A stretch of 64,000 bases of DNA from Calditrichia bacterium (GCA_050633245.1 JBOEGD010000020.1:141492-205491); one strand, 5' to 3'. Numbered from the stretch's first letter, positions 1 to 64,000 are shown. Translations and numbers: made by a program. The notes: generated from the letters alone by a model not told the origin.

Positions 1-25
1 GAGCTTCTGTTCTTTTAAATAGATA

Positions 26-247
26 CTAGATATTCACTTCTATGGTGGTGGTAAGGATTTTACGCTCCTTAACCTTCTGATGCCCCTCAGCGTTTTGCAT
101 AATCAGAAATATCTTGGCTGACTCATGAATGTTTTTCATTACCTCTTCAAGTGTATTTCCGTAGCAATTAACACCCTCAAGCTCCAGACATTGAGCATAG
201 AAGCCGACAGTACCTTTTTCAACAACTACATTAAACTTAAAATTCAT
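26..247 (-). CDS. HicB-family antitoxin-like protein (N-terminal domain only)
   Basis: FNVVVEK...FYAQCLELEGVNCYGNTLEEVMKNIHE matches the HicB/UPF0150 pattern; ATG at 247 is preceded by GGAG. Confidence 0.75.
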   Translation of the reverse strand: MNFKFNVVVEKGTVGFYAQCLELEGVNCYGNTLEEVMKNIHESAKIFLIMQNAEGHQKVKERKILTTTIEVNI

Positions 248-400
248 AAGGGGCTCCAATACTTAGCTTCTGTATGAAAAATACGACAATTTCACCTCTA
301 TACTGTTGTTGAGAATCTCACAATTTAAAAATGCGATTTACATTTTGCTTGAATCGCCGGACGATTTTGTATAATTTCAGCGCTTACAGAAAGATAAAGC

Positions 401-865
401 ATGAGCGAAAACGTAAAAATAATTACCACGAACAAAAAAGCTCGTTTCGATTATCATATTTCCGAAACAATTGAAGCCGGTATTGTTCTCAAAGGCACGG
501 AAGTGAAAAGCATCCGAGCAGGTAAAGTAAATTTGCAGGATTCTTACGCGAGGATCATGAAGAATGAAGTGTGGTTAATTGGCATGCATGTGAATCTTTA
601 TGCCAATGAGGGATATGTGACCCACGATCCTGAAGCAAGCCGAAAGCTGCTGCTAAATCGCAACGAGATCGATAAGCTTGAACGCAAGGTGATGGAAAAA
701 GGTGTGACGCTTATTCCTACCAAGCTGTACTTTAAAAATGGTCGTGTAAAAGTTGCTATCGGGCTTGCCACAGGTAAAAGACAGTATGATAAGCGGCAGG
801 ATATTGCCAAACGCGATCGCGATCGCGAGATGAAACGAATTGAAAAACAGTACCGCGTAAAATAA
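401..865 (+). CDS. smpB: SsrA-binding protein SmpB
   Basis: [28 protein letters not shown] and GKRQYDKR motifs. Confidence 0.98.
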
Positions 866-895
866 TCTCCCATTCCACGTAATCCGGATATAATA

Positions 896-2164
896 ATGAA
901 CTTTTTTGATGAACAAACATGGCGTGGCTGCATCCTCGATTCTACCGAAGGCGCACGTGATGCCGTTAGCGGAAAACCTGTTGCCGGCTATATTGGCTTC
1001 GATCCCACGGCAGATAGTCTGCACGTTGGCTCACTTCTTCAGATCATGTCTTTAGCCCGTTTACAGCGCAGCGGGCATAAGGCCATTGCCCTTGTTGGCG
1101 GTGGAACCGGGCTTATTGGCGATCCTTCAGGTAAGAGCGAAGAGCGGAAGCTGCTCACAAAAGAACAGGTTCAGGCAAATGCCGATGCAATAAAAAATCA
1201 GCTCTCAAGATTTCTCGATTTCGACGGCGATAATCCAGCCCGGATGGTGAATAACCTGGAGTGGTTGGGCGAGATCAGTTTTGTCGATTTCCTTCGTGAT
1301 GTCGGAAAATACTTTACCGTGAATAATATGCTGGCAAAAGAATCTGTAAAGCGTCGTATCGACTCGGAGGATGGAATTTCATTCACCGAATTTAGCTACT
1401 CGCTGCTGCAGGCATATGATTTTTTGGTGCTGAACGATCGCTACGATTGTACGCTTCAAATGGGTGGAAGTGATCAGTGGGGAAATATTGTGTCCGGTTC
1501 GAACCTGATTCGTCGGATTCGTCAGAAAAAAGCGTACGGCATTGTCTCGCCGTTGGTAACGACTGCCAGCGGAACCAAATTTGGTAAAACGGAAGCCGGA
1601 ACGGTTTGGCTAGATGCCGCGCGCACGTCACCTTATCGCTTCTACCAATTTTTTGTAAATACGGACGATGCTGATACTATTCCCTATCTAAAATTCTTTA
1701 CCTGGCTAACGCAGGAAGAAATTGCCGAGCTGGAAACGTCAATTGCGGACAACCCGGGAAAACGTGAAGCTCAGCAGCGCCTTGCTACAGAGCTGACGCG
1801 CATTGTGCATGGTCAGGAAGGCGTAGACAAAGCGCAAAATGCCAGCAAGGTACTTTTTGGTGGCGCTATTGAAGGTTTGAAGGCAGATGATGTTGCGGAC
1901 ATCTTCCAGGACGTGCCCTCTATCAAAATCTCGCGCAGCGAATTTGAAGGCGAAGGCATGGCTCTGCCCGATCTAATGGTTGGATGTGGTGCTGTAGACT
2001 CGAAGGGCAACGCCAGACGACTATTGCAGCAGGGTGGTGTTTCGTTGAATAACAATAAGATTGACGATTTTAACCGTCGGGTTGTTTTGGAAGATTTTAT
2101 TGAGAATAGATATCTGGTTCTTCGGAAGGGTCGGAAAAACTATTTTCTTATCCAGGTTGGATAA
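896..2164 (+). CDS. tyrS: tyrosine--tRNA ligase
   Basis: YIGFDPTADSLHVG (HIGH-like), QMGGSDQWGNI, KFGKT (KMSKS-like), C-terminal S4 domain. Confidence 0.98.
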   Translation: MNFFDEQTWRGCILDSTEGARDAVSGKPVAGYIGFDPTADSLHVGSLLQIMSLARLQRSGHKAIALVGGGTGLIGDPSGKSEERKLLTKEQVQANADAIKNQLSRFLDFDGDNPARMVNNLEWLGEISFVDFLRDVGKYFTVNNMLAKESVKRRIDSEDGISFTEFSYSLLQAYDFLVLNDRYDCTLQMGGSDQWGNIVSGSNLIRRIRQKKAYGIVSPLVTTASGTKFGKTEAGTVWLDAARTSPYRFYQFFVNTDDADTIPYLKFFTWLTQEEIAELETSIADNPGKREAQQRLATELTRIVHGQEGVDKAQNASKVLFGGAIEGLKADDVADIFQDVPSIKISRSEFEGEGMALPDLMVGCGAVDSKGNARRLLQQGGVSLNNNKIDDFNRRVVLEDFIENRYLVLRKGRKNYFLIQVG

Positions 2165-2179
2165 AAAAAGAAAAAAATA

Positions 2180-2274
2180 GAGCAGTTTTCAATAAGACTG
2201 GAGCAGTTTTCAATAAGACTGGAGCAGTTTTCAATAAGACTGGAGCAGTTTTCAATAAGACTGGAGCAGTTTTC
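2180..2274. repeat. 21-bp tandem repeat GAGCAGTTTTCAATAAGACTG, about 4.5 copies
   Basis: Identical units start at 2180, 2201, 2222, 2243 and (partial) 2264. Confidence 0.95.
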
Positions 2275-2290
2275 AAAACTGCTCCAGTCT
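2258..2290. terminator. perfect 16-bp inverted repeat between convergent genes, likely terminator
   Basis: AGACTGGAGCAGTTTT-C-AAAACTGCTCCAGTCT between tyrS and the peptidase gene. Confidence 0.7.
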
Positions 2291-2304
2291 AGTCAGTCAA
2301 ATCC

Positions 2305-5300
2305 TTACTTCAGCAATACCATCTTGCGACTCTGCACAAAATCTCCTGCCTGAAGCTGATACAAATAAATTCCACTAGAAACCGCTTCACCTAGATTGTT
2401 GGTAGCATCCCAAACAATCTCGTGTGATCCGGCAGCCTGCTTGGTATTTACCAGCGTGCGTACTTCCTGTCCCAGCATATTGAATACAGTTACCCGGACA
2501 TTCGACGTTTCGCGAACATCGTAGCTGATTGTCGTCGTTGGGTTGAACGGATTCGGATAGTTTGCATTCAGTGCATATTCCTGAGGAACAGCAGTTGTGT
2601 TATCATCGCCGATACCGGTGGGAACTGCAAGCAGATATGATACTGCGTTTTCCAACAGCAACTTTGCGTCAGCCTGGTTGGAAAACTCCGCATAGTTTGC
2701 CGCGATGTATACGATTTGTGCATCATCTGGATTGGTGTCGTTGTCATAAATCGCAATACCGGCATTTCCCGGATTATTGCCCGGCTCATACAGAACATAT
2801 GCTCCGCCAACTTGATTTACTGCATCTTCGCTGGGCCAGTCGCTATAGTCGATACCAAAAGAACTCGGGAGCTGATTCGGTGTGGTTACCATCGGGTGAG
2901 TGCTCTGAGACGACAGCAGGTTAAATGGTCCTGCATTGTCTGCAAGCCAATCATTTGAATGAATGACGCCTGCAGCAAAACTTGGATAGCCCGGAGTATC
3001 CGCAGCGTCATAACCAACTTCACCACCCTCAACAAGCAGTTTATTAGAAGGATCACTGCTTACCCAGTTTTCCAGAGCCGCACGATAGGTGGCATCGGAA
3101 ACCGGATCGACATTAATACCGCTGGAGTGGATAATCAGATTGTAGCTATCCCAGGTTGCGGGATCAGTACTGGAAACACTCTCTACGGTTGATGTAAATC
3201 CAAGGTCGTTCAGGTTGTTGCTGATGAGATCGGCTGCAAGACCAAATGGTGACTTGGTCAGGTTTCGCTCGTATGTGCCTTTGTCAGACACAACACGTAA
3301 TGGCTGAGTGCTTGGATCATCATCGATGACAAGAATAAGACCTCGTGATGCTACGATTGTAAAATCGTGGCTTCCACTTGGCGGATCGACGGTCTGATTG
3401 CCATTGCTGCTGCCGTCAGTTGCAAGAATGCTGTAGGATATAACATCCCCTTCGCTGATCGAGCCGGAGCTGATCGGGAAATCTGCAGACCAGGTATCGC
3501 CGGAGCTATTGACAAGGGAAAATGTGCTCCCGGTTCCGCCGTTGATGCTATAGGATACTTCAGCACTGGCAACGCTCAGGTTGTCTGTGATTTCTGCGGA
3601 TACATTCGCCGGCCAGCTAACCAGAGCCTGGTCGCCAAGCGGAGCGTGAGTTACAACTGGTGCTTCAGCATCTGCGCCGGTAGTAAAAGAATAGAAATTA
3701 CCCGGTGCGCCGGCTGGAAGTGTTGATGAAAGTCCATTCGCATCTGAGGTGAAGATGTAGTAATTGTACGTCTCGGCAGAACCGGTGCCTGTGATGGAAG
3801 CTGTCCAGTCGTTGCCGCTTAGGTTTGTCATGTTGACTTCATTTGCAAATGTACCGTCGTTGCCCCAGAACAGCTTGGCTTCGTTAATTGCGCCGCCAGC
3901 TGCAATCGAGGCGTTTACTACATACGGACCGTTAACGTCTTCGGTGTCGGTTAGCGGAACGTGCTGAATCTGCGGAGTCGGAATGGTAATCTGATAACCG
4001 CGCTCAGTAAAACGTTGCTGCATTGCAGAGAGGTTTGCACCGCCAAAGAGGTTTACATCAGCCTGAATCATGGCTTGCGCCAGATCAGTCTGTCCGGCAC
4101 CAGAGTTGGTCATGGACAGGCCTTCAAGGAAGTTCTTGTCGCTTGCTTCGCGACCGATATCGTCCCAAATAGCCATCATTGCTGTTGCAATAATTTCACC
4201 ATCTGCGTGAACGCCGCCACCAAGTCCGCTCGGGTGAGTGCGGTTGGTATTCGTTACGCGACCGTTCCAGAATTCATTATGACCATCCCACTGGAATGTC
4301 CAGAAGTACTGCGGATCGGCCGGTGTCCAGAAGCCGGTGCTGCGCATCTTGGAGTCTGCCCAGTAGTCTGCAATTCCTTCCGAAAGGCCTTCATTTTGCG
4401 AAAGACCACCATTGGTAATCCAATCGTGAATTCCGTGTCCAAGCTCGTGCCAGATTACGTCGGGGTCTTCAGAGTCATCTACGCCACCCTCACCCCAAGC
4501 GATGGTACCATCGGAAAGATAGTGAGAGTTGTCTGCGCCACCAAGACCATGTGGATCGACGCGTGCGCCACCGGTATACTGATATGGCATAACAGTAAAG
4601 CCGAGTGTCTCATTAATGTAACGCATAGACTGATCGATGTGATAATATACGTTGGCAGCTTCAAAACCCTGCTCACTACGAGTAAAGCTCCAGTCGCTGG
4701 TGGACTGCTCATAAGTGCCGCCAAATGGAGCTTCCGTATCGCTGATAACAGCGTATGGACCATCCAAGCTAAACGTTCCATTATCTTCGGTAATATCAAG
4801 CAGTGTTACTGCTACACGCTCATTGTTTAATGAGGCATTGTCTGCATCATTGTTATCGACATAGTTGCCGCCATAAGTAGCGCGTGCGCGGGTCAGTGGA
4901 TCAGGATCAAATACCTGACCAGTACCGTCAACGCGCTTGTGGCCACCATTATAGCGAGCTTTGTCTTCTACGCGAAACATTTCGCCGGTAATAGCGTCAA
5001 CCATTACTTCCCAATCGCCAAACATCTTTTCGGCAGGAATAATGCTGACTCGGTGAGCAAGGCGAGTAACGCCTTTATTGTAATAAACCACTGTTTCCTG
5101 AATATCGCGGTTCAGTATGCCTTCGATGCTTAAATATTGTTTTGCCTGAGCCTGAGCAGCTTTTGCTGCAACAACCGGCGCTTTATTGGCAAGTTTTGCC
5201 AGTGGCTTATAGGTACTCATGTAAAAAACCACTTCATTGTTTTTGTTCAAGCTGACTACGATTGTAGACTTGTACACCTTATAACCGTCCAGCATTTGCT

Positions 5301-5631
5301 GAAAGCGTACGCGAAAACCACCTGGTGTCTCGAGTGTGGCATAGTGCTCCAGATTATCCAGATCGTTTATGCGAAGCAGAGCAGCATTTTCAAGTAAATA
5401 CTGGCGTGCCATGTTTTCTGGTGAATCGGCTTTTACAGGATAATTTACCCTGTAAATTGCGATTGGAGTACCACTCTCTTTACTGACACGCATGTCGGCA
5501 AAGCGGTAGGTTTCTTCGACCTCATTGTCGAGGATTTCCAACTGACGATTCTGTTCGGGCTTTTCAGCAAATAAAGGTGCCGCAAACAAAAGCGTGAGCA
5601 GGATGGAGCTTACAAGGGAACGAAATTGCAT
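2305..5631 (-). CDS. secreted M4/M36 (thermolysin/fungalysin-like) zinc metallopeptidase with FTP/PepSY propeptide, Ig-like domains and C-terminal FlgD-Ig/T9SS-type tail
   Basis: Signal peptide; HELGH zinc motif with downstream GLSEG third ligand; NYPNPFNP...KMVLLK tail. Confidence 0.88.
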   Translation of the reverse strand: MQFRSLVSSILLTLLFAAPLFAEKPEQNRQLEILDNEVEETYRFADMRVSKESGTPIAIYRVNYPVKADSPENMARQYLLENAALLRINDLDNLEHYATLETPGGFRVRFQQMLDGYKVYKSTIVVSLNKNNEVVFYMSTYKPLAKLANKAPVVAAKAAQAQAKQYLSIEGILNRDIQETVVYYNKGVTRLAHRVSIIPAEKMFGDWEVMVDAITGEMFRVEDKARYNGGHKRVDGTGQVFDPDPLTRARATYGGNYVDNNDADNASLNNERVAVTLLDITEDNGTFSLDGPYAVISDTEAPFGGTYEQSTSDWSFTRSEQGFEAANVYYHIDQSMRYINETLGFTVMPYQYTGGARVDPHGLGGADNSHYLSDGTIAWGEGGVDDSEDPDVIWHELGHGIHDWITNGGLSQNEGLSEGIADYWADSKMRSTGFWTPADPQYFWTFQWDGHNEFWNGRVTNTNRTHPSGLGGGVHADGEIIATAMMAIWDDIGREASDKNFLEGLSMTNSGAGQTDLAQAMIQADVNLFGGANLSAMQQRFTERGYQITIPTPQIQHVPLTDTEDVNGPYVVNASIAAGGAINEAKLFWGNDGTFANEVNMTNLSGNDWTASITGTGSAETYNYYIFTSDANGLSSTLPAGAPGNFYSFTTGADAEAPVVTHAPLGDQALVSWPANVSAEITDNLSVASAEVSYSINGGTGSTFSLVNSSGDTWSADFPISSGSISEGDVISYSILATDGSSNGNQTVDPPSGSHDFTIVASRGLILVIDDDPSTQPLRVVSDKGTYERNLTKSPFGLAADLISNNLNDLGFTSTVESVSSTDPATWDSYNLIIHSSGINVDPVSDATYRAALENWVSSDPSNKLLVEGGEVGYDAADTPGYPSFAAGVIHSNDWLADNAGPFNLLSSQSTHPMVTTPNQLPSSFGIDYSDWPSEDAVNQVGGAYVLYEPGNNPGNAGIAIYDNDTNPDDAQIVYIAANYAEFSNQADAKLLLENAVSYLLAVPTGIGDDNTTAVPQEYALNANYPNPFNPTTTISYDVRETSNVRVTVFNMLGQEVRTLVNTKQAAGSHEIVWDATNNLGEAVSSGIYLYQLQAGDFVQSRKMVLLK

Positions 5632-6125
5632 ACAAACTCTCCTGATGTGATGGGTGAAATAGCCCTTGGCGGTGCCGCAAAAAAGTTACGCCTTCAGGCC
5701 TGATTAATTGAAAGTATCGATGGAAATATTACAATGATCACTTATATATAATACGAGTTTAATTTTGGGAGATGCTACAGTTGCGCGCTGGATTATTTAG
5801 ATCTTTTCGAGAAGATAGTATTGCGGTTAAACCGCGATATCGGAACGTGCTAAAGATGTTGTGATAAATTTGCAGACTACTTCTCCGGTCAATATAAATG
5901 CATATACAACGTCAAGCAAGTAATGATCATTTAGGTTGGGATAAAAAAGTATCATTTTCAAGTGCCTTTTTACCGTACGACGGCTTACTATTTTTAACCG
6001 AGATGATCTGGACAATACCTTTTTTGGGCTTCATCGTTTTGCGCAAAAATTAAATGAAACCTGTTTTCGTGGACTTCAGATTGTACATTTAGTCTTTCTG
6101 CAGAACATACACTTATTGGAGACTC

Positions 6126-6767
6126 ATGGATATTGCAGCTATAAAGCAGATTGTGCCGGACGTGACCGCTCGTCAAATCGAACAGCTCACTGCCTATTGT
6201 GATATGATAACAGATTGGAATCAACGCATAAACCTCGTTTCACGTAAAGATATCGAGTTCTTTGAGGAAAACCACTTGCTTCCATCGATTGTCGCTTTGG
6301 AGATGGTCGATATTCCTCAAAACAGTTCACTCGCAGATATTGGTAGTGGTGGCGGACTTCCGGCAATTCCGATTGCGATTCTTCGGCAGGATATTGAAGT
6401 AACCATGCTGGAGTCAATTTTGAAGAAGTCTGTTTTCTTACAGAATGTGGTTGAAGAACTGGAGTTGGGAAATGCCCGCGTTGTGCGCAGTCGGGTGGAA
6501 GACCTTGGCGGCGATTATAAAAAATCGTTCGATATGGTAACCGCTCGGGCAGTGGCCTCGGTTGGCCAGTTAATAAAGTGGGGAAAGCCACTGCTTCGTT
6601 CCGGTGGACAGTGGACGTTGTGGAAAGGTGAGTCTGACCGCGAAGATTTATTTAACAGCGTACGCAAAATAGGCTACCCAATTGAAATTTTTGATGTACC
6701 CGAACATTTACATTCTCTTTCTGGTAAGTTTGAGTTTATGCGCATTTTTCAAATTGATATGATATAA
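6126..6767 (+). CDS. rsmG: 16S rRNA (guanine(527)-N7)-methyltransferase RsmG
   Basis: WNQRINLVS, DIGSGGGLP, TARAVA motifs. Confidence 0.95.
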   Translation: MDIAAIKQIVPDVTARQIEQLTAYCDMITDWNQRINLVSRKDIEFFEENHLLPSIVALEMVDIPQNSSLADIGSGGGLPAIPIAILRQDIEVTMLESILKKSVFLQNVVEELELGNARVVRSRVEDLGGDYKKSFDMVTARAVASVGQLIKWGKPLLRSGGQWTLWKGESDREDLFNSVRKIGYPIEIFDVPEHLHSLSGKFEFMRIFQIDMI

Positions 6768-6846
6768 AAATCGCGCGGCTATTGGATATATCTGCGAAGT
6801 ACGCTATCCTTTCCTCTCATAATACCCCCAAAAACACCGGTGAAAC

Positions 6847-7461
6847 ATGTTGTTCCGTGAGATACAGTTGGAAACCCATTTGCTCGATGAGCTGAAGACC
6901 TTTTATGTCGAAACGTTGGGATTTAAGGTGCTTAATCAACGAAAGCATCAATTTACCCTCTCGGCAGGTACTACGAAACTAACCTTTAAGCGAACACGTG
7001 AAGACCACGAACCATTTTATCACTTTGCCGTAAATATCCCTGAGAATCTTTTTGCTGAAGCAAAAAGGTGGTTAAGTGAAAAGGCGACTCTGCTTATTGA
7101 AGACGGAAAAGATGAATTTCACTTCGAGGCATGGAATGCTCACGCCATCTATTGTGAAGACCCCGCGGGAAATATTGTTGAATTTATTGCTCGCCATAAC
7201 TTGCCTAAAAAAGGCGATGCTCCCTTTCACCCTGAGCAAATTCTAAACATCAGCGAGGTTGGCATTCCGGTAGAGGACGTGGGGCTTTTTTGTCGCGAGG
7301 TGCGACAGTCCCTGAGACTACCGTTATTTGATGGTAATGAAAAAAATTTCGCCGCTCTCGGAGATGAAAAAGGGCTCTTTATTGTTGTCCCCGTAAAACG
7401 CCCCTGGTTCCCAACATCCCGCCCGGCGGGCCCATTTCAGCCAATCGTACAGTTGGGATAG
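6847..7461 (+). CDS. VOC/glyoxalase family protein
   Basis: FYVETLGF, YHFAVNIP, DPAGNIVEFIAR, ISEVG (two-module VOC fold). Confidence 0.85.
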   Translation: MLFREIQLETHLLDELKTFYVETLGFKVLNQRKHQFTLSAGTTKLTFKRTREDHEPFYHFAVNIPENLFAEAKRWLSEKATLLIEDGKDEFHFEAWNAHAIYCEDPAGNIVEFIARHNLPKKGDAPFHPEQILNISEVGIPVEDVGLFCREVRQSLRLPLFDGNEKNFAALGDEKGLFIVVPVKRPWFPTSRPAGPFQPIVQLG

Positions 7462-7565
7462 AACGGAAAAAATTCGAAGATTTCCAATTGTATAGTTGCG
7501 ATTTACTTTTCCGTTTCGTTTTTTAGAGAAAATACTGCTGAACATGGATTTTTTCCGGAGCCTGC

Positions 7566-8810
7566 ATGTCTTCTTCAAAACCGCATTTCCCAAGACTACG
7601 CCATATTGAAGTATATCCAATTGAACACGAGGGCAATCCATATTATTATCTGCGCGACCCGTTAGAGGTTGCTGCGCGACCGATTATGCTGACCCCGGGC
7701 GAGTTTTTAATTGCCTCTCTTTTTAATGGGGAGGCTGATATGGATGCTATTAAAAGTAACTTTGCTCTGGAAGCCCGTGGTGCGAAACCTACTGATGAGC
7801 AAGTGATGGCCGTTTTGCATCACCTACGCAAAAACTGTTATCTGGACGATGCTGCTTTTCGATTGCGCTATGAAGAGGTGCGCCAGGAGTTTCACGATGC
7901 ATCTATCCGTAAAGCATGGCATGCCGGAACGGCATATCCAATCGATCCCGACGAGCTGCGTGAACAGCTTGATGCGTTTTACAGTGATCCAAACGGAGCA
8001 AGCTCCGGTGACGGTGCTTCCGGTAGTGGTAGCCTACAGGCTGTAATGGTGCCACACATTGACTTGCGAGTAGACGGGCCTTGCTATACGCATGCCTATC
8101 GTCATCTCTTCGAGCAGTCGGATGCCGAGCTTTTTGTTGTGCTGGGAGTTGCGCATAATGGTGGTGATGATTTTCTAATCGCCACTGAAAAAGACTTTGA
8201 AACGCCACTGGGTGTGGTTAAAACGAATAAAGATTTTGTGAAGCGCTGGAGTAAACGCCTGGATAAAGATGTGTGCCGTGAAGAGTTCATGCATCGTAGT
8301 GAACACTCCATTGAGTTTCAATTACCCTTCCTTCAGCACGGACTAAAGCGAGACTTTGAGGTCGTTAATATTCTAAGTGGCTCGATAGAATACGCCCTGA
8401 ATTATGCAGAGCAAGAGTATCGCGATGAAATGAATCGCACTATTGATGCCCTGGCAGAAACACTGGCTGAGGAAGAGCGTAAGACAATGCTTATCTTAAG
8501 TGTCGATCTGGCGCATATGGGCCCGAAGTTTGGGGATGTTAAGCGAATTGACGACATTCGGGCAAATGCGATTCGGGATGTGGATAAAAAAATGTTTCGC
8601 GTGTTGGAAGCGTATGACAGCGAGGCCACCATTCAGTTGATGCAAAATGACCTGTTTAGTAGACGAATTGACGCCTGCGGCGCTATTTATACGTTAATGA
8701 GGATGCTGCCTCGACTAAAGGGAAAGATGCTCTCCTATGGCCAGGATTTGCAGGGCGATAGCGGATCTATTGTTACCTATGGGTGCATGGCGTTTGAAGC
8801 TGTTGACTAA
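7566..8810 (+). CDS. MEMO1-family protein (AmmeMemoRadiSam system protein B) with N-terminal extension
   Basis: HAGTAYP, MVPH, GVAH, EHSIEFQLPFLQ, SVDLAH, DACG motifs. Confidence 0.9.
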   Translation: MSSSKPHFPRLRHIEVYPIEHEGNPYYYLRDPLEVAARPIMLTPGEFLIASLFNGEADMDAIKSNFALEARGAKPTDEQVMAVLHHLRKNCYLDDAAFRLRYEEVRQEFHDASIRKAWHAGTAYPIDPDELREQLDAFYSDPNGASSGDGASGSGSLQAVMVPHIDLRVDGPCYTHAYRHLFEQSDAELFVVLGVAHNGGDDFLIATEKDFETPLGVVKTNKDFVKRWSKRLDKDVCREEFMHRSEHSIEFQLPFLQHGLKRDFEVVNILSGSIEYALNYAEQEYRDEMNRTIDALAETLAEEERKTMLILSVDLAHMGPKFGDVKRIDDIRANAIRDVDKKMFRVLEAYDSEATIQLMQNDLFSRRIDACGAIYTLMRMLPRLKGKMLSYGQDLQGDSGSIVTYGCMAFEAVD

Positions 8811-8821
8811 CCGGAGGCGTA

Positions 8822-9103
8822 ATGTCAGACGAATTGGATGAAGCTGTTGAATATCCGATTAATGGTGAGCTGGATCTGCATAACTTTCAACCCAAGGATA
8901 TTTCCGATCTTGTAACAGAATATATTCGCGAGTGTCGCGAACGGGGAATTTTTCAAGTGCGAATTGTGCACGGCAAAGGCAAAGGTGTTCAGCGAGATCG
9001 GGTTCATAAGCTGCTCGAAGAACTCCCCGAGGTTCTACGCTATTGGCAGGAAAGTTTTGCCGGATCGTGGGGAGCAACACTGGCTGAACTAAGAAAAGAC
9101 TAA
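8822..9103 (+). CDS. stand-alone Smr/MutS2 domain protein
   Basis: ELDLH, IVHGKGKG, SWGAT motifs. Confidence 0.92.
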   Translation: MSDELDEAVEYPINGELDLHNFQPKDISDLVTEYIRECRERGIFQVRIVHGKGKGVQRDRVHKLLEELPEVLRYWQESFAGSWGATLAELRKD

Positions 9104-9104
9104 G

Positions 9105-9139
9105 AAAAGGCCCGGCAGAAATTCTGCCGGGCCTTTTTT
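9105..9139. terminator. bidirectional rho-independent terminator
   Basis: AAAAGGCCCGGCAGAA-A-TTCTGCCGGGCCTTTTTT between convergent genes. Confidence 0.9.
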
Positions 9140-9159
9140 ATACCAGATTTAATGTTGTT

Positions 9160-11517
9160 CTATCGACGGGTTACAACGATTTCTACCCTGCGGTTTTTCT
9201 GTCGGCCGCGATTGGTATCGTTGGAAGCAATCGGATCGTTGCTGGCAAATCCTTTGTAGCGCAGACGATCGGCGTCGACTCCCTGTTCCGCAACTTTCTT
9301 ATACAAACAGCGTGCTCGAACGGCGGCCAGGGAAATGGTCTCACCATCGGAGTAGGTCCCACTATAGCTGTTTGTTTCTGTTCCATCGATATGACCATAA
9401 ATGTCCAAATGCACGTTCGGATAAGCCCGTAGAATTTCGATCAGACGATTCACTTGCGGATAGGCACCCATATTCATTTTTGCAGAGTTGAATGGAAAGC
9501 GAATATCGTCCATCGTGAACTTCGCCGGTGTTCCATGCGAAGCATTGCTCAGATAGTTTGCAAGATTCCACTCCATCGAACCACGCTTCAGACCCAGTGC
9601 ATTACCGTCTGGTCCGGCTGACCCTGCGGCATAGAGCTTGTCGGCATCACCAGTGTTTGCTGCTTTAAAATCGCCACCGCTTTTTTTCGTCTCGGGCTGC
9701 GCTTTTGGTTCTGGCTTTGGTTCCGGATCCTTATCTGCTACGGCAGTTTGTCCGGCACCCGCATTTGCATCTCCCCCGTCAGCAGCACCGGCATTTGTAT
9801 TGCTATCACCAGTGTTGCCGTCGTCTGTGGTCCCGCCGTCATCTGTAGCGGCCCCGTCAGCACCATCATCTGTGGTTCCATCATCATCACCACCGATCAT
9901 GCTTGGCTGAGAAGTTTTAGGCGAATCAATTGGTCCTGCTGTGCGATCGGTATCGCATCCACGCATAAAGAACAATAAGAGCAATAGTAGAAGCAATGCC
10001 AGAAGTAACCATAGCCACCATGGCCATCCGCCGCCACCGTCTGATTCCTGACCGCGGGTGCTTGAAGCAGCACCGGGCTCGGGTCTTGACGTTGGCACGG
10101 GCTCCGGTTCTATAACTTCAGTAGGCGTGACTTCCTCATATACTTCCGGCTCAGGTTCCGGAATTGGTTCCGGAGTTGGTTCTGGTTCTGGCTCTGGAAT
10201 AACTTCTGCAGTATCGGATTCCGTGATGTCTCCTGTGTCATCAAGACTTCCTGCGACTACGGCAGCACCTGCTATTCCAGCCGCAACACCAACATCATCC
10301 AGAGTCTCAGATTGATCGCGATCGATCGAAAGGGTGAAGCTTTCTTCTTCAGTACGCGCTGTGCGAAGCGTAACACCGTAGGCCCCGGCGTATCCGGGAA
10401 TACTGCCCTGCAGGTATGCAATCGTTCGTGCCACATCCTGCGCCGATGCGTAAAGTCCACTCCGCGCAATTTCCTGACGGTTGCCAGCTCGAAGAACAAA
10501 ATAGTAGCGTCCGTTCTCTTCTTTTTGCTCGTAACGTGCCGGATTTCCGGCGTTGCGAATAACTGATCGCAGTCCATTATCTCTACTTTTTGCCGTGCTG
10601 TAAGCCTGGCTGTAGAGAATGGCCTCACCATCGTTGTCATTAAAGTGGAAATAATCTTGCGAATCTTTTTCACCTTTAAATGTCTCAAAGCCAGCTGCGC
10701 CGGAAGTCGAACGCTGTGTTAAATCGTATTGGTTACTGGCGCTACGCGATCGTTTCTTCTTTGCGTATTCTTCAGCATAAACCTGAGCGCGATTTTGCAG
10801 GTAAACGGAAGCCGTTTGCAGCTGTCCGGGAGAGTCAAACATGCGGCTGCGGGCAATTTCCTGACCATTTCGTGCCTTCAGGATAAAATAGTGTTTACCA
10901 TTTTCCTCTACTTGCTCGTAGCGAGCTGCAATACTGGCATTGTTGATGACGGAGCGGATTCGCGAATTACGTCGCGAGGTGGTAGGGAAGCTGCGACTAT
11001 ATAGAATGGCATTTCCCTGTTCGTCATTAAAGTGAAAGTAGTGCTGCTCATTTTTTGCGCTTTTAAATGGCTCGAACCCTGATTTGCCAGAAGTTGAAAC
11101 CTGAGTGAAATCGTATAATTGTTCAATTGGAATATCTTCCCCACGCATAAAAGGGAATGATTCATTGGTCTCGTCTGTTGTTGTGCGGGTAATTGTTACC
11201 GGGTAATCTTCGGTTATGTTTGCCGTGGTATTAATTTGTGTAATAAGATCGGTTGCTCCCTGTCCAAATGGATATGCCGCGCTGCGGGCAAGCTCCCGAC
11301 CATCTTTCGAACGAAGCACCGCAAAGTACTGCCCGTTTTCTACAATGCTCTCAAAGCTTTCACGATCATCAATTAAATCGAGCACGTCTCTGATAGAGCC
11401 GGTAATGCTATCCTGATCAGGATACGAACCGCTTGTGAGAAGAATGTTCTCGTTATTGTCGAGAAGATGATAGTAATACTGCCTGTCTGTGCTGTCCTGA
11501 TAAATTTGAAATTTCAT
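9160..11517 (-). CDS. membrane protein with six DUF1508 (YegP-like) repeats, Pro/Glu linker, TM helix and C-terminal OmpA-like peptidoglycan-binding domain
   Basis: Repeated YFxL(K/R)AxNxxEIARS and YFHFNDxxGxAILYS units; WPWWLWLLLALLLLLLLLFF helix; IRFPFNSA...IYGHID...NRRVEI. Confidence 0.8.
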   Translation of the reverse strand: MKFQIYQDSTDRQYYYHLLDNNENILLTSGSYPDQDSITGSIRDVLDLIDDRESFESIVENGQYFAVLRSKDGRELARSAAYPFGQGATDLITQINTTANITEDYPVTITRTTTDETNESFPFMRGEDIPIEQLYDFTQVSTSGKSGFEPFKSAKNEQHYFHFNDEQGNAILYSRSFPTTSRRNSRIRSVINNASIAARYEQVEENGKHYFILKARNGQEIARSRMFDSPGQLQTASVYLQNRAQVYAEEYAKKKRSRSASNQYDLTQRSTSGAAGFETFKGEKDSQDYFHFNDNDGEAILYSQAYSTAKSRDNGLRSVIRNAGNPARYEQKEENGRYYFVLRAGNRQEIARSGLYASAQDVARTIAYLQGSIPGYAGAYGVTLRTARTEEESFTLSIDRDQSETLDDVGVAAGIAGAAVVAGSLDDTGDITESDTAEVIPEPEPEPTPEPIPEPEPEVYEEVTPTEVIEPEPVPTSRPEPGAASSTRGQESDGGGGWPWWLWLLLALLLLLLLLFFMRGCDTDRTAGPIDSPKTSQPSMIGGDDDGTTDDGADGAATDDGGTTDDGNTGDSNTNAGAADGGDANAGAGQTAVADKDPEPKPEPKAQPETKKSGGDFKAANTGDADKLYAAGSAGPDGNALGLKRGSMEWNLANYLSNASHGTPAKFTMDDIRFPFNSAKMNMGAYPQVNRLIEILRAYPNVHLDIYGHIDGTETNSYSGTYSDGETISLAAVRARCLYKKVAEQGVDADRLRYKGFASNDPIASNDTNRGRQKNRRVEIVVTRR

Positions 11518-11705
11518 GGTCCAAAGTACCTGATTTGTGGAACTGATGGCTAATTAGCGTGTGTTTTTTGCACTGCGGGGCGGGCAGTTCTTATATCCAG
11601 AAAAAATAAGGAAATTCTTGATATTATTCAAGGTGCTGTGAAAATTAATATTTTGCGTTTTTTAACAGTCTAATCAGGGGGGATCTGCTACAAAGGTGAG
11701 ATGGT

Positions 11706-12128
11706 TTAATCGCGCCCTCCCAGTGAAAAATCTCTTTTTGCGGTACTGATGGTAATCGTAAAGCCTGCAATGACATCAATAAGTGACATGAATCCAAGGA
11801 TGAGGAACGCGGAGTCTGCAACCTGAGGAAGCATTAGGAACTCTACCAGGTAAATGATGAATACAAACATTGAAAACGTGTGTTCTACAACGGTTGTTGT
11901 GGCAGTTTGGGTAGATTTTATCAGCTCGATGTACAGAACAACCAGTCCGATTAAAATTAATACATCGCGATTTGTGGGAATCCATGATTTGCCAGAGGGT
12001 AGTGGGAACTCAGCGATTTGAAAGTCGAGTACATTGGTGTCGGGATTTGTTGCTGCGAAACCAATAATTATCACATTGTATGCTACCAACAGCAGTGCAA
12101 ACAGTGGCACATTTTTAATAAAACCCAT
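11706..12128 (-). CDS. small integral membrane protein (about 4 TM), function unknown
   Basis: Four hydrophobic segments; GAAGGG Shine-Dalgarno-like motif upstream. Confidence 0.8.
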   Translation of the reverse strand: MGFIKNVPLFALLLVAYNVIIIGFAATNPDTNVLDFQIAEFPLPSGKSWIPTNRDVLILIGLVVLYIELIKSTQTATTTVVEHTFSMFVFIIYLVEFLMLPQVADSAFLILGFMSLIDVIAGFTITISTAKRDFSLGGRD

Positions 12129-12596
12129 TTACTACCCTTCATTAATTTGTCGTGTTGTCATCATTGGCAGCTTAAATAACTGCCAGCGCGCGAATGATTT
12201 TTTCCGAACGCCTAACATAAAAATCGACAAAACAGGATGTTATGTAATAATCTAATTAATTAATTTCACAATTACAAGATGGGGTTAGACTCTCTTGCTG
12301 TGCTGTCAAATGGTCTATTATTGAGCCAATCCTCTGTTTGTGATGCGCCTTTCAACACTTTCGCTTTTTTCGACATCTCTGCTCGAAATTCACCACCGCC
12401 TTGAAGCCCTTTAAATCAATGATATGAACTTGATAGGTATGGAAAGTCGACAAACCTTTGCCGCAGCTGTTGACAAATCTGAAAAAAAAATTATATTTCT
12501 AATGTCGCTGACGTAACTGCCGACAGGCGGTTGGACAAGAGAACGAGAGTATACAAGACATATAAAGATTCAAATAACCAACACGGAGGTTCGGTT

Positions 12597-12995
12597 ATGT
12601 TTTTTATCAAGGCAGATACTACCACCCAAAGACTTAACATTACAATCCAGCAAATCGACGATGCAGAAGACTTAAAGTCTATTCTGTTTATTGTTAAGCG
12701 TGAAGTTATCAAGCTGAATCCGGGCTGGACGGCAGCACTTGATTTTCGCGGCATGGGCGCTTTGGAAGAAAAGCTCATGACCTACCTGAAAGACCTTCAA
12801 AGATTATTCCTGAACTACAGCGTTGGTCGAATTGTAACGCTTGTAGACAATGTTGTATTAAAGATGCAGCTGATTCTGATGGGCAAAGAATCCGGTGCTT
12901 ACGATATCTCTTCGCGCTTTTCATCCGAGAAGGAATGGAAAGCATTTCTCGCCTCACCCCCCGGCATAGACCGGCCTACCTCAGAGTTGTTTTAG
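12597..12995 (+). CDS. hypothetical protein, STAS/SpoIIAA-like fold suspected
   Basis: GGAGG before ATG 12597; pattern WTAALDFRGM...IVTLVD...LKMQL...F.SEKE. Confidence 0.65.
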   Translation: MFFIKADTTTQRLNITIQQIDDAEDLKSILFIVKREVIKLNPGWTAALDFRGMGALEEKLMTYLKDLQRLFLNYSVGRIVTLVDNVVLKMQLILMGKESGAYDISSRFSSEKEWKAFLASPPGIDRPTSELF

Positions 12996-13005
12996 ATGGA
13001 TTGCA

Positions 13006-13040
13006 GCCCCTCGAAGATGTCAGACTTCGAGGGGGTTTTT
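13006..13040 (+). terminator. rho-independent terminator (copy 1)
   Basis: CCCCTCGAAG-loop-CTTCGAGGGG followed by a T run. Confidence 0.85.
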
Positions 13041-13194
13041 CTCTAAACAATAGTTTTGAGTGTAGATGTGTTGCGAGATAATCGCATGAGCAAAGGCCAT
13101 GAAAACTTCACACTTCCTTGACTTGTCAAGAAGTGCAACCTTCCTCACCTCCCGGTATTAACCGGCCTACCCCAGCTGTTTTAGATGGATTGCA

Positions 13195-13228
13195 GCCCCT
13201 CGAAGGTGTCAGACTTCGAGGGGGTTTT
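13195..13228 (+). terminator. rho-independent terminator (copy 2)
   Basis: Same stem as copy 1, followed by a T run. Confidence 0.75.
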
Positions 13229-13467
13229 ATGTACAGATGGACGTTGAAAGTAGAAAATTTGAGGTACAAAAAAGCACGTTTAGAGATTTTGTTCTAAAAC
13301 ACAACCAAAACGCCTCTCTGGTGCCTAATTAGTAGCGGCTCTTACGAGGCAGGCGCTTCGATTTAATGCTTTCAGATCGCCTCTCCCACAACAACCGCAA
13401 CAGTCGAAGCATGAATCCGGCTGCAAATATTTAAGAGTATTTTCAGATTCACCAGGAGATCACAGAG

Positions 13468-14607
13468 ATGAGTCAACAGCAGAGTAAGCTGACATTTTTC
13501 TGCGAAATGTGCAATAAACCGATTGATAGTAATATTTGTTCCATACACGGAATAGACTTTGTTACGATCAAAAAGATATCATTGGATGGAAGCGTTGCTC
13601 CGGAACGTAAGAGCAAACCACGTCGTACGTCTACAAAGGTCTCAGAACCCAGAGTTATTTCTGATTCCCCAAAGGAAACCGGTTTGGTGCCCCTGCAACC
13701 AGGTAAACCGCCTGTTCAGGAATCACAGTTGCCCGCTTTACCCGGCGATCCGCGCGTGAACCCTGCAATTGAAGACATTCCGGAAGAGGATGTTGAACCC
13801 GTTCTTCCCCAACCAAATCCTTTTGTCAACCCTCAGCAAAACCCTACCGATGGCGGGATACCGGCATTCCAGCGTGGTCGCGGCGGTGAATATCGCCAAC
13901 AGCCTCAGGAACAAGGTGAAGTTCGCGAGGAATTTGTTTATCAGGAAGCCGTTGAAGATGATGTGGAAGACTATTATGAACCGCAAATGGGTGGTCAAAC
14001 CGCACCTGCACCTTCCAGTTCAGTAGGTGGCTGGATGGTGGCGCTGCTCGCTGCACTGGTTGTAATCTTGCTGGCCGCAGGGTTTTATGTTTTCAATCAG
14101 CGCAGTAATACGCCGACGTCTTTATACTCTCAAGCTGAATCGCTTTACACCGAGCAAAATCTCAGCGGGGCAATGGAACGTTATCAGGAGTTCGTAAAGC
14201 GTTTTCCAGACAACCCGCTGGTGCCAATAGTACAGACCAAAATAAAGCAGATTCGCCAGGAGGTTCGTGCAAGCAATGGCGAGATGGATGAAGAAATAAA
14301 AATCATTATGCTTGCGGCTAATGCTGCATTTGAAAAAGAAGACTATATTTCTCCCAAAGACAATAATGCCCTTGCTCATGCACAGAAAGTGCTTGATATT
14401 AGTCCGAATTATGGCCCGGCGCTGGATCTGAAAAGCAAGATTATTCGATACTGTGAAGATGAGGCAAATGAGGCGCTAAGAGTCAAGGATTACAATACTG
14501 CGCTGAGTTACTATCAAACGATGTCTGAGATTATGCCGAAAAATACATCCATTCTCGAAAAGATTCGTGAAGTTTTAGCTGCAAAAAGCAAGAATCGCGG
14601 CCGATAA
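13468..14607 (+). CDS. bitopic membrane protein: N-terminal Cys/His zinc ribbon, Pro-rich linker, TM helix, C-terminal TPR repeats
   Basis: CEMC-x7-CSIH; VALLAALVVILLAAGFYVF; TPR-like LYSQAESLY...YQEFVKRFP; AGGAG Shine-Dalgarno. Confidence 0.8.
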   Translation: MSQQQSKLTFFCEMCNKPIDSNICSIHGIDFVTIKKISLDGSVAPERKSKPRRTSTKVSEPRVISDSPKETGLVPLQPGKPPVQESQLPALPGDPRVNPAIEDIPEEDVEPVLPQPNPFVNPQQNPTDGGIPAFQRGRGGEYRQQPQEQGEVREEFVYQEAVEDDVEDYYEPQMGGQTAPAPSSSVGGWMVALLAALVVILLAAGFYVFNQRSNTPTSLYSQAESLYTEQNLSGAMERYQEFVKRFPDNPLVPIVQTKIKQIRQEVRASNGEMDEEIKIIMLAANAAFEKEDYISPKDNNALAHAQKVLDISPNYGPALDLKSKIIRYCEDEANEALRVKDYNTALSYYQTMSEIMPKNTSILEKIREVLAAKSKNRGR

Positions 14608-14621
14608 TTTCAACAGGATGC

Positions 14622-14650
14622 TTGACACCCGATAGATATCTGCTTATATT
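14622..14650 (+). promoter_or_regulatory. sigma70-type promoter upstream of rpoZ
   Basis: TTGACA-N17-TATATT. Confidence 0.7.
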
Positions 14651-14697
14651 CATTGCTACTTATTTCGGATACTCATTGTTTTAAATAAAGGTATATC

Positions 14698-15003
14698 ATG
14701 CCGGCCAAAACACAAGATATTGAAAAGCTGCTTGAAATTACGCCAAATCTTTATGAGGCTGCTCTCGTAATCGGACGTCGCGCACGTCAAATTAACGAAG
14801 AGATGTATCAGAAAAAGCGTGATCGTCAGATTTTGGAAGAGCTCGAAGGCGGGTTCGACGAAGATTTTCTACAGGTCGATTCTGACGAAGCTGACATGCA
14901 CGATTCTCACCTTGAAGAAGAAAACCCGATTATCCACGCCGAACGCAACTTTTTTGAACAACAGCTTAAGTTCGAATTCCCGAATCTTAAGAGAGACGAG
15001 TAG
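14698..15003 (+). CDS. rpoZ: DNA-directed RNA polymerase subunit omega (Bacteroidota/Chlorobi type)
   Basis: NLYEAALVIGRRARQIN omega signature with acidic insertion. Confidence 0.85.
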   Translation: MPAKTQDIEKLLEITPNLYEAALVIGRRARQINEEMYQKKRDRQILEELEGGFDEDFLQVDSDEADMHDSHLEEENPIIHAERNFFEQQLKFEFPNLKRDE

Positions 15004-15095
15004 TCCACGGCCATTTTCAATCGGTAAGCTTATATAAACTATTGCCGTTCTCTCCACTATGGAAAGAACGGCTTTCTGCGTTAAGAGGCCTTCAT

Positions 15096-16688
15096 ATGCA
15101 TCACCCCTCCATCATTTTTCACAATTGCCGCATCTTTGATGGCAACACTTTTCTTTCCTCCAATACCAGTGCGTTAGCCATAAAAGGCGGCGTTATAGAG
15201 GCACTCGGTTCTGATATTGACATTGTTGCACTTGCCGGACCAAATACCCGAATGATCAATGGTGAAGGAAAACTGTTGTTGCCCGGTTTGATCGACTCTC
15301 ATACTCATTTGAGCATGTATGCTGCGCGGAAACTACAGGTCGATCTTTCCGGCTGTGCTTCCCTACAGGAGGCACTTAAGGTAATAAGGGCTGGTGTAGA
15401 GCGATCTGCTGCTGGAGAATGGGTTGTTGGATACGGATGGGATAAAAACTTGTGGGGCGATGAGTATCCAACCCGACAAATGTTGGACGAAATTTCTACC
15501 CGCCACTTTATCTCGATGCAAAGTAAAGACTGGCATAGCCTATGGGTAAATACTCCGGTTTTAGCGGTCTGCGGGATAGATGCAACCATGCGCGACCCTG
15601 CCGGGGGCACAATATTACGGCAGTCCGATGGGCGTGAACCAAATGGGATTCTGCAGGAGAACGCCTGCACAATTGTGTTGAAGCAGATTGCACCGATTCC
15701 ACTGGAACAGCTGTATCCAGCCTTAAAAAAGACCTTTGAAGAATGTCATGAATTTGGAATTACTGCGATTCACAGCGTCGAAACGAACTACGACTTCGCA
15801 AATTACAGTCGACTTTATAGCCAGGGACGACTTGGTTTACGCATATTTTTCTACTTCCCCGCAATGCATTTAAAAGATAATTCCTTCTCAGATTTTGCTA
15901 AAGAATCGGGAAACAGCTTTCTGAAAATATGTGGCGCTAAGCTATTTATGGATGGTACTCTTGGCTCGCAGACTGCAGACATGTTGCAATCACTGGAGGG
16001 ACTCGATCATAAAGGCGTTGCTGTTTTAACGGAAGGTCAATTAGCCGAGTATTTAACGCTGGCGGTAGAGCAGGGACATTCCTGTGCCATTCATGCAATC
16101 GGTGACGCTGCGAACCGGAAGACGCTCGATGGTTTTGCCGCCGTCAGAGAAGAGAGTAAAAGAAAAGGATTACGACATCGGATAGAGCATGCGCAAATAC
16201 TCGACCCTGCCGATATTGCTCGTTTTGCTGAGCTCGATATAATTGCCAGCGTTCAACCAATACACCTGGCTGCAGATATACCGCTAATTGAGCGTTACTT
16301 GGGAGAACGCAGTCGGTTTGCCTATGCCTTCAGTAGCTTGCATCGTAGTGGTGCAATGCTTGCTTTTGGCTCAGATACTCCTGTTGAGTCTTTTGACCCG
16401 TGGAAGGCGCTTTATACGGCCATTAAGCGCAAGTATTTGTGTAATCCCGATGCGCAGTCACTGTTTGCTGCTGAAGGCGTAACATTAAAAGAGGGATTAA
16501 AGGCTTATACTGCGAATAGTGCGTATACTGTTTTTGAGGAAGATCGTCTTGGTGTACTTAATGCCGGGATGCTGGCTGATGTAGTACTTCTGAATGCATC
16601 TCTTTTTGATGAAGATGCCGAGTCGTTGTTGTCGACGAAGCCACTTTTGACATTGCAGAATGGCCGTGTGGTTTACGACGCTCTTTAA
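15096..16688 (+). CDS. metal-dependent amidohydrolase (YtcJ-like, Amidohydro_3)
   Basis: PGLIDSHTH, KLFMDG, HAIGD, RIEHAQ, FGSD motifs. Confidence 0.92.
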   Translation: MHHPSIIFHNCRIFDGNTFLSSNTSALAIKGGVIEALGSDIDIVALAGPNTRMINGEGKLLLPGLIDSHTHLSMYAARKLQVDLSGCASLQEALKVIRAGVERSAAGEWVVGYGWDKNLWGDEYPTRQMLDEISTRHFISMQSKDWHSLWVNTPVLAVCGIDATMRDPAGGTILRQSDGREPNGILQENACTIVLKQIAPIPLEQLYPALKKTFEECHEFGITAIHSVETNYDFANYSRLYSQGRLGLRIFFYFPAMHLKDNSFSDFAKESGNSFLKICGAKLFMDGTLGSQTADMLQSLEGLDHKGVAVLTEGQLAEYLTLAVEQGHSCAIHAIGDAANRKTLDGFAAVREESKRKGLRHRIEHAQILDPADIARFAELDIIASVQPIHLAADIPLIERYLGERSRFAYAFSSLHRSGAMLAFGSDTPVESFDPWKALYTAIKRKYLCNPDAQSLFAAEGVTLKEGLKAYTANSAYTVFEEDRLGVLNAGMLADVVLLNASLFDEDAESLLSTKPLLTLQNGRVVYDAL

Positions 16689-16691
16689 GCA

Positions 16692-17297
16692 TTACTTACC
16701 CTTTACACCCGGAATGGCAAATCGTACTTGTTGCCCTTTCCCCTGCACCAAATAGCCAAAGCGTGTAATGTCGCTTGTCTCTAGTGGCAGGTGCGTACGC
16801 ATGGGCACGCCATTTACTTCAAAACGAATCTCATTGCTGCTGTGAAAGAAAATATTTTTAAATACATAGCGGTTGTCGTGTGGAATGATTTCAACGGATT
16901 TGCTATGAATCATTTGCAGGCGGATGTTGGAGGCCTGTTGAACAACTTGCGCTAAGACCATTCGTTTACCGCTTCTTGAGTATCCCACCGCATAAAGCAA
17001 AGAGTCATTTCCAAAACAGTAGAATGGCTGTGAATCCTTCAACGAGCCGTCTGTCCAAACATCCCCTTGAAACCAGAATTGATTTGCGTAATCAGGTGTA
17101 GAAAAATTGGCAACTGAAAAGCCAATTTCTGCATTTGGTTGGAGGCAAAATCGACCTCTCGAATCTGTGCTGGTGTCTGCATGAGTTGTTGTTGAAGATT
17201 GATTGAATCCGAGTGTGGAGAGGAAACAAAGAAGTATAAATGTAGTAAGCCGTGAAATGCGGCTTCGCATTTCACGGCGGCTAATAAGTAATGTCAT
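16692..17297 (-). CDS. hypothetical exported protein
   Basis: ATGA overlap with the upstream gene; signal-peptide-like MRSRISRLTTFILLCFLSTLG (alternative start at 17270). Confidence 0.65.
   Translation of the reverse strand: MTLLISRREMRSRISRLTTFILLCFLSTLGFNQSSTTTHADTSTDSRGRFCLQPNAEIGFSVANFSTPDYANQFWFQGDVWTDGSLKDSQPFYCFGNDSLLYAVGYSRSGKRMVLAQVVQQASNIRLQMIHSKSVEIIPHDNRYVFKNIFFHSSNEIRFEVNGVPMRTHLPLETSDITRFGYLVQGKGQQVRFAIPGVKGK
17249..17278 (-). terminator. perfect 13-bp hairpin just after the LVIVD/Ig gene
   Basis: GCCGTGAAATGCG-GCTT-CGCATTTCACGGC. Confidence 0.55.
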
Positions 17298-20200
17298 CGC
17301 AGGCTATCTGTCGGTGCTGGTTCCGGTTCGGGAGCGACAATCGGTTCTGGTTTTACGTCCTCAACGGTAATTGCAAGACTTGCGTTTGCCTGCAGACCGT
17401 TTAAGTCGCTCACGACAAACGTAAGAGAGTAATTCCCTTGTTGCAGGCTATCCGGCGTCCAGGCAAACTGCTTGCTGGCGTTGTCGAATGTTGCACCCTG
17501 CGGTAAGTTGTTTGCTGTAACCATCAGATTGCCGTTGTCTTCTGTGTCCAGATCGGAGGTCTCGATTGAGAAGCTCAGAGTCTCTCCTTCGCGAACGCTT
17601 TGGTCATCGGGAAGTGATATCTCCGGAGCGCGATTCACGTTGGTCACCAGCAGATTGAAGTCGCTTGTTACCTCGGCATTCCCATCACTTACTACATATT
17701 GAATCGGGTATTCTCCGGCATCGCTAAAGCCGGGTGTCCAGCTTAACTCTCGGCTGGTGTTGTCGAAGGCTGCACCGGAAGGCAGTCCGGTCAGGCGATA
17801 TTCCAGAGTCTCCGCATCTTCAGTGTCCGGATCGCTTGCCGCAGGCAACGCGAGTGTAAACTCCTGATTCTCTACCATCGTAATGTTGTTAAGTGTTGAC
17901 ACTTCGGGAGAACGATTGACATGAACGATATTTATATCTACCGAGGTTTCATCTGTCTCTCCGAAGCTGTCGGTAACCTTCAACTTAACAGTGTAATTTC
18001 CTGATTGTTCATAAGTAGGCGTCCAGCTTATGGTACCATTGCTACTGTTCAGAATTGCGCCCTGAGGCAAGTCTTCGGCAGCATATAATAACTTGTTAAC
18101 GTCTTCGCTATCCGGGTCCAGAGCAGGGACGCTGAATTCGAGTGCTACGTTCTCACTGCCAGGCTGTGCAGCGGCGACTCCAAATGCCGGAGCGCGATTC
18201 ACATTGGCCACACTAATGGTAAAGCCACGCTCAGCTAAGAGGCCGGAACCGTCTTTTACTCTGGCGGTTAGCGCGAAATTACCAGACTGGTCGTATGTTG
18301 GTGTCCAGCTGACTGAACCACTGGTGCCGTTTAGCGCCATTCCATCTGGCATGTTGTCAATTTCATAGCTAAGCGTATTTGCGTTTTCAACATCAGGATC
18401 TGTTGCCGTCAATTGGAACGTGATCGCTTCGTTTTCATTTCGTGTAATGTCTTCTATCAAATCGAGCGTCGGGGTACGGTTGACGTGGGTTACGTCCAGA
18501 ACAACCGTCTTGGCATCACTGAGATTTGCCGAGTCGCTTACATTAAACAAAATTTCGTAGCTTCCGGATTGCTCAAAAGTTGGTGTCCAATTAAACACGC
18601 GTGATGTCGGATTGAACGTTGCACCTTCCGGCAGGCCGCTGGCGCCGAAGGTTAATGCGCCGGTATCTTCCGTGTCGCTATCGCTTCCATTGATTGTAAA
18701 ACGTACTTCCTGGTTCTCATCTGTTGTCTGGTTTGCAATATCATCGAGTGTCGGAGCGCGGTTCACGTGGTTGACTGTAACTGGAAGAGATGTAGTATCA
18801 GTATACTCACCGTCGGATACCGTATATAGAACGCGATAACTACCAGACTGATCGTATGTTGGTGTCCAGCTAAAGGCGCCGCTCTTTGAATCCAGCGTTG
18901 CACCATTTGGAGCATTTTGCATAGAGAAACGCAGCTTATCCTTGTCTTCGCGATCCTTGTCTGATGCCTCAAGCGTGATCTTTAAATCGTTGTTTTCATC
19001 AATCGTCTGCGGTGTGATCTTGCTGATTACCGGTGCTCTGTTCACATGCGTTGCGCGAATGGATGTTGTCTTAGAATCAGAGTATCCATCGGGATCGGTA
19101 AGGGTAAAAACGACATTGTCGTATACCGCAGATTGTTCAAAGGTTGGTGTCCAGCTGAAGGTGCGTGTTACCGGATCGAATGTTGCGCCTTCCGGTAAAT
19201 TTGACGCTGCATAAACGATCTTGCCATTGTCTTCCACGTCGGGGTCATCACCAGAAACCGAAAAAGTTAGCTGCTCATTCTCGTTTACCACTTGGGTTGC
19301 AACCGTATTGAGAACCGGCTTACGGTTAATATGTTTCACATCGATTGGAAAATAAGTTGTGTCGCTAAGCGCGCCTGATATCATCACGGCCATGATATTT
19401 GGGTAGCTGCCAGACTGATCGTAAGTCGGATTCCATTCGAAGGTTGCCGAAACAGGGTCGAATGTAGCGCCCTCAGGCATATTATACATGCGAAAGGAAA
19501 TTTTGTCTTTATCTTCGGCGTCCAATTCTGTACCCGTTATGCCGATGCCGAGGGTTTGGGCTTCATCAACCGTTTGTGCATTTACTGCCGCAATTACCGG
19601 CTTACGGTCGATATGATTCACTTCTATTGTGATTGGCTCACGATCCTGTCCGCCGCCGCCATCATCCATTACAAAATCTACCACATAGCTGCCGGATTGC
19701 TCGAACGTTGGTGTCCAGCTAAACGTGCGTGTGGTAGGCTGAAATGTAGCACCTTCGGGAAAATTCTCTGCTCGATAAGCGAGCCGCTCCTGATCTTCAC
19801 GATCCGGGTCACTTCCCTGAGGAATTACAAAACTTAGTTCTTTGTTCTCATCTACCTGCTGATTGTCAATGCCGGGTAAGTCTGGCAAGCGATTCACGTG
19901 ATTTACAAAAAGCGTAACCGTATCGCTTGCGCTGAGAGAGGTTTCCGTCTGTTCAATTACGCGATAGATAACATCGCGATATTCACCAGACTGTTCAAAA
20001 GTTGGCGTCCAGCTGAAAGCACCGCTTTCATCGCTGAATGTTGCACCCTCAGGCATATTGATAATCTCGTACTTTACCGGATCGCCGTCGGGCTCTTGAG
20101 CATCCAGCTGCAGCTCGAATACCTGATCTTCATAAAGCTGCGGATTTACTATGTCTGTAAGACGTGGTGAGTTGTTGTGGCGCATAATCAAAGTAGAAGT

Positions 20201-21157
20201 GTTCGCTGCCAAAAATACATAAATGTCCTGCTTGTATACGCCATAGCTAATGTCGTCAGTGGCATAACGACTTTCCAGGAACGGTCGCTTCGGATCTGTT
20301 ACATTGATGATTTGCAGCCCGACATCGCGATTGGCAAGATAAACATAATTCCCGGCCTTGTATAAATCGCCAACAAAACCCACGTTGGAAAACCGCTTGA
20401 TTTCGAGAGGGAATTCAGGATTACTGATGTCAATAAGAAGTAATCCACCGGCGCCGTCTGCGACGAAGGCTGTCTCATCAACCACCTGAACCTTCATCGC
20501 ATTATAGCCGGTGCGATATTGAGACAGGCGAACCGGATTTTCAAGATCGGATATATCGTAGATCAGCATACCGCCTTTTTTGGCAGCAATGAAAAGCAGG
20601 TTGTCTTTTTTGAAAATTTGCTGAACCCACGCTTCAGGAATTTCCAGCTTTACCGTAATTGGATTGTCAAAGTCTGAAACATCCAGAATGGCAAAGCCCT
20701 CATTTCCAAGAGCAACGTAAAGATGAGGATGTTCGGCAACAACCCAATAGGCATTACCCGGAGGCTTAATTTGTGCTACTTTACTGACGTTTGTCAGGTC
20801 AGCAATATTATATACCTGAACACCGGATGATTGATTTGCCAAATAAGCATAATCACCATCTACATCGGTGTAGTAGGCTTGGTCATCCGTCGCCATTGAA
20901 GCGACTTGTATCGGATTGCGGATGTCGGTAACATCTACAACCTGCAAACCAGCCCAAAAGTTGGTTATTAATAGGTGGTTGTTCAAAAAACGTATTTGAC
21001 GAATGCCGTCGTTATACTTTATTTCACCTGCGGCCGGGGACATGGTAGAAATTAGTTCGGCAACCGCTTTTTGTGCTAATACAGATTCGATCGGTAGAAT
21101 CGAAAGAATAAGGCAAAATAGTACGGCTTTTAACTGTCGAGGGAACAGCGTCCTCAT
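17294..21157 (-). CDS. secreted LVIVD-repeat beta-propeller protein with about 10 tandem putative Ig (He_PIG/cadherin-like) domains
   Basis: Signal peptide; GLQVVDVTD-type LVIVD repeats; about 95-aa units NRxP...DPD...LPEGATF...FSWTPTFEQSG. Confidence 0.88.
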   Translation of the reverse strand: MRTLFPRQLKAVLFCLILSILPIESVLAQKAVAELISTMSPAAGEIKYNDGIRQIRFLNNHLLITNFWAGLQVVDVTDIRNPIQVASMATDDQAYYTDVDGDYAYLANQSSGVQVYNIADLTNVSKVAQIKPPGNAYWVVAEHPHLYVALGNEGFAILDVSDFDNPITVKLEIPEAWVQQIFKKDNLLFIAAKKGGMLIYDISDLENPVRLSQYRTGYNAMKVQVVDETAFVADGAGGLLLIDISNPEFPLEIKRFSNVGFVGDLYKAGNYVYLANRDVGLQIINVTDPKRPFLESRYATDDISYGVYKQDIYVFLAANTSTLIMRHNNSPRLTDIVNPQLYEDQVFELQLDAQEPDGDPVKYEIINMPEGATFSDESGAFSWTPTFEQSGEYRDVIYRVIEQTETSLSASDTVTLFVNHVNRLPDLPGIDNQQVDENKELSFVIPQGSDPDREDQERLAYRAENFPEGATFQPTTRTFSWTPTFEQSGSYVVDFVMDDGGGGQDREPITIEVNHIDRKPVIAAVNAQTVDEAQTLGIGITGTELDAEDKDKISFRMYNMPEGATFDPVSATFEWNPTYDQSGSYPNIMAVMISGALSDTTYFPIDVKHINRKPVLNTVATQVVNENEQLTFSVSGDDPDVEDNGKIVYAASNLPEGATFDPVTRTFSWTPTFEQSAVYDNVVFTLTDPDGYSDSKTTSIRATHVNRAPVISKITPQTIDENNDLKITLEASDKDREDKDKLRFSMQNAPNGATLDSKSGAFSWTPTYDQSGSYRVLYTVSDGEYTDTTSLPVTVNHVNRAPTLDDIANQTTDENQEVRFTINGSDSDTEDTGALTFGASGLPEGATFNPTSRVFNWTPTFEQSGSYEILFNVSDSANLSDAKTVVLDVTHVNRTPTLDLIEDITRNENEAITFQLTATDPDVENANTLSYEIDNMPDGMALNGTSGSVSWTPTYDQSGNFALTARVKDGSGLLAERGFTISVANVNRAPAFGVAAAQPGSENVALEFSVPALDPDSEDVNKLLYAAEDLPQGAILNSSNGTISWTPTYEQSGNYTVKLKVTDSFGETDETSVDINIVHVNRSPEVSTLNNITMVENQEFTLALPAASDPDTEDAETLEYRLTGLPSGAAFDNTSRELSWTPGFSDAGEYPIQYVVSDGNAEVTSDFNLLVTNVNRAPEISLPDDQSVREGETLSFSIETSDLDTEDNGNLMVTANNLPQGATFDNASKQFAWTPDSLQQGNYSLTFVVSDLNGLQANASLAITVEDVKPEPIVAPEPEPAPTDSLR

Positions 21158-21596
21158 TGCGGACTCCTGATTTACGTGAGTTTATGACATGAAAAGGTCG
21201 AAAATATAGTTCATGAAGTTGCAAAAAACAATGCGATGTGTTATGTAGAACATAGAATAAATACCAACACAATACGTTTAGCATTTTATGGGATTTTGGA
21301 ATCGCTCAAAGTTGCACCATTTACGTGGTAATGAGGCGTTAAAGATCACGAACGCATATACCCATTTTTTAATCCTTTGGGAGGTAGGTTGGTAAGACTT
21401 CAATTCGTTGAGTTTTTCTGATAAAATACGTCACTTCGATTAATTGTTTAGACTATCGGATGAATTCTATTTAGTCTTCAGTTAATTATTACAATAGTGC
21501 ATATTATTAAACTTACCAGCGAAACAAAAGAATTAAAATGCAAATCGAAGCGCTTCCTTCGTTAAGATTGTTTTGGAAGCATGGAGGAGTTTTCAC

Positions 21597-22832
21597 TTGA
21601 ACGCCATCATTCTGTCAGTCGGCAATGAATTGCTAAACGGAAAAACGGTAAATAGTAACGCCAGCTATATTGGCGGAAAATTATTCGACATCGGAATTGT
21701 TACATCTGAAATTCAGACCATTAAGGATGACGCCATTCAAATCAGAGGAAGTCTCGATCGGGCAATGAAAACATTTGATTTAGTGTTTATGACCGGTGGA
21801 CTTGGACCTACACATGATGATATTACTAAAAAGGTGGTCGCGGACTATTTTGAGGCTAAGCTTGAATTTAGAGAAGATGTTATGGCAATGGTAGAAGAGC
21901 GGTTTCGCAGTATCAATATAAAAATGCCGGCGGTTAATCGAAATCAGGCACTGGTACCAGTCGGTGCAGAGGTTCTTGAAAACCGCGCGGGAACTGCTCC
22001 GGGGATGCGATTCGAAAAAGACGGAACGTTGCTATTTGTAATGCCGGGGGTGCCGACTGAGATGAAGTCTATTATGCGTGATCATATTCTACCCTTTTTA
22101 CACGCGAATACGAACTCCGCACCGATTGAAGTGCGGCAGTATCGCACAACGGCGATCCCCGAATCGAAGCTCTATGAACGCTGTCGGGATTTACTCGCCG
22201 CGTTCCCGGATTATCAGATTGCTTTTTTACCGCGATTTACCGGGGTTGATATTCGCTTGTCTGTCCCATCTGGTAGAGAAGACCTGTTAGTCGCGCTGGC
22301 AGACTTTGAGGTCGGCTTGAAGGAGGCTGTTGGAAACTATATTTATACTCAGGGACGCGAAGACATCGAAGAGGTTGTTCAAAAGATGTTTCTTGAACAG
22401 CGGCTAACGCTGGCAGTTGCCGAGAGCTGTAGCGGTGGGCTCATTCAACATCGACTCACTAATATACCCGGTGGCTCTGCTTATTTTTGCGGTGGTGCAG
22501 TTACGTATAGCAATGAGGCCAAAGTAAAACAGCTAAATGTTTCGGAAACGTCTCTGGAAAAATATGGCGCGGTTAGCGAGGTTGTTGCGAAGGAGATGGC
22601 TGAAGGCATACGAAAAGCTTTTGATAGCGACATTGGAATTGCAACGACCGGGATAGCCGGGCCCGGCGGTGGCACGTCTGAGAAACCGGTTGGTCTCGTT
22701 TATATGGCTCTCGCTTCAAAAGATGAGACCACATTTCGTGAACTGCGGTTGACGCCAAATCGCAAATTAAACAAGGATTTGACGGCACAACTTGCTCTGG
22801 ACATGCTCAGACGCTATCTTCAAGGGATTTAA
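21597..22832 (+). CDS. cinA: competence/damage-inducible protein CinA (MoCF-like domain plus NMN deamidase PncC)
   Basis: SVGNELL, TGGLGPTHDD, MPGVP, AESCSGG, TGIAGPGGG; TTG start after GGAGGAG. Confidence 0.95.
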   Translation: MNAIILSVGNELLNGKTVNSNASYIGGKLFDIGIVTSEIQTIKDDAIQIRGSLDRAMKTFDLVFMTGGLGPTHDDITKKVVADYFEAKLEFREDVMAMVEERFRSINIKMPAVNRNQALVPVGAEVLENRAGTAPGMRFEKDGTLLFVMPGVPTEMKSIMRDHILPFLHANTNSAPIEVRQYRTTAIPESKLYERCRDLLAAFPDYQIAFLPRFTGVDIRLSVPSGREDLLVALADFEVGLKEAVGNYIYTQGREDIEEVVQKMFLEQRLTLAVAESCSGGLIQHRLTNIPGGSAYFCGGAVTYSNEAKVKQLNVSETSLEKYGAVSEVVAKEMAEGIRKAFDSDIGIATTGIAGPGGGTSEKPVGLVYMALASKDETTFRELRLTPNRKLNKDLTAQLALDMLRRYLQGI

Positions 22833-22972
22833 GCCGGGCCGGCCATTTTTTTTGTTTGACTTTATAACGCACTTCGAGTAAATTCCCCGGTTGTAAAATT
22901 TTGAGAATAAACGACGTATACCCAATATAAAAAACGCAGAAAGTCGCCACTGGCGAAAAGGAAGTTGTTGAA

Positions 22973-24880
22973 ATGACAAATACAGTTTACAGTAAGATTG
23001 CACTTACTCTTTTTGTAGTCGGTCTGTTCGCATATCTGGTTTACCCTACATATCACTGGTATGACCTGGGAGCAGAAGGACGCGAAGCATTGAAGACGTC
23101 TGATCGTGGTGCATACGATGATCTTTCCAAAAAAGCTATCAAGCTGGGATTAGACCTGCAGGGTGGCATGCACGTAGTGATGGAAGTTGATGTCGAAAGC
23201 CTTTTCGACAAGCTGGCCAAGAATAAAGATGCTCGTTTTAATGAGGCGCTTGCTGCATCTGCAAAGGAAAGTCGTGAGGACGACGCCAATATGGTTACTG
23301 CTCTCGATCGCAACCTTACTGCCGCCGGTGCAGATTTAATGCTGTATTATGGCGATCGTGAACGTCGTAGTAAAGAAGACGTAATTACTTTTTTGCAGGA
23401 GCAAAAAATTGAGTCAATCGACCGCTCGCTGGAAATTCTGCGTAACCGCATTGATGAATTTGGTGTTTCTGAGCCAATCATCCAGAAGCAGGGCAATACC
23501 CGCATTATGATTGAGCTGGCCGGTGTAACCAGCCGTGAGCGTGTGCTCGAACTTATTGGAAAAACGGCCAAACTTGAATTCCGCATGTTAAAAGAGCAGC
23601 AGGTTGCTTTCCGCGCTGCTTCCCGCATTAACGACTTCCTTACCGGGCAGGTCGATAGTACTGCCGATGGTAGTGAAGATTCCGCAGGGGACATTGCAGA
23701 AGAAGTTAACGAGAGTACAGATACCACGGCTCAGGTGAGTGGGGAAGATCTCTTTGGTGATTCCAGTAGCGATTCCGCCGCTACCGATGCTACCGCTGAT
23801 GAGGTGGATATTGACGCATCATTGTTTGCCTTTACGCAAACTGGCATTTTTGTGCATTTTAAAAATATTGATCGTTTCAAAGAAATGGTAAACAGTACGG
23901 ATGAAGTAAAAAATATTATCAATCAGGAAGCCGGTCGCTCCGTTTTTATGCTGGGAAAAACCCCAATAGACATTTCTTCACAGCCTGAGGAAAACCGCTA
24001 CATACCGGTTTTTATGGTGACTGGGCAGTCTGACCTTGATGGCAATACCATCGTTGATGCCTCTCGCAGTCGCTCCAGCCTGGACGATCTTGGATCTACC
24101 GGTTGGGAAGCAAATATTCGCTTTAACAATGAAGGCCGCGAAACATTCAGCCGCCTTACCGGCGCCAACATCGGCAAACAAATGGCCATTATTCTTGATA
24201 ATCGCGTGCAGTCTGCACCGACTATACAAAGTAAAATTTCTCAGGGACGAGCTCGTATCACCAACCTGGATACGGCTGAAGAAGCGGAAGATCTGGCCGT
24301 TGTATTGAAAGCCGGTGCTCTGCCGACCGCCTCTGAAATCATTGAAGAGCGAACGGTAGGACCGTCCCTCGGACAAGACTCTGTTACCAGCGGTACCTGG
24401 TCGGCACTTATCGGACTGGCATTTGTTGCCGTGTTTATGCTTATTTATTATCGCTTCGGTGGTTTTGTGGCTAACATTGCCCTGGTTCTTAACATCTTTA
24501 TTCTTGTTGGCGTAATGGCTGGCTTCGGCTTTACACTCACGCTGCCGGGAATCGCTGGAATTATTCTAACCATCGGTATGGCAGTAGATGCAAATGTGCT
24601 TATCTTTGAGCGCATTCGTGAAGAACTGGATAAAGGTAAATCGGCTTGGCATGCACTCGATGAAGGTTATGGAAAGGCGTTTATTACCATTCTTGATGCT
24701 AATGTAACGACTTTTATTGCAGGTGTTGTGCTATTTAACTTTGGTTCCGGACCGGTTCGTGGATTTGCAGTAACGCTGATGATTGGTATTCTTGCCAGTA
24801 TGTTCACCGCGATCTTTGTAACACGTACAATTTTTGAATTCTTGTTGACTAAAAAATATATTAAAGAGCTTAGCGTATAA
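22973..24880 (+). CDS. secD: protein translocase subunit SecD
   Basis: LGLDLQGG, RNRIDEFGVSEP, VGPSLG, IGMAVDANVLIFERIREE. Confidence 0.98.
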   Translation: MTNTVYSKIALTLFVVGLFAYLVYPTYHWYDLGAEGREALKTSDRGAYDDLSKKAIKLGLDLQGGMHVVMEVDVESLFDKLAKNKDARFNEALAASAKESREDDANMVTALDRNLTAAGADLMLYYGDRERRSKEDVITFLQEQKIESIDRSLEILRNRIDEFGVSEPIIQKQGNTRIMIELAGVTSRERVLELIGKTAKLEFRMLKEQQVAFRAASRINDFLTGQVDSTADGSEDSAGDIAEEVNESTDTTAQVSGEDLFGDSSSDSAATDATADEVDIDASLFAFTQTGIFVHFKNIDRFKEMVNSTDEVKNIINQEAGRSVFMLGKTPIDISSQPEENRYIPVFMVTGQSDLDGNTIVDASRSRSSLDDLGSTGWEANIRFNNEGRETFSRLTGANIGKQMAIILDNRVQSAPTIQSKISQGRARITNLDTAEEAEDLAVVLKAGALPTASEIIEERTVGPSLGQDSVTSGTWSALIGLAFVAVFMLIYYRFGGFVANIALVLNIFILVGVMAGFGFTLTLPGIAGIILTIGMAVDANVLIFERIREELDKGKSAWHALDEGYGKAFITILDANVTTFIAGVVLFNFGSGPVRGFAVTLMIGILASMFTAIFVTRTIFEFLLTKKYIKELSV

Positions 24881-24920
24881 CGCAGGCATATAAAACTGTC
24901 TAGTAGGAGACTGTAGCAAC

Positions 24921-25862
24921 ATGCGACTTCTAAACAACCCGAAATTTAATTTCATGAGTTTTCGTAAGACCGGGTTTCTTCTTTCCAGTATCCTTATTGG
25001 TGTCTCTCTTGTTTCCCTGGTGTTGCACGGCGGCCCTAAGTTTGGTATTGATTTCCGCGGTGGTAAGTTCGCCGAGTTTCGTTTTGAAGAAAAAGCGAAC
25101 CCTGAAGCACCTGTAACTGTGTCAATTGAAAAAATTCGTCAAACAGTTACCGATATGAATATTGGTGCAAATGAAGTAAAAACCTTTGGCACGCAGGATA
25201 TTGGTGTCCAGTTCGATGAATCGGCTGATTTGGGCGAAGAGAGTATGGCGGCTATTATAGCCAAGCTGGGTGAAGCAACTGGAAACAATGTGATTCTGCG
25301 CCGAACGGAGACCGTCGGTCCAAAGGTCGGTCAGGAGTTGGTAGTTTCTGCTCTGATGGCTATTTTAATATCGATGGCACTTATTCTGGTTTATATTATG
25401 TTTCGATTCGAATTGCGCTTTGGCGTAGGGGCAGTAACCGCTCTCGCGCATGATATTATTCTCACGCTGGGTGTGTTCTCTATCTTTGATATTGAGATTA
25501 CAGTTCCGATTATTGCTGCCGTGCTTACAATTATCGGTTATTCACTGAATGACACCATTGTAGTGTTTGATCGTATTCGGGAAAACCTGAAGACGATTAA
25601 GAAGAAGATCAGTGGCTATGCCGATTTAGTAAACCGCAGTATTAATGAGACGCTCTCCCGTACAATCGTAACCTCTGGTACCACGTTGATTGTAGTAATC
25701 GTGCTTTATCTATACGGTGGAAATATTATTAATGACTTTGCTTTTGCTCTGATTTGTGGAGTTATTATAGGAACATATTCATCGATATTTATTGCTTCAC
25801 CGGTGCTTGTTGAGTGGGAAGCCCGTCAGCAGACTGCTATCGCATCCGGTAAGAAAAAATAA
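24921..25862 (+). CDS. secF: protein translocase subunit SecF
   Basis: GIDFRGG, GYSLNDTIVVFDRIREN, GTYSSIFIA. Confidence 0.98.
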   Translation: MRLLNNPKFNFMSFRKTGFLLSSILIGVSLVSLVLHGGPKFGIDFRGGKFAEFRFEEKANPEAPVTVSIEKIRQTVTDMNIGANEVKTFGTQDIGVQFDESADLGEESMAAIIAKLGEATGNNVILRRTETVGPKVGQELVVSALMAILISMALILVYIMFRFELRFGVGAVTALAHDIILTLGVFSIFDIEITVPIIAAVLTIIGYSLNDTIVVFDRIRENLKTIKKKISGYADLVNRSINETLSRTIVTSGTTLIVVIVLYLYGGNIINDFAFALICGVIIGTYSSIFIASPVLVEWEARQQTAIASGKKK

Positions 25863-25877
25863 GCTGAAAGTCTTGGA

Positions 25878-26213
25878 ATGAATATTACTCAGAATGTACA
25901 TGAAGACATCGTCATCATTGGGTTAGATGGCGATGTTATGGGCGGCCCTGAGGCCGTAAAGTTAAATACGGAAATCAATAACCTGCTCGACAGCGGTTCG
26001 CTGAAGGCTATTATTGATCTGGGAAGCGTAAATAGAATGAACAGTAGTGGGTTGGGAATTCTGATTAATGCGGCAACAACGTATAATCAAAACGGTGGTA
26101 AGCTAAAACTGGCAAATTCCTCGCCTCTCGTTCAAAATCTACTGACTATTACTAAGCTGGATTCCATCTTCGACGCCCATTCAAGCGTAGAAGAAGCAAT
26201 TGCAAGCTTTTAG
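25878..26213 (+). CDS. STAS-domain anti-sigma factor antagonist
   Basis: IIDLGSVNRMNSSGLG with phosphorylatable Ser; LTITKL. Confidence 0.92.
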   Translation: MNITQNVHEDIVIIGLDGDVMGGPEAVKLNTEINNLLDSGSLKAIIDLGSVNRMNSSGLGILINAATTYNQNGGKLKLANSSPLVQNLLTITKLDSIFDAHSSVEEAIASF

Positions 26214-26344
26214 TCAAACACGTTAAAAGCAATGGTCGATAAAAGACGTGAACTTTTCGACTTCGCCGGTCCAAGGGACTGGTACCAGCACACCTTCAGG
26301 AAACTCTCCTACACTAAATTCTGTCCGGTGCTCCGGACACATGA

Positions 26345-27649
<1,305 letters not shown>

Positions 27650-27774
27650 TCTTTCCGTAGGCTAAAAGAATGAGGGTATTTGTTAATCGCAGTTTCTTGC
27701 TCTTTCCTAATAGTTTTCCTGACCAGCCTTGGATGCAATCAAAGACTGAACTTCCTGCGATTTTTTGGATACGC

Positions 27775-27808
27775 AATAGTTCACACTTGTGCTAAAGTGT
27801 GAACTATT
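27775..27808. promoter_or_regulatory. putative tyrosine-recombinase binding/crossover site I (14-6-14 perfect inverted repeat)
   Basis: AATAGTTCACACTT-GTGCTA-AAGTGTGAACTATT. Confidence 0.7.
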
Positions 27809-27811
27809 ACT

Positions 27812-27840
27812 TTGCCTATCCCTATAAATTCTGCTATATT
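27812..27840 (+). promoter_or_regulatory. sigma70-type promoter of the recombinase gene
   Basis: TTGCCT-N17-TATATT with extended -10 TG. Confidence 0.65.
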
Positions 27841-27857
27841 CAAATCAGTATATGAAC

Positions 27858-27891
27858 AAAAGTTCACACTTTTATAGCAGAGTGCACCATG
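27858..27891. promoter_or_regulatory. putative recombinase site II (imperfect 14-6-14) overlapping the start codon
   Basis: AAAAGTTCACACTT (13/14 to site I left arm)-TTATAG-CAGAGTGCACCATG (9/14 to right arm). Confidence 0.55.
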
Positions 27892-28461
27892 TCTACCTAC
27901 CAGTTAAAGGCCTCGGCCTACCATTTAAAGCTCCCCGAAATTAAGAAACTGATTTTTGCGACCCGTTCGTTTCGGAACCGGTGTCTTCTAAAGACTCTCT
28001 TCTGGGCAGGCTTGCGTCGCGAAGAAGCAGCGCAGCTGGATATACGCGATATCGACTTTGAGCGAAAGCGTATTCAGGTGAGAGGGAAGGGGAATAAGAT
28101 TCGAATTGTCCCGATCATTGACGACGAATTTCTAAGCGACCTGCAACACTTGGTTGCTGGCCGAAACTCCGGACCGGTCTTTCAAAACCCTAGGAGCGAG
28201 CATTTGACAATTCGTATGATTAATAAGATTACTCGTCAGGTAGGGGAGCAGGCTAATATTACCAATCCAAACCCATCGTTGAAGCATATTAACCCACACC
28301 TGTTTCGGCACTCAATAGCACGCTATTTAAAAGGCAAAGGGTTTTCTGCAGAGTGGGTGCAAAACTTTCTTGGCCACTCTTCTTACAAAACAACCATGGA
28401 TATGTATGGAACCATTTCTCTTGATGAAATGCAAGATGAGGCAGTAAAGCGATTAGGGTAG
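27889..28461 (+). CDS. small tyrosine recombinase (phage integrase family, essentially catalytic domain only)
   Basis: Complete catalytic set: GLRREE (R), GKGNK (K), HLFRH (HxxR), LGH (H), DMY (Y); 190 aa. Confidence 0.93.
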   Translation: MSTYQLKASAYHLKLPEIKKLIFATRSFRNRCLLKTLFWAGLRREEAAQLDIRDIDFERKRIQVRGKGNKIRIVPIIDDEFLSDLQHLVAGRNSGPVFQNPRSEHLTIRMINKITRQVGEQANITNPNPSLKHINPHLFRHSIARYLKGKGFSAEWVQNFLGHSSYKTTMDMYGTISLDEMQDEAVKRLG

Positions 28462-28632
28462 GTTATTTATCTACAAATCGCGCGTGTAAATATGCATTTC
28501 CTAAGCACAGGTGGTAAAGAGCTGTTCTTATTCAAAAATGATTACTCAAAATTATCCTTGCTTTTTTATTCATTAAATATGTAGCGTTAATCACACCTCA
28601 TTCAATTTTACCTTATTATCTGGAGGAAGCTT

Positions 28633-30288
28633 ATGGCTTCTACTCTAAGGCATGTCATTGCTTGCGTATTGCTATGCTTGCTTTGTTTGCCGTCTCAGGC
28701 CGGATGGCCGACTGAGGCAGACTCAGCCATCTTTGTTGATTTTGGCCTTTTTCCTTACGTCTCGGTAGCTCCAGTTGATCAATCTGTTTTTGTCGTCTAT
28801 ATCTTTAACGGCCGTTTATTTGCAAAGAAATATGATCGCTACGGAGATTCACTTTGGGGAGGAAATCGTGCAACGCTTGGCGACACCACAGAAATGTTTG
28901 GGCGAGTGGTAGGTAATTTACCGAGACAGTGGGGAGCGGTTGTTCCGGATGACAACGGAGGGCTCTACGTGTGCTGGCAAGATTATCGACATTCGCAATA
29001 CAATGGATCAACTCCAATTACTAACGACATCTATATTCAGTATGTAGATTCAAATGGTCTTACAACGATGGGAGCTCATGGAAAGCGATTGAACACTCTT
29101 CAGGATGAATCTCATCTTCTTGGTGATATGAAGACAGACTACCATGGAGGGGTGTTTGTTGGTTTCTCCCGTGACTCTACTTCCTCAATGAGTGTTGTAA
29201 AACGAATTCAGTCAAACGGAACCATCCTCTGGAAAAAATATTTTAACGAAACATCCGCACGTATTGCTGCCACAAGCCCTCAGGGTGATGTATTTGTAAA
29301 TGTCATCGATGGTCTTCCTGGCCGACGCCAAAAACTTGACATTGGGGGAAATGCATTATGGCCAGATACGTTGAGTGGAAGAATACCTACTAGCCCTTCT
29401 TATCCACAAGGACGTGCGTTTGCGAATAACGACGGTGGTGTTTATGGTATTTCCAGAAATGTCTTTGAGGTTCGGTTTAATCATTTTTATTCCGATGGAA
29501 ACCCAATTTTTGGAGAAGATATTATCATTCCGACTACAAATATTCCCAGCTATTACGCTTCCGATAATGATGAGGGGTTTTTCTTTCAAGCGACAGCCCA
29601 TACAAAACCACTTCGTCGAATCCGCAAGAATGGATCGCTTGCCTGGGGTAATGATGTCTTTATTACTCAAGACTCGATGTGGTCTGGAATTAACGGTATT
29701 GAATCGGATCTGGAAGGAGGAATTATCGGCGTTGCTTCAACTGGAATATTTACAAACGGGTCTTTTATGCTTGCGCAACGTCTTGATAGTATCGGGCAAC
29801 ATCTCTGGCAACCCGATGGCGTTATTTTTCATAGTTCACCGCATCAGTTTGAAGGAGCTGCTTCCTCAATTGTTCGCATGGCGTCAGATGGACGTGGAGG
29901 GATTGTTGTTAGCTGGGTATTAAGCTTTCAAGGACTACGAATTTACATCAAACAAATTTCAAAAGATGGCATCATTGGCGATGCGATCACTGGAGTTAAC
30001 AGAGTAGAAGGGAGACTTCCGGAAGAGTTCAGTCTATTTCAGAATTTTCCTAATCCGTTTAATGCAATTACGCAAATTCAATATCAGTTAGAAGGTGCGG
30101 GGAAAGTCACATTGACGGTTTATTCGATTTTAGGTCAAAGGATTCGCACTTTGGTTGAAGCCAATCAACAAAAAGGAACCTATGATGTTTCATTCAATGC
30201 GTTAGGTTTACCCACAGGCATATATTTCTATCAGCTAAATGTAGATAATGTTGTTCGGGGTAATAAAAAGATGCTCATTTTAAACTGA
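28633..30288 (+). CDS. secreted beta-propeller-like protein with C-terminal FlgD-Ig/T9SS-type tail
   Basis: GGAGG Shine-Dalgarno; signal peptide; repeated DxxGG..V.W and QR.DS.G..LW units; QNFPNPFN...KKMLILN. Confidence 0.85.
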   Translation: MASTLRHVIACVLLCLLCLPSQAGWPTEADSAIFVDFGLFPYVSVAPVDQSVFVVYIFNGRLFAKKYDRYGDSLWGGNRATLGDTTEMFGRVVGNLPRQWGAVVPDDNGGLYVCWQDYRHSQYNGSTPITNDIYIQYVDSNGLTTMGAHGKRLNTLQDESHLLGDMKTDYHGGVFVGFSRDSTSSMSVVKRIQSNGTILWKKYFNETSARIAATSPQGDVFVNVIDGLPGRRQKLDIGGNALWPDTLSGRIPTSPSYPQGRAFANNDGGVYGISRNVFEVRFNHFYSDGNPIFGEDIIIPTTNIPSYYASDNDEGFFFQATAHTKPLRRIRKNGSLAWGNDVFITQDSMWSGINGIESDLEGGIIGVASTGIFTNGSFMLAQRLDSIGQHLWQPDGVIFHSSPHQFEGAASSIVRMASDGRGGIVVSWVLSFQGLRIYIKQISKDGIIGDAITGVNRVEGRLPEEFSLFQNFPNPFNAITQIQYQLEGAGKVTLTVYSILGQRIRTLVEANQQKGTYDVSFNALGLPTGIYFYQLNVDNVVRGNKKMLILN

Positions 30289-30304
30289 CAACCGGGGAGG
30301 TTTT

Positions 30305-33300
30305 ATGTTCAGTATTAAGAGGCGCTTTGTTCTGGTGTTACATGTTTTAATCTTTTTAGGGACAAATTCGCTGTTTTCCCAAGAAACAACATTCGAATGT
30401 ACTTTTTCACAGACTCTTACCTCTGAAGATTCCCTGGCAATGCTAGCTGGCGCACCGCTTTACCAGGATACGACATTGCGTGTAGCTTTATTCTTTGTAG
30501 AATTCGCCGATGCTGATTCAAATATTAATGCTCGAGGCAGCGTGGGATGGAGTGATATTGATACATCAATTGCAGTTCCTATGGAAAAAAAGTATCGTCG
30601 TTATCACTACTGGGACATGTTTTTTACAAAGGGAACTTATATTGACGCAAATCCAGCAACTCCACTAATCCACCCGGACCGAGATAGTCACCCAGGTTTA
30701 ACTTTAGCTACATACGGTTCAATGCGGGATTATTATCTCGAAAACAGCAACAATAATCTGGAGGTTTTACCAGCCGTTACTCATCCAAGTTTAACCGATT
30801 CAACATTAAGAAGTGGAATAATTAATCATACAAACTCGACGGATAGCAGTGTTATTTGGGTAAAGTTACCTGGTAGCTTTGCAGATTACAGTGATGGAAA
30901 AGACAATACAGTCATAATGGATGACGCGATTGAATTGGGAGACTCTTTATTCATCGATGGAATACTTGATGTCTCGACGAAAGACTCCAGCGCAATCGAT
31001 CGTGTACTCATATATGTTGCCGGAACAGCAACAGGTGGAAGAGCCTCAAATTTTGATGGTCGCTATTCGGTTTTACGAGAAAAATCGCGACCGGGGCCCG
31101 AGACAAGAGAATATCTAGAAGGCCCGGGAGGTTTTGCTCATGAATTTGGCCATCAGATTGGCCATATTGACTTAAATGATCAAGGTGATTTTGCGAAACC
31201 CGAAGGTGTAGGTTATTTTAGTCTAATGGGTGGAGGAACAGCAGGCGGTCGCACATTTCGTCCAGCTCATTTCGGTGCATGGGAAAAACTGCAAAACGGG
31301 TGGTTAGACTATGACTTCATAGAGTCAGACACCACAAATTATGTAATTCGAGCCTCCTCCGATACGACTCTTTTGACTCCCGCTAAAGCAGCAATTCTTT
31401 ATGGGGCAGATACACTTCCAGGCCCAGAAGATTGGGCTGGGGGTGAAAGAGAGTATTTTATATTAGAGAATCGTACTCCAATCGGCTTTGATGCAACTAT
31501 TGCGTTTGGCGATCAGAGTTTTGCGGGAGGAATGATAGCATGGCATTATCATTCGCCTACGAAGTTTGTCAATGGACATCCTATTCGCGTTATCGAAGCC
31601 GATATTACTGCTAATTTGCTCGAAGGAAATCTAGGAACAACGGATCAAACTAAGACAGATAGAGGAGCTGTCTCAGATTTTTTCCCAGGCACAAACAGTG
31701 TTACTGCGATAGATGATAATACGATACCTTCGTTTAACTTATTCTCAGGGGACTATTCACATTACCGGCTCTCGGGAATTAGTTATAATGCGACAACTCA
31801 GGAAGTAGAGATTGACTCTTTTCTAACCACTAACCTGGTTACAGAAATTACACAAAATACTACCTGGAATCAGAACACGACACTAACCAAAGAGTTGATT
31901 ATTAAAGATAATGCGACTTTAACCATAGAGGCAGGTGTTGTTGTTACAATTGATCCAGCAGTTGTCTCGAACTTACGTATTATCGTTGAAGAAGGCGGGG
32001 ATCTATCGTTAAATGGTACTTCCCAGAATCCGATTGTTTTTGAGGCGACCGCTGATACCAGTAATTCGATATGGCAAGGCATTAGTTTTGAGAAGAACAG
32101 CAGCTACGATCTGTCTCATCTGACAATAAGAAATGCAACAAAAGCGTTAAATTTTGTTGACGCACTTTCAAATAAAACAATTCGTGGCTTAAGAATCACT
32201 AATTGCGTATTTGCATTTACCCTTCCTGCTTCATCAAGTAATACACGACTCGTTAATCTGACGGTTGAAAATGTAGAAGATGGGGGCAATGTAAACGGGA
32301 GTAATATAGAGGTTGATTCATCTGAAATTGTCTTGTCCGCTTTATTTTCAGCTGCGATACCAATAACGATTTCAAACTCAATAATCGACTCTAGTGAAGT
32401 TAAGATTTCAGGCAATGCAGAAAATACTATTGATACCAATATTTTTCAAAAAAATTCTGTATTAACATTAGTAAAAAACGGCGATGGAACTATTAAAAAC
32501 AACAGATTTATTGACGGAAGTAATATAGGATTTAATACTTCTTTTACTACTGTTACGCCAGTAATAAAGAATAATGTTTTTTTCGGTAAAAATAAAAGCG
32601 GAAAGGCCATTGATAATTTTCAGACTGAAATCGAAGTTGTTAATAATACTTTCATCTATTATGAATATGGATTTTTTGCTAGATCAGACAATCCTGATTC
32701 TAAAGTAGAAAACAATATCTTCTATGAAAATGCCAATTCATTTGTAACGACCGGAGATATGTTTTTTAACCTCTTCTATAATGACATTGACCCTACAGGG
32801 CTTGATTCATCGAACATCTTTGCTGATCCACTACTTGTCGATCCGGTAAATGGTGATGTACACCTGATGTCCACATCTCCTGCCATCGATAGCGCAGATT
32901 TTAAGGACGCATTTTCAAATGAACCCGCACCAAATGGTGGACGCCTCAATATGGGGGCCTATGGTAATACCGCTGAAGCAACACTTTCATTTGATTTAAT
33001 TGTTCAAAACAATCTGACTGCTGATGCAACCTGGTCTGGCTCGGTGAATATTCTGGAGTCTGTTTCCACAAGCGGTAACAAATTGACCTTGTCGCCCGGC
33101 ACTCGTGTTCTCTTTGACGACGGTAAAACATTAACTGTTACTGCAACACTTGACGCCGATGGTAAAGCGAGTCTTCCTGTTGCTGATCCTATTCTTTTTA
33201 GCGGATATCGGGAAGCAGATGCAATGGGAGGAGTTTATCTTTATCCATCTTCATCTGATACAGTGACGTTGAACTTTAGTGAGTTTAAGAAGGGTAGCAC

Positions 33301-34921
33301 TGGGTTGTATATTTCCGAATTGGATGGAACACAACATCAGTTTGACAATCTTCTCTTTGAAAACAATACCACAGGATTCTACAGTAGCGAGTCTGACTTC
33401 AGTTTGGTTAACTCAATTCTTACCTCAAATGAAAAGGGTATGGTTGCTGACGGAGGCGATGTAACAATTACTGGAACGGACTTTACAAACAATTCTATTC
33501 AAGGACTGCATCTTTACTACGCAGATTTTGATGTAACCAATTCGACATTTGAATATAATGCGGGACGAGGCGTTTATTTTCAATATAGCAGCAACGGAGA
33601 CTTTACTGATAATACTGTTAGCTATAACGGGAGTGATCCTGGCGAGAGTACCTTGAAAGGTGGAGTCGTTTGTTATCAAAGCTCTCCTTTTTTGGAAGAC
33701 AATGAAATCACCTATAATGATGCCAACGGGATTCTATCACTCAGTTCATCCTATCCGACAATGACAGGAGACGGGTATAACCTGGTAGCGCAAAATGCCG
33801 GTAACTCAGGTACTTCAGCAGCAGAAATATTTGTAGAAGATATTTCTTTTCCAGTTCTTGATCGTGGCAATAATGATATTGCCGATACTACCGGTGGCTA
33901 TTTGATTTACGGAGATGAAGATGAACGTGAGTTCTCTCTCTATATTCGCTATAACTATTGGGGAGAGACAGACTCATCCTCTATTGCCGGTAAGCTGAAT
34001 CGGCCTGGTGGATTAATTTTTTATCCGTTTGACACAAGTAGCAATACAGGCAGTGGCCTTTTTAGCAAAGAAGGGAGCCTCGCTGAAGCCGACTCTACAG
34101 CAGACTTCTTTGAGCGGGGACTTGCAGCAGAACGCGAAGGCAAATACGCCGATGCAGTCGCACACTATGATTCGTTGATCACTTTGTATCCAGCATCTGC
34201 CATGTCAAAACCGGTTATGGACAGGCTCTATCATGTGAAACTCGCAAAGGGTGATACGCCACTCCAGCTCCAAACGTATTACAGCGCATTTATTCCTCAT
34301 ACTGACACAGCACTGGCCACTGTTGCCCAACGTTTAGCCATTCGCAGCCTCACCGCCGGTGGGGACTATCAGGATGCAATCAATGAACACACTACATGGA
34401 GTCTAAATACACATTTTGAGAGCGATTCTATTTACTCTCAGGTAGACATCCTCTCTAACCAGCTGCGCGCTACCGGAACGCCGATTGGAAAAATGAAGGC
34501 GGGTAAAGCAAAGACAAAACACTTGAAGAAGCAACAAGCGTCCTTCGAGGAAACTAGGATTAAAACTGATGCGCTGCTCAGTAGCTTAATACGAAAAGGC
34601 GGTGATGAGGAAGCAGCAGTAATACCGGAGAAATTTAGTCTGGGACAGAATTATCCAAATCCATTTAATCCGACGACAACGATTACCTTCCAGGCACCGA
34701 CTAAGGGCAACATTCAATTAGAAATTTTCAATGTTCTCGGTCAAAAAGTGAAGACGCTATTGAATTCCGATGTTGATGCAGGTGAATACAAACTACTCTG
34801 GGATAGTCGCAATGGAAGCGGAAACCGCGTTGCCAGTGGGCTCTATTTCTACAGAGCATATTTTACTGATGAATCAGGGAAACAAATTGTAAAATCAAAG
34901 AAGATGATTCTGTTAAGATAG
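30305..34921 (+). CDS. secreted M6 (immune inhibitor A-like) metalloprotease with right-handed beta-helix regions, TPR-like segment and FlgD-Ig/T9SS-type tail
   Basis: VEFAD, GSMRDYY.ENS, HEFGHQIGHIDL, FSLMG, AWEKLQNGW, EYFILENR; Asn-ladder repeats; QNYPNPFNP. Confidence 0.88.
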   Translation: MFSIKRRFVLVLHVLIFLGTNSLFSQETTFECTFSQTLTSEDSLAMLAGAPLYQDTTLRVALFFVEFADADSNINARGSVGWSDIDTSIAVPMEKKYRRYHYWDMFFTKGTYIDANPATPLIHPDRDSHPGLTLATYGSMRDYYLENSNNNLEVLPAVTHPSLTDSTLRSGIINHTNSTDSSVIWVKLPGSFADYSDGKDNTVIMDDAIELGDSLFIDGILDVSTKDSSAIDRVLIYVAGTATGGRASNFDGRYSVLREKSRPGPETREYLEGPGGFAHEFGHQIGHIDLNDQGDFAKPEGVGYFSLMGGGTAGGRTFRPAHFGAWEKLQNGWLDYDFIESDTTNYVIRASSDTTLLTPAKAAILYGADTLPGPEDWAGGEREYFILENRTPIGFDATIAFGDQSFAGGMIAWHYHSPTKFVNGHPIRVIEADITANLLEGNLGTTDQTKTDRGAVSDFFPGTNSVTAIDDNTIPSFNLFSGDYSHYRLSGISYNATTQEVEIDSFLTTNLVTEITQNTTWNQNTTLTKELIIKDNATLTIEAGVVVTIDPAVVSNLRIIVEEGGDLSLNGTSQNPIVFEATADTSNSIWQGISFEKNSSYDLSHLTIRNATKALNFVDALSNKTIRGLRITNCVFAFTLPASSSNTRLVNLTVENVEDGGNVNGSNIEVDSSEIVLSALFSAAIPITISNSIIDSSEVKISGNAENTIDTNIFQKNSVLTLVKNGDGTIKNNRFIDGSNIGFNTSFTTVTPVIKNNVFFGKNKSGKAIDNFQTEIEVVNNTFIYYEYGFFARSDNPDSKVENNIFYENANSFVTTGDMFFNLFYNDIDPTGLDSSNIFADPLLVDPVNGDVHLMSTSPAIDSADFKDAFSNEPAPNGGRLNMGAYGNTAEATLSFDLIVQNNLTADATWSGSVNILESVSTSGNKLTLSPGTRVLFDDGKTLTVTATLDADGKASLPVADPILFSGYREADAMGGVYLYPSSSDTVTLNFSEFKKGSTGLYISELDGTQHQFDNLLFENNTTGFYSSESDFSLVNSILTSNEKGMVADGGDVTITGTDFTNNSIQGLHLYYADFDVTNSTFEYNAGRGVYFQYSSNGDFTDNTVSYNGSDPGESTLKGGVVCYQSSPFLEDNEITYNDANGILSLSSSYPTMTGDGYNLVAQNAGNSGTSAAEIFVEDISFPVLDRGNNDIADTTGGYLIYGDEDEREFSLYIRYNYWGETDSSSIAGKLNRPGGLIFYPFDTSSNTGSGLFSKEGSLAEADSTADFFERGLAAEREGKYADAVAHYDSLITLYPASAMSKPVMDRLYHVKLAKGDTPLQLQTYYSAFIPHTDTALATVAQRLAIRSLTAGGDYQDAINEHTTWSLNTHFESDSIYSQVDILSNQLRATGTPIGKMKAGKAKTKHLKKQQASFEETRIKTDALLSSLIRKGGDEEAAVIPEKFSLGQNYPNPFNPTTTITFQAPTKGNIQLEIFNVLGQKVKTLLNSDVDAGEYKLLWDSRNGSGNRVASGLYFYRAYFTDESGKQIVKSKKMILLR

Positions 34922-34980
34922 CAAGATATTATACACCGATGTAAGCAACAGTCGCTAACTTAGGGAATCTCTCCCCCGAA

Positions 34981-35013
34981 ACATCCTGCGTATGAAAAAC
35001 ATACGCGGGGTGT
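34981..35013 (+). terminator. 14-bp RNA hairpin downstream of the M6 gene
   Basis: ACATCCTGCGTATG-AAAAA-CATACGCGGGGTGT pairs fully on the + strand using G-U pairs; a second hairpin with a T run lies at about 35056-35080. Confidence 0.55.
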
Positions 35014-35191
35014 GAAAATTCATCTGTTTAATGACACCGTGTTTTGATCAACCAGAAAGCTCGTTTCTGCGGGCTTTTTAGCAAGTGTTTTCAGGCAGGT
35101 TTTTTGACACCCTATAATTAGATACATAACACATAGCCAATTTACCGTATGTATTCACACGACTCTTCGTGATACTTACTATTCCTGCGCA

Positions 35192-35259
35192 GAAAAAAAG
35201 GCCCGCCGCTGACAGTATGCGGCCACATTCATGGCAGCGTCGGTCAGCAGTCAGGCCTT
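35192..35259 (-). terminator. long terminator-like hairpin ending the iron-module transcript
   Basis: Minus strand GGCCUG(A)CUGCUGAC...GUCAGCGGCGGGCC followed by a U run; G-U pairs favour the minus strand. Confidence 0.7.
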
Positions 35260-35382
35260 GGGGAGTTCGTTGTAATAAATGCCGGCCCCGCCGGCATATT
35301 GTATTCAATCTAAAATTATGTACAACACTGTGCCAGTCCCCCAATGTTGCCAGAGGGAGACTGACGGGGCGTTGTCGCTCTG

Positions 35383-36801
35383 TTAGAGCGAACTCACAAA
35401 GGCAATTAACGCATTTCGATCTGGTCTTGGCAAGTTTTTTACAAAATCTTTCGAGTCCTGTGCTTCTCCACCATGCCACATAATCGCTTCCATCATGTTT
35501 CTGGCACGACCATCGTGTAGAAAAAATGTATGTCCACTAACCAGCTCTGTTAGGCCAATTCCCCAGAGTGGTGGCGTCCGCCACTCCGACCCGGTTGCCT
35601 CAAAGTCCGGACGTCCATCGGCGAGTCCTTCGCCCATATCATGGAGTAGCAAATCGGAATATGGCTGGATCCGTTGATTCGAAACGGACTCAACACCGGA
35701 TAATATGCCGGTTTGCAGCTCAGGCACATGGCATGAAGCACACTTTGCCTGAGTAAAGAGAGCCTCGCCTCTTAATACTTCCGGGTCATCTATGTCTCGC
35801 CTTGCCGGAACTGCCAATGTTTGAGTATAAAACGTGACGGTTTCAAGAAACTCCATGTCGATCTCCGGATCATCCTGGAGTGTGTCTAGCTGGCTTTGGC
35901 CATCCGTGCTTTCCTTAAGAAAAATAGGGCTGGTTATCCCCATATCCTGATGGGCCGCTTCAGCTGTTTGGGTTAACAATGAAGCCGTATTCGCCTTTAA
36001 GCCAAATCGTCCGATCTGAACCGTCTCACTGGCATGATCCCACACGTAATTTGGTCTACCACTAATACCATCGCCATCTGCATCATTCTCGTCTGCGAGT
36101 TGTAGCAGCGTTGCTTCGGGAATGGCCTCCAGCAGGCCTCGCCCAAACACCGCCGGGGCTACTCTTGACGAAATCAATAAACCTGCTGGTAAAGGTTGGT
36201 AGGGGTTAGAAATATTATATGTCGGTTTCCGAAGGCTGTAGCTTTCGCCATCTGGAAATTGAAAGGTCTCTTCCGTCCAGCTGGCGCGAACCTCAGCCTC
36301 GGCGGCGATACCAAAAAGTGATTTGTCTTGCAGCTGAGCTCCAAAACCCGGAACGGGGTTCGGCGCACCGGGAACAGTAGAAGAAACACCGGGCACACTA
36401 ATGCGCAACAGCTGAGATGTTAATTGTTCACCTTCGCCTGCCGGAACGCCACGCCCATCCCGGAAGTGGCAGCCAATACAGGTATTGCCATTGAACACCG
36501 GGCCAAGTCCACTAAACAGTGGTGCCGGTGCTGCAACAAATTCGAATTCGAATGCAGCGTCGCCCTCAAGGTGCTTTTCGAGTTTCACCGCACTTAGGTT
36601 TGATGCAGGGTTGGCAAATGAACGACTATTGGCGATAAATACGGTGGTCTCTCCACCGGATAAATATCGTTTGTCGACGTCCTGTACATCAGATATTGGG
36701 TCTGAGTTCGTTGAACATCCACCGATGAAGAAAACGAATGCCAGGAATAAGGCGCTACTTACATATCTGCAATGATTCATATTAAAGAGCTCTTTTTTCA
36801 T
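35383..36801 (-). CDS. di-heme oxidoreductase (DHOR) family lipoprotein
   Basis: Lipobox FIGGC; two CxxCH motifs (CIGCH, CASCH); GLGP.FN, WRTPPLWG, LHDGRAR. Confidence 0.92.
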   Translation of the reverse strand: MKKELFNMNHCRYVSSALFLAFVFFIGGCSTNSDPISDVQDVDKRYLSGGETTVFIANSRSFANPASNLSAVKLEKHLEGDAAFEFEFVAAPAPLFSGLGPVFNGNTCIGCHFRDGRGVPAGEGEQLTSQLLRISVPGVSSTVPGAPNPVPGFGAQLQDKSLFGIAAEAEVRASWTEETFQFPDGESYSLRKPTYNISNPYQPLPAGLLISSRVAPAVFGRGLLEAIPEATLLQLADENDADGDGISGRPNYVWDHASETVQIGRFGLKANTASLLTQTAEAAHQDMGITSPIFLKESTDGQSQLDTLQDDPEIDMEFLETVTFYTQTLAVPARRDIDDPEVLRGEALFTQAKCASCHVPELQTGILSGVESVSNQRIQPYSDLLLHDMGEGLADGRPDFEATGSEWRTPPLWGIGLTELVSGHTFFLHDGRARNMMEAIMWHGGEAQDSKDFVKNLPRPDRNALIAFVSSL

Positions 36802-36818
36802 GTTGTTTAGGAGGATGC

Positions 36819-37883
36819 CTAGTTTGTTATTAGCGAGCGGAGATCATTTTCCATGGTGCCAACGATCTTGTTGATTGATGCTTGTGCAGCCTCAATTTCG
36901 CTAGTGGCATCCAGGTTGTCACGAAAAGGAAAAGGAATGGCCTGAATAGAAGCGATAGCTGCATTTAGCTCAGAAAGAATTCGAGCATCCAGAGTTGGGT
37001 CTTTCTGATTTACAAATTCGTTCAGACCTGTTCCGGTCACACCATTGTAGTCACCGGTGTAGGCATTTAGGCAGCTGCGCATATTGTTTTCAAAATCGGC
37101 CAGTGAATTAAAGCTAAATTGTGATTCCACGAGAGTAACGTCTTGCTGAGAAAAGGGGTCAGCTATTTTACCATTGGCAACTTCATCGCAAATAATGGAA
37201 ATACCGTCGACAATTTCCAAAACGGCATCGAACTGCGTTTGGTAGCGACTTCCTGGATTGCCGGCATTAATGAATTCACTTGCGAACCCATCCGCCCAGG
37301 CATCGTAAAGACTTTCAGCATCATCAGCAAGAACCTGAGTTGCTGCGGCTAAGTATTCAACTTCACGGGCATCTAAACTGGATACCTGTCGCACAGCTCC
37401 ATCGCGGAAAATAAGAAACTCAATAGTGTGAAACCCCTTGAGTGCATCGCCCAGGCCGTTTGCCACAAAATCTGCTGTTAACGGCTGGCTGCTGGCCAGC
37501 ACATTGTCCAGCTGTGTTCTGTCTACCGGCCAGGAATCGAGAGCCGGATCGAGGCCCTGAATATCGACCGGACCAAAAAGAAACCCTTCACTGGCTTCCC
37601 ATGGCGCGCGCGTTGCAACCCAGGCTGTACCGGCAGCATCGAGGTTGGCCTGAGTTTGATTTGCACTAAATGTTTGCACGGCTGTATTTAATGCCGCTGC
37701 TTCGTCGCGTAAGTCACGATATGTTGCAACGGCAACCTTGTTGGCATATTCGCTAAGAATCGTTGAATAGTCGAAGCTTGGATCGGGGGATGGGCCTGGC
37801 TCAGTTGAGTCTGAACAAGACACTGAAAAAAGCAAAGCGACGCAAAACAGGCTGCTGAAAATACTTGTGTTTCGAAAATTCAT
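36819..37883 (-). CDS. imelysin family (peptidase M75/IrpA-like) iron-regulated lipoprotein
   Basis: Lipobox VSC; W...E...FGP, DSWP and GFHTIE (GxHxxE) motifs. Confidence 0.93.
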   Translation of the reverse strand: MNFRNTSIFSSLFCVALLFSVSCSDSTEPGPSPDPSFDYSTILSEYANKVAVATYRDLRDEAAALNTAVQTFSANQTQANLDAAGTAWVATRAPWEASEGFLFGPVDIQGLDPALDSWPVDRTQLDNVLASSQPLTADFVANGLGDALKGFHTIEFLIFRDGAVRQVSSLDAREVEYLAAATQVLADDAESLYDAWADGFASEFINAGNPGSRYQTQFDAVLEIVDGISIICDEVANGKIADPFSQQDVTLVESQFSFNSLADFENNMRSCLNAYTGDYNGVTGTGLNEFVNQKDPTLDARILSELNAAIASIQAIPFPFRDNLDATSEIEAAQASINKIVGTMENDLRSLITN

Positions 37884-37932
37884 ATAATGTTCTCCTTGGA
37901 AATTATGTACTGTTATTGTGTTAGGTTCGCGT

Positions 37933-39192
37933 TTAGTTTGTCGACAACACGTTCAAAAATTCACCCTGAATTCCGAATCCGATGCTGATGGTATTCTCAT
38001 CATTAAACTTGCTGTCACCAAGTGTTCTGTGCGCGTATTCAGCCTTAAAAACCACGTTCTTATTAGGAAGGAAGTTGATGCCGGCAGTAATGACATTACG
38101 CTCGAAGCGTGGATCGGCAAAAACCAGACCTTCGACGTCTTCCATAGAGTTATAGTGTTCGTATCTTAGAAAAGGTAGTAGCTCGCCCTCTGTAGAAGAG
38201 GAATTTAGAGCGAAGAGGTTAAAGGCGCCTTCGATTGAATATAAAGTAGCATTTGCTGCCACAGGTGTTCTTGCAACGCCCAGGTTGTTCGATAGAAGGC
38301 TGTTAGACCTGGTTACCCGGTCGGAGTTTGCAAGATCGCCATAAAGGAATTGACCATAAATGCGCACTTGTTGATTTTGATAGCGCGCATGTGCTTCGGC
38401 AATCGTTACATGGGCATCAATGCCTTCCATGTCGTCTTTGGGACGATTGCCGCTCGTATTGCCACGATAAAACGAACCGGCAAGATGGAAGTTTTTGAAA
38501 CCGGAATAATTTGCGTGCAGGAAATAGGCAAGATCGGTGGCATCAACCTGCTCGAAGCGGCCTTGATAGCCGTCGCGAACCCAGAACTTCGAGCTGAATC
38601 CCGTTCCATCTAGGCCATTAACCAGACCAAGTCTATAGCCTAGGTTTTTCCAGCTTCCGCTTAATGCCAGACCCGTTTCGTGCCAGCTAACCGGGATTAA
38701 CGCACGCGCGGCTTCCGGTCTGCTAACTGTCAGAAAATCGGTTGGCTTATCAAACCTGTTTAGCATTCCGATTGGAATAGTGAAGTGTCCCAGCTGCACG
38801 GAGAATGTTGGTGCAAATGTCTTTTTTAGATAAAATTGCTCAACTAATATCTCGCCGCCCTTTTCCACTTCCTGTTCAAATTCGCCAAATTCCTCGAATT
38901 CGAGCTCAAGTGCGCTGCCGGTGCCACCGTGTTCGTATTCTACCTCAAACTCAACGTACATCGATGAATCAAAATAGTATTTCATCTCGGTAACTACCCG
39001 CGGTATGTCCATAATTGCGCGGCTATCTGAAGGTGAGCCGTTTAAGCCACTTCGTTGATCCGGGCCATAGTCAAAATACGAGTATATTGTTTCTCCATAG
39101 CCTTTTATAATAAATTTTGGAGCGGGTTCTTGTGCATGGACTGAAGAAAATGAAGCTAAGATTAGTGTAAGAATGAGTAGCCGTAAAAACAT
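37933..39192 (-). CDS. outer-membrane beta-barrel/porin of an imelysin-associated iron uptake locus
   Basis: Signal peptide; EVEYEHGG...E.EKGGE..VEQ and P.SWHETG motifs; amphipathic strands. Confidence 0.8.
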   Translation of the reverse strand: MFLRLLILTLILASFSSVHAQEPAPKFIIKGYGETIYSYFDYGPDQRSGLNGSPSDSRAIMDIPRVVTEMKYYFDSSMYVEFEVEYEHGGTGSALELEFEEFGEFEQEVEKGGEILVEQFYLKKTFAPTFSVQLGHFTIPIGMLNRFDKPTDFLTVSRPEAARALIPVSWHETGLALSGSWKNLGYRLGLVNGLDGTGFSSKFWVRDGYQGRFEQVDATDLAYFLHANYSGFKNFHLAGSFYRGNTSGNRPKDDMEGIDAHVTIAEAHARYQNQQVRIYGQFLYGDLANSDRVTRSNSLLSNNLGVARTPVAANATLYSIEGAFNLFALNSSSTEGELLPFLRYEHYNSMEDVEGLVFADPRFERNVITAGINFLPNKNVVFKAEYAHRTLGDSKFNDENTISIGFGIQGEFLNVLSTN

Positions 39193-39242
39193 ATATAAAC
39201 CGCCTGTGTATTGAATATCTTAAAAACAAGTTTACGGGCGGG

Positions 39243-39261
39243 GAAAATGACTTTCAATTGC
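39243..39261. promoter_or_regulatory. possible Fur box
   Basis: GAAAATGACTTTCAATTGC, 12/19 to the GATAATGATAATCATTATC consensus, about 50 bp upstream of the porin gene. Confidence 0.45.
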
Positions 39262-39351
39262 GAAGATTTATGGGAATCTTTGTTCTGGAGGAGGGGTTCT
39301 TAGGGAACAAGTGTTCTTCTTTAAGAACCATTATTAAAAATAAGCGTACAT

Positions 39352-39382
39352 AAAAAAGGCGTTTCTCGAAAGGAAACGCCTT
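39352..39382 (-). terminator. rho-independent terminator
   Basis: AAGGCGTTTC-loop-GAAACGCCTT with a U run on the minus strand. Confidence 0.8.
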
Positions 39383-39409
39383 GAAAAGTCATCACTTCTG
39401 TATTTCTAC

Positions 39410-39619
39410 TTAGGACATCTGAAAGCGGACAGCCTGCATCATATTGTTGAAATTTACGCCATCATCTTTTGCGATTTGCAGAGCTTCCCGCAGGTAATAT
39501 TCATCAAGTGTCTCGTAATAATCGTGTAAATACAACATGACGAGCTCTTCAGAATCTTTTTTGGTCCAGTCTCCATATGGAGAATCAAATAGCTTGAGAG
39601 CATTTGTTAAATCGTACAT
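39410..39619 (-). CDS. small acidic hypothetical protein
   Basis: GAGGAG Shine-Dalgarno overlapping the HAD stop; terminator downstream. Confidence 0.75.
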   Translation of the reverse strand: MYDLTNALKLFDSPYGDWTKKDSEELVMLYLHDYYETLDEYYLREALQIAKDDGVNFNNMMQAVRFQMS

Positions 39620-39629
39620 GTTTATCTCC

Positions 39630-40268
39630 TCAGTACATCTTTTTCAACACGTTGAGCGTATCGCCTAGATTATCGGAAACCACATCAGCTTCCTTTAGAA
39701 ACATTGGCGACAAGGTTGTGGTTATGGCTATGCAGCTCATATTGGCTGCTTTAGCGCTGCGAATACCGAATGGAGCATTTTCGATAACCACGCATTCTTC
39801 CGGCTTTGCGTTTAGAGCTTCTGCTGCACGCAGATAGGGTTCTGGTGCCGGCTTTGTGAAAAATACGTCATCTAATGTAACAACGGCGTCAAAATACTCT
39901 ACAATGCCAAAGTTCTCCAGAGCCTCAACAACGCGCGTACGTCGGGCACCACTTACTACACCCAGTCGTAAATCTCGTTCTCTGGCCCAGTTTAACAGAT
40001 CTAACAAATCCGGGTAGAGTTCAATATCCTTGATTTGATCGTAATGCTGACGTTTCTTCTCTACAATATTAGACGCTTCTTCAAATGGTAGATTGAACTT
40101 GCGGGTGAACTGGTTTGCCAATTCTTCCACAGCAGCACCTTCGCGAACGTAAAGTTCTTCCGGGGCCATCTCAATGCCATAGTCCTCCATAGCAAGGCGC
40201 CACCCTTCATAGTGGTCTTCCATGCTGCGGATTAAAACGCCATCAAAGTCGAATAGTACCACTTTCAT
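39630..40268 (-). CDS. HAD-family phosphatase (beta-phosphoglucomutase-like)
   Basis: FDFDGVL, VVSG, KPAPEPY, IENAPFG. Confidence 0.92.
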   Translation of the reverse strand: MKVVLFDFDGVLIRSMEDHYEGWRLAMEDYGIEMAPEELYVREGAAVEELANQFTRKFNLPFEEASNIVEKKRQHYDQIKDIELYPDLLDLLNWARERDLRLGVVSGARRTRVVEALENFGIVEYFDAVVTLDDVFFTKPAPEPYLRAAEALNAKPEECVVIENAPFGIRSAKAANMSCIAITTTLSPMFLKEADVVSDNLGDTLNVLKKMY

Positions 40269-40449
40269 TGCTATGCTATCCTGGTATTCGCGTAAGTAAT
40301 ACCTAATTTAGAAACACTGGCGGACAACTTTGTGATTTTTTTATCAAATCAATTGTACAAAAATATAGCTGAATTCTCTATTACTTCAAAATTAAATGCC
40401 GCCTGACATTAAAATTTAACGCGTGGTTAAGAAATAAGATTCAGAACGA

Positions 40450-41358
40450 TTACTTTTTCGATTCCGGAGCTTTCAGCACATACTTAGCATATAGCTCTTC
40501 GAGAACACTGCGTGAACGCAAACGCTTTGCTTCTACTCCAGCCTTGCTTAGTCGAGCCAGAACATGTTGAACCTCCGCATCGCCACCGGTAAGCTCTATT
40601 CGTAACTCATCATCATTTTTTTGCACAATCTTATGGGAAACAGCGGCTTGCTGCTCAATGATGGATAGCGCAGCTGCAGTAATGTCTAAAGATAAAACGG
40701 TGTCCAGATCGTCTTGTAAATTGAATTGCTTAATCAATTTTCCCTTGTGAAGTAAGATAACCGAGTTGCACAGAGACTCAAGTTCCTCAAGATTATGCGA
40801 TGCATATAGAATCGTCACGTTTTCGAGTTTCAGTAATAGCTCTCTTAATTTCTTTTTACCATCAGGGTCAAGTCCGGATGTTGGTTCGTCTAAAAGCAAA
40901 ATGGGAGGGCGGTGGAGCAGGGCAATGGCCAGCTGGACGCGCTGTATCATTCCCTTGGAAAAGCTGGACAATAGGAAATCAGACGCGTCAGTAAGTTCGA
41001 CAAATTCGAGTACTTCGCTGATTCTTCTGTTTGAATCAGTTATACTATGCATTTTTGCCGTGGAAGTAAGGAGCTCTGCCGGCGTAAAGTTCTCGAGCCC
41101 CTCCTGTCGCTCCGGGACATAGCCGATAAATCTCCGCGCTGTTTCGAGGTCACTTTCACCATGAATCCGAATTGTGCCGCTGTCGCGTATTATAAAACGT
41201 AAGAGAAGCTTTAATAACGTCGATTTCCCGGAGCCATTCGCACCAATAATTCCCAGTCGTTCTCCCGGAGAAACGCGCAGGTTAAAATTGTCTAAAGCAG
41301 GCTCTGCGTTTTTGCTGTATCGCTTGGAAACTTTGTTTAATTCAATTTCATGAAGCAT
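40450..41358 (-). CDS. ABC transporter ATP-binding protein (ABC-2 exporter type)
   Basis: GANGSGKS Walker A, FSKGM signature, LLLDEPTSGLD Walker B, SH switch. Confidence 0.95.
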   Translation of the reverse strand: MLHEIELNKVSKRYSKNAEPALDNFNLRVSPGERLGIIGANGSGKSTLLKLLLRFIIRDSGTIRIHGESDLETARRFIGYVPERQEGLENFTPAELLTSTAKMHSITDSNRRISEVLEFVELTDASDFLLSSFSKGMIQRVQLAIALLHRPPILLLDEPTSGLDPDGKKKLRELLLKLENVTILYASHNLEELESLCNSVILLHKGKLIKQFNLQDDLDTVLSLDITAAALSIIEQQAAVSHKIVQKNDDELRIELTGGDAEVQHVLARLSKAGVEAKRLRSRSVLEELYAKYVLKAPESKK

Positions 41359-41596
41359 TTAAGACCCGGACTGTAAGATGATTTACTTTTACTATAGACA
41401 ATTTAGTGTAAGATACGGTATAAAAAACTTGATTTTTATACCACTTATGATGATTTTCGATACGTTGGCAACACATTCTGTCGAAAGTCTGTCTTTGCAA
41501 AGTAGATCCTTCAGACTTTCCCCGGCTGCTCAGAAACTGCACATTTAGTAACTCTCAGAATGACGGTTGCATTCCGCTTATTATAATTGACGACAT

Positions 41597-42781
41597 ATGA
41601 TATCCTTGAAAAGTGAAAAGCTGTTGATAGATGACTCGGTCAACTCAGCGATGCGGCGCGCTGGCACAGCGGCATTTGATTGTCTGGCTTTACCCGACAA
41701 ATTTTCAGGAGCGGCATATTACATATATCATTTAACACGAGCCGTACTGCAGTCGAATCGCTCGTTTAATATTGCTGTCATTTGTCGTCCAATACATGCA
41801 GAATTGTTCTCTGCCCTTCTTCTCCCGGGAGATAAGCTTATCACACCGCCCCTCAGTAATCGGTTCGAGAGGTTGTTCTTTTATGAATTTCGCTTGAAAA
41901 CACTTCTGAAGAAACATGCCATCGGTCTTTTCTATGCGATGCATTATATTACGCCACCACGCTCCCGCGATTATTCGATTATCAACACGGTTCATGATCT
42001 GGGGTTTTTGCTGCACCCAAACTATTATCCAATGATAAAACGCCTCTATTTTGGCTCAAGGCTGCCGCTTTTCCTGAAGCGGTCGGATTTGATCTCTGCA
42101 ATCTCGCTTTCGACAGCAGAAAGCTTAAAGAAGCTCTTTCCTCAGTATGCCGATCGAGTGGTGGTAAATGTGCCCGGAACAGATCATTTAATTTTCGAGG
42201 ACGCTTCCGGTGGAATTGTGAATGAGAGGCCCCCTTTTTTCCTCGCTGTAAATACGTTTGAAAAGCGTAAAAATATCCCTTTTCTGGTACGCGTCTTTAA
42301 TCGTCTGAAACAGCAGTATAATATGCCGCATCAGCTCGTTTTAGTCGGCCAGCGGGCCAATGGTGCAGCTGAAGTCTATCGTGAAGTGGAAAACTCTCCT
42401 TATAGTGAAGACATACTGCTACCGGACTGGGTTGAAGAAGATACTCTGGCAAACTATTACCGTCATTGTGATGCGTTCTTAAACGCTTCTTTTTATGAAG
42501 GATTTGGTTTTACTCCACTAGAAGCCATTCGCTATCAGCGCCCGGTATTTCTCTATAAAAACACCACTGCTAATGAATTTCTTGGTAATCAAAAAACAAT
42601 ATTTCCGCATCTTAATGCCGACTCCTGGGCAGATTCCATTTTCTCGGCCTGGAAGAAGGGTTATCCGGAACGAATCTCTCCCGATTCATTTTTGCCGCAT
42701 ACCTGGCAGAAGTCTGCCATCGGAGCGGTGCATCAGATTGAACATCTTATGAAAAAGGATGAGATCCGTGTATCAAAATGA
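41597..42781 (+). CDS. glycosyltransferase family 4 (GT-B)
   Basis: TVHDL, EKRKN, S.YEGFGFTPLEA motifs. Confidence 0.9.
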   Translation: MISLKSEKLLIDDSVNSAMRRAGTAAFDCLALPDKFSGAAYYIYHLTRAVLQSNRSFNIAVICRPIHAELFSALLLPGDKLITPPLSNRFERLFFYEFRLKTLLKKHAIGLFYAMHYITPPRSRDYSIINTVHDLGFLLHPNYYPMIKRLYFGSRLPLFLKRSDLISAISLSTAESLKKLFPQYADRVVVNVPGTDHLIFEDASGGIVNERPPFFLAVNTFEKRKNIPFLVRVFNRLKQQYNMPHQLVLVGQRANGAAEVYREVENSPYSEDILLPDWVEEDTLANYYRHCDAFLNASFYEGFGFTPLEAIRYQRPVFLYKNTTANEFLGNQKTIFPHLNADSWADSIFSAWKKGYPERISPDSFLPHTWQKSAIGAVHQIEHLMKKDEIRVSK

Positions 42782-43610
42782 CATATTAGCCACAATAAAA
42801 TTGGCGCATTTCTACAAAAGTGCATTTACGCCTCAACAGGTTCGCCGCTATATGCGCCGAAAGGTCTCTCAGTCCGATTTCGAAGATCAGCTTGCACAGC
42901 TGATGAGTGAAGGTACTATTTGGCAACAGGATGGTGCATTGTTTAGTGCTGATCTACTCGAGCTTTATAATCAGAAAAAAACCTGGAGTCGTGATCTTTT
43001 TATGGAGCACAAAAAGTTGCTGGGGTGGTTAACCCGAATGCCATGGGTGCGTTTTGTCGCTCTTACCGGGGCAAATTCATTCGAATCTTGCCGTGAAAAT
43101 GATGATATCGATCTGTTTCTGATTACCAGCCCGAAACGTCTGTGGATATCGTATGTTCTGTTAGTCATTTTTAGTAAGTTGTTTAGACGCAGACATGTAT
43201 TTTGCCTGAACTATCTAATCGACGAGACGCATTTGGAGATTCGAAAAAAAGATTATTATACCGCGGTTCAAATAATGCAAATGGTTCCATTAACGAACAA
43301 TTCATTAAGTAACCGCATCTTGCAAAGTAATCGCTGGATACTTTCGATTCTTCCCAATGCAGCATCTGCTCTGGAGAGGAAGCCCTTCTACCATCTCAGC
43401 TCACGCAAATTCCCCAAGGCATCAAAGTTCTCTCCGATGACATTGTTAAACCGTGCTATCTTTAGTGTTTACAGCAGACATCTGCGTCGTAAATATCCGA
43501 TGGAATTCGGTAAGGGAATTGCTCTCAGTGAGGGTGTTGCTCAATTAAACCGGGTAGATCATCACGATAGTTATGTGGATATTTATCGTGAAATAGAGGC
43601 AGCGCTATGA
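42759..43610 (+). CDS. protein with a Pol-beta-like nucleotidyltransferase-fold motif
   Basis: VALTGANS...DDIDLFLIT (hG[S/A]-x-DxD); possible N-terminal winged helix. Confidence 0.65.
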   Translation: MRSVYQNDILATIKLAHFYKSAFTPQQVRRYMRRKVSQSDFEDQLAQLMSEGTIWQQDGALFSADLLELYNQKKTWSRDLFMEHKKLLGWLTRMPWVRFVALTGANSFESCRENDDIDLFLITSPKRLWISYVLLVIFSKLFRRRHVFCLNYLIDETHLEIRKKDYYTAVQIMQMVPLTNNSLSNRILQSNRWILSILPNAASALERKPFYHLSSRKFPKASKFSPMTLLNRAIFSVYSRHLRRKYPMEFGKGIALSEGVAQLNRVDHHDSYVDIYREIEAAL

Positions 43611-45034
43611 AAGTATTAATTAGCCACTCGTATTTTTTATACCTCGATGCAAAGGAGGCTGCTACGGGTAAGCCATATCCACCGTTGGCTTCCATTACCC
43701 TGGTTTCGTGGTTAAAGCAAGAGCTTGGAATTGATGCTGTCTTTCATGACGTAATGTTCGACCGTGATACCAGCGATCTTATTAAAGCCATTCGTCGCGA
43801 GAAACCCGATGTATTTATCTTATATGATGATGATTTTAATTTCCTTACTAAAATGTGCCTGCAAAACATGCGCGAGGCTATTTATGAGGTGATGCAGAAC
43901 GTAGAGAAACCGGGTCTTTTTCTCGCACATGGCTCGGATGCTTCCGATCAGGCCGATGAGTATCTGCGTTCCGGCTTTGATGTGATTGTCAATCGCAATG
44001 CCGAGAAAACAATCGTAGAGTTATTGAGTGCGCTGAAGACAGACGGTAAGCTTCCGGATTTGAATCGCGTCGACGGCATAAATTTCCTGCATGACAATGA
44101 ATTGATCAGCAGGCCGCAAATTCGCAAAAATCTACCGCTTGAAAATGCCCCACAACCTGCCTGGAATTCCATCAGTGTCGAGCCATATCGACAAATGTGG
44201 CAGGCAAGTCAGGGCTATTTTTCGCTGAATGTATCGACTTCTCATGGCTGTCCATTTCGCTGCAACTGGTGCGCAAAACCGCTTTATGGTCGCACCTACA
44301 AATCCATTACTCCTGAACGAGTAGCGGAAGAATTTCGCGTTTTACAGCACGATTTAAAAGCCGATATGCTTTGGATTACCGACGATATTTTTGCCCTGCA
44401 AAAAGGCTGGCTGGGCGAGTTGGCGACTCATCTTGAAGCCAAAAATGTACATATCTCCTATAAGTGTCAGAACCGGGCAGATTTAATTACCGAGGAATTG
44501 GCCGCCGATCTGCAGCGCACAGGGTGTAAGGAAGTATGGCTTGGCGTAGAGTCTGGCTCGCAGAAGATTCTGGATGCAATGGACAAAGATGAAACAGTGG
44601 AAACCATAAAGACCGCGAATCGCATCTTAAAAAAGCATGGTATCGAAGTCGGTTTTTTTCTGCAGTATGGTTATACCGGTGAAGATTATGCAGATATCCA
44701 AAAGACGCTACAGCTGGTTCGCGAGTGCTTGCCGGAACATATTGGAATCTCCGTTTCTTATCCGCTAAAAGACACACCGTTTTACGAACGAGTTGCCGAG
44801 CAGATGGGCGAGAAGAAAAACTGGTCTGACAGTGGCGATCTTGCAATGATGTTTACCGGCAAGTATCATCCGGACTTTTACCGGGCGCTGCACCAATACA
44901 CGCACCACTATTTTGGATTCGTTTCATTATTTAGACCTCAGCCGCTCAAAAAACGTATACGCCGGCTGGCGGCACAGTACAAACACATTCCCGGAATGTT
45001 TAAATATAAACGCATGATGAAGGTCTGGCTATGA
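43607..45034 (+). CDS. B12-binding domain radical SAM protein
   Basis: PYPPL N-terminus; CPFRCNWC; DDIF; GVESGSQKILDAM. Confidence 0.93.
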   Translation: MKVLISHSYFLYLDAKEAATGKPYPPLASITLVSWLKQELGIDAVFHDVMFDRDTSDLIKAIRREKPDVFILYDDDFNFLTKMCLQNMREAIYEVMQNVEKPGLFLAHGSDASDQADEYLRSGFDVIVNRNAEKTIVELLSALKTDGKLPDLNRVDGINFLHDNELISRPQIRKNLPLENAPQPAWNSISVEPYRQMWQASQGYFSLNVSTSHGCPFRCNWCAKPLYGRTYKSITPERVAEEFRVLQHDLKADMLWITDDIFALQKGWLGELATHLEAKNVHISYKCQNRADLITEELAADLQRTGCKEVWLGVESGSQKILDAMDKDETVETIKTANRILKKHGIEVGFFLQYGYTGEDYADIQKTLQLVRECLPEHIGISVSYPLKDTPFYERVAEQMGEKKNWSDSGDLAMMFTGKYHPDFYRALHQYTHHYFGFVSLFRPQPLKKRIRRLAAQYKHIPGMFKYKRMMKVWL

Positions 45035-46416
45035 AGCTGTTGCTAACGCACACTTATTTTTTGGAAGAAGATGCTTACGAGAAAAAGGTGATGAAACCCT
45101 ATCCGCCCTTGGGCATTTTGTATCTTTCTGCATGGATGAAGAAACATGATTGCGATGTGGAAGTATTTGATTCGACATTTTCTTCTTTAGATAAACTTCT
45201 GGAAAAACTGCAAAATGATAAGCCGGACATTCTGGGCATTCACTGTAATCTTCTTACCAAATTTGTTGTGCTAAAGCTGATCCGTTACTGCAATGAGAAT
45301 GGTATCATTGCCCTCTTGGGCGGCCCGGATGCTTCTACCCAGGTTCAGGAGTTTCTTGAGTATGGTGCTGATATCATTATCTCCGGAGAGGGTGAAGATG
45401 CCCTTCTGACCGTAATAACCGAACTGGAGAGTGGGCGTAGTCATCGCGAGCTGCACGATATTTCAAATGTTAGTTTTCGAGACGCCGATGGAAAGATTGT
45501 TCAGAATCTACGGAAGGCCGGCAAGCGGCAGTTGGATGACTATCCCTGGCCAGACCGCGAGGCGATCGATTTAACGCGGTATCTGGATGTCTGGGAAACT
45601 CATCATGGACAGCGCTCGGTTTCATTGATTACTGCACGTGGATGCGCATTTACATGTAAGTGGTGCAGCCATTCGGTTTACGGTCATACACATCGCCGCA
45701 GGCGTCCGGAAAAAGTAGTTGAAGAAATCCGTTGGATTACCAAAACCTACAGGCCGACGCACCTTTGGTATGCCGATGATGTGTTTACTGCCAATAAGCG
45801 CTGGTTGCAAAAGTTCAATGCGCTGATGCAGGCCGAAGGATTGGCGCTGCCGTTTGAATGTATTGCCCGTGCCGACAAAATTGATGATGAAATTGTGCAG
45901 ATTTTAAAAGAACTCGGTTGTTACCGCGTCTGGTTTGGGGCGGAGTCCGGCTCGCAAAAGATTCTGGATGCAATGGCTCGTGGAGTAACCAAGCAGCAGA
46001 TTTCTGATGCGACCAGATGGTGTCGAAAGCATGGTGTTGAAAGCGGTTACTTTGTGATGTTTGGCTATCCCGGTGAAGAATTAACGGACATTTATGAAAC
46101 CATCGATTTTGTTCAGCAGCAACAGCCGGATAAGTATTTAACCACGATTGCCTATCCGCTGCGGGGCACCGCGTTGTTTGATGAAGCGCAATCAGATATT
46201 CTTTACCATAACGAGTGGGAATCGCATTTACAGCGAGAGCTGGAAATTGACAAACGCTTCAGCAGAGAACTCTATCAGTTTGCGATTAAAAAGCTGGCCA
46301 GCGACTATCGTCGCAAGCAGCTGAAAGCGCAGAAACAAGATTTTCCGAAGCAAGTGTATCATGGTTTGCGCTCGTATTATTGCGACGTCAATATTAAGCG
46401 CCTTGCGCGGGCATAG
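45031..46416 (+). CDS. B12-binding domain radical SAM protein (paralog)
   Basis: PYPPLG; CAFTCKWC; DDVF; GAESGSQKILDAM; ATGA overlap with the upstream gene. Confidence 0.93.
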   Translation: MKLLLTHTYFLEEDAYEKKVMKPYPPLGILYLSAWMKKHDCDVEVFDSTFSSLDKLLEKLQNDKPDILGIHCNLLTKFVVLKLIRYCNENGIIALLGGPDASTQVQEFLEYGADIIISGEGEDALLTVITELESGRSHRELHDISNVSFRDADGKIVQNLRKAGKRQLDDYPWPDREAIDLTRYLDVWETHHGQRSVSLITARGCAFTCKWCSHSVYGHTHRRRRPEKVVEEIRWITKTYRPTHLWYADDVFTANKRWLQKFNALMQAEGLALPFECIARADKIDDEIVQILKELGCYRVWFGAESGSQKILDAMARGVTKQQISDATRWCRKHGVESGYFVMFGYPGEELTDIYETIDFVQQQQPDKYLTTIAYPLRGTALFDEAQSDILYHNEWESHLQRELEIDKRFSRELYQFAIKKLASDYRRKQLKAQKQDFPKQVYHGLRSYYCDVNIKRLARA

Positions 46417-46442
46417 CTGATTAAATATGCTTGCTCTTCTCT

Positions 46443-46458
46443 CTTCGACAGGCTCAGG
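46443..46458. repeat. half copy of a REP-like element (CTTCGACAGGCTCAGG)
   Basis: Similar to the arms at 62017-62081. Confidence 0.45.
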
Positions 46459-46556
46459 AGTTAGCAAGCCAATCCATTCTTTATCATCTTTAATCTTGCC
46501 GCTGTTGCTATCTTTAAATCGTTTGCATTCCCGCAGATATTTGATGAAAATTATTC

Positions 46557-49298
46557 ATGTCAAAGTCGAAAACCTCAACCTTTTTGCTTCTTGAAACCAA
46601 GCTGTATCGACCGAAGTGGCGATCAGGGATGGTACAGCGTCCGCGCCTTGCAGAAAGACTGCAACTGGGCAGCGAACGCAAGTTGACATTGATCTCTGCT
46701 CCGGCCGGTTTTGGTAAGACTACCTTGCTGGCAGAGTGGTTGGCTACTGCCAAGATGGCAAATCGCACTACTGGCTGGGTTTCACTCGATGCGGGTGATA
46801 ATGACCCAATCTCCTTTTGGACCTACTTTATTAAATCGATTCAAAATATTCAACCCTCGGTTGGTGAAAATGCACTGACACTGCTTCATTCGCCGCAGCC
46901 CGCTGAAGTGGATGAAATTCTCCCAAAGCTCATTAACGAAATAAGCGCAATTGAGAGCGATTTCTCAGTCGTACTCGATGACTATCATCTAATCGAAGCA
47001 GAGGCGATTCAAAAAGCGATGACTTTTTTACTCGATCATACGCCGGCACAAATGCACTTGGTTATCGCGAGCCGTACAGATCCGCCATTGCCTCTCGCCA
47101 AACTACGAGCTCGTGGGGAGCTGGTTGAGTTGCGTATCGCTGACATGCGTTTTGAGCATGAAGAGGCCACCAGCTTTTTTAGTCATTCAATGGGACTCAC
47201 TATTCCCGCGAAAGATGTTGTTGTGCTGGAAACGCGTACCGAAGGTTGGATTGCCGGTCTGCAGTTGGCAGCTCTGTCTTTGCAGGGACGTGATAATATG
47301 GAAGAGTTTATTGCGGACTTTTCTGGCGATGATCGCTATATCGGTGATTATTTGGTGGAGGAGGTGCTCCACCGTCAGCAGGATAGAGTACGTGATTTTC
47401 TATTACAGACATCTATTCTCGCCCGACTAAGTGGAGAACTATGTTACGCTGTAACCGGAGAAGCAGATAGCAAGCAGCTTTTGGAAGAGCTTGAACGTGG
47501 TAATCTCTTTGTGGTTCCGCTGGATGATAAGCGGCAATGGTATCGCTATCATCACTTGTTTGCTGAAGTAATTAATACTCGTCTGAAAAACCTGTATCCC
47601 GATGATGTGTCCATGCTGCATCGTCGTGCAAGTGAGTGGTATCAGCAAAATAGTCAACCTACTTCTGCCGTTTACCATGCTTTTGAATCTAAGGATTTTG
47701 AGTTCACTGCCTCTGTTATTGAATTGGCATGGACAGCAATGCGCAATGGGTATAAGGAAGGAATATTTCTTAGCTGGATGAAAAGAATTCCCGAAGAGTT
47801 TATTCAGGTTAGACCTGTTCTAAGTGTTGTCTACGCGTGGGCATTAATGGATGCAGGAGAATTGGAAGCAGGAGAATTGCGCCTTGATGCTGCAGAAAAG
47901 TGGCTGGAGCTTTTAGATAACCCAAATGGAAAATCCCCATTTCAGAAATCTGATATGGTGGTTACTAATAAGCATTATTTTAATATGTTAGCAGCGACTA
48001 TTGCGTCTGCCCGTGGATATCTATCTTTGGCATTTGGTGATGTTCCGGCTACGATTAACCATACTAAGCGCGCACTGATGCTTTTTCCTAAAAATGAGTA
48101 TTACGATCTTGGAGCACCGGCAGCGCTTTTAGGGCTTGCATACTGGTCCAGTGGGGACCTGACAGCTGCTTATCGTTCCCTTTCTGAAGGCATGGAATTC
48201 CTGAAAAAGTCGGATAATGCACTTCTGGCCATTAGTGGAACGTTTATCCTTGCTGAAATTATTTTGGCTCAGGGGCGTCTTCGTGATGCTATTACAACGT
48301 ATCAACAGTCTTTATTGCTTGCAGAAAAGCAGGGCGAAACAGCTTTTCCGGGAACTGTCGAGCTACATGTAGGTTTATCTGAGCTCTATGAAGAGCGTGG
48401 TGAAAGTGAAGTTGCGGCAGAACATCTGGCCAAAAGTAAGGAGTTGGGTACCGGTGCGATGATCCCAGGGAATGAATCTCGCTTATTCGCTGCCTTTTCG
48501 CGCTTAAAAGCTGCAGATGGGTTCCTGGATGAAGCAATGAAGCTTCTAAATGATGCCGAACAGGCTTATCGCCGGGATCCGGTTCCGGATGTGCGACCAA
48601 TTGGTGCGCTAAAGGCCAGAGTCTTGATTAAGCAGGGAAGGCTCGGCGAAGCGTTGAGCTGGGTTCGGGATGCTGATTTGTCTGTTGTCGATGAGCTGCA
48701 CTACATGCGCGAATTCGAACATATTACCTTGGCCAGAATCTTGTTGGCACTATATATCGCAGATAGCAGTCAGAGCGTTTTAGACCAGGCTGTTCAATTT
48801 TTGCAAAGGCTTCTGGAAGCAGCGGAGGCGGGAGCCAGAAATGGCAGCGTTCTGGAAATTCTCATACTTCAAGCGCTTGTCTATTTAGCAAGTGAAGATA
48901 AAAAAGCGGCTCTTTCTCCACTGGCGCGTGCTCTTGAAATCGCAGAGCCGGAGGGGTATGTCAGATCCTTTACAGGTGAAGGAGAGCCAATGCGTGAGCT
49001 GCTCAGACACGCCGTTGCGGCCGGATTCTCCGGAGACTATGCGCGTCGTCTTCTTACTTCCTTTGAAAAGGCGGAGCAAGCCCGTGCCGGCTCAACAGGT
49101 GCTGCTGTTTTGCTTACCGCTCGCGAGCTGGAAATTGTACGCTTAATTGCAGCAGGACTAAAAAACCAGCAGATTGCAGATCATCTGGTTATTAGCCTAC
49201 ACACGGTAAAACGGCATATTGCCAATGCTTATGGTAAACTTGAGGTCAGTCATCGTACCGAGGCCATTGCCAAAGCAACTGATCTTGGCCTTCTTTAG
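46557..49298 (+). CDS. MalT-like STAND ATPase / LuxR-family transcriptional regulator
   Basis: APAGFGKTT, LDDYH, TEGWIAGLQL, TPR-like region, C-terminal LTARELE...TVKRH HTH. Confidence 0.95.
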   Translation: MSKSKTSTFLLLETKLYRPKWRSGMVQRPRLAERLQLGSERKLTLISAPAGFGKTTLLAEWLATAKMANRTTGWVSLDAGDNDPISFWTYFIKSIQNIQPSVGENALTLLHSPQPAEVDEILPKLINEISAIESDFSVVLDDYHLIEAEAIQKAMTFLLDHTPAQMHLVIASRTDPPLPLAKLRARGELVELRIADMRFEHEEATSFFSHSMGLTIPAKDVVVLETRTEGWIAGLQLAALSLQGRDNMEEFIADFSGDDRYIGDYLVEEVLHRQQDRVRDFLLQTSILARLSGELCYAVTGEADSKQLLEELERGNLFVVPLDDKRQWYRYHHLFAEVINTRLKNLYPDDVSMLHRRASEWYQQNSQPTSAVYHAFESKDFEFTASVIELAWTAMRNGYKEGIFLSWMKRIPEEFIQVRPVLSVVYAWALMDAGELEAGELRLDAAEKWLELLDNPNGKSPFQKSDMVVTNKHYFNMLAATIASARGYLSLAFGDVPATINHTKRALMLFPKNEYYDLGAPAALLGLAYWSSGDLTAAYRSLSEGMEFLKKSDNALLAISGTFILAEIILAQGRLRDAITTYQQSLLLAEKQGETAFPGTVELHVGLSELYEERGESEVAAEHLAKSKELGTGAMIPGNESRLFAAFSRLKAADGFLDEAMKLLNDAEQAYRRDPVPDVRPIGALKARVLIKQGRLGEALSWVRDADLSVVDELHYMREFEHITLARILLALYIADSSQSVLDQAVQFLQRLLEAAEAGARNGSVLEILILQALVYLASEDKKAALSPLARALEIAEPEGYVRSFTGEGEPMRELLRHAVAAGFSGDYARRLLTSFEKAEQARAGSTGAAVLLTARELEIVRLIAAGLKNQQIADHLVISLHTVKRHIANAYGKLEVSHRTEAIAKATDLGLL

Positions 49299-49473
49299 CA
49301 GCTAAGGCTTACTACCCTGCCTGCTGCCTACTGTTTTATCTACACCCCCCAAATTACACCTTTCAGCGTATTGTGCTAAGCTCATATTACCTGTAGTTTT
49401 TCCTGTATGTAAAGAAAAAGCCGCTCCAATAATAGATCGGCTTCGTTAGAAAAGCAACAATCAGGAGCAACAG

Positions 49474-51849
49474 GTGAAAAGGTTTATCTTGTGTGTACTA
49501 TGTACGATGTATTTCTCAATGCTGTCTGCACAGCAAACAGGAAGCATTATTGGGCGGGTAGTGGATAAAAATACCCAACAGCCATTAATCGGGGCAAATG
49601 TCTCTGTAATAGGAGATGATAGAGGAGCATCGACCGATAAAGATGGTGTTTTTAGGATTGGCGATCTTGAAGAGGATTTTTATAAACTGAGAATCGACTA
49701 CATTGGCTACGTGCCGCTGGTTCAGCCAAACATTCGCGTTGTTCGCAATAAAAGCTCGCAGATTGATAAAGTAGAAATGGTGGCCTCGGTGATCGAAGGT
49801 GATGAGATTTCAGTTAGTGCCGGCATCTTTCGTGAAGATCAGGAGAGTATTGTTTCCGGAACTCACTACAATCGCGAGGAAATTCGTCGTAGTCCGGGTT
49901 CGGCAAATGATGTGCTTCGCGCGATAGCAACAATTCCCGGTGTCAGCAACTCCGGAGGTGAATACGCCGCATATTCGGTTCGCGGCAGTAGCCCGCGCGA
50001 CAATCTGATTTTAGTAGACAATATTCCATTCGAAAAGGTAGTTCATTTCGATGGGAGTCCGAATGAATACGAGGATGCGCAGGGGGGCGGCTTCAGTATC
50101 TTCACACCATATTTAATTGAAGAAGCCGAATTTCAGGGGGGCGGCTTTTCTGCACGCTATGGTGGCAAGCATAGTTCTCTGTTGAGGTTGGGAGTAAAAG
50201 AAGGCAACAAGGAAAACCGTACGATTAGAGGAACATACGACCTGCTTGGTTGGGAATTGAACTATGACGGGCCGGCTCATCTAATAAAAAATACCCGCCT
50301 CAACCTTTCTGCACGTCATCAGGATTTTAAGCGAGTCATCGAACTGGCAGGTTTCGAGGAGTTTGGCTATCCACGCCTTACCGATCTAATCGGAAAAATG
50401 ACCACGGATATTAACCCCAATAATACTATCTCATTGTTGGGAGTCTTTGGGCCCGAGAAATTCGATCGCGACGTTACTCATATGTTGGCATCAGATGATA
50501 TGGACGATACGTTCTTGGCCGATACAGATGAAACGCGGTCTCTGTTGGGGCTGAACTGGCGAATGTTAACAGGTCGCTCCAGCTTTCTACACAGTACGCT
50601 TTATTATCGTCATAACGATCAGGTAAGGCAGTACGGCAAAGCCTATTTGGATTTGGCGAATGGGGAAGTGCCCACAGTCGAAACCATTCGCCAACGACCG
50701 GATATATACTCTTTGAATCAGCAGGAAACCGAGCTGGGCAGTAAAATCGATTTCACCTGGCAAACGCAATCAAACTCTACCTTTCGAGCCGGAGTTGAAC
50801 TGAATAGAATTGGTTTGGACGTTAGACAAACACAAAATGGCCTCGATACGCTCTACACTTATGACCAGAACGATTTTAGAGCCGATCCGACGCAAAACTA
50901 TATTGTTACCCGTCCGGAAGACATAAATGCCCGTTTCGATGATACAAAATCTGTTTTCAGCATGTATTCGGAATATGGGATGAATTTACTCTCCGGTCGT
51001 TTGTTGGTAACGCCGGGTATTCGCTATCAGTACAGCGAGTTTAGCAAAGATCACTATGTGTTGCCACGCTTTAGCTCGAGTATCAGAATAAATCAAAAAT
51101 CGCGGTTAAATTTAGCGATTGGGCTTTATAGTCAGACGCCGCGGTTTATCGATCTGGTTTCCGACGTGAATAACAATGGACTCAAGGATGAACTGTCTGC
51201 CCATTACATTCTTGGATTAACGCGCTACTTACGGGATGACTTGAAGTTTACTGCAGAAGTCTATTATAAATCATTCGATGAGCTTGTTGTTCAAAGCGAT
51301 CGCACAGTCGAAACCCGTACGAATGCCGGAGAAGGATGGGCGAGTGGCGTTGATTTTAGTTTGGTAAAACGTCTTGTAGATAAGGTCTATGGACAACTGA
51401 ACTATTCCTACGCACTTAGCGAGCGGGATGACAATAACGGTCTTGGAAGTTATGACCACGACTTTAATCGCCCACATATCTTCAATCTGCTCTTTGGCTA
51501 TGAACATAGCCGCAGTTGGGCCTTCTCAATGAAATGGAATTATACGTCAGGACAGCTTAGAAACGGTTTTATTATTCATGAGGATGTTCATGGCGACCGC
51601 AACCTTTTGCGTTACTCACAGGAAATTACGTCTCGAAACTCAGACCGAAAAGATGCCATCCATTCCTTGAATATACGCGCGGACTATCGCTATCAGATCC
51701 GACGGCTGGGCATTATCGCCTTTCTGGATATTTTCAACATTTATAATAACACCAATGCAAATCAGGAACGCTTTGTCGATAGAAGCGGTGAGATTGTTGA
51801 CGTTGGCTTGGGAATCGTTCCAACCTTTGGGTTTAAATTTGAACTTTAA
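49474..51849 (+). CDS. TonB-dependent receptor with N-terminal carboxypeptidase-regulatory-like domain
   Basis: GTG start after AGGAG; signal peptide; IPGV...SVRG...LVDNIP plug; terminal FKFEL. Confidence 0.9.
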   Translation: MKRFILCVLCTMYFSMLSAQQTGSIIGRVVDKNTQQPLIGANVSVIGDDRGASTDKDGVFRIGDLEEDFYKLRIDYIGYVPLVQPNIRVVRNKSSQIDKVEMVASVIEGDEISVSAGIFREDQESIVSGTHYNREEIRRSPGSANDVLRAIATIPGVSNSGGEYAAYSVRGSSPRDNLILVDNIPFEKVVHFDGSPNEYEDAQGGGFSIFTPYLIEEAEFQGGGFSARYGGKHSSLLRLGVKEGNKENRTIRGTYDLLGWELNYDGPAHLIKNTRLNLSARHQDFKRVIELAGFEEFGYPRLTDLIGKMTTDINPNNTISLLGVFGPEKFDRDVTHMLASDDMDDTFLADTDETRSLLGLNWRMLTGRSSFLHSTLYYRHNDQVRQYGKAYLDLANGEVPTVETIRQRPDIYSLNQQETELGSKIDFTWQTQSNSTFRAGVELNRIGLDVRQTQNGLDTLYTYDQNDFRADPTQNYIVTRPEDINARFDDTKSVFSMYSEYGMNLLSGRLLVTPGIRYQYSEFSKDHYVLPRFSSSIRINQKSRLNLAIGLYSQTPRFIDLVSDVNNNGLKDELSAHYILGLTRYLRDDLKFTAEVYYKSFDELVVQSDRTVETRTNAGEGWASGVDFSLVKRLVDKVYGQLNYSYALSERDDNNGLGSYDHDFNRPHIFNLLFGYEHSRSWAFSMKWNYTSGQLRNGFIIHEDVHGDRNLLRYSQEITSRNSDRKDAIHSLNIRADYRYQIRRLGIIAFLDIFNIYNNTNANQERFVDRSGEIVDVGLGIVPTFGFKFEL

Positions 51850-51883
51850 TGATATTTTTTTAATGAGTCTGATAAGGAATCGA

Positions 51884-52879
51884 ATGAGAACAATAGAGTT
51901 TACCGGGTATGGCACACCAGAGGTGCTTCAACTTAGGATTGTAACAAAGCCTGTAGTAAAAGAAGATGAGTTGTTGGTTCGAATCTATGCCACTGCTGTA
52001 ACAACCGCCGATTGCATCAGCAGAAAAGGTGATCCGTTCATTGCCAGAATAGGCTCCGGCCTCAGAAAACCAAATAGCGTTGGCTTTGGAAACCTTCTTG
52101 CTGGAAAGGTGGAAAGAATTGGCGGGAATGTAAAACGATTTAGAGTCGGTGACGAGGTGTTTGGGCTGTCTGGGAACATGCCCGGTGCTTATGCCGACTA
52201 TATCTCGTTGCCAGAGGAAGCTCCGGTGATAAAGAAGCCGGTGAATATGAGCTATGCTGAGGCAGTTAGTCTTTGTAGTGGTGAACTTACGGCACTTCAC
52301 TTTTTGCGAGACAAGGCAAAGATTAAAAGTGGCGATAGAATTCTCATCAATGGCGCTTCGGGATCCATTGGCGTTGCAGCCGTTCAGCTCGCCAAATACT
52401 TTGGGGCAGAAGTTACCGGTGTTTGCAGTACCACAAATGTTGAATTAGTAAAGAATCTGGGCGCCGATAAGGTGGTAGACTATACCAGGGAAGACTTCAC
52501 CCAACATAGTCAAAAGTATAATGTTGTATTCGACGCGGTGGGTAAAAGTTCTTTTTCCCGCTGTAAGGATTCTTTACTGTCGGGCGGAACATACCTGACA
52601 ACTGTTCCCTCGCTTGCAATAATGTTTCAAATGATGTGGACATCCAAAATTGGCAGCAGGAGAGCTACAATGGGCTTCGCCGGCCTGAGGGCGCCAGATA
52701 AAAAAGCCAACGATCTGATTTTCCTTAAAGAGTTAATTGAGTCAGATGTGCTTAAACCGGTAATCGACAGACACTATCTATTAGAGCAGGCGGCCGAAGC
52801 ACATCGTTATGTTGAAAAAGGCCACAAGATAGGAAACGTCGTTCTAACATTAACTGATTCAAATACTCCCTTGAAATAA
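51884..52879 (+). CDS. NAD(P)-dependent medium-chain dehydrogenase/reductase (quinone oxidoreductase-like)
   Basis: YG.PEVL, INGASGSIG, LKPVIDR, EKGHKIG. Confidence 0.92.
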   Translation: MRTIEFTGYGTPEVLQLRIVTKPVVKEDELLVRIYATAVTTADCISRKGDPFIARIGSGLRKPNSVGFGNLLAGKVERIGGNVKRFRVGDEVFGLSGNMPGAYADYISLPEEAPVIKKPVNMSYAEAVSLCSGELTALHFLRDKAKIKSGDRILINGASGSIGVAAVQLAKYFGAEVTGVCSTTNVELVKNLGADKVVDYTREDFTQHSQKYNVVFDAVGKSSFSRCKDSLLSGGTYLTTVPSLAIMFQMMWTSKIGSRRATMGFAGLRAPDKKANDLIFLKELIESDVLKPVIDRHYLLEQAAEAHRYVEKGHKIGNVVLTLTDSNTPLK

Positions 52880-53011
52880 TAGCGGCTCCGCAGTAGCCGC
52901 TATGGACAAACCAAAGGCCTACCTTATTTTTACCTCCCGTAAGGACTTCTCTCCGTTGACGAATTGTTTTTTATCTGTGATAAAAGTTTTTCATTTATAA
53001 ATATTTTTTAC

Positions 53012-53057
53012 TTGTATTTTGAATGTGATAATTGTACCATTAGGTCAAGTGGTACAA
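53012..53057 (+). promoter_or_regulatory. promoter overlapped by a YtrA-type operator
   Basis: TTGTAT-N17-TACCAT; inverted repeat TTGTACCA-N10-TGGTACAA at 53032-53057. Confidence 0.65.
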
Positions 53058-53072
53058 CAAAAAGAAGTGGCT

Positions 53073-53453
53073 ATGGAAATTACAATTGATACCAGCACAG
53101 CGGTGCCGCTATTCACTCAGCTGATAAATCAAATAAAGCAGGCGGTGCAGACAGGGCATCTAAAACCCGGCTCCGCCTTGCCGTCAATTCGGCAATTGGC
53201 TAATGACCTCGGTGTAAACCATAATACGGTTGCTAAAGCGTATCGATTGCTTGAAAGAGATTCAGTTATCGAAACGAAGGGGTACCGAGGAACATTTGTT
53301 CATCCAAATGCCGAAGCAAATAGCAGCGTGGATTTAAATGAGTGGGTAACGTTGAAGTTAACAGAAACAATAAAATTATTGCGTAGCTCCGGGGCGACCG
53401 ATTCGGAGATCCGAATTGCCTTCGGAAAAGTTATGAGTAGCCGCAATATATAG
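53073..53453 (+). CDS. GntR-family regulator, YtrA subfamily
   Basis: LPSIRQLANDLGVNHNTVAKAY...GTFV with a short C-terminal helix. Confidence 0.93.
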   Translation: MEITIDTSTAVPLFTQLINQIKQAVQTGHLKPGSALPSIRQLANDLGVNHNTVAKAYRLLERDSVIETKGYRGTFVHPNAEANSSVDLNEWVTLKLTETIKLLRSSGATDSEIRIAFGKVMSSRNI

Positions 53454-53466
53454 GGAGGATCGAACT

Positions 53467-54306
53467 ATGCGACTAGATATTCTTTTTGGACTGATTTTCT
53501 TAAGCCAGATTTTGCTGATTTCATATTATTTGCCGGGTAAGCTTTTGAAGCGGATACGAGCAGTATTCACCAATTACCCTCCGGAAGTATATCCTCGTCT
53601 TTATCCCAAGCCAATAAGCTATTATGAAATGGGGATGCTTCGGTTCAAGTATATGAACGGTCTGATATTGTTGATTGGAATGGCTCTGCTTGTCGTTTTT
53701 TTAGGCGATTCAACAAATGATGATTGGGGTGGAGTGGTCTTTGGTTACTTTATGATTCAGTTTATCCCAATGGCCCTTGTTGAAATCTACTCCTTTAAAT
53801 ATTTGAAGCTCTTGCGGGAAAATGATTCCCGTAGTACCCGAACGGCGAATTTACAACCGCGTCGTTTATCTGATGTGTTATCACCGGGCTTGGTTGGTTT
53901 GGCAGTTATCGTTTATGTGGCTTTTATTGTTCTGGTCGTCTATGTAAATCAATTTGGCTATCCATGGTTTGGTGGCTACGCGAATATTGCAGGGATAACG
54001 TTTGCTAACCTTCTCTTCACGGGAATTGTTCTCTGGAATTTTTATGGGGAACGGAAAAATCCATATCAGGCCTCGGAAGACAGAATGAATCAAATAAAGC
54101 TGTTGGTAAAACAAGTGGCTTTAATAAGTATTGCCGCTACTCTCTTTGTAGCATTAAACATTTTTCTTAAAGTATTCGACCTGCATCATCTCAATCAAAT
54201 AGCGCTGAGTCTTTATTTTCAACTTATTGCTTTGTTTAGCTTTCAGGGCTTTTTCATGGATACGATTAACGCTGATGTGTATAAGGAAAAGCCTCTGGTG
54301 ACTTAG
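53467..54306 (+). CDS. polytopic membrane protein (about 7 TM), function unknown
   Basis: GGAGG Shine-Dalgarno; multiple hydrophobic helices. Confidence 0.82.
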   Translation: MRLDILFGLIFLSQILLISYYLPGKLLKRIRAVFTNYPPEVYPRLYPKPISYYEMGMLRFKYMNGLILLIGMALLVVFLGDSTNDDWGGVVFGYFMIQFIPMALVEIYSFKYLKLLRENDSRSTRTANLQPRRLSDVLSPGLVGLAVIVYVAFIVLVVYVNQFGYPWFGGYANIAGITFANLLFTGIVLWNFYGERKNPYQASEDRMNQIKLLVKQVALISIAATLFVALNIFLKVFDLHHLNQIALSLYFQLIALFSFQGFFMDTINADVYKEKPLVT

Positions 54307-54343
54307 GGTCATTATATATTGTTGCAAACGTGAAGGATAAATC

Positions 54344-55120
54344 TTACTGCTCGTTTGCAATGGCCATGTTTATCCAATCAAAATAGCTCGATACGCGGGT
54401 ATAGTATTCTCGAACACCGTAAACACCTTCTTTACCACCAGTTGCCCGCGTACTCTGAGCCGAGCTGATACCGGCGATAAACGCTTGGTCGCCTATTAGG
54501 ATGAATGCAGGGCCGCTACTATCCCCGGGGCCCGAGATTCCCTCATACCGGCTAACCTGTGATGAGTCGGTTTCCGGATTATTAAAAGACCATTTGAGCC
54601 AATTCTCTGAAACTTCATCCACAGTGTTCGTTGCGGCGCGTATTTTCCCGTCATTTTTTACCGGTCCCGATTTACCGGTTCCAATATCTCCATTGCCGAC
54701 TAAAAACACTTCCTTTGCCAATTCATCGCGCTCCTCATATATCGAAACCGGGAGGCAGTTTTTAACGGCTTCGGCAAGTTTGATAAGTGCGATATCCCGA
54801 CTTTCGTTCTCCTGCCACTCAGGGTGAATGACAATTTGCGCAATTTTAAATTTACTTCCACGATTAATTAGCGAGTCTCCAATGTTCAGATTCGTTGCTA
54901 CATGCGCTGCGGAGAGGATCCATTCGGGAGCTATTAAGGTGCCGGCGAGATCGGTTTTATTAATCATGAATAGAGCATTAGACTCGGGAAGATTTTTTGC
55001 GAGTTGAAGTAGTTTAGCATCTGAAGCGTCGTGTCTGGCAATGATCGGTTTTGCAAAAAGTTGTGTTAAGCCAGGGAGATAAAGAGTCAACAAGAGTATT
55101 ATCACAATAAAGTGCTTCAT
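54344..55120 (-). CDS. secreted trypsin-like (S1) serine protease
   Basis: LSAAH, DIAL and GDSSGP catalytic-triad motifs; signal peptide from ATG 55120. Confidence 0.9.
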   Translation of the reverse strand: MKHFIVIILLLTLYLPGLTQLFAKPIIARHDASDAKLLQLAKNLPESNALFMINKTDLAGTLIAPEWILSAAHVATNLNIGDSLINRGSKFKIAQIVIHPEWQENESRDIALIKLAEAVKNCLPVSIYEERDELAKEVFLVGNGDIGTGKSGPVKNDGKIRAATNTVDEVSENWLKWSFNNPETDSSQVSRYEGISGPGDSSGPAFILIGDQAFIAGISSAQSTRATGGKEGVYGVREYYTRVSSYFDWINMAIANEQ

Positions 55121-55151
55121 ATATAGCTTCTCTATAGTCAAATGTAAAAGC

Positions 55152-55179
55152 AACCGAGATGTAATATTACATCTCAGTT
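55152..55179 (-). terminator. palindrome/hairpin, likely terminator of the PQQ-esterase gene
   Basis: Perfect GAGATGTAATATTACATCTC (55156-55175); followed by GCUUUU on the minus strand. Confidence 0.5.
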
Positions 55180-55206
55180 ACACGGCACTGTAAAGTATTT
55201 CGGAGT

Positions 55207-57606
55207 TTACTTCGCAAAAAACGTCGTTAAAATCTTATCCGTTCGCGTTCGCCAGCTTGTCCACCCGAAACCACTGCTGTATTCTTGAGTGATTGGCTTA
55301 TACCCTTTCTCGGTCAGCAACTTCGCAAATTCCTGATTGCTCTGCTGCCAGTTGTAGCCGCCACTCACACTACGATAATCGTAGCTTCCCCAATCCATGT
55401 AGATCTTCACAGGCTGCTTGGGCATGGTCGTTACCATTTCACGCAGTTCCTGCCCTTCCGCGCTCATGAGATGCGAAGACTGTCCGGCTATCATACCGAA
55501 GGTACCCGGATGTTTGAACGACGTGTAAAATGAAACGTAGCCGCCCTCATCGCCACCCATAATCAAGCGATCTGCTGCTTTGCCAGTGGTGCGCCAGGTT
55601 TTGTCTACAAACGGTACCAATTCCTCGGCAAGCATACGGGAATGATTTGCTTTGTTTTGACGAGCATATTCTGCAAAACGTGTTCGTGTAGGGATTATAA
55701 AAACTGCGACTACCGGTTTTATCTGGCCTGAAGCAATCAGGTTGTCCAGCGCGGTAGGAATCTTCCCAAAGTCGATTGACATTTGGCCATAGGTGATGTA
55801 AAGCGTGGGATATTTCTGCGAACTGCTCTCATAGCCAACCGGCAGATATACTTTGATTTGCCGCGTATCGCCCATGATTGCGCTGGCATATTCTGCCTCT
55901 ACTATCTTGCCTTGTTTTTTTGCCGTCCCCAAGAAGGTTGGCTTTTTCCAGGCGGGCATGGAAAACTGCGACTCTGTTCCATTGAAATTGCCGACGGTGT
56001 CCGGGTTGAGCGGGTCGGTGATGCGGTTTTCATAGTCGCGAATAAATTGATATCCCAGATGCGCATCCGGCTTCAATTTTGTCGAATAGTAGTAAAAGTC
56101 TGTTCCGGGAACGTGAATCATCGGTTCGTCGTCGTTCTGATCAAACATGTCGCCGGTTATGACCACATCTCTCACCTTGCCATTGTAGACGAAGTGAACA
56201 AGATCGTTTCCTTCAATGATTGGAAAAGACGTTTGTTTTTTTATAAAGGCATTAATGGTCGCTTCTTTGTCAGGCGCGTTTGTTAAAGTTCTGACAAATC
56301 CGGCAAACTTAGAGTTCGGTGCAACCGGGGCGCGTTTTTCTTCTTTTATATTAATGCTGGTGCTTGCCGCAGAAATATCGATTCCCGCTATTTCCCCAAG
56401 GCTACGTGCATAGATTTTACCGTTGGCGAAGCTTGGTGGCGACCAGGCAAGATCTTCAAAGACCTTCAGGTTTGCTTTTTCATTATAGCCTTTCGGAGAA
56501 GCATCAGCAATGTGCAGCGTTCCCTGCTTGGTGAGAATCACCAGATGGTCATCAACCAAAATAACAAAGCCATCGCCCGGTGGTCGGCTTTTCCAGACGG
56601 TCTCGCCGGTGGTTTCGTTTACACAGTTTAAAAAGCGGCCGCTATAGCTGTAAAAATGCCCGTCATGATATATTGGAACGTTGAAGCTGCGCTTAATGTC
56701 GCTGCTTTTCCAAAGTTCCTTTACGGCGAATGATCCTTCGTAAGACTTTACCTCCAGCAAACTGGCTTCTCTGTTACTGGCTTGCACCAGCAAATTGTCA
56801 CCGCTTGCTCGAACCGGATTGATGCTCCCACCATTTCCCTGATGATGAAATTCCCAAAGCTTCTCACCGGTTTTGGGATTCAATCCGTACAGGTATTGTC
56901 TGCCAGCTGCAATTAATTGGGTTTGTCCGCCAAACTCTGCGAAAATTGGAGAATGATAGTCGACTTGATCATTGCCACCACTCCATAATAGCTCGCCGGT
57001 CTCTTTATTATATCCGGAGATGGTATTGCCTTCGGTCCCACCAACTTCAACGATAAGTACGTTATCGTAAACGAGAGGTGCTGTAGTAAACCCATGGTTA
57101 GGCTCTCTGGCCTTATCTTTTTCTACAAGATTACGTGACCACAATTCTTTGCCAGACCCGGCATCCAGTGCAAACAGCTTGCCCTTGCGCTCTAGTCCGA
57201 AAACCTGATTACCGTCGATTAGCGGTGTGCTGGACGGTCCATTGTGTGATCCGTTTTGACCGACATACATGGGGCCCATTTTGTACTGCCATTTAGGCTT
57301 TCCTGTTGTTGCATCGAAGGACGCAAGAATGTCTGATGTACCGTCAGTGTACATCGTAATGGCTTGTTCCGGCGTAATTGACACGCTCGAATAACCCTGG
57401 CCAATTGATTGCCTCCACGCAGTTGTCAATCCGAATGAAGATTTGTTTGAAAATACTCCGCTAACACTGCTAGTGCCATTCTGGCCTGCGCCGCGCCATT
57501 GCGGCCAGCCTTCCTGCTTTGATGATCCATCTTCTTTTGCGGTTGCCGGCAAGATTAAGCCAACCAGCATTAAAAGTACGACGCTTTTTAGAGCGATGCG
57601 TTTCAT
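55207..57606 (-). CDS. secreted PQQ-like beta-propeller fused to an enterochelin-esterase-like alpha/beta hydrolase
   Basis: WPQWRG, GYSS and D..TG...W propeller repeats; DPLNP, VYLPVGY, EELVPFVD esterase hallmarks. Confidence 0.85.
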   Translation of the reverse strand: MKRIALKSVVLLMLVGLILPATAKEDGSSKQEGWPQWRGAGQNGTSSVSGVFSNKSSFGLTTAWRQSIGQGYSSVSITPEQAITMYTDGTSDILASFDATTGKPKWQYKMGPMYVGQNGSHNGPSSTPLIDGNQVFGLERKGKLFALDAGSGKELWSRNLVEKDKAREPNHGFTTAPLVYDNVLIVEVGGTEGNTISGYNKETGELLWSGGNDQVDYHSPIFAEFGGQTQLIAAGRQYLYGLNPKTGEKLWEFHHQGNGGSINPVRASGDNLLVQASNREASLLEVKSYEGSFAVKELWKSSDIKRSFNVPIYHDGHFYSYSGRFLNCVNETTGETVWKSRPPGDGFVILVDDHLVILTKQGTLHIADASPKGYNEKANLKVFEDLAWSPPSFANGKIYARSLGEIAGIDISAASTSINIKEEKRAPVAPNSKFAGFVRTLTNAPDKEATINAFIKKQTSFPIIEGNDLVHFVYNGKVRDVVITGDMFDQNDDEPMIHVPGTDFYYYSTKLKPDAHLGYQFIRDYENRITDPLNPDTVGNFNGTESQFSMPAWKKPTFLGTAKKQGKIVEAEYASAIMGDTRQIKVYLPVGYESSSQKYPTLYITYGQMSIDFGKIPTALDNLIASGQIKPVVAVFIIPTRTRFAEYARQNKANHSRMLAEELVPFVDKTWRTTGKAADRLIMGGDEGGYVSFYTSFKHPGTFGMIAGQSSHLMSAEGQELREMVTTMPKQPVKIYMDWGSYDYRSVSGGYNWQQSNQEFAKLLTEKGYKPITQEYSSGFGWTSWRTRTDKILTTFFAK

Positions 57607-57835
57607 CGGAACCTCTTGAGTTATTTATGGATAGATGCAGGCCGGTTACATTTGATAAGCCAGCCTCCCCACACGTTGGCGATAAGCGCAAAAAAGCGCT
57701 AGCTTGCTATTACGTAGGAAACCCGAAAATGTTTTGCCTAAAGTACTTTTAGATTCAGTCGATTATATCTTTGGAGCAGATCTTTAGCGACCATACCATA
57801 CAAATTCAATCACATCTATCAAACATGAGGACACC

Positions 57836-60800
57836 ATGTTTGTATTCCCCGTGCACGTTGCGTTAAAATCGCCCCGGTTTTTAAAGCGATTGCTTTTATC
57901 CGGAAGTCTCTGGCTTTCGCTCGTTTTGCCAGGTATGCTGTTTTCAGTCCATGCTCGCGAAATCGGCCTTCTTCCCATGGAAATATTTACGCCGGTGCAA
58001 TACGATGCGGCAAATCAAAATTGGGCCATTCTTCAGGCACCCAACGGAATGCTATATGTCGGGAATAGTAAGGGGTTGTTAGAGTATGACGGTACCACCT
58101 GGCACCTTTTTGAGCTTCCCACAATGGGGGCGGTGCGTTCATTGGCCATCGACGAGAATGGTACTCTTTTTATTGGTAGCCAGGAAGAGTTCGGTTACAT
58201 GGATATTAATTCCAATGGAGATATGTCCTATACCTCTCTCTACGAGCATGTAGAAGCGCAGGATTATGGTTTTAATGATGTCTGGAAAACAATTGTAACT
58301 GAAGATGGTGTTTTCTTCCGCACGACGAATAGGTTGTTTCGCTGGGCAAATAATGAGCTTCATGTTTGGCGTTTCCAAAACCGCTTGCAAAATCTGTTGA
58401 AGGTAGACAATAAGCTTTATATTCAGCTGCACGAAACCGGACTTTGTATGTTGATTGACGGCAGTTGGCAACCTGTCTCCGGCCTTGCAGATTTAGGCTC
58501 CTTTCGTATTACAGATATTCATTCTATCTCGGAAAGTCAGTGGCTTGTCTTCCTGCGTAATGAAGGAGTCGTGGAAGTCACGTGTTCGGAAAGTGGGATG
58601 CTCTCAACAAAACCACTTAAAAGCCCGATCTTTACAGAATTCAAAGAAAAACAAATATACTCTTCTACGCGACTTCCAAACGGCAATTTTGCTGTCGGTA
58701 CGGTTTTAGGTGGAATCTACATTATCTCTCCTGAAGGGCATTTGATAAATCGCAGCCATGCGAATAGCGGATTGCCGAGTGATCTTGTTTTAGACATTTT
58801 TCCAGATAATGAAGGCTCTCTTTGGCTGGCTCTTAATAAAGGAATTGCGCGAATTAGCAGCAACTCACCACTAAATATATTTGACGAATATCAGGGGTTA
58901 CAGGAAAATGTGCAGGCAATGGCTCGTTATAAAGATGTTCTTCATTTGTCTACTCAGGATGGACTGTGGAAGCTTGAGCCGACAGAAGGGCTAACAAAAG
59001 TGGTAAAGATCTCTGGCCTTCAAGCGATGAGTTGGGATCTGCTAACATATGAAGACGGAATACTATTGGGCGCCGGTTCAAATATCTATTCTTATGATGG
59101 CGAAGATATTACCAGGCTGGACTTCCCGATTTATTCTACGCCATATGTACTGGAGCGTTCTAAGGTAGATTCCTCCTTGTTTTACGCTGGCCGTGCAAAT
59201 GGCATAACCCGCTTTCGTTATCGCGATGGAGATTGGGAATTTCTGGATCAGATTGAGGGCGTGTCTCATCTTATTCGCTCGCTTGAGGAAGTCTTACCGG
59301 AGCATGAAGGAGGCGCAACAGTTCTTTGGGCTGGAACCCGAACCAATGGAGCTATCAGAGTCGAAATAAATGCAGCAACACAACTTATTGAGCAAGTAAC
59401 GCATTTTCGCGCAGAGAATGGACTTCCACCGGGGCAGATCGATGTTTTCAAAGCGGGTGGAACGCTGGCATTCGGAACGTCAAATGGTATCTATCGTTTT
59501 CGCGAACAGGAAGGTCGGCAAACCAAATTCTTTAAAGACCCGTTAATCACCGGAGCTCTTGGGTTTAGTGAGGCCGACTTTAAAAGCCACGCAGAAACAT
59601 CAAATGGGGATCTTTGGATTGCGTTTGAGGATAGTGTTGGGGTCCTTCGCAATCGTGATGGGATAATGCAGTGGAGCAGTCACGAGCTTAAGGCTTTGGA
59701 AGACATTAATGTAAACCATCTGCATCTCGATGGAGATTCTGTACTTTGGGTTAGCAGTGGTATCGGTCTGTATCGTTATGACCTGGCGAGTGCTGATCGA
59801 AAGGCGTCATCGTTCAATACCTATATTCGAAAAGTACATTTTTTAGAAACGGACTCAACGCTCTACAGTGGAGGACGTGTATCACCTGAAGGAGAATTTA
59901 AGGTAGAGTATTCACAACGAGAGTTGAGCTTTAGCTTTGCGGCGGGCTTTTTCGAACATAGCTTTCGCACGGAATTCAGCTATTTTTTAGAAGGTTTTGA
60001 TAAAACATGGTCTGGCTGGACAAATAAAACGGTTAAAGAATACACCAATATTCCGGAAGGCAGTTACACATTTCGTGTTCGCTCAAGAAATCTGTATGAA
60101 CAACCGGGTGAGGCGGTACTCTTTCAGTTTCAAATTCTGCCGCCGTGGTACCGTAGCTGGTGGGCCTATCTAATTTATTTGACGATTGCAGCGGCTTTTT
60201 GTATTGTGTTGATTCGCTGGAAAACCGCTGGTCTGCTGCGGGAAAATAGTGCCCTTGAGTCGGAAATAAGCGATCGGGCTGCAACGATTCTCGATCAAAA
60301 CCGTCGTCTGGAAGCATATAATAAAGAGCTTCATAAAAAGAATTCTGAAATTGAATGTCGTAATGTAGAGCTCCGGCAGGCGAAAGAAGCTGCTGAAGAG
60401 GCCACTCTTATTAAGAGCGAATTCCTCGCAAATATGAGTCATGAAATTCGAACCCCAATGAATGGTGTCGTCGGCATGACGGAATTACTCTCTGATACGC
60501 CGCTTAACACCGAGCAGCAAGAATTTGTCAGTATTATTCGCACCAGCTCAGAGTCGCTGCTAACAATTATTAACGATATTCTTGATTTCTCACGGGTTGA
60601 GTCTGGAAAGCTGGAGCTGGAGTATTTAGTCTTCGATTTGCAAAAGCTCGTACAGTCTACAATGGATATTTTACAACCGCAGGTTGCGGTAAAACCAGTG
60701 GAGCTGATTCTTGCCAGTGAGGTCGAGATGGATGGATTGATTGTTGGCGCCCCGTGCCGGTTGCGGCAAATCTTGATAAATCTGGTGACAAATGCCATCA

Positions 60801-61984
60801 AATTTACTTCAACCGGCAGGGTCGATGTCGTTATGAAGAAAATTAAAGAAACCCATGATGAGGTGACCTGCGAGTTTCGCATTACAGATACCGGGATTGG
60901 CATTCCGCAAGAGCATCTTTCCAGAATATTTAATTCATTTTCGCAGGTTGATGCATCAACAACGCGTCAATATGGTGGAACCGGACTTGGGCTTGCTATT
61001 ACCGAGAAATTGGTTATGCTAATGGGTGGGGACATCGGCGTGGAAAGCACTCCTGGGGAAGGCTCTACGTTTTGGTTCACCACCACGTTTGGAAAGGCTG
61101 CCACAGAAGAATCTGCGGGCATCGTTGCGGATACGCTCTCAGTCAATATTCTTATGGTTGATGACAGTCCGCATAGTGAAGGCAAACTATGCCATGCATT
61201 GTCCGAGCATGGACACGTGTGTGATCGGGTCGGCGGTACTCAGGAGGCCTTACAGTATGTTCGCGAGGCTCAGGCAAAGGATGAGCCGTATCAGCTAATT
61301 CTATTGGATTATCAAAAGCCTTTTGTGGATGGAGTGCTATTCGCCGGAGATTTGCACAATGATGCTGAACTAGCTGCTACGCCGATTTTTTTACTGACAC
61401 CAATGCGGGATTCTGGTGATAAATCGTTGATGCGCGAAATCGGCATCCTCGACTGTATTGCGAAGCCGGTGGAACCCGCCTACCTTTTTGCAAAGATAAA
61501 CGCCCTGTTTAGCAAAACGACCGAGTGCTCCGTTGAGGAATTCAAAGCACAAATGCTGCCTGGGAAAACTCACACAAAACATATCTTACTGGTAGAAGAC
61601 AATCCGGTAAATCGCAAGGTTGCGCTTCGCATGTTAGAAAAGCGGGACTATAAAGTATCGATTGCCCATAATGGGCAAGAGGCGCTGGATTTCCTTTGCC
61701 TGAACGAGGTAGACCTGGTTATTATGGATTTGCAAATGCCGGTGTTGGGCGGATTACAGGCAACACGACTTATCCGAGACGGTGCAGATGTGCTTGATCC
61801 TAATGTGCCAATCATTGCAATGACCGCCAATGCGATGCAACGAGATAAAGATGCCTGTGCAGAGGCCGGGATGAATGGTTACATTTCCAAACCTGTGAAA
61901 AGCGATCAGTTAACCGACGTTCTTCAAGAGGTCTTCAATACCCCACTGCTTGAAAAGTATAGCAAGTATCTTTCCTTAAGATAG
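57836..61984 (+). CDS. hybrid sensor histidine kinase (periplasmic propellers, Y_Y_Y, HisKA, HATPase, two REC domains)
   Basis: [12 protein letters not shown]; [15 protein letters not shown]; DTGIGI; GGTGLGL; LLDYQKP and IMDLQMP receivers. Confidence 0.95.
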
Positions 61985-62016
61985 GCGTTAGGCAAAATCA
62001 TTCGACACTTGGAATG

Positions 62017-62081
62017 GTCACCTTGAGCGGAGTCGAAGGGCCCCAAAAGCACGTATAGACTTAGACTACGCTCAGTCTGAC
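62017..62081. repeat. REP-like inverted-repeat element
   Basis: GTCACCTTGAGCGGAGTCGAAG...CTTAGACTACGCTCAGTCTGAC, arms 17/22 complementary. Confidence 0.65.
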
Positions 62082-62158
62082 ATAATTGGAAAGCCTTTTT
62101 TGTCGAATAATTTTGTCTTCTCACTTATTTCTTCGAGAGTCTACAATTATTCCCTTCC

Positions 62159-62187
62159 TTGACAGTTGTTGCAGATTGCTTTAGAAT
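62159..62187 (+). promoter_or_regulatory. sigma70-type promoter
   Basis: TTGACA-N17-TAGAAT upstream of the C1B peptidase gene. Confidence 0.65.
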
Positions 62188-62280
62188 GTATTTTGATACC
62201 GCCTGCATCCTTTCTTAATATACAGTATATATTCGCTCCCCTAATTCATGTTTCTTTCACGCAAAAATCCAGGATCATCA

Positions 62281-63453
62281 ATGACATACCTTCAAACTAT
62301 ATGCACGTATCTTCTCGCAACTCTGTTGTTTGGAAATATATTATTAGCGGATGAAGCTGCACAAACCGAACTGAAAAGCGGCGAATTTGTGCTGAACATA
62401 TTGATTGATGTAGATGCCACAAACGTAAAAAATCAATCTCGTACCGGAACCTGCTGGACTTTCGCGACGAACTCATTCCTCGAATCCGAGCTCATTCGGT
62501 TGGGCAAAGATCCTGTAGATTTGTCGGAAATGTTCGTTGTGCGTAAAACTTATCCGGTAAAGGCACGCAGATATGTGCGGCTGCATGGGAATGGAACATT
62601 GGGAGCCGGAAGTTTGAGTGGAGACGTATTACGCGTTATTCGCGAACATGGAATGGTTCCGGAAGCGGTCTATAACGGTAAGTTTGAAAATGAAGAATTA
62701 CATAATCACAATGAGCTGGACGCAGTGCTTAAGGCCATGTTAAATACGATTATTAAAAATCCGGGTAAGAAATTGAGTCCGGTATGGCCAAAAGCGATTG
62801 AAGGTGTTTTGGATGCCTATTTGGGAGAAGCGCCTGAGTCATTCAAATTTGCAGGTAAAAATTATACGCCTCGATCCTTTGCAGATCATTTGGGCATAGA
62901 TCCGGATAACTATATAGAATTTACTTCGTTTAGTCACCATCCTTTTTATCAGCCGATGGCTATTGAATTGCCAGATAATTGGGCGTTGAATATGAGTTAT
63001 AATCTACCGCTCGACGAATTTGTTGGTTTGATGGATGCTGCACTTGAAAAAGGATACAGCCTTGGTTGGGACGGTGATGTTAGTGAAAAGAGCTTTGTGC
63101 AGAAAAAGGGTCTGGCAACTCTGCCTCAAAAAGTTTGGGATATGCGAACTAAATCGGAAAGAGACAGCATCTTAATGAAGCCGGAGCCGGAAATTGATGT
63201 AACGCAGGCAGTGCGACAGAAAATGTTTGATAACTATCAAACGACTGATGATCACCTCATGCACATTACCGGCATCTCGAAAGATCAGAACGGAACGCGC
63301 TATTATATTACGAAGAACTCGTGGGGCACAAAGGATCATACTCTGAGTGGTTATATTCACATGTCCGAGTCTTATACCAAAGCGAAGACGGTTTCGTTTA
63401 TCGTGCATAAGGACGCGATCCCCAAAGGATTGCGAAAGAAATTGAAGCTGTAA
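62281..63453 (+). CDS. C1B cysteine aminopeptidase (aminopeptidase C/bleomycin hydrolase family), exported
   Basis: NQSRTGTCW, DHLMH, KNSWG; signal-like N-terminus (alternative start at 62248). Confidence 0.92.
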   Translation: MTYLQTICTYLLATLLFGNILLADEAAQTELKSGEFVLNILIDVDATNVKNQSRTGTCWTFATNSFLESELIRLGKDPVDLSEMFVVRKTYPVKARRYVRLHGNGTLGAGSLSGDVLRVIREHGMVPEAVYNGKFENEELHNHNELDAVLKAMLNTIIKNPGKKLSPVWPKAIEGVLDAYLGEAPESFKFAGKNYTPRSFADHLGIDPDNYIEFTSFSHHPFYQPMAIELPDNWALNMSYNLPLDEFVGLMDAALEKGYSLGWDGDVSEKSFVQKKGLATLPQKVWDMRTKSERDSILMKPEPEIDVTQAVRQKMFDNYQTTDDHLMHITGISKDQNGTRYYITKNSWGTKDHTLSGYIHMSESYTKAKTVSFIVHKDAIPKGLRKKLKL

Positions 63454-63611
63454 AACTAGGTGTTTCAAAAAGACTTTTAGTGTAGGAAATAAAAATATAG
63501 AATAAATGAGAAAATTCAGGCAACTATTATCTCTTAGGAAATGTATTTACGATGAGTTGATGAAAAAACTATCAGACAAGAGATCCCGTGTATATGCCTG
63601 GATTTAGTTTG

Positions 63612-63644
63612 AAGCCGCGATTCGAAAGAACCGCGGCTTTTTTT
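63612..63644. terminator. rho-independent terminator between convergent genes
   Basis: AAGCCGCG-loop-CGCGGCTTTTTTT. Confidence 0.8.
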
Positions 63645-63654
63645 ATGCCGTCTT

Positions 63655-64000
63655 TTAGAGAACGCGGTCGACCAGATAGTTCATAATCTGATCTTTGGAA
63701 ATGCGCTCCTGTGCCATCGTATCGCGTTCACGCACCGTCACGGTACCATCTTCCATCGTATCATAATCGATAGTGAAGCAATACGGTGTTCCAACCTCAT
63801 CCTGTCGGCGATAGCGTCTACCAACAGCACCAGATTCATCATAGAAGACGCGGAATTGCTTCCGCAGGCTTGCAGTAATATCTTTAGCGACTTCAGCCAG
63901 ACCATCTTTTTTAACCAGCGGAAAGATAGCGGCCTTTACCGGTGCCAAAACCGGGCTAAAGCGCATCACAACGCGTTCTTCCTCTTCTTCATAGGCATCG
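63655..64000 (-). CDS. glyQS: glycine--tRNA ligase (alpha2 type), C-terminal anticodon-binding domain; 5' part lies outside the window
   Basis: LAPVKAAIFPLVKKDGL, GRRYRRQDEVGTPYCFTID, TVTVRERD. Confidence 0.92.
   Translation of the reverse strand, partial: DAYEEEEERVVMRFSPVLAPVKAAIFPLVKKDGLAEVAKDITASLRKQFRVFYDESGAVGRRYRRQDEVGTPYCFTIDYDTMEDGTVTVRERDTMAQERISKDQIMNYLVDRVL

Follow-up and report, generated by a model that had tools for sequence, protein, structure and literature searches.

Cre, a protein of 343 amino acids with a core-binding domain, acts as a single enzyme on a single symmetric site with an asymmetric spacer, loxP, which has a 13-8-13 layout and lies next to cre. FimB and FimE are about 200 amino acids long (profile lengths 198–200) and have no full core-binding domain. 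TnpI of Tn4430 is a two-domain protein of about 284 amino acids that is linked to a Tn3-family transposase. The IRS on which TnpI acts is described as a 116-bp region, in which two inverted core motifs are accompanied by two accessory direct motifs and a 9-bp sequence is common to them (PMC2847244). As outlined in PMC5357621, the recombinase gene adjoins its site as a genetic module in XerS/difSL and XerH/difH, and xerA and dif form one module in some archaea. XerS and XerH are 354–362 amino acids long, carry core-binding domains, work at the chromosome terminus and require FtsK. A 2021 survey defines 'simple' tyrosine recombinases by the combination of a core-binding and a catalytic domain, and in textbook and survey accounts alike tyrosine recombinases are described as needing the core-binding domain, which together with the catalytic domain clamps the DNA (Smyshlyaev et al., PMC8138268).

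Here we describe a gene for a 190-residue tyrosine recombinase that falls outside this definition of 'simple' enzymes, as set out in PMC8138268, because its core-binding domain is absent. It lies within a 64-kb stretch of bacterial DNA, all of which was analysed and which we refer to as the window. An initial annotation had drawn attention to the gene and to two inverted-repeat sites upstream, site I and site II, with a promoter between them. Gene and site I belong to a module that spans about 0.7 kb of DNA, and the comparisons below indicate that it is very probably a genuine recombinase with its cognate site.

A catalytic-domain-only recombinase and its relatives

The gene (P0001; 27889..28461, + strand) starts with an ATG at 27889–27891, and since the nearest upstream in-frame stop is a TGA at 27853–27855 the open reading frame has no upstream extension. 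PF00589 is the sole Pfam domain (96.4 bits against a gathering score of 27.1), matched over residues 17–173 and profile positions 7–165 of 172. About 12 residues stand ahead of the catalytic domain, and an N-terminal core-binding domain was not found. The best NCBIfam match is XerA (NF040815), aligned over profile positions 96–261 of 263, i.e. over its C-terminal domain, and in a profile search of the PDB the protein matched residues 104–275 of the 292 in XerA 4a8e (104.6 bits). An AF2 model (pLDDT 86.2, pTM 0.84) had 4a8e as its best Foldseek match (E = 1.4e-10, TM 0.74 by query), with the Brujita integrase also among the best; for this predicted fold the Foldseek probability was 1.00 for XerA, XerH, XerD, Brujita Int, IntI4, lambda Int and Cre. 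The catalytic set, placed through the XerA alignment, is complete (R43, K70, H137, R140, H163 and Y173). Among 32 aligned family members, which share 46 invariant columns, R43, K70, R140, H163 and Y173 are invariant and H137 is conserved in at least 90%; all six are invariant in the proteins of the six loci compared below. By HMM, catalytic residues and predicted fold, then, the protein is a member of the tyrosine recombinase superfamily, and the Pfam, PDB profile and fold searches bear out its first description as an enzyme of 190 residues with an intact R-K-HxxR-H-Y set and no core-binding domain.

No established subfamily profile claims the protein. The Xer-family scores are all far under their cut-offs (XerA 126.5 against 220; XerC, TIGR02224, 94.3 against 335.15; XerD, TIGR02225, 86.5 against 329.6; XerS, NF003462, 59.3 against 267), as are those for the integron integrases (TIGR02249, 62 against 265; NF011946, 40.6 against 435) and for the FimB/FimE-type recombinases (NF007370, 40.5 against 221; NF007371, 33.8 against 222). 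The initial annotation had pointed out that FimB/FimE-type invertases are about 200 amino acids long; by HMM score the similarity to these is weak, and the catalytic domain is nearer to XerA, XerC and XerD. XerA (Pyrococcus abyssi 4a8e; Thermoplasma 5hxy; NF040815) offers the closest catalytic domain by both sequence and fold, has the same catalytic residues, and likewise uses a homodimer-type site with inverted arms. It differs, however, in having an N-terminal core-binding domain, the alignment beginning only at XerA residue 104. Cre, which the module resembles in pairing one enzyme with one symmetric site around an asymmetric spacer, is only a distant fold match to the 190-residue protein (E about 1e-4).

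A word-indexed protein search over 90%-identity clusters returned 1024 relatives at E ≤ 1e-3. The best 120 of these 1024 are 61–97% identical and 181–242 amino acids long, with 112 of the 120 between 186 and 198 amino acids, and none of the 120 has an N-terminal core-binding domain. Source names among the relatives include Calditrichia (97% identical), Pacebacteria and a Hodarchaeota MAG. When the search was restricted to proteins of 334–2000 amino acids there were 87 matches, of which one was close (P0122, 64% identical); this protein consists of a truncated catalytic domain with a C-terminal Lcl_C fusion and has no extra domain at its N-terminus. The other 86 are at most 37% identical and are ordinary two-domain Xer-like enzymes, and among the relatives above 37% identity an N-terminal core-binding domain was found in none. 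The lengths within the family and the search among longer proteins exclude a truncated pseudogene, and the concern raised at the outset, that the open reading frame might be the remnant of a longer integrase, does not hold: as judged from these comparisons, the catalytic-domain-only proteins are a tight family and not a remnant.

Close relatives were not found in cultured phages or plasmids, where all protein matches were below 60% identity and those listed at most 37%; the match on pBM19, for instance, is an ordinary enzyme of 284 amino acids. The 706-bp module gave no match as a DNA query, PADLOC returned no defence-system match, and a literature search for a study of this catalytic-domain-only clade found none.

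Site I and its counterparts in homologous loci

Site I, the candidate core recombination site (27775..27808, no strand assigned), consists of a left arm, AATAGTTCACACTT (27775–27788), and a right arm, AAGTGTGAACTATT (27795–27808), on either side of the 6-nt spacer GTGCTA (27789–27794). An inverted-repeat search gave arms of 14 nt that are 100% complementary, so the perfect 14-6-14 structure first noted for this site stands. The 64 kb contain four perfect hairpin-type inverted repeats whose arms measure 11 nt or more around loops of 3–10 nt, site I among them, and in 20 shuffles perfect arms around a 6-nt loop reached a maximum of 6–12 nt, never 14. The 11-mer AGTTCACACTT has three exact copies in the window, all inside 27778–27871. 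With up to one mismatch there are four matches, against a mean of 1.06 in shuffled sequence (two of 100 shuffles reached four); the lone near-match elsewhere, at 13105 (10/11), is within chance expectation.

Homologous loci were sought in species-representative genomes (185,579 species), where 18 stretches matched and nine loci were confirmed. Five of these are full length: L001 (Andersenbacteria), L002 (an uncultured bacterium), L003 (a bacterium, the protein being named Pacebacteria), L004 (Omnitrophota) and L005 (Patescibacteria). In three more, no more than the 3' part of the gene is left (L006, KSB1; L007, Saccharibacteria; L009), and the ninth, a 47% relative, is interrupted by the end of its contig. 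A site of the form T[TG]CACA[CG]TT-N6-AA[GC]TGTG[AC]A is present in all six of the loci that can be compared, i.e. the window and the five full-length loci, so that homologues lacking the site, a possibility raised in the initial annotation, were not encountered. The family-conserved portion of site I is the inner 9 nt of each arm. In every one of the six loci the centre of the site lies 97.5–106.5 bp upstream of the start codon (98.5 bp in L002, where the start is at 3989).

The site models were derived from these same six loci, each being left out in turn when it was tested. In this leave-one-out setting the arm model's top-scoring full site across the entire source sequence fell at the expected position in five of six loci, and in L002 the site ranked second. 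A self-trained scan with a 6-nt spacer across 121 kb (the window and the nine loci) returned eight hits only, namely the six upstream sites, site II of the window and a further site in L002, site B. The window, L003 and L001 have two strong arms, and in the other three loci one arm is weak (L004 left, 3.2; L005 right, 3.9; L002 left, −0.8).

The spacers, in contrast to the arms, are different in all six loci (GTGCTA, GTATAG, TAGGTA, GTATAA, GTGGAG and CCGTCA). Being locus-specific, they fit a scheme in which each site recombines with its own copy. It had been suggested that further sites be sought by way of the GTGCTA spacer, but this spacer is not conserved between loci, so such a search elsewhere would miss relatives, and in the 64-kb window no second site with spacer GTGCTA or TAGCAC was found in either orientation. 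Nor was a second site with the same spacer found in L001, L003, L004 or L005 within up to about 4 kb on either side of the gene. L002 alone has a second full site, inverted and 163 bp past the stop codon. The two L002 sites (3877–3904 and 4745–4772) have spacers that are exact reverse complements, CCGTCA and TGACGG, and they form a formal repeat of 30 nt with 93% complementarity and 828 nt between its arms, bracketing the promoter and the gene. Sequence shared downstream of the stop codons, such as could mark the right end of a mobile unit, was not seen among the loci.

As RNA, site I is predicted to form a stable hairpin (−25.9 kcal/mol, z = −9.2). Rfam gave no match at the site at or above the gathering score, the sole match being mir-1255 (20.2 bits against 63, E = 0.42). 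An RNA element or a purA terminator at this position was considered and rejected: there is no T-run, the repeat accompanies the recombinase gene irrespective of what precedes it, and the arm sequences themselves are conserved. Since this conservation goes beyond what pairing alone would preserve, it points to a protein site, not an RNA hairpin. We regard site I as the likely crossover site of the enzyme.

The leader, its promoter-like sequence and accessory half-sites

Between site I and the gene lies a sigma-70-type promoter-like site (27812..27840, + strand), with a −35 element TTGCCT at 27812–27817, a 17-nt spacer and a −10 element TATATT at 27835–27840. The sequence TTGCCT-N17-TATATT is thus present as originally proposed; it matches nine of 12 consensus positions, and a TG precedes the −10 element. 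Promoter-like matches in 27500–28750 are not above chance (two found, 2.4 expected). An equivalent promoter-like start on the + strand, +20.5 to +25.5 from the centre of site I, was called in three of the six loci (the window, L003 and L005); the scan made no call at this offset in L001 or L002, and in L004 it matched at other offsets only. By eye, a TTG-containing hexamer can be seen at the promoter position in every one of the six loci.

Site II was originally described as a second 14-6-14 site lying 83 bp after the start of site I and covering the ATG. The offset and the overlap with the start codon are as described, the block extending over 27858–27891 and including the ATG at 27889–27891, and over 34 nt it is 71% identical to site I. 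The two halves of the block are unequal, however: in the left arm AGTTCACACTT recurs exactly, for the third time, and the right arm matches at only eight of 14 positions. The spacer is also different, TTATAG against GTGCTA in site I, so recombination between sites I and II is not expected, and the earlier argument that the differing spacers speak against a simple I × II inversion is upheld. What does not stand is the second full site. The block instead resolves into two half-sites at offsets that recur in the family. One, in left-arm orientation and with the exact sequence AGTTCACACTT (27861..27871, + strand), is centred +74.5 from the centre of site I in the presumed 5' leader and has a leave-one-out score of 14.2 (P = 0.0017). 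The other, in right-arm orientation (CAGAGTGCACC; 27878..27888, + strand), is centred at +91.5 and abuts the start codon; it is a weak match, with a leave-one-out score of 3.7.

Half-sites with comparable placement occur in other loci, in each case between the −10 region and the start codon and at offsets of about +61, +74 and +91. Right-type half-sites at +60.5 to +63.5 from the site centre are found in L003 (9.5 bits), L004 (9.0), L005 (7.5) and L001 (2.4); left-type half-sites at +71.5 to +74.5 in L001 (8.2) and L004 (5.1) as well as in the window; and right-type half-sites at exactly +91.5 in L003 (6.3) and L005 (5.5), again as in the window. The orientation of the half-sites differs among loci. 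For the top-scoring half-site in the 62 nt that precede the start codon, P = 0.0017, 0.009, 0.014, 0.030, 0.072 and 0.42 across the six loci, and in L002 a search for an accessory half-site detected none. Each of the three offset bins is common to at least three of the six loci, and none of 2000 random draws gave three such bins, under a null of unrelated sequence that ignores the common descent of the six upstream regions. On sequence grounds, then, site II is a pair of accessory half-sites at +74.5 and +91.5 and not a second full crossover site. Their placement makes it reasonably likely that the module is autoregulated through these half-sites.

The distance from the start of site I through the ATG is 117 bp (27775–27891), close to the 116 bp of the TnpI IRS of Tn4430, and the two regions are also alike, as compared by description, in combining an inverted core with accessory motifs on one side, by the gene. 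They differ in that TnpI is linked to a Tn3-family transposase, of which there is none in the window, and in the varying orientation of the half-sites here.

A further inverted pair upstream of the gene, CTGCTATA/TATAGCAG, also pointed out in the initial annotation, is present, with 9 nt paired at 27830–27838 and 27873–27881. We give it no weight, because the same 401-nt stretch contains 11 inverted pairs of 8 nt or more, this one included, and because no counterpart was found in the homologous loci.

Genomic surroundings and the possible role of the module

The genes upstream in the window include smpB, tyrS, gidB, cinA, secDF and purA. Downstream are two T9SS cargo genes, for surface or secreted proteins (28633–34921), with a GC content of 0.41–0.43 against 0.45 for the window, and a scan found no terminator-like site between them and the recombinase gene. 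Searches of the large open reading frames with Pfam found no transposase, phage gene, conjugation gene or other recombinase in the window, and the 64 kb contain no tRNA. GC skew, calculated over the 64-kb window only, does not change sign at 27.8 kb, being positive to either side, and the cumulative skew rises through the locus. The copy in the window, between purA and the two T9SS genes, is intact but solitary and is not on a recognisable mobile element; it would be a stranded one in a housekeeping region.

The flanking genes differ in every locus, in keeping with the original suggestion that homologues might stand beside different cargo. L001 is flanked by genes for a terminase large subunit and a ParB-methyltransferase, i.e. 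it lies in a phage region, which recalls Cre/loxP; L002 by genes for an ABC binding protein and a PilZ-PAS-GAF protein; and L003 by a TIR and caspase pair. In L004 an rve transposase gene begins 23 bp downstream, and in L005 an IS4-type transposase (DDE_Tnp_1) truncates the C-terminus of the recombinase. The transposases of these two loci are of the rve or DDE_Tnp_1 kind, not Tn3-type.

The best overall explanation, to which we would give about an even chance, is a self-contained, probably autoregulated site-specific recombination module, built like TnpI/IRS, Cre/loxP or XerS/difSL and carried by mobile DNA. Two protomers would bind the two arms of site I, Y173 would cleave at the borders of the 6-nt spacer, and strands would be exchanged with a second site of identical spacer. 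The module's own promoter would be repressed by additional protomers, bound to the half-sites that cover the leader and abut the start codon; these protomers may also aid synapsis and favour sites in direct repeat, as DR1 and DR2 do for TnpI at the Tn4430 IRS. Given that the spacers differ and that five of the six loci have a single site, the simplest partner is another copy of that site, on a sister or multimeric replicon. In the window, which has no partner site within 64 kb, the enzyme would accordingly be confined to a sister copy or to incoming DNA that bears this site. The role we favour, though only tentatively, is the resolution of multimers or cointegrates, or the circularisation, of mobile DNA that carries the module, as L001 is in a phage region and L004 and L005 have transposase genes nearby.

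The main rival to resolution is a DNA inversion switch, in which the segment between site I and an inverted partner would flip and toggle read-through into a neighbouring gene, in the window the T9SS genes, which follow without an intervening terminator-like site. It keeps this place because L002 carries an inverted copy of its site with the same spacer, and the pair there brackets a cassette of promoter and gene. With this second site and no accessory half-site, L002 fits inversion and not resolution. Such a pair occurs in one locus of six, however, and neither the window nor the surroundings of the gene in L001, L003, L004 and L005 hold a second site of the same spacer; the module also differs here from FimB and FimE, where inverted sites of equal spacer bound a segment, an arrangement met only in L002. 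We consider inversion an unlikely explanation. An island integrase is rather less probable again: site I would be an attL or attR junction, with the gene beside it as int is beside att, and the T9SS genes, with their lower GC content, would be the cargo. The weak arm in three of the six loci does look like a hybrid junction, but a perfect 14-nt palindrome such as site I is an improbable product of joining element and target, no second GTGCTA junction with even one arm-like flank is present in the window, tRNA genes are absent there, and the spacer changes from locus to locus.

Chromosome dimer resolution by a single-recombinase Xer/dif system (XerS/difSL, XerH/difH or, in some cases, XerA/dif) is a quite improbable reading. 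XerA is the top match among curated profiles and solved structures alike, the site has arms of about 11 bp around a 6-bp spacer, and gene and site are described as one module in such systems (PMC5357621), but the locus lies away from any skew switch in the window, the gene is found sporadically, at nine loci among the genomes of 185,579 species (five full length, three reduced to remnants), phage and transposase genes are among its flanks, and the Xer-family scores fall far short of their cut-offs. Least probable, and in our view very doubtful, is a domesticated regulator that has kept the recombinase fold and no longer recombines, like MrpR or YopR of SPbeta. Both proteins are among the distant Foldseek matches, MrpR is described as a repressor with a tyrosine recombinase fold (PMC10516654), and here too the motifs overlap the leader and the start codon. 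MrpR, however, is reported in the same source to retain three of seven catalytic residues, whereas the family of the window retains all six near-invariantly; such retention across 32 sequences from several phyla implies selection for catalysis, and the 6-nt spacer of site I has the geometry of a crossover site.

The family may represent a new class of minimal, autonomous tyrosine recombinase systems, though we offer this only as a rather speculative possibility: a domain of 190 amino acids would by itself, lacking a partner protein too, bind, synapse and recombine its own 9-6-9 site, half-sites would hold it in check, and a cassette of about 0.7–0.9 kb, self-inverting by its appearance in L002, would move between phyla, among them CPR bacteria, Omnitrophota, Calditrichia and KSB1 and, by source names, Asgard archaea. 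If this is true, the module would rank as the smallest self-contained tyrosine recombinase system, a natural test of the purpose of the core-binding domain and a candidate compact tool for genome engineering. In the account of PMC8138268 the clamp formed by core-binding and catalytic domains is needed, and this family has dropped it and kept the catalytic residues; cooperative binding to the half-sites perhaps takes its place. Whether a catalytic domain alone can recognise, synapse and exchange DNA could be asked with a small protein and 117 bp of DNA, and, provided that it is active, the 570-bp gene together with its site of about 30 bp would make an unusually small orthogonal recombination tool.

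The family is not isolated. Searched exhaustively, the 50%-identity representatives yielded 56 clusters at E ≤ 1e-30, and in 43 of these the proteins are 170–260 amino acids long and match from near the N-terminus, so the tight family sits inside a broader clade of short recombinases, a large and as yet unnamed one in metagenomes. The ESM Atlas adds further short clusters, of 179–200 amino acids.

An inverted site pair around a homologous recombinase gene

At one homologous locus, from an uncultured bacterium (L002), two full sites in inverted orientation (L002:3877-3904 and L002:4745-4772) lie on either side of the promoter and coding sequence of the recombinase. Their spacers, CCGTCA and TGACGG, are exact reverse complements of each other. 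Taken as an inverted repeat, the pair has arms of 30 nt that are 93% complementary and 828 nt apart, and a PilZ-PAS-GAF gene lies just downstream of the bracketed segment. This arrangement looks like a self-inverting gene cassette.

Phage, defence and T9SS cargo neighbours

The neighbours of the module differ from locus to locus. In an Andersenbacteria MAG (L001; neighbours at L001:793-3803 and L001:4823-5950), two genes directly precede the module, one for a ParB-like DNA methyltransferase and the other for the large subunit of a terminase, so its surroundings are a phage region; the gene after the module matches the candidate defence family PDC-S11. At L003, from a bacterium whose protein is named Pacebacteria, the module is immediately preceded by genes for a TIR protein resembling ThsB and for a caspase-like protease (L003:2428-3874), a pairing that suggests a defence island, and a TraG-D_C fragment lies downstream. 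In the window itself, the recombinase is followed by two T9SS cargo genes (28633-34921) whose products are 551 and 1538 aa long, the longer combining an M6-like protease domain with beta-helix repeats. The GC contents of these genes (0.43 and 0.41) are below the window mean of 0.45, and that of the 171-nt spacer preceding them is 0.32.

Interruption and decay of the recombinase gene

In some genomes the recombinase gene is decaying in place. Nothing but its 3' end remains in KSB1 (L006:3918-4171, residues ~100-182), in Saccharibacteria (L007:4001-4132, residues ~144-187) and at a third locus (L009:3816-4102, residues ~143-180), and the surroundings of these remnants are ordinary chromosomal ones, with genes for peptidase S13, subtilase and amidase. 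In a Patescibacteria genome (L005), an IS4-type transposase gene (DUF4372 and DDE_Tnp_1; L005:4055-5227, minus strand) has inserted at the recombinase gene's 3' end, so that the protein stops after MDMYGTIG and is missing its C-terminal helix.

Repeats within the window

A 14-nt direct repeat (27896-27909 and 27917-27930; 93% identical, spacing 21) falls within the first 14 codons of the window's recombinase gene, in the stretch coding for the conserved N-terminal peptide. Farther upstream is a composite direct repeat in two copies (12952-13039 and 13143-13228), made up of 33 nt at 85% and 55 nt at 96% identity with a spacing of about 190; a GC-rich hairpin with a T-run terminates each copy. 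Only one further sequence in the window comes close to the recombinase arm: ACTTCACACTT (13105-13115), which agrees at 10 of 11 positions. This match is no more than chance would give; its placing between the two composite-repeat copies is curious.
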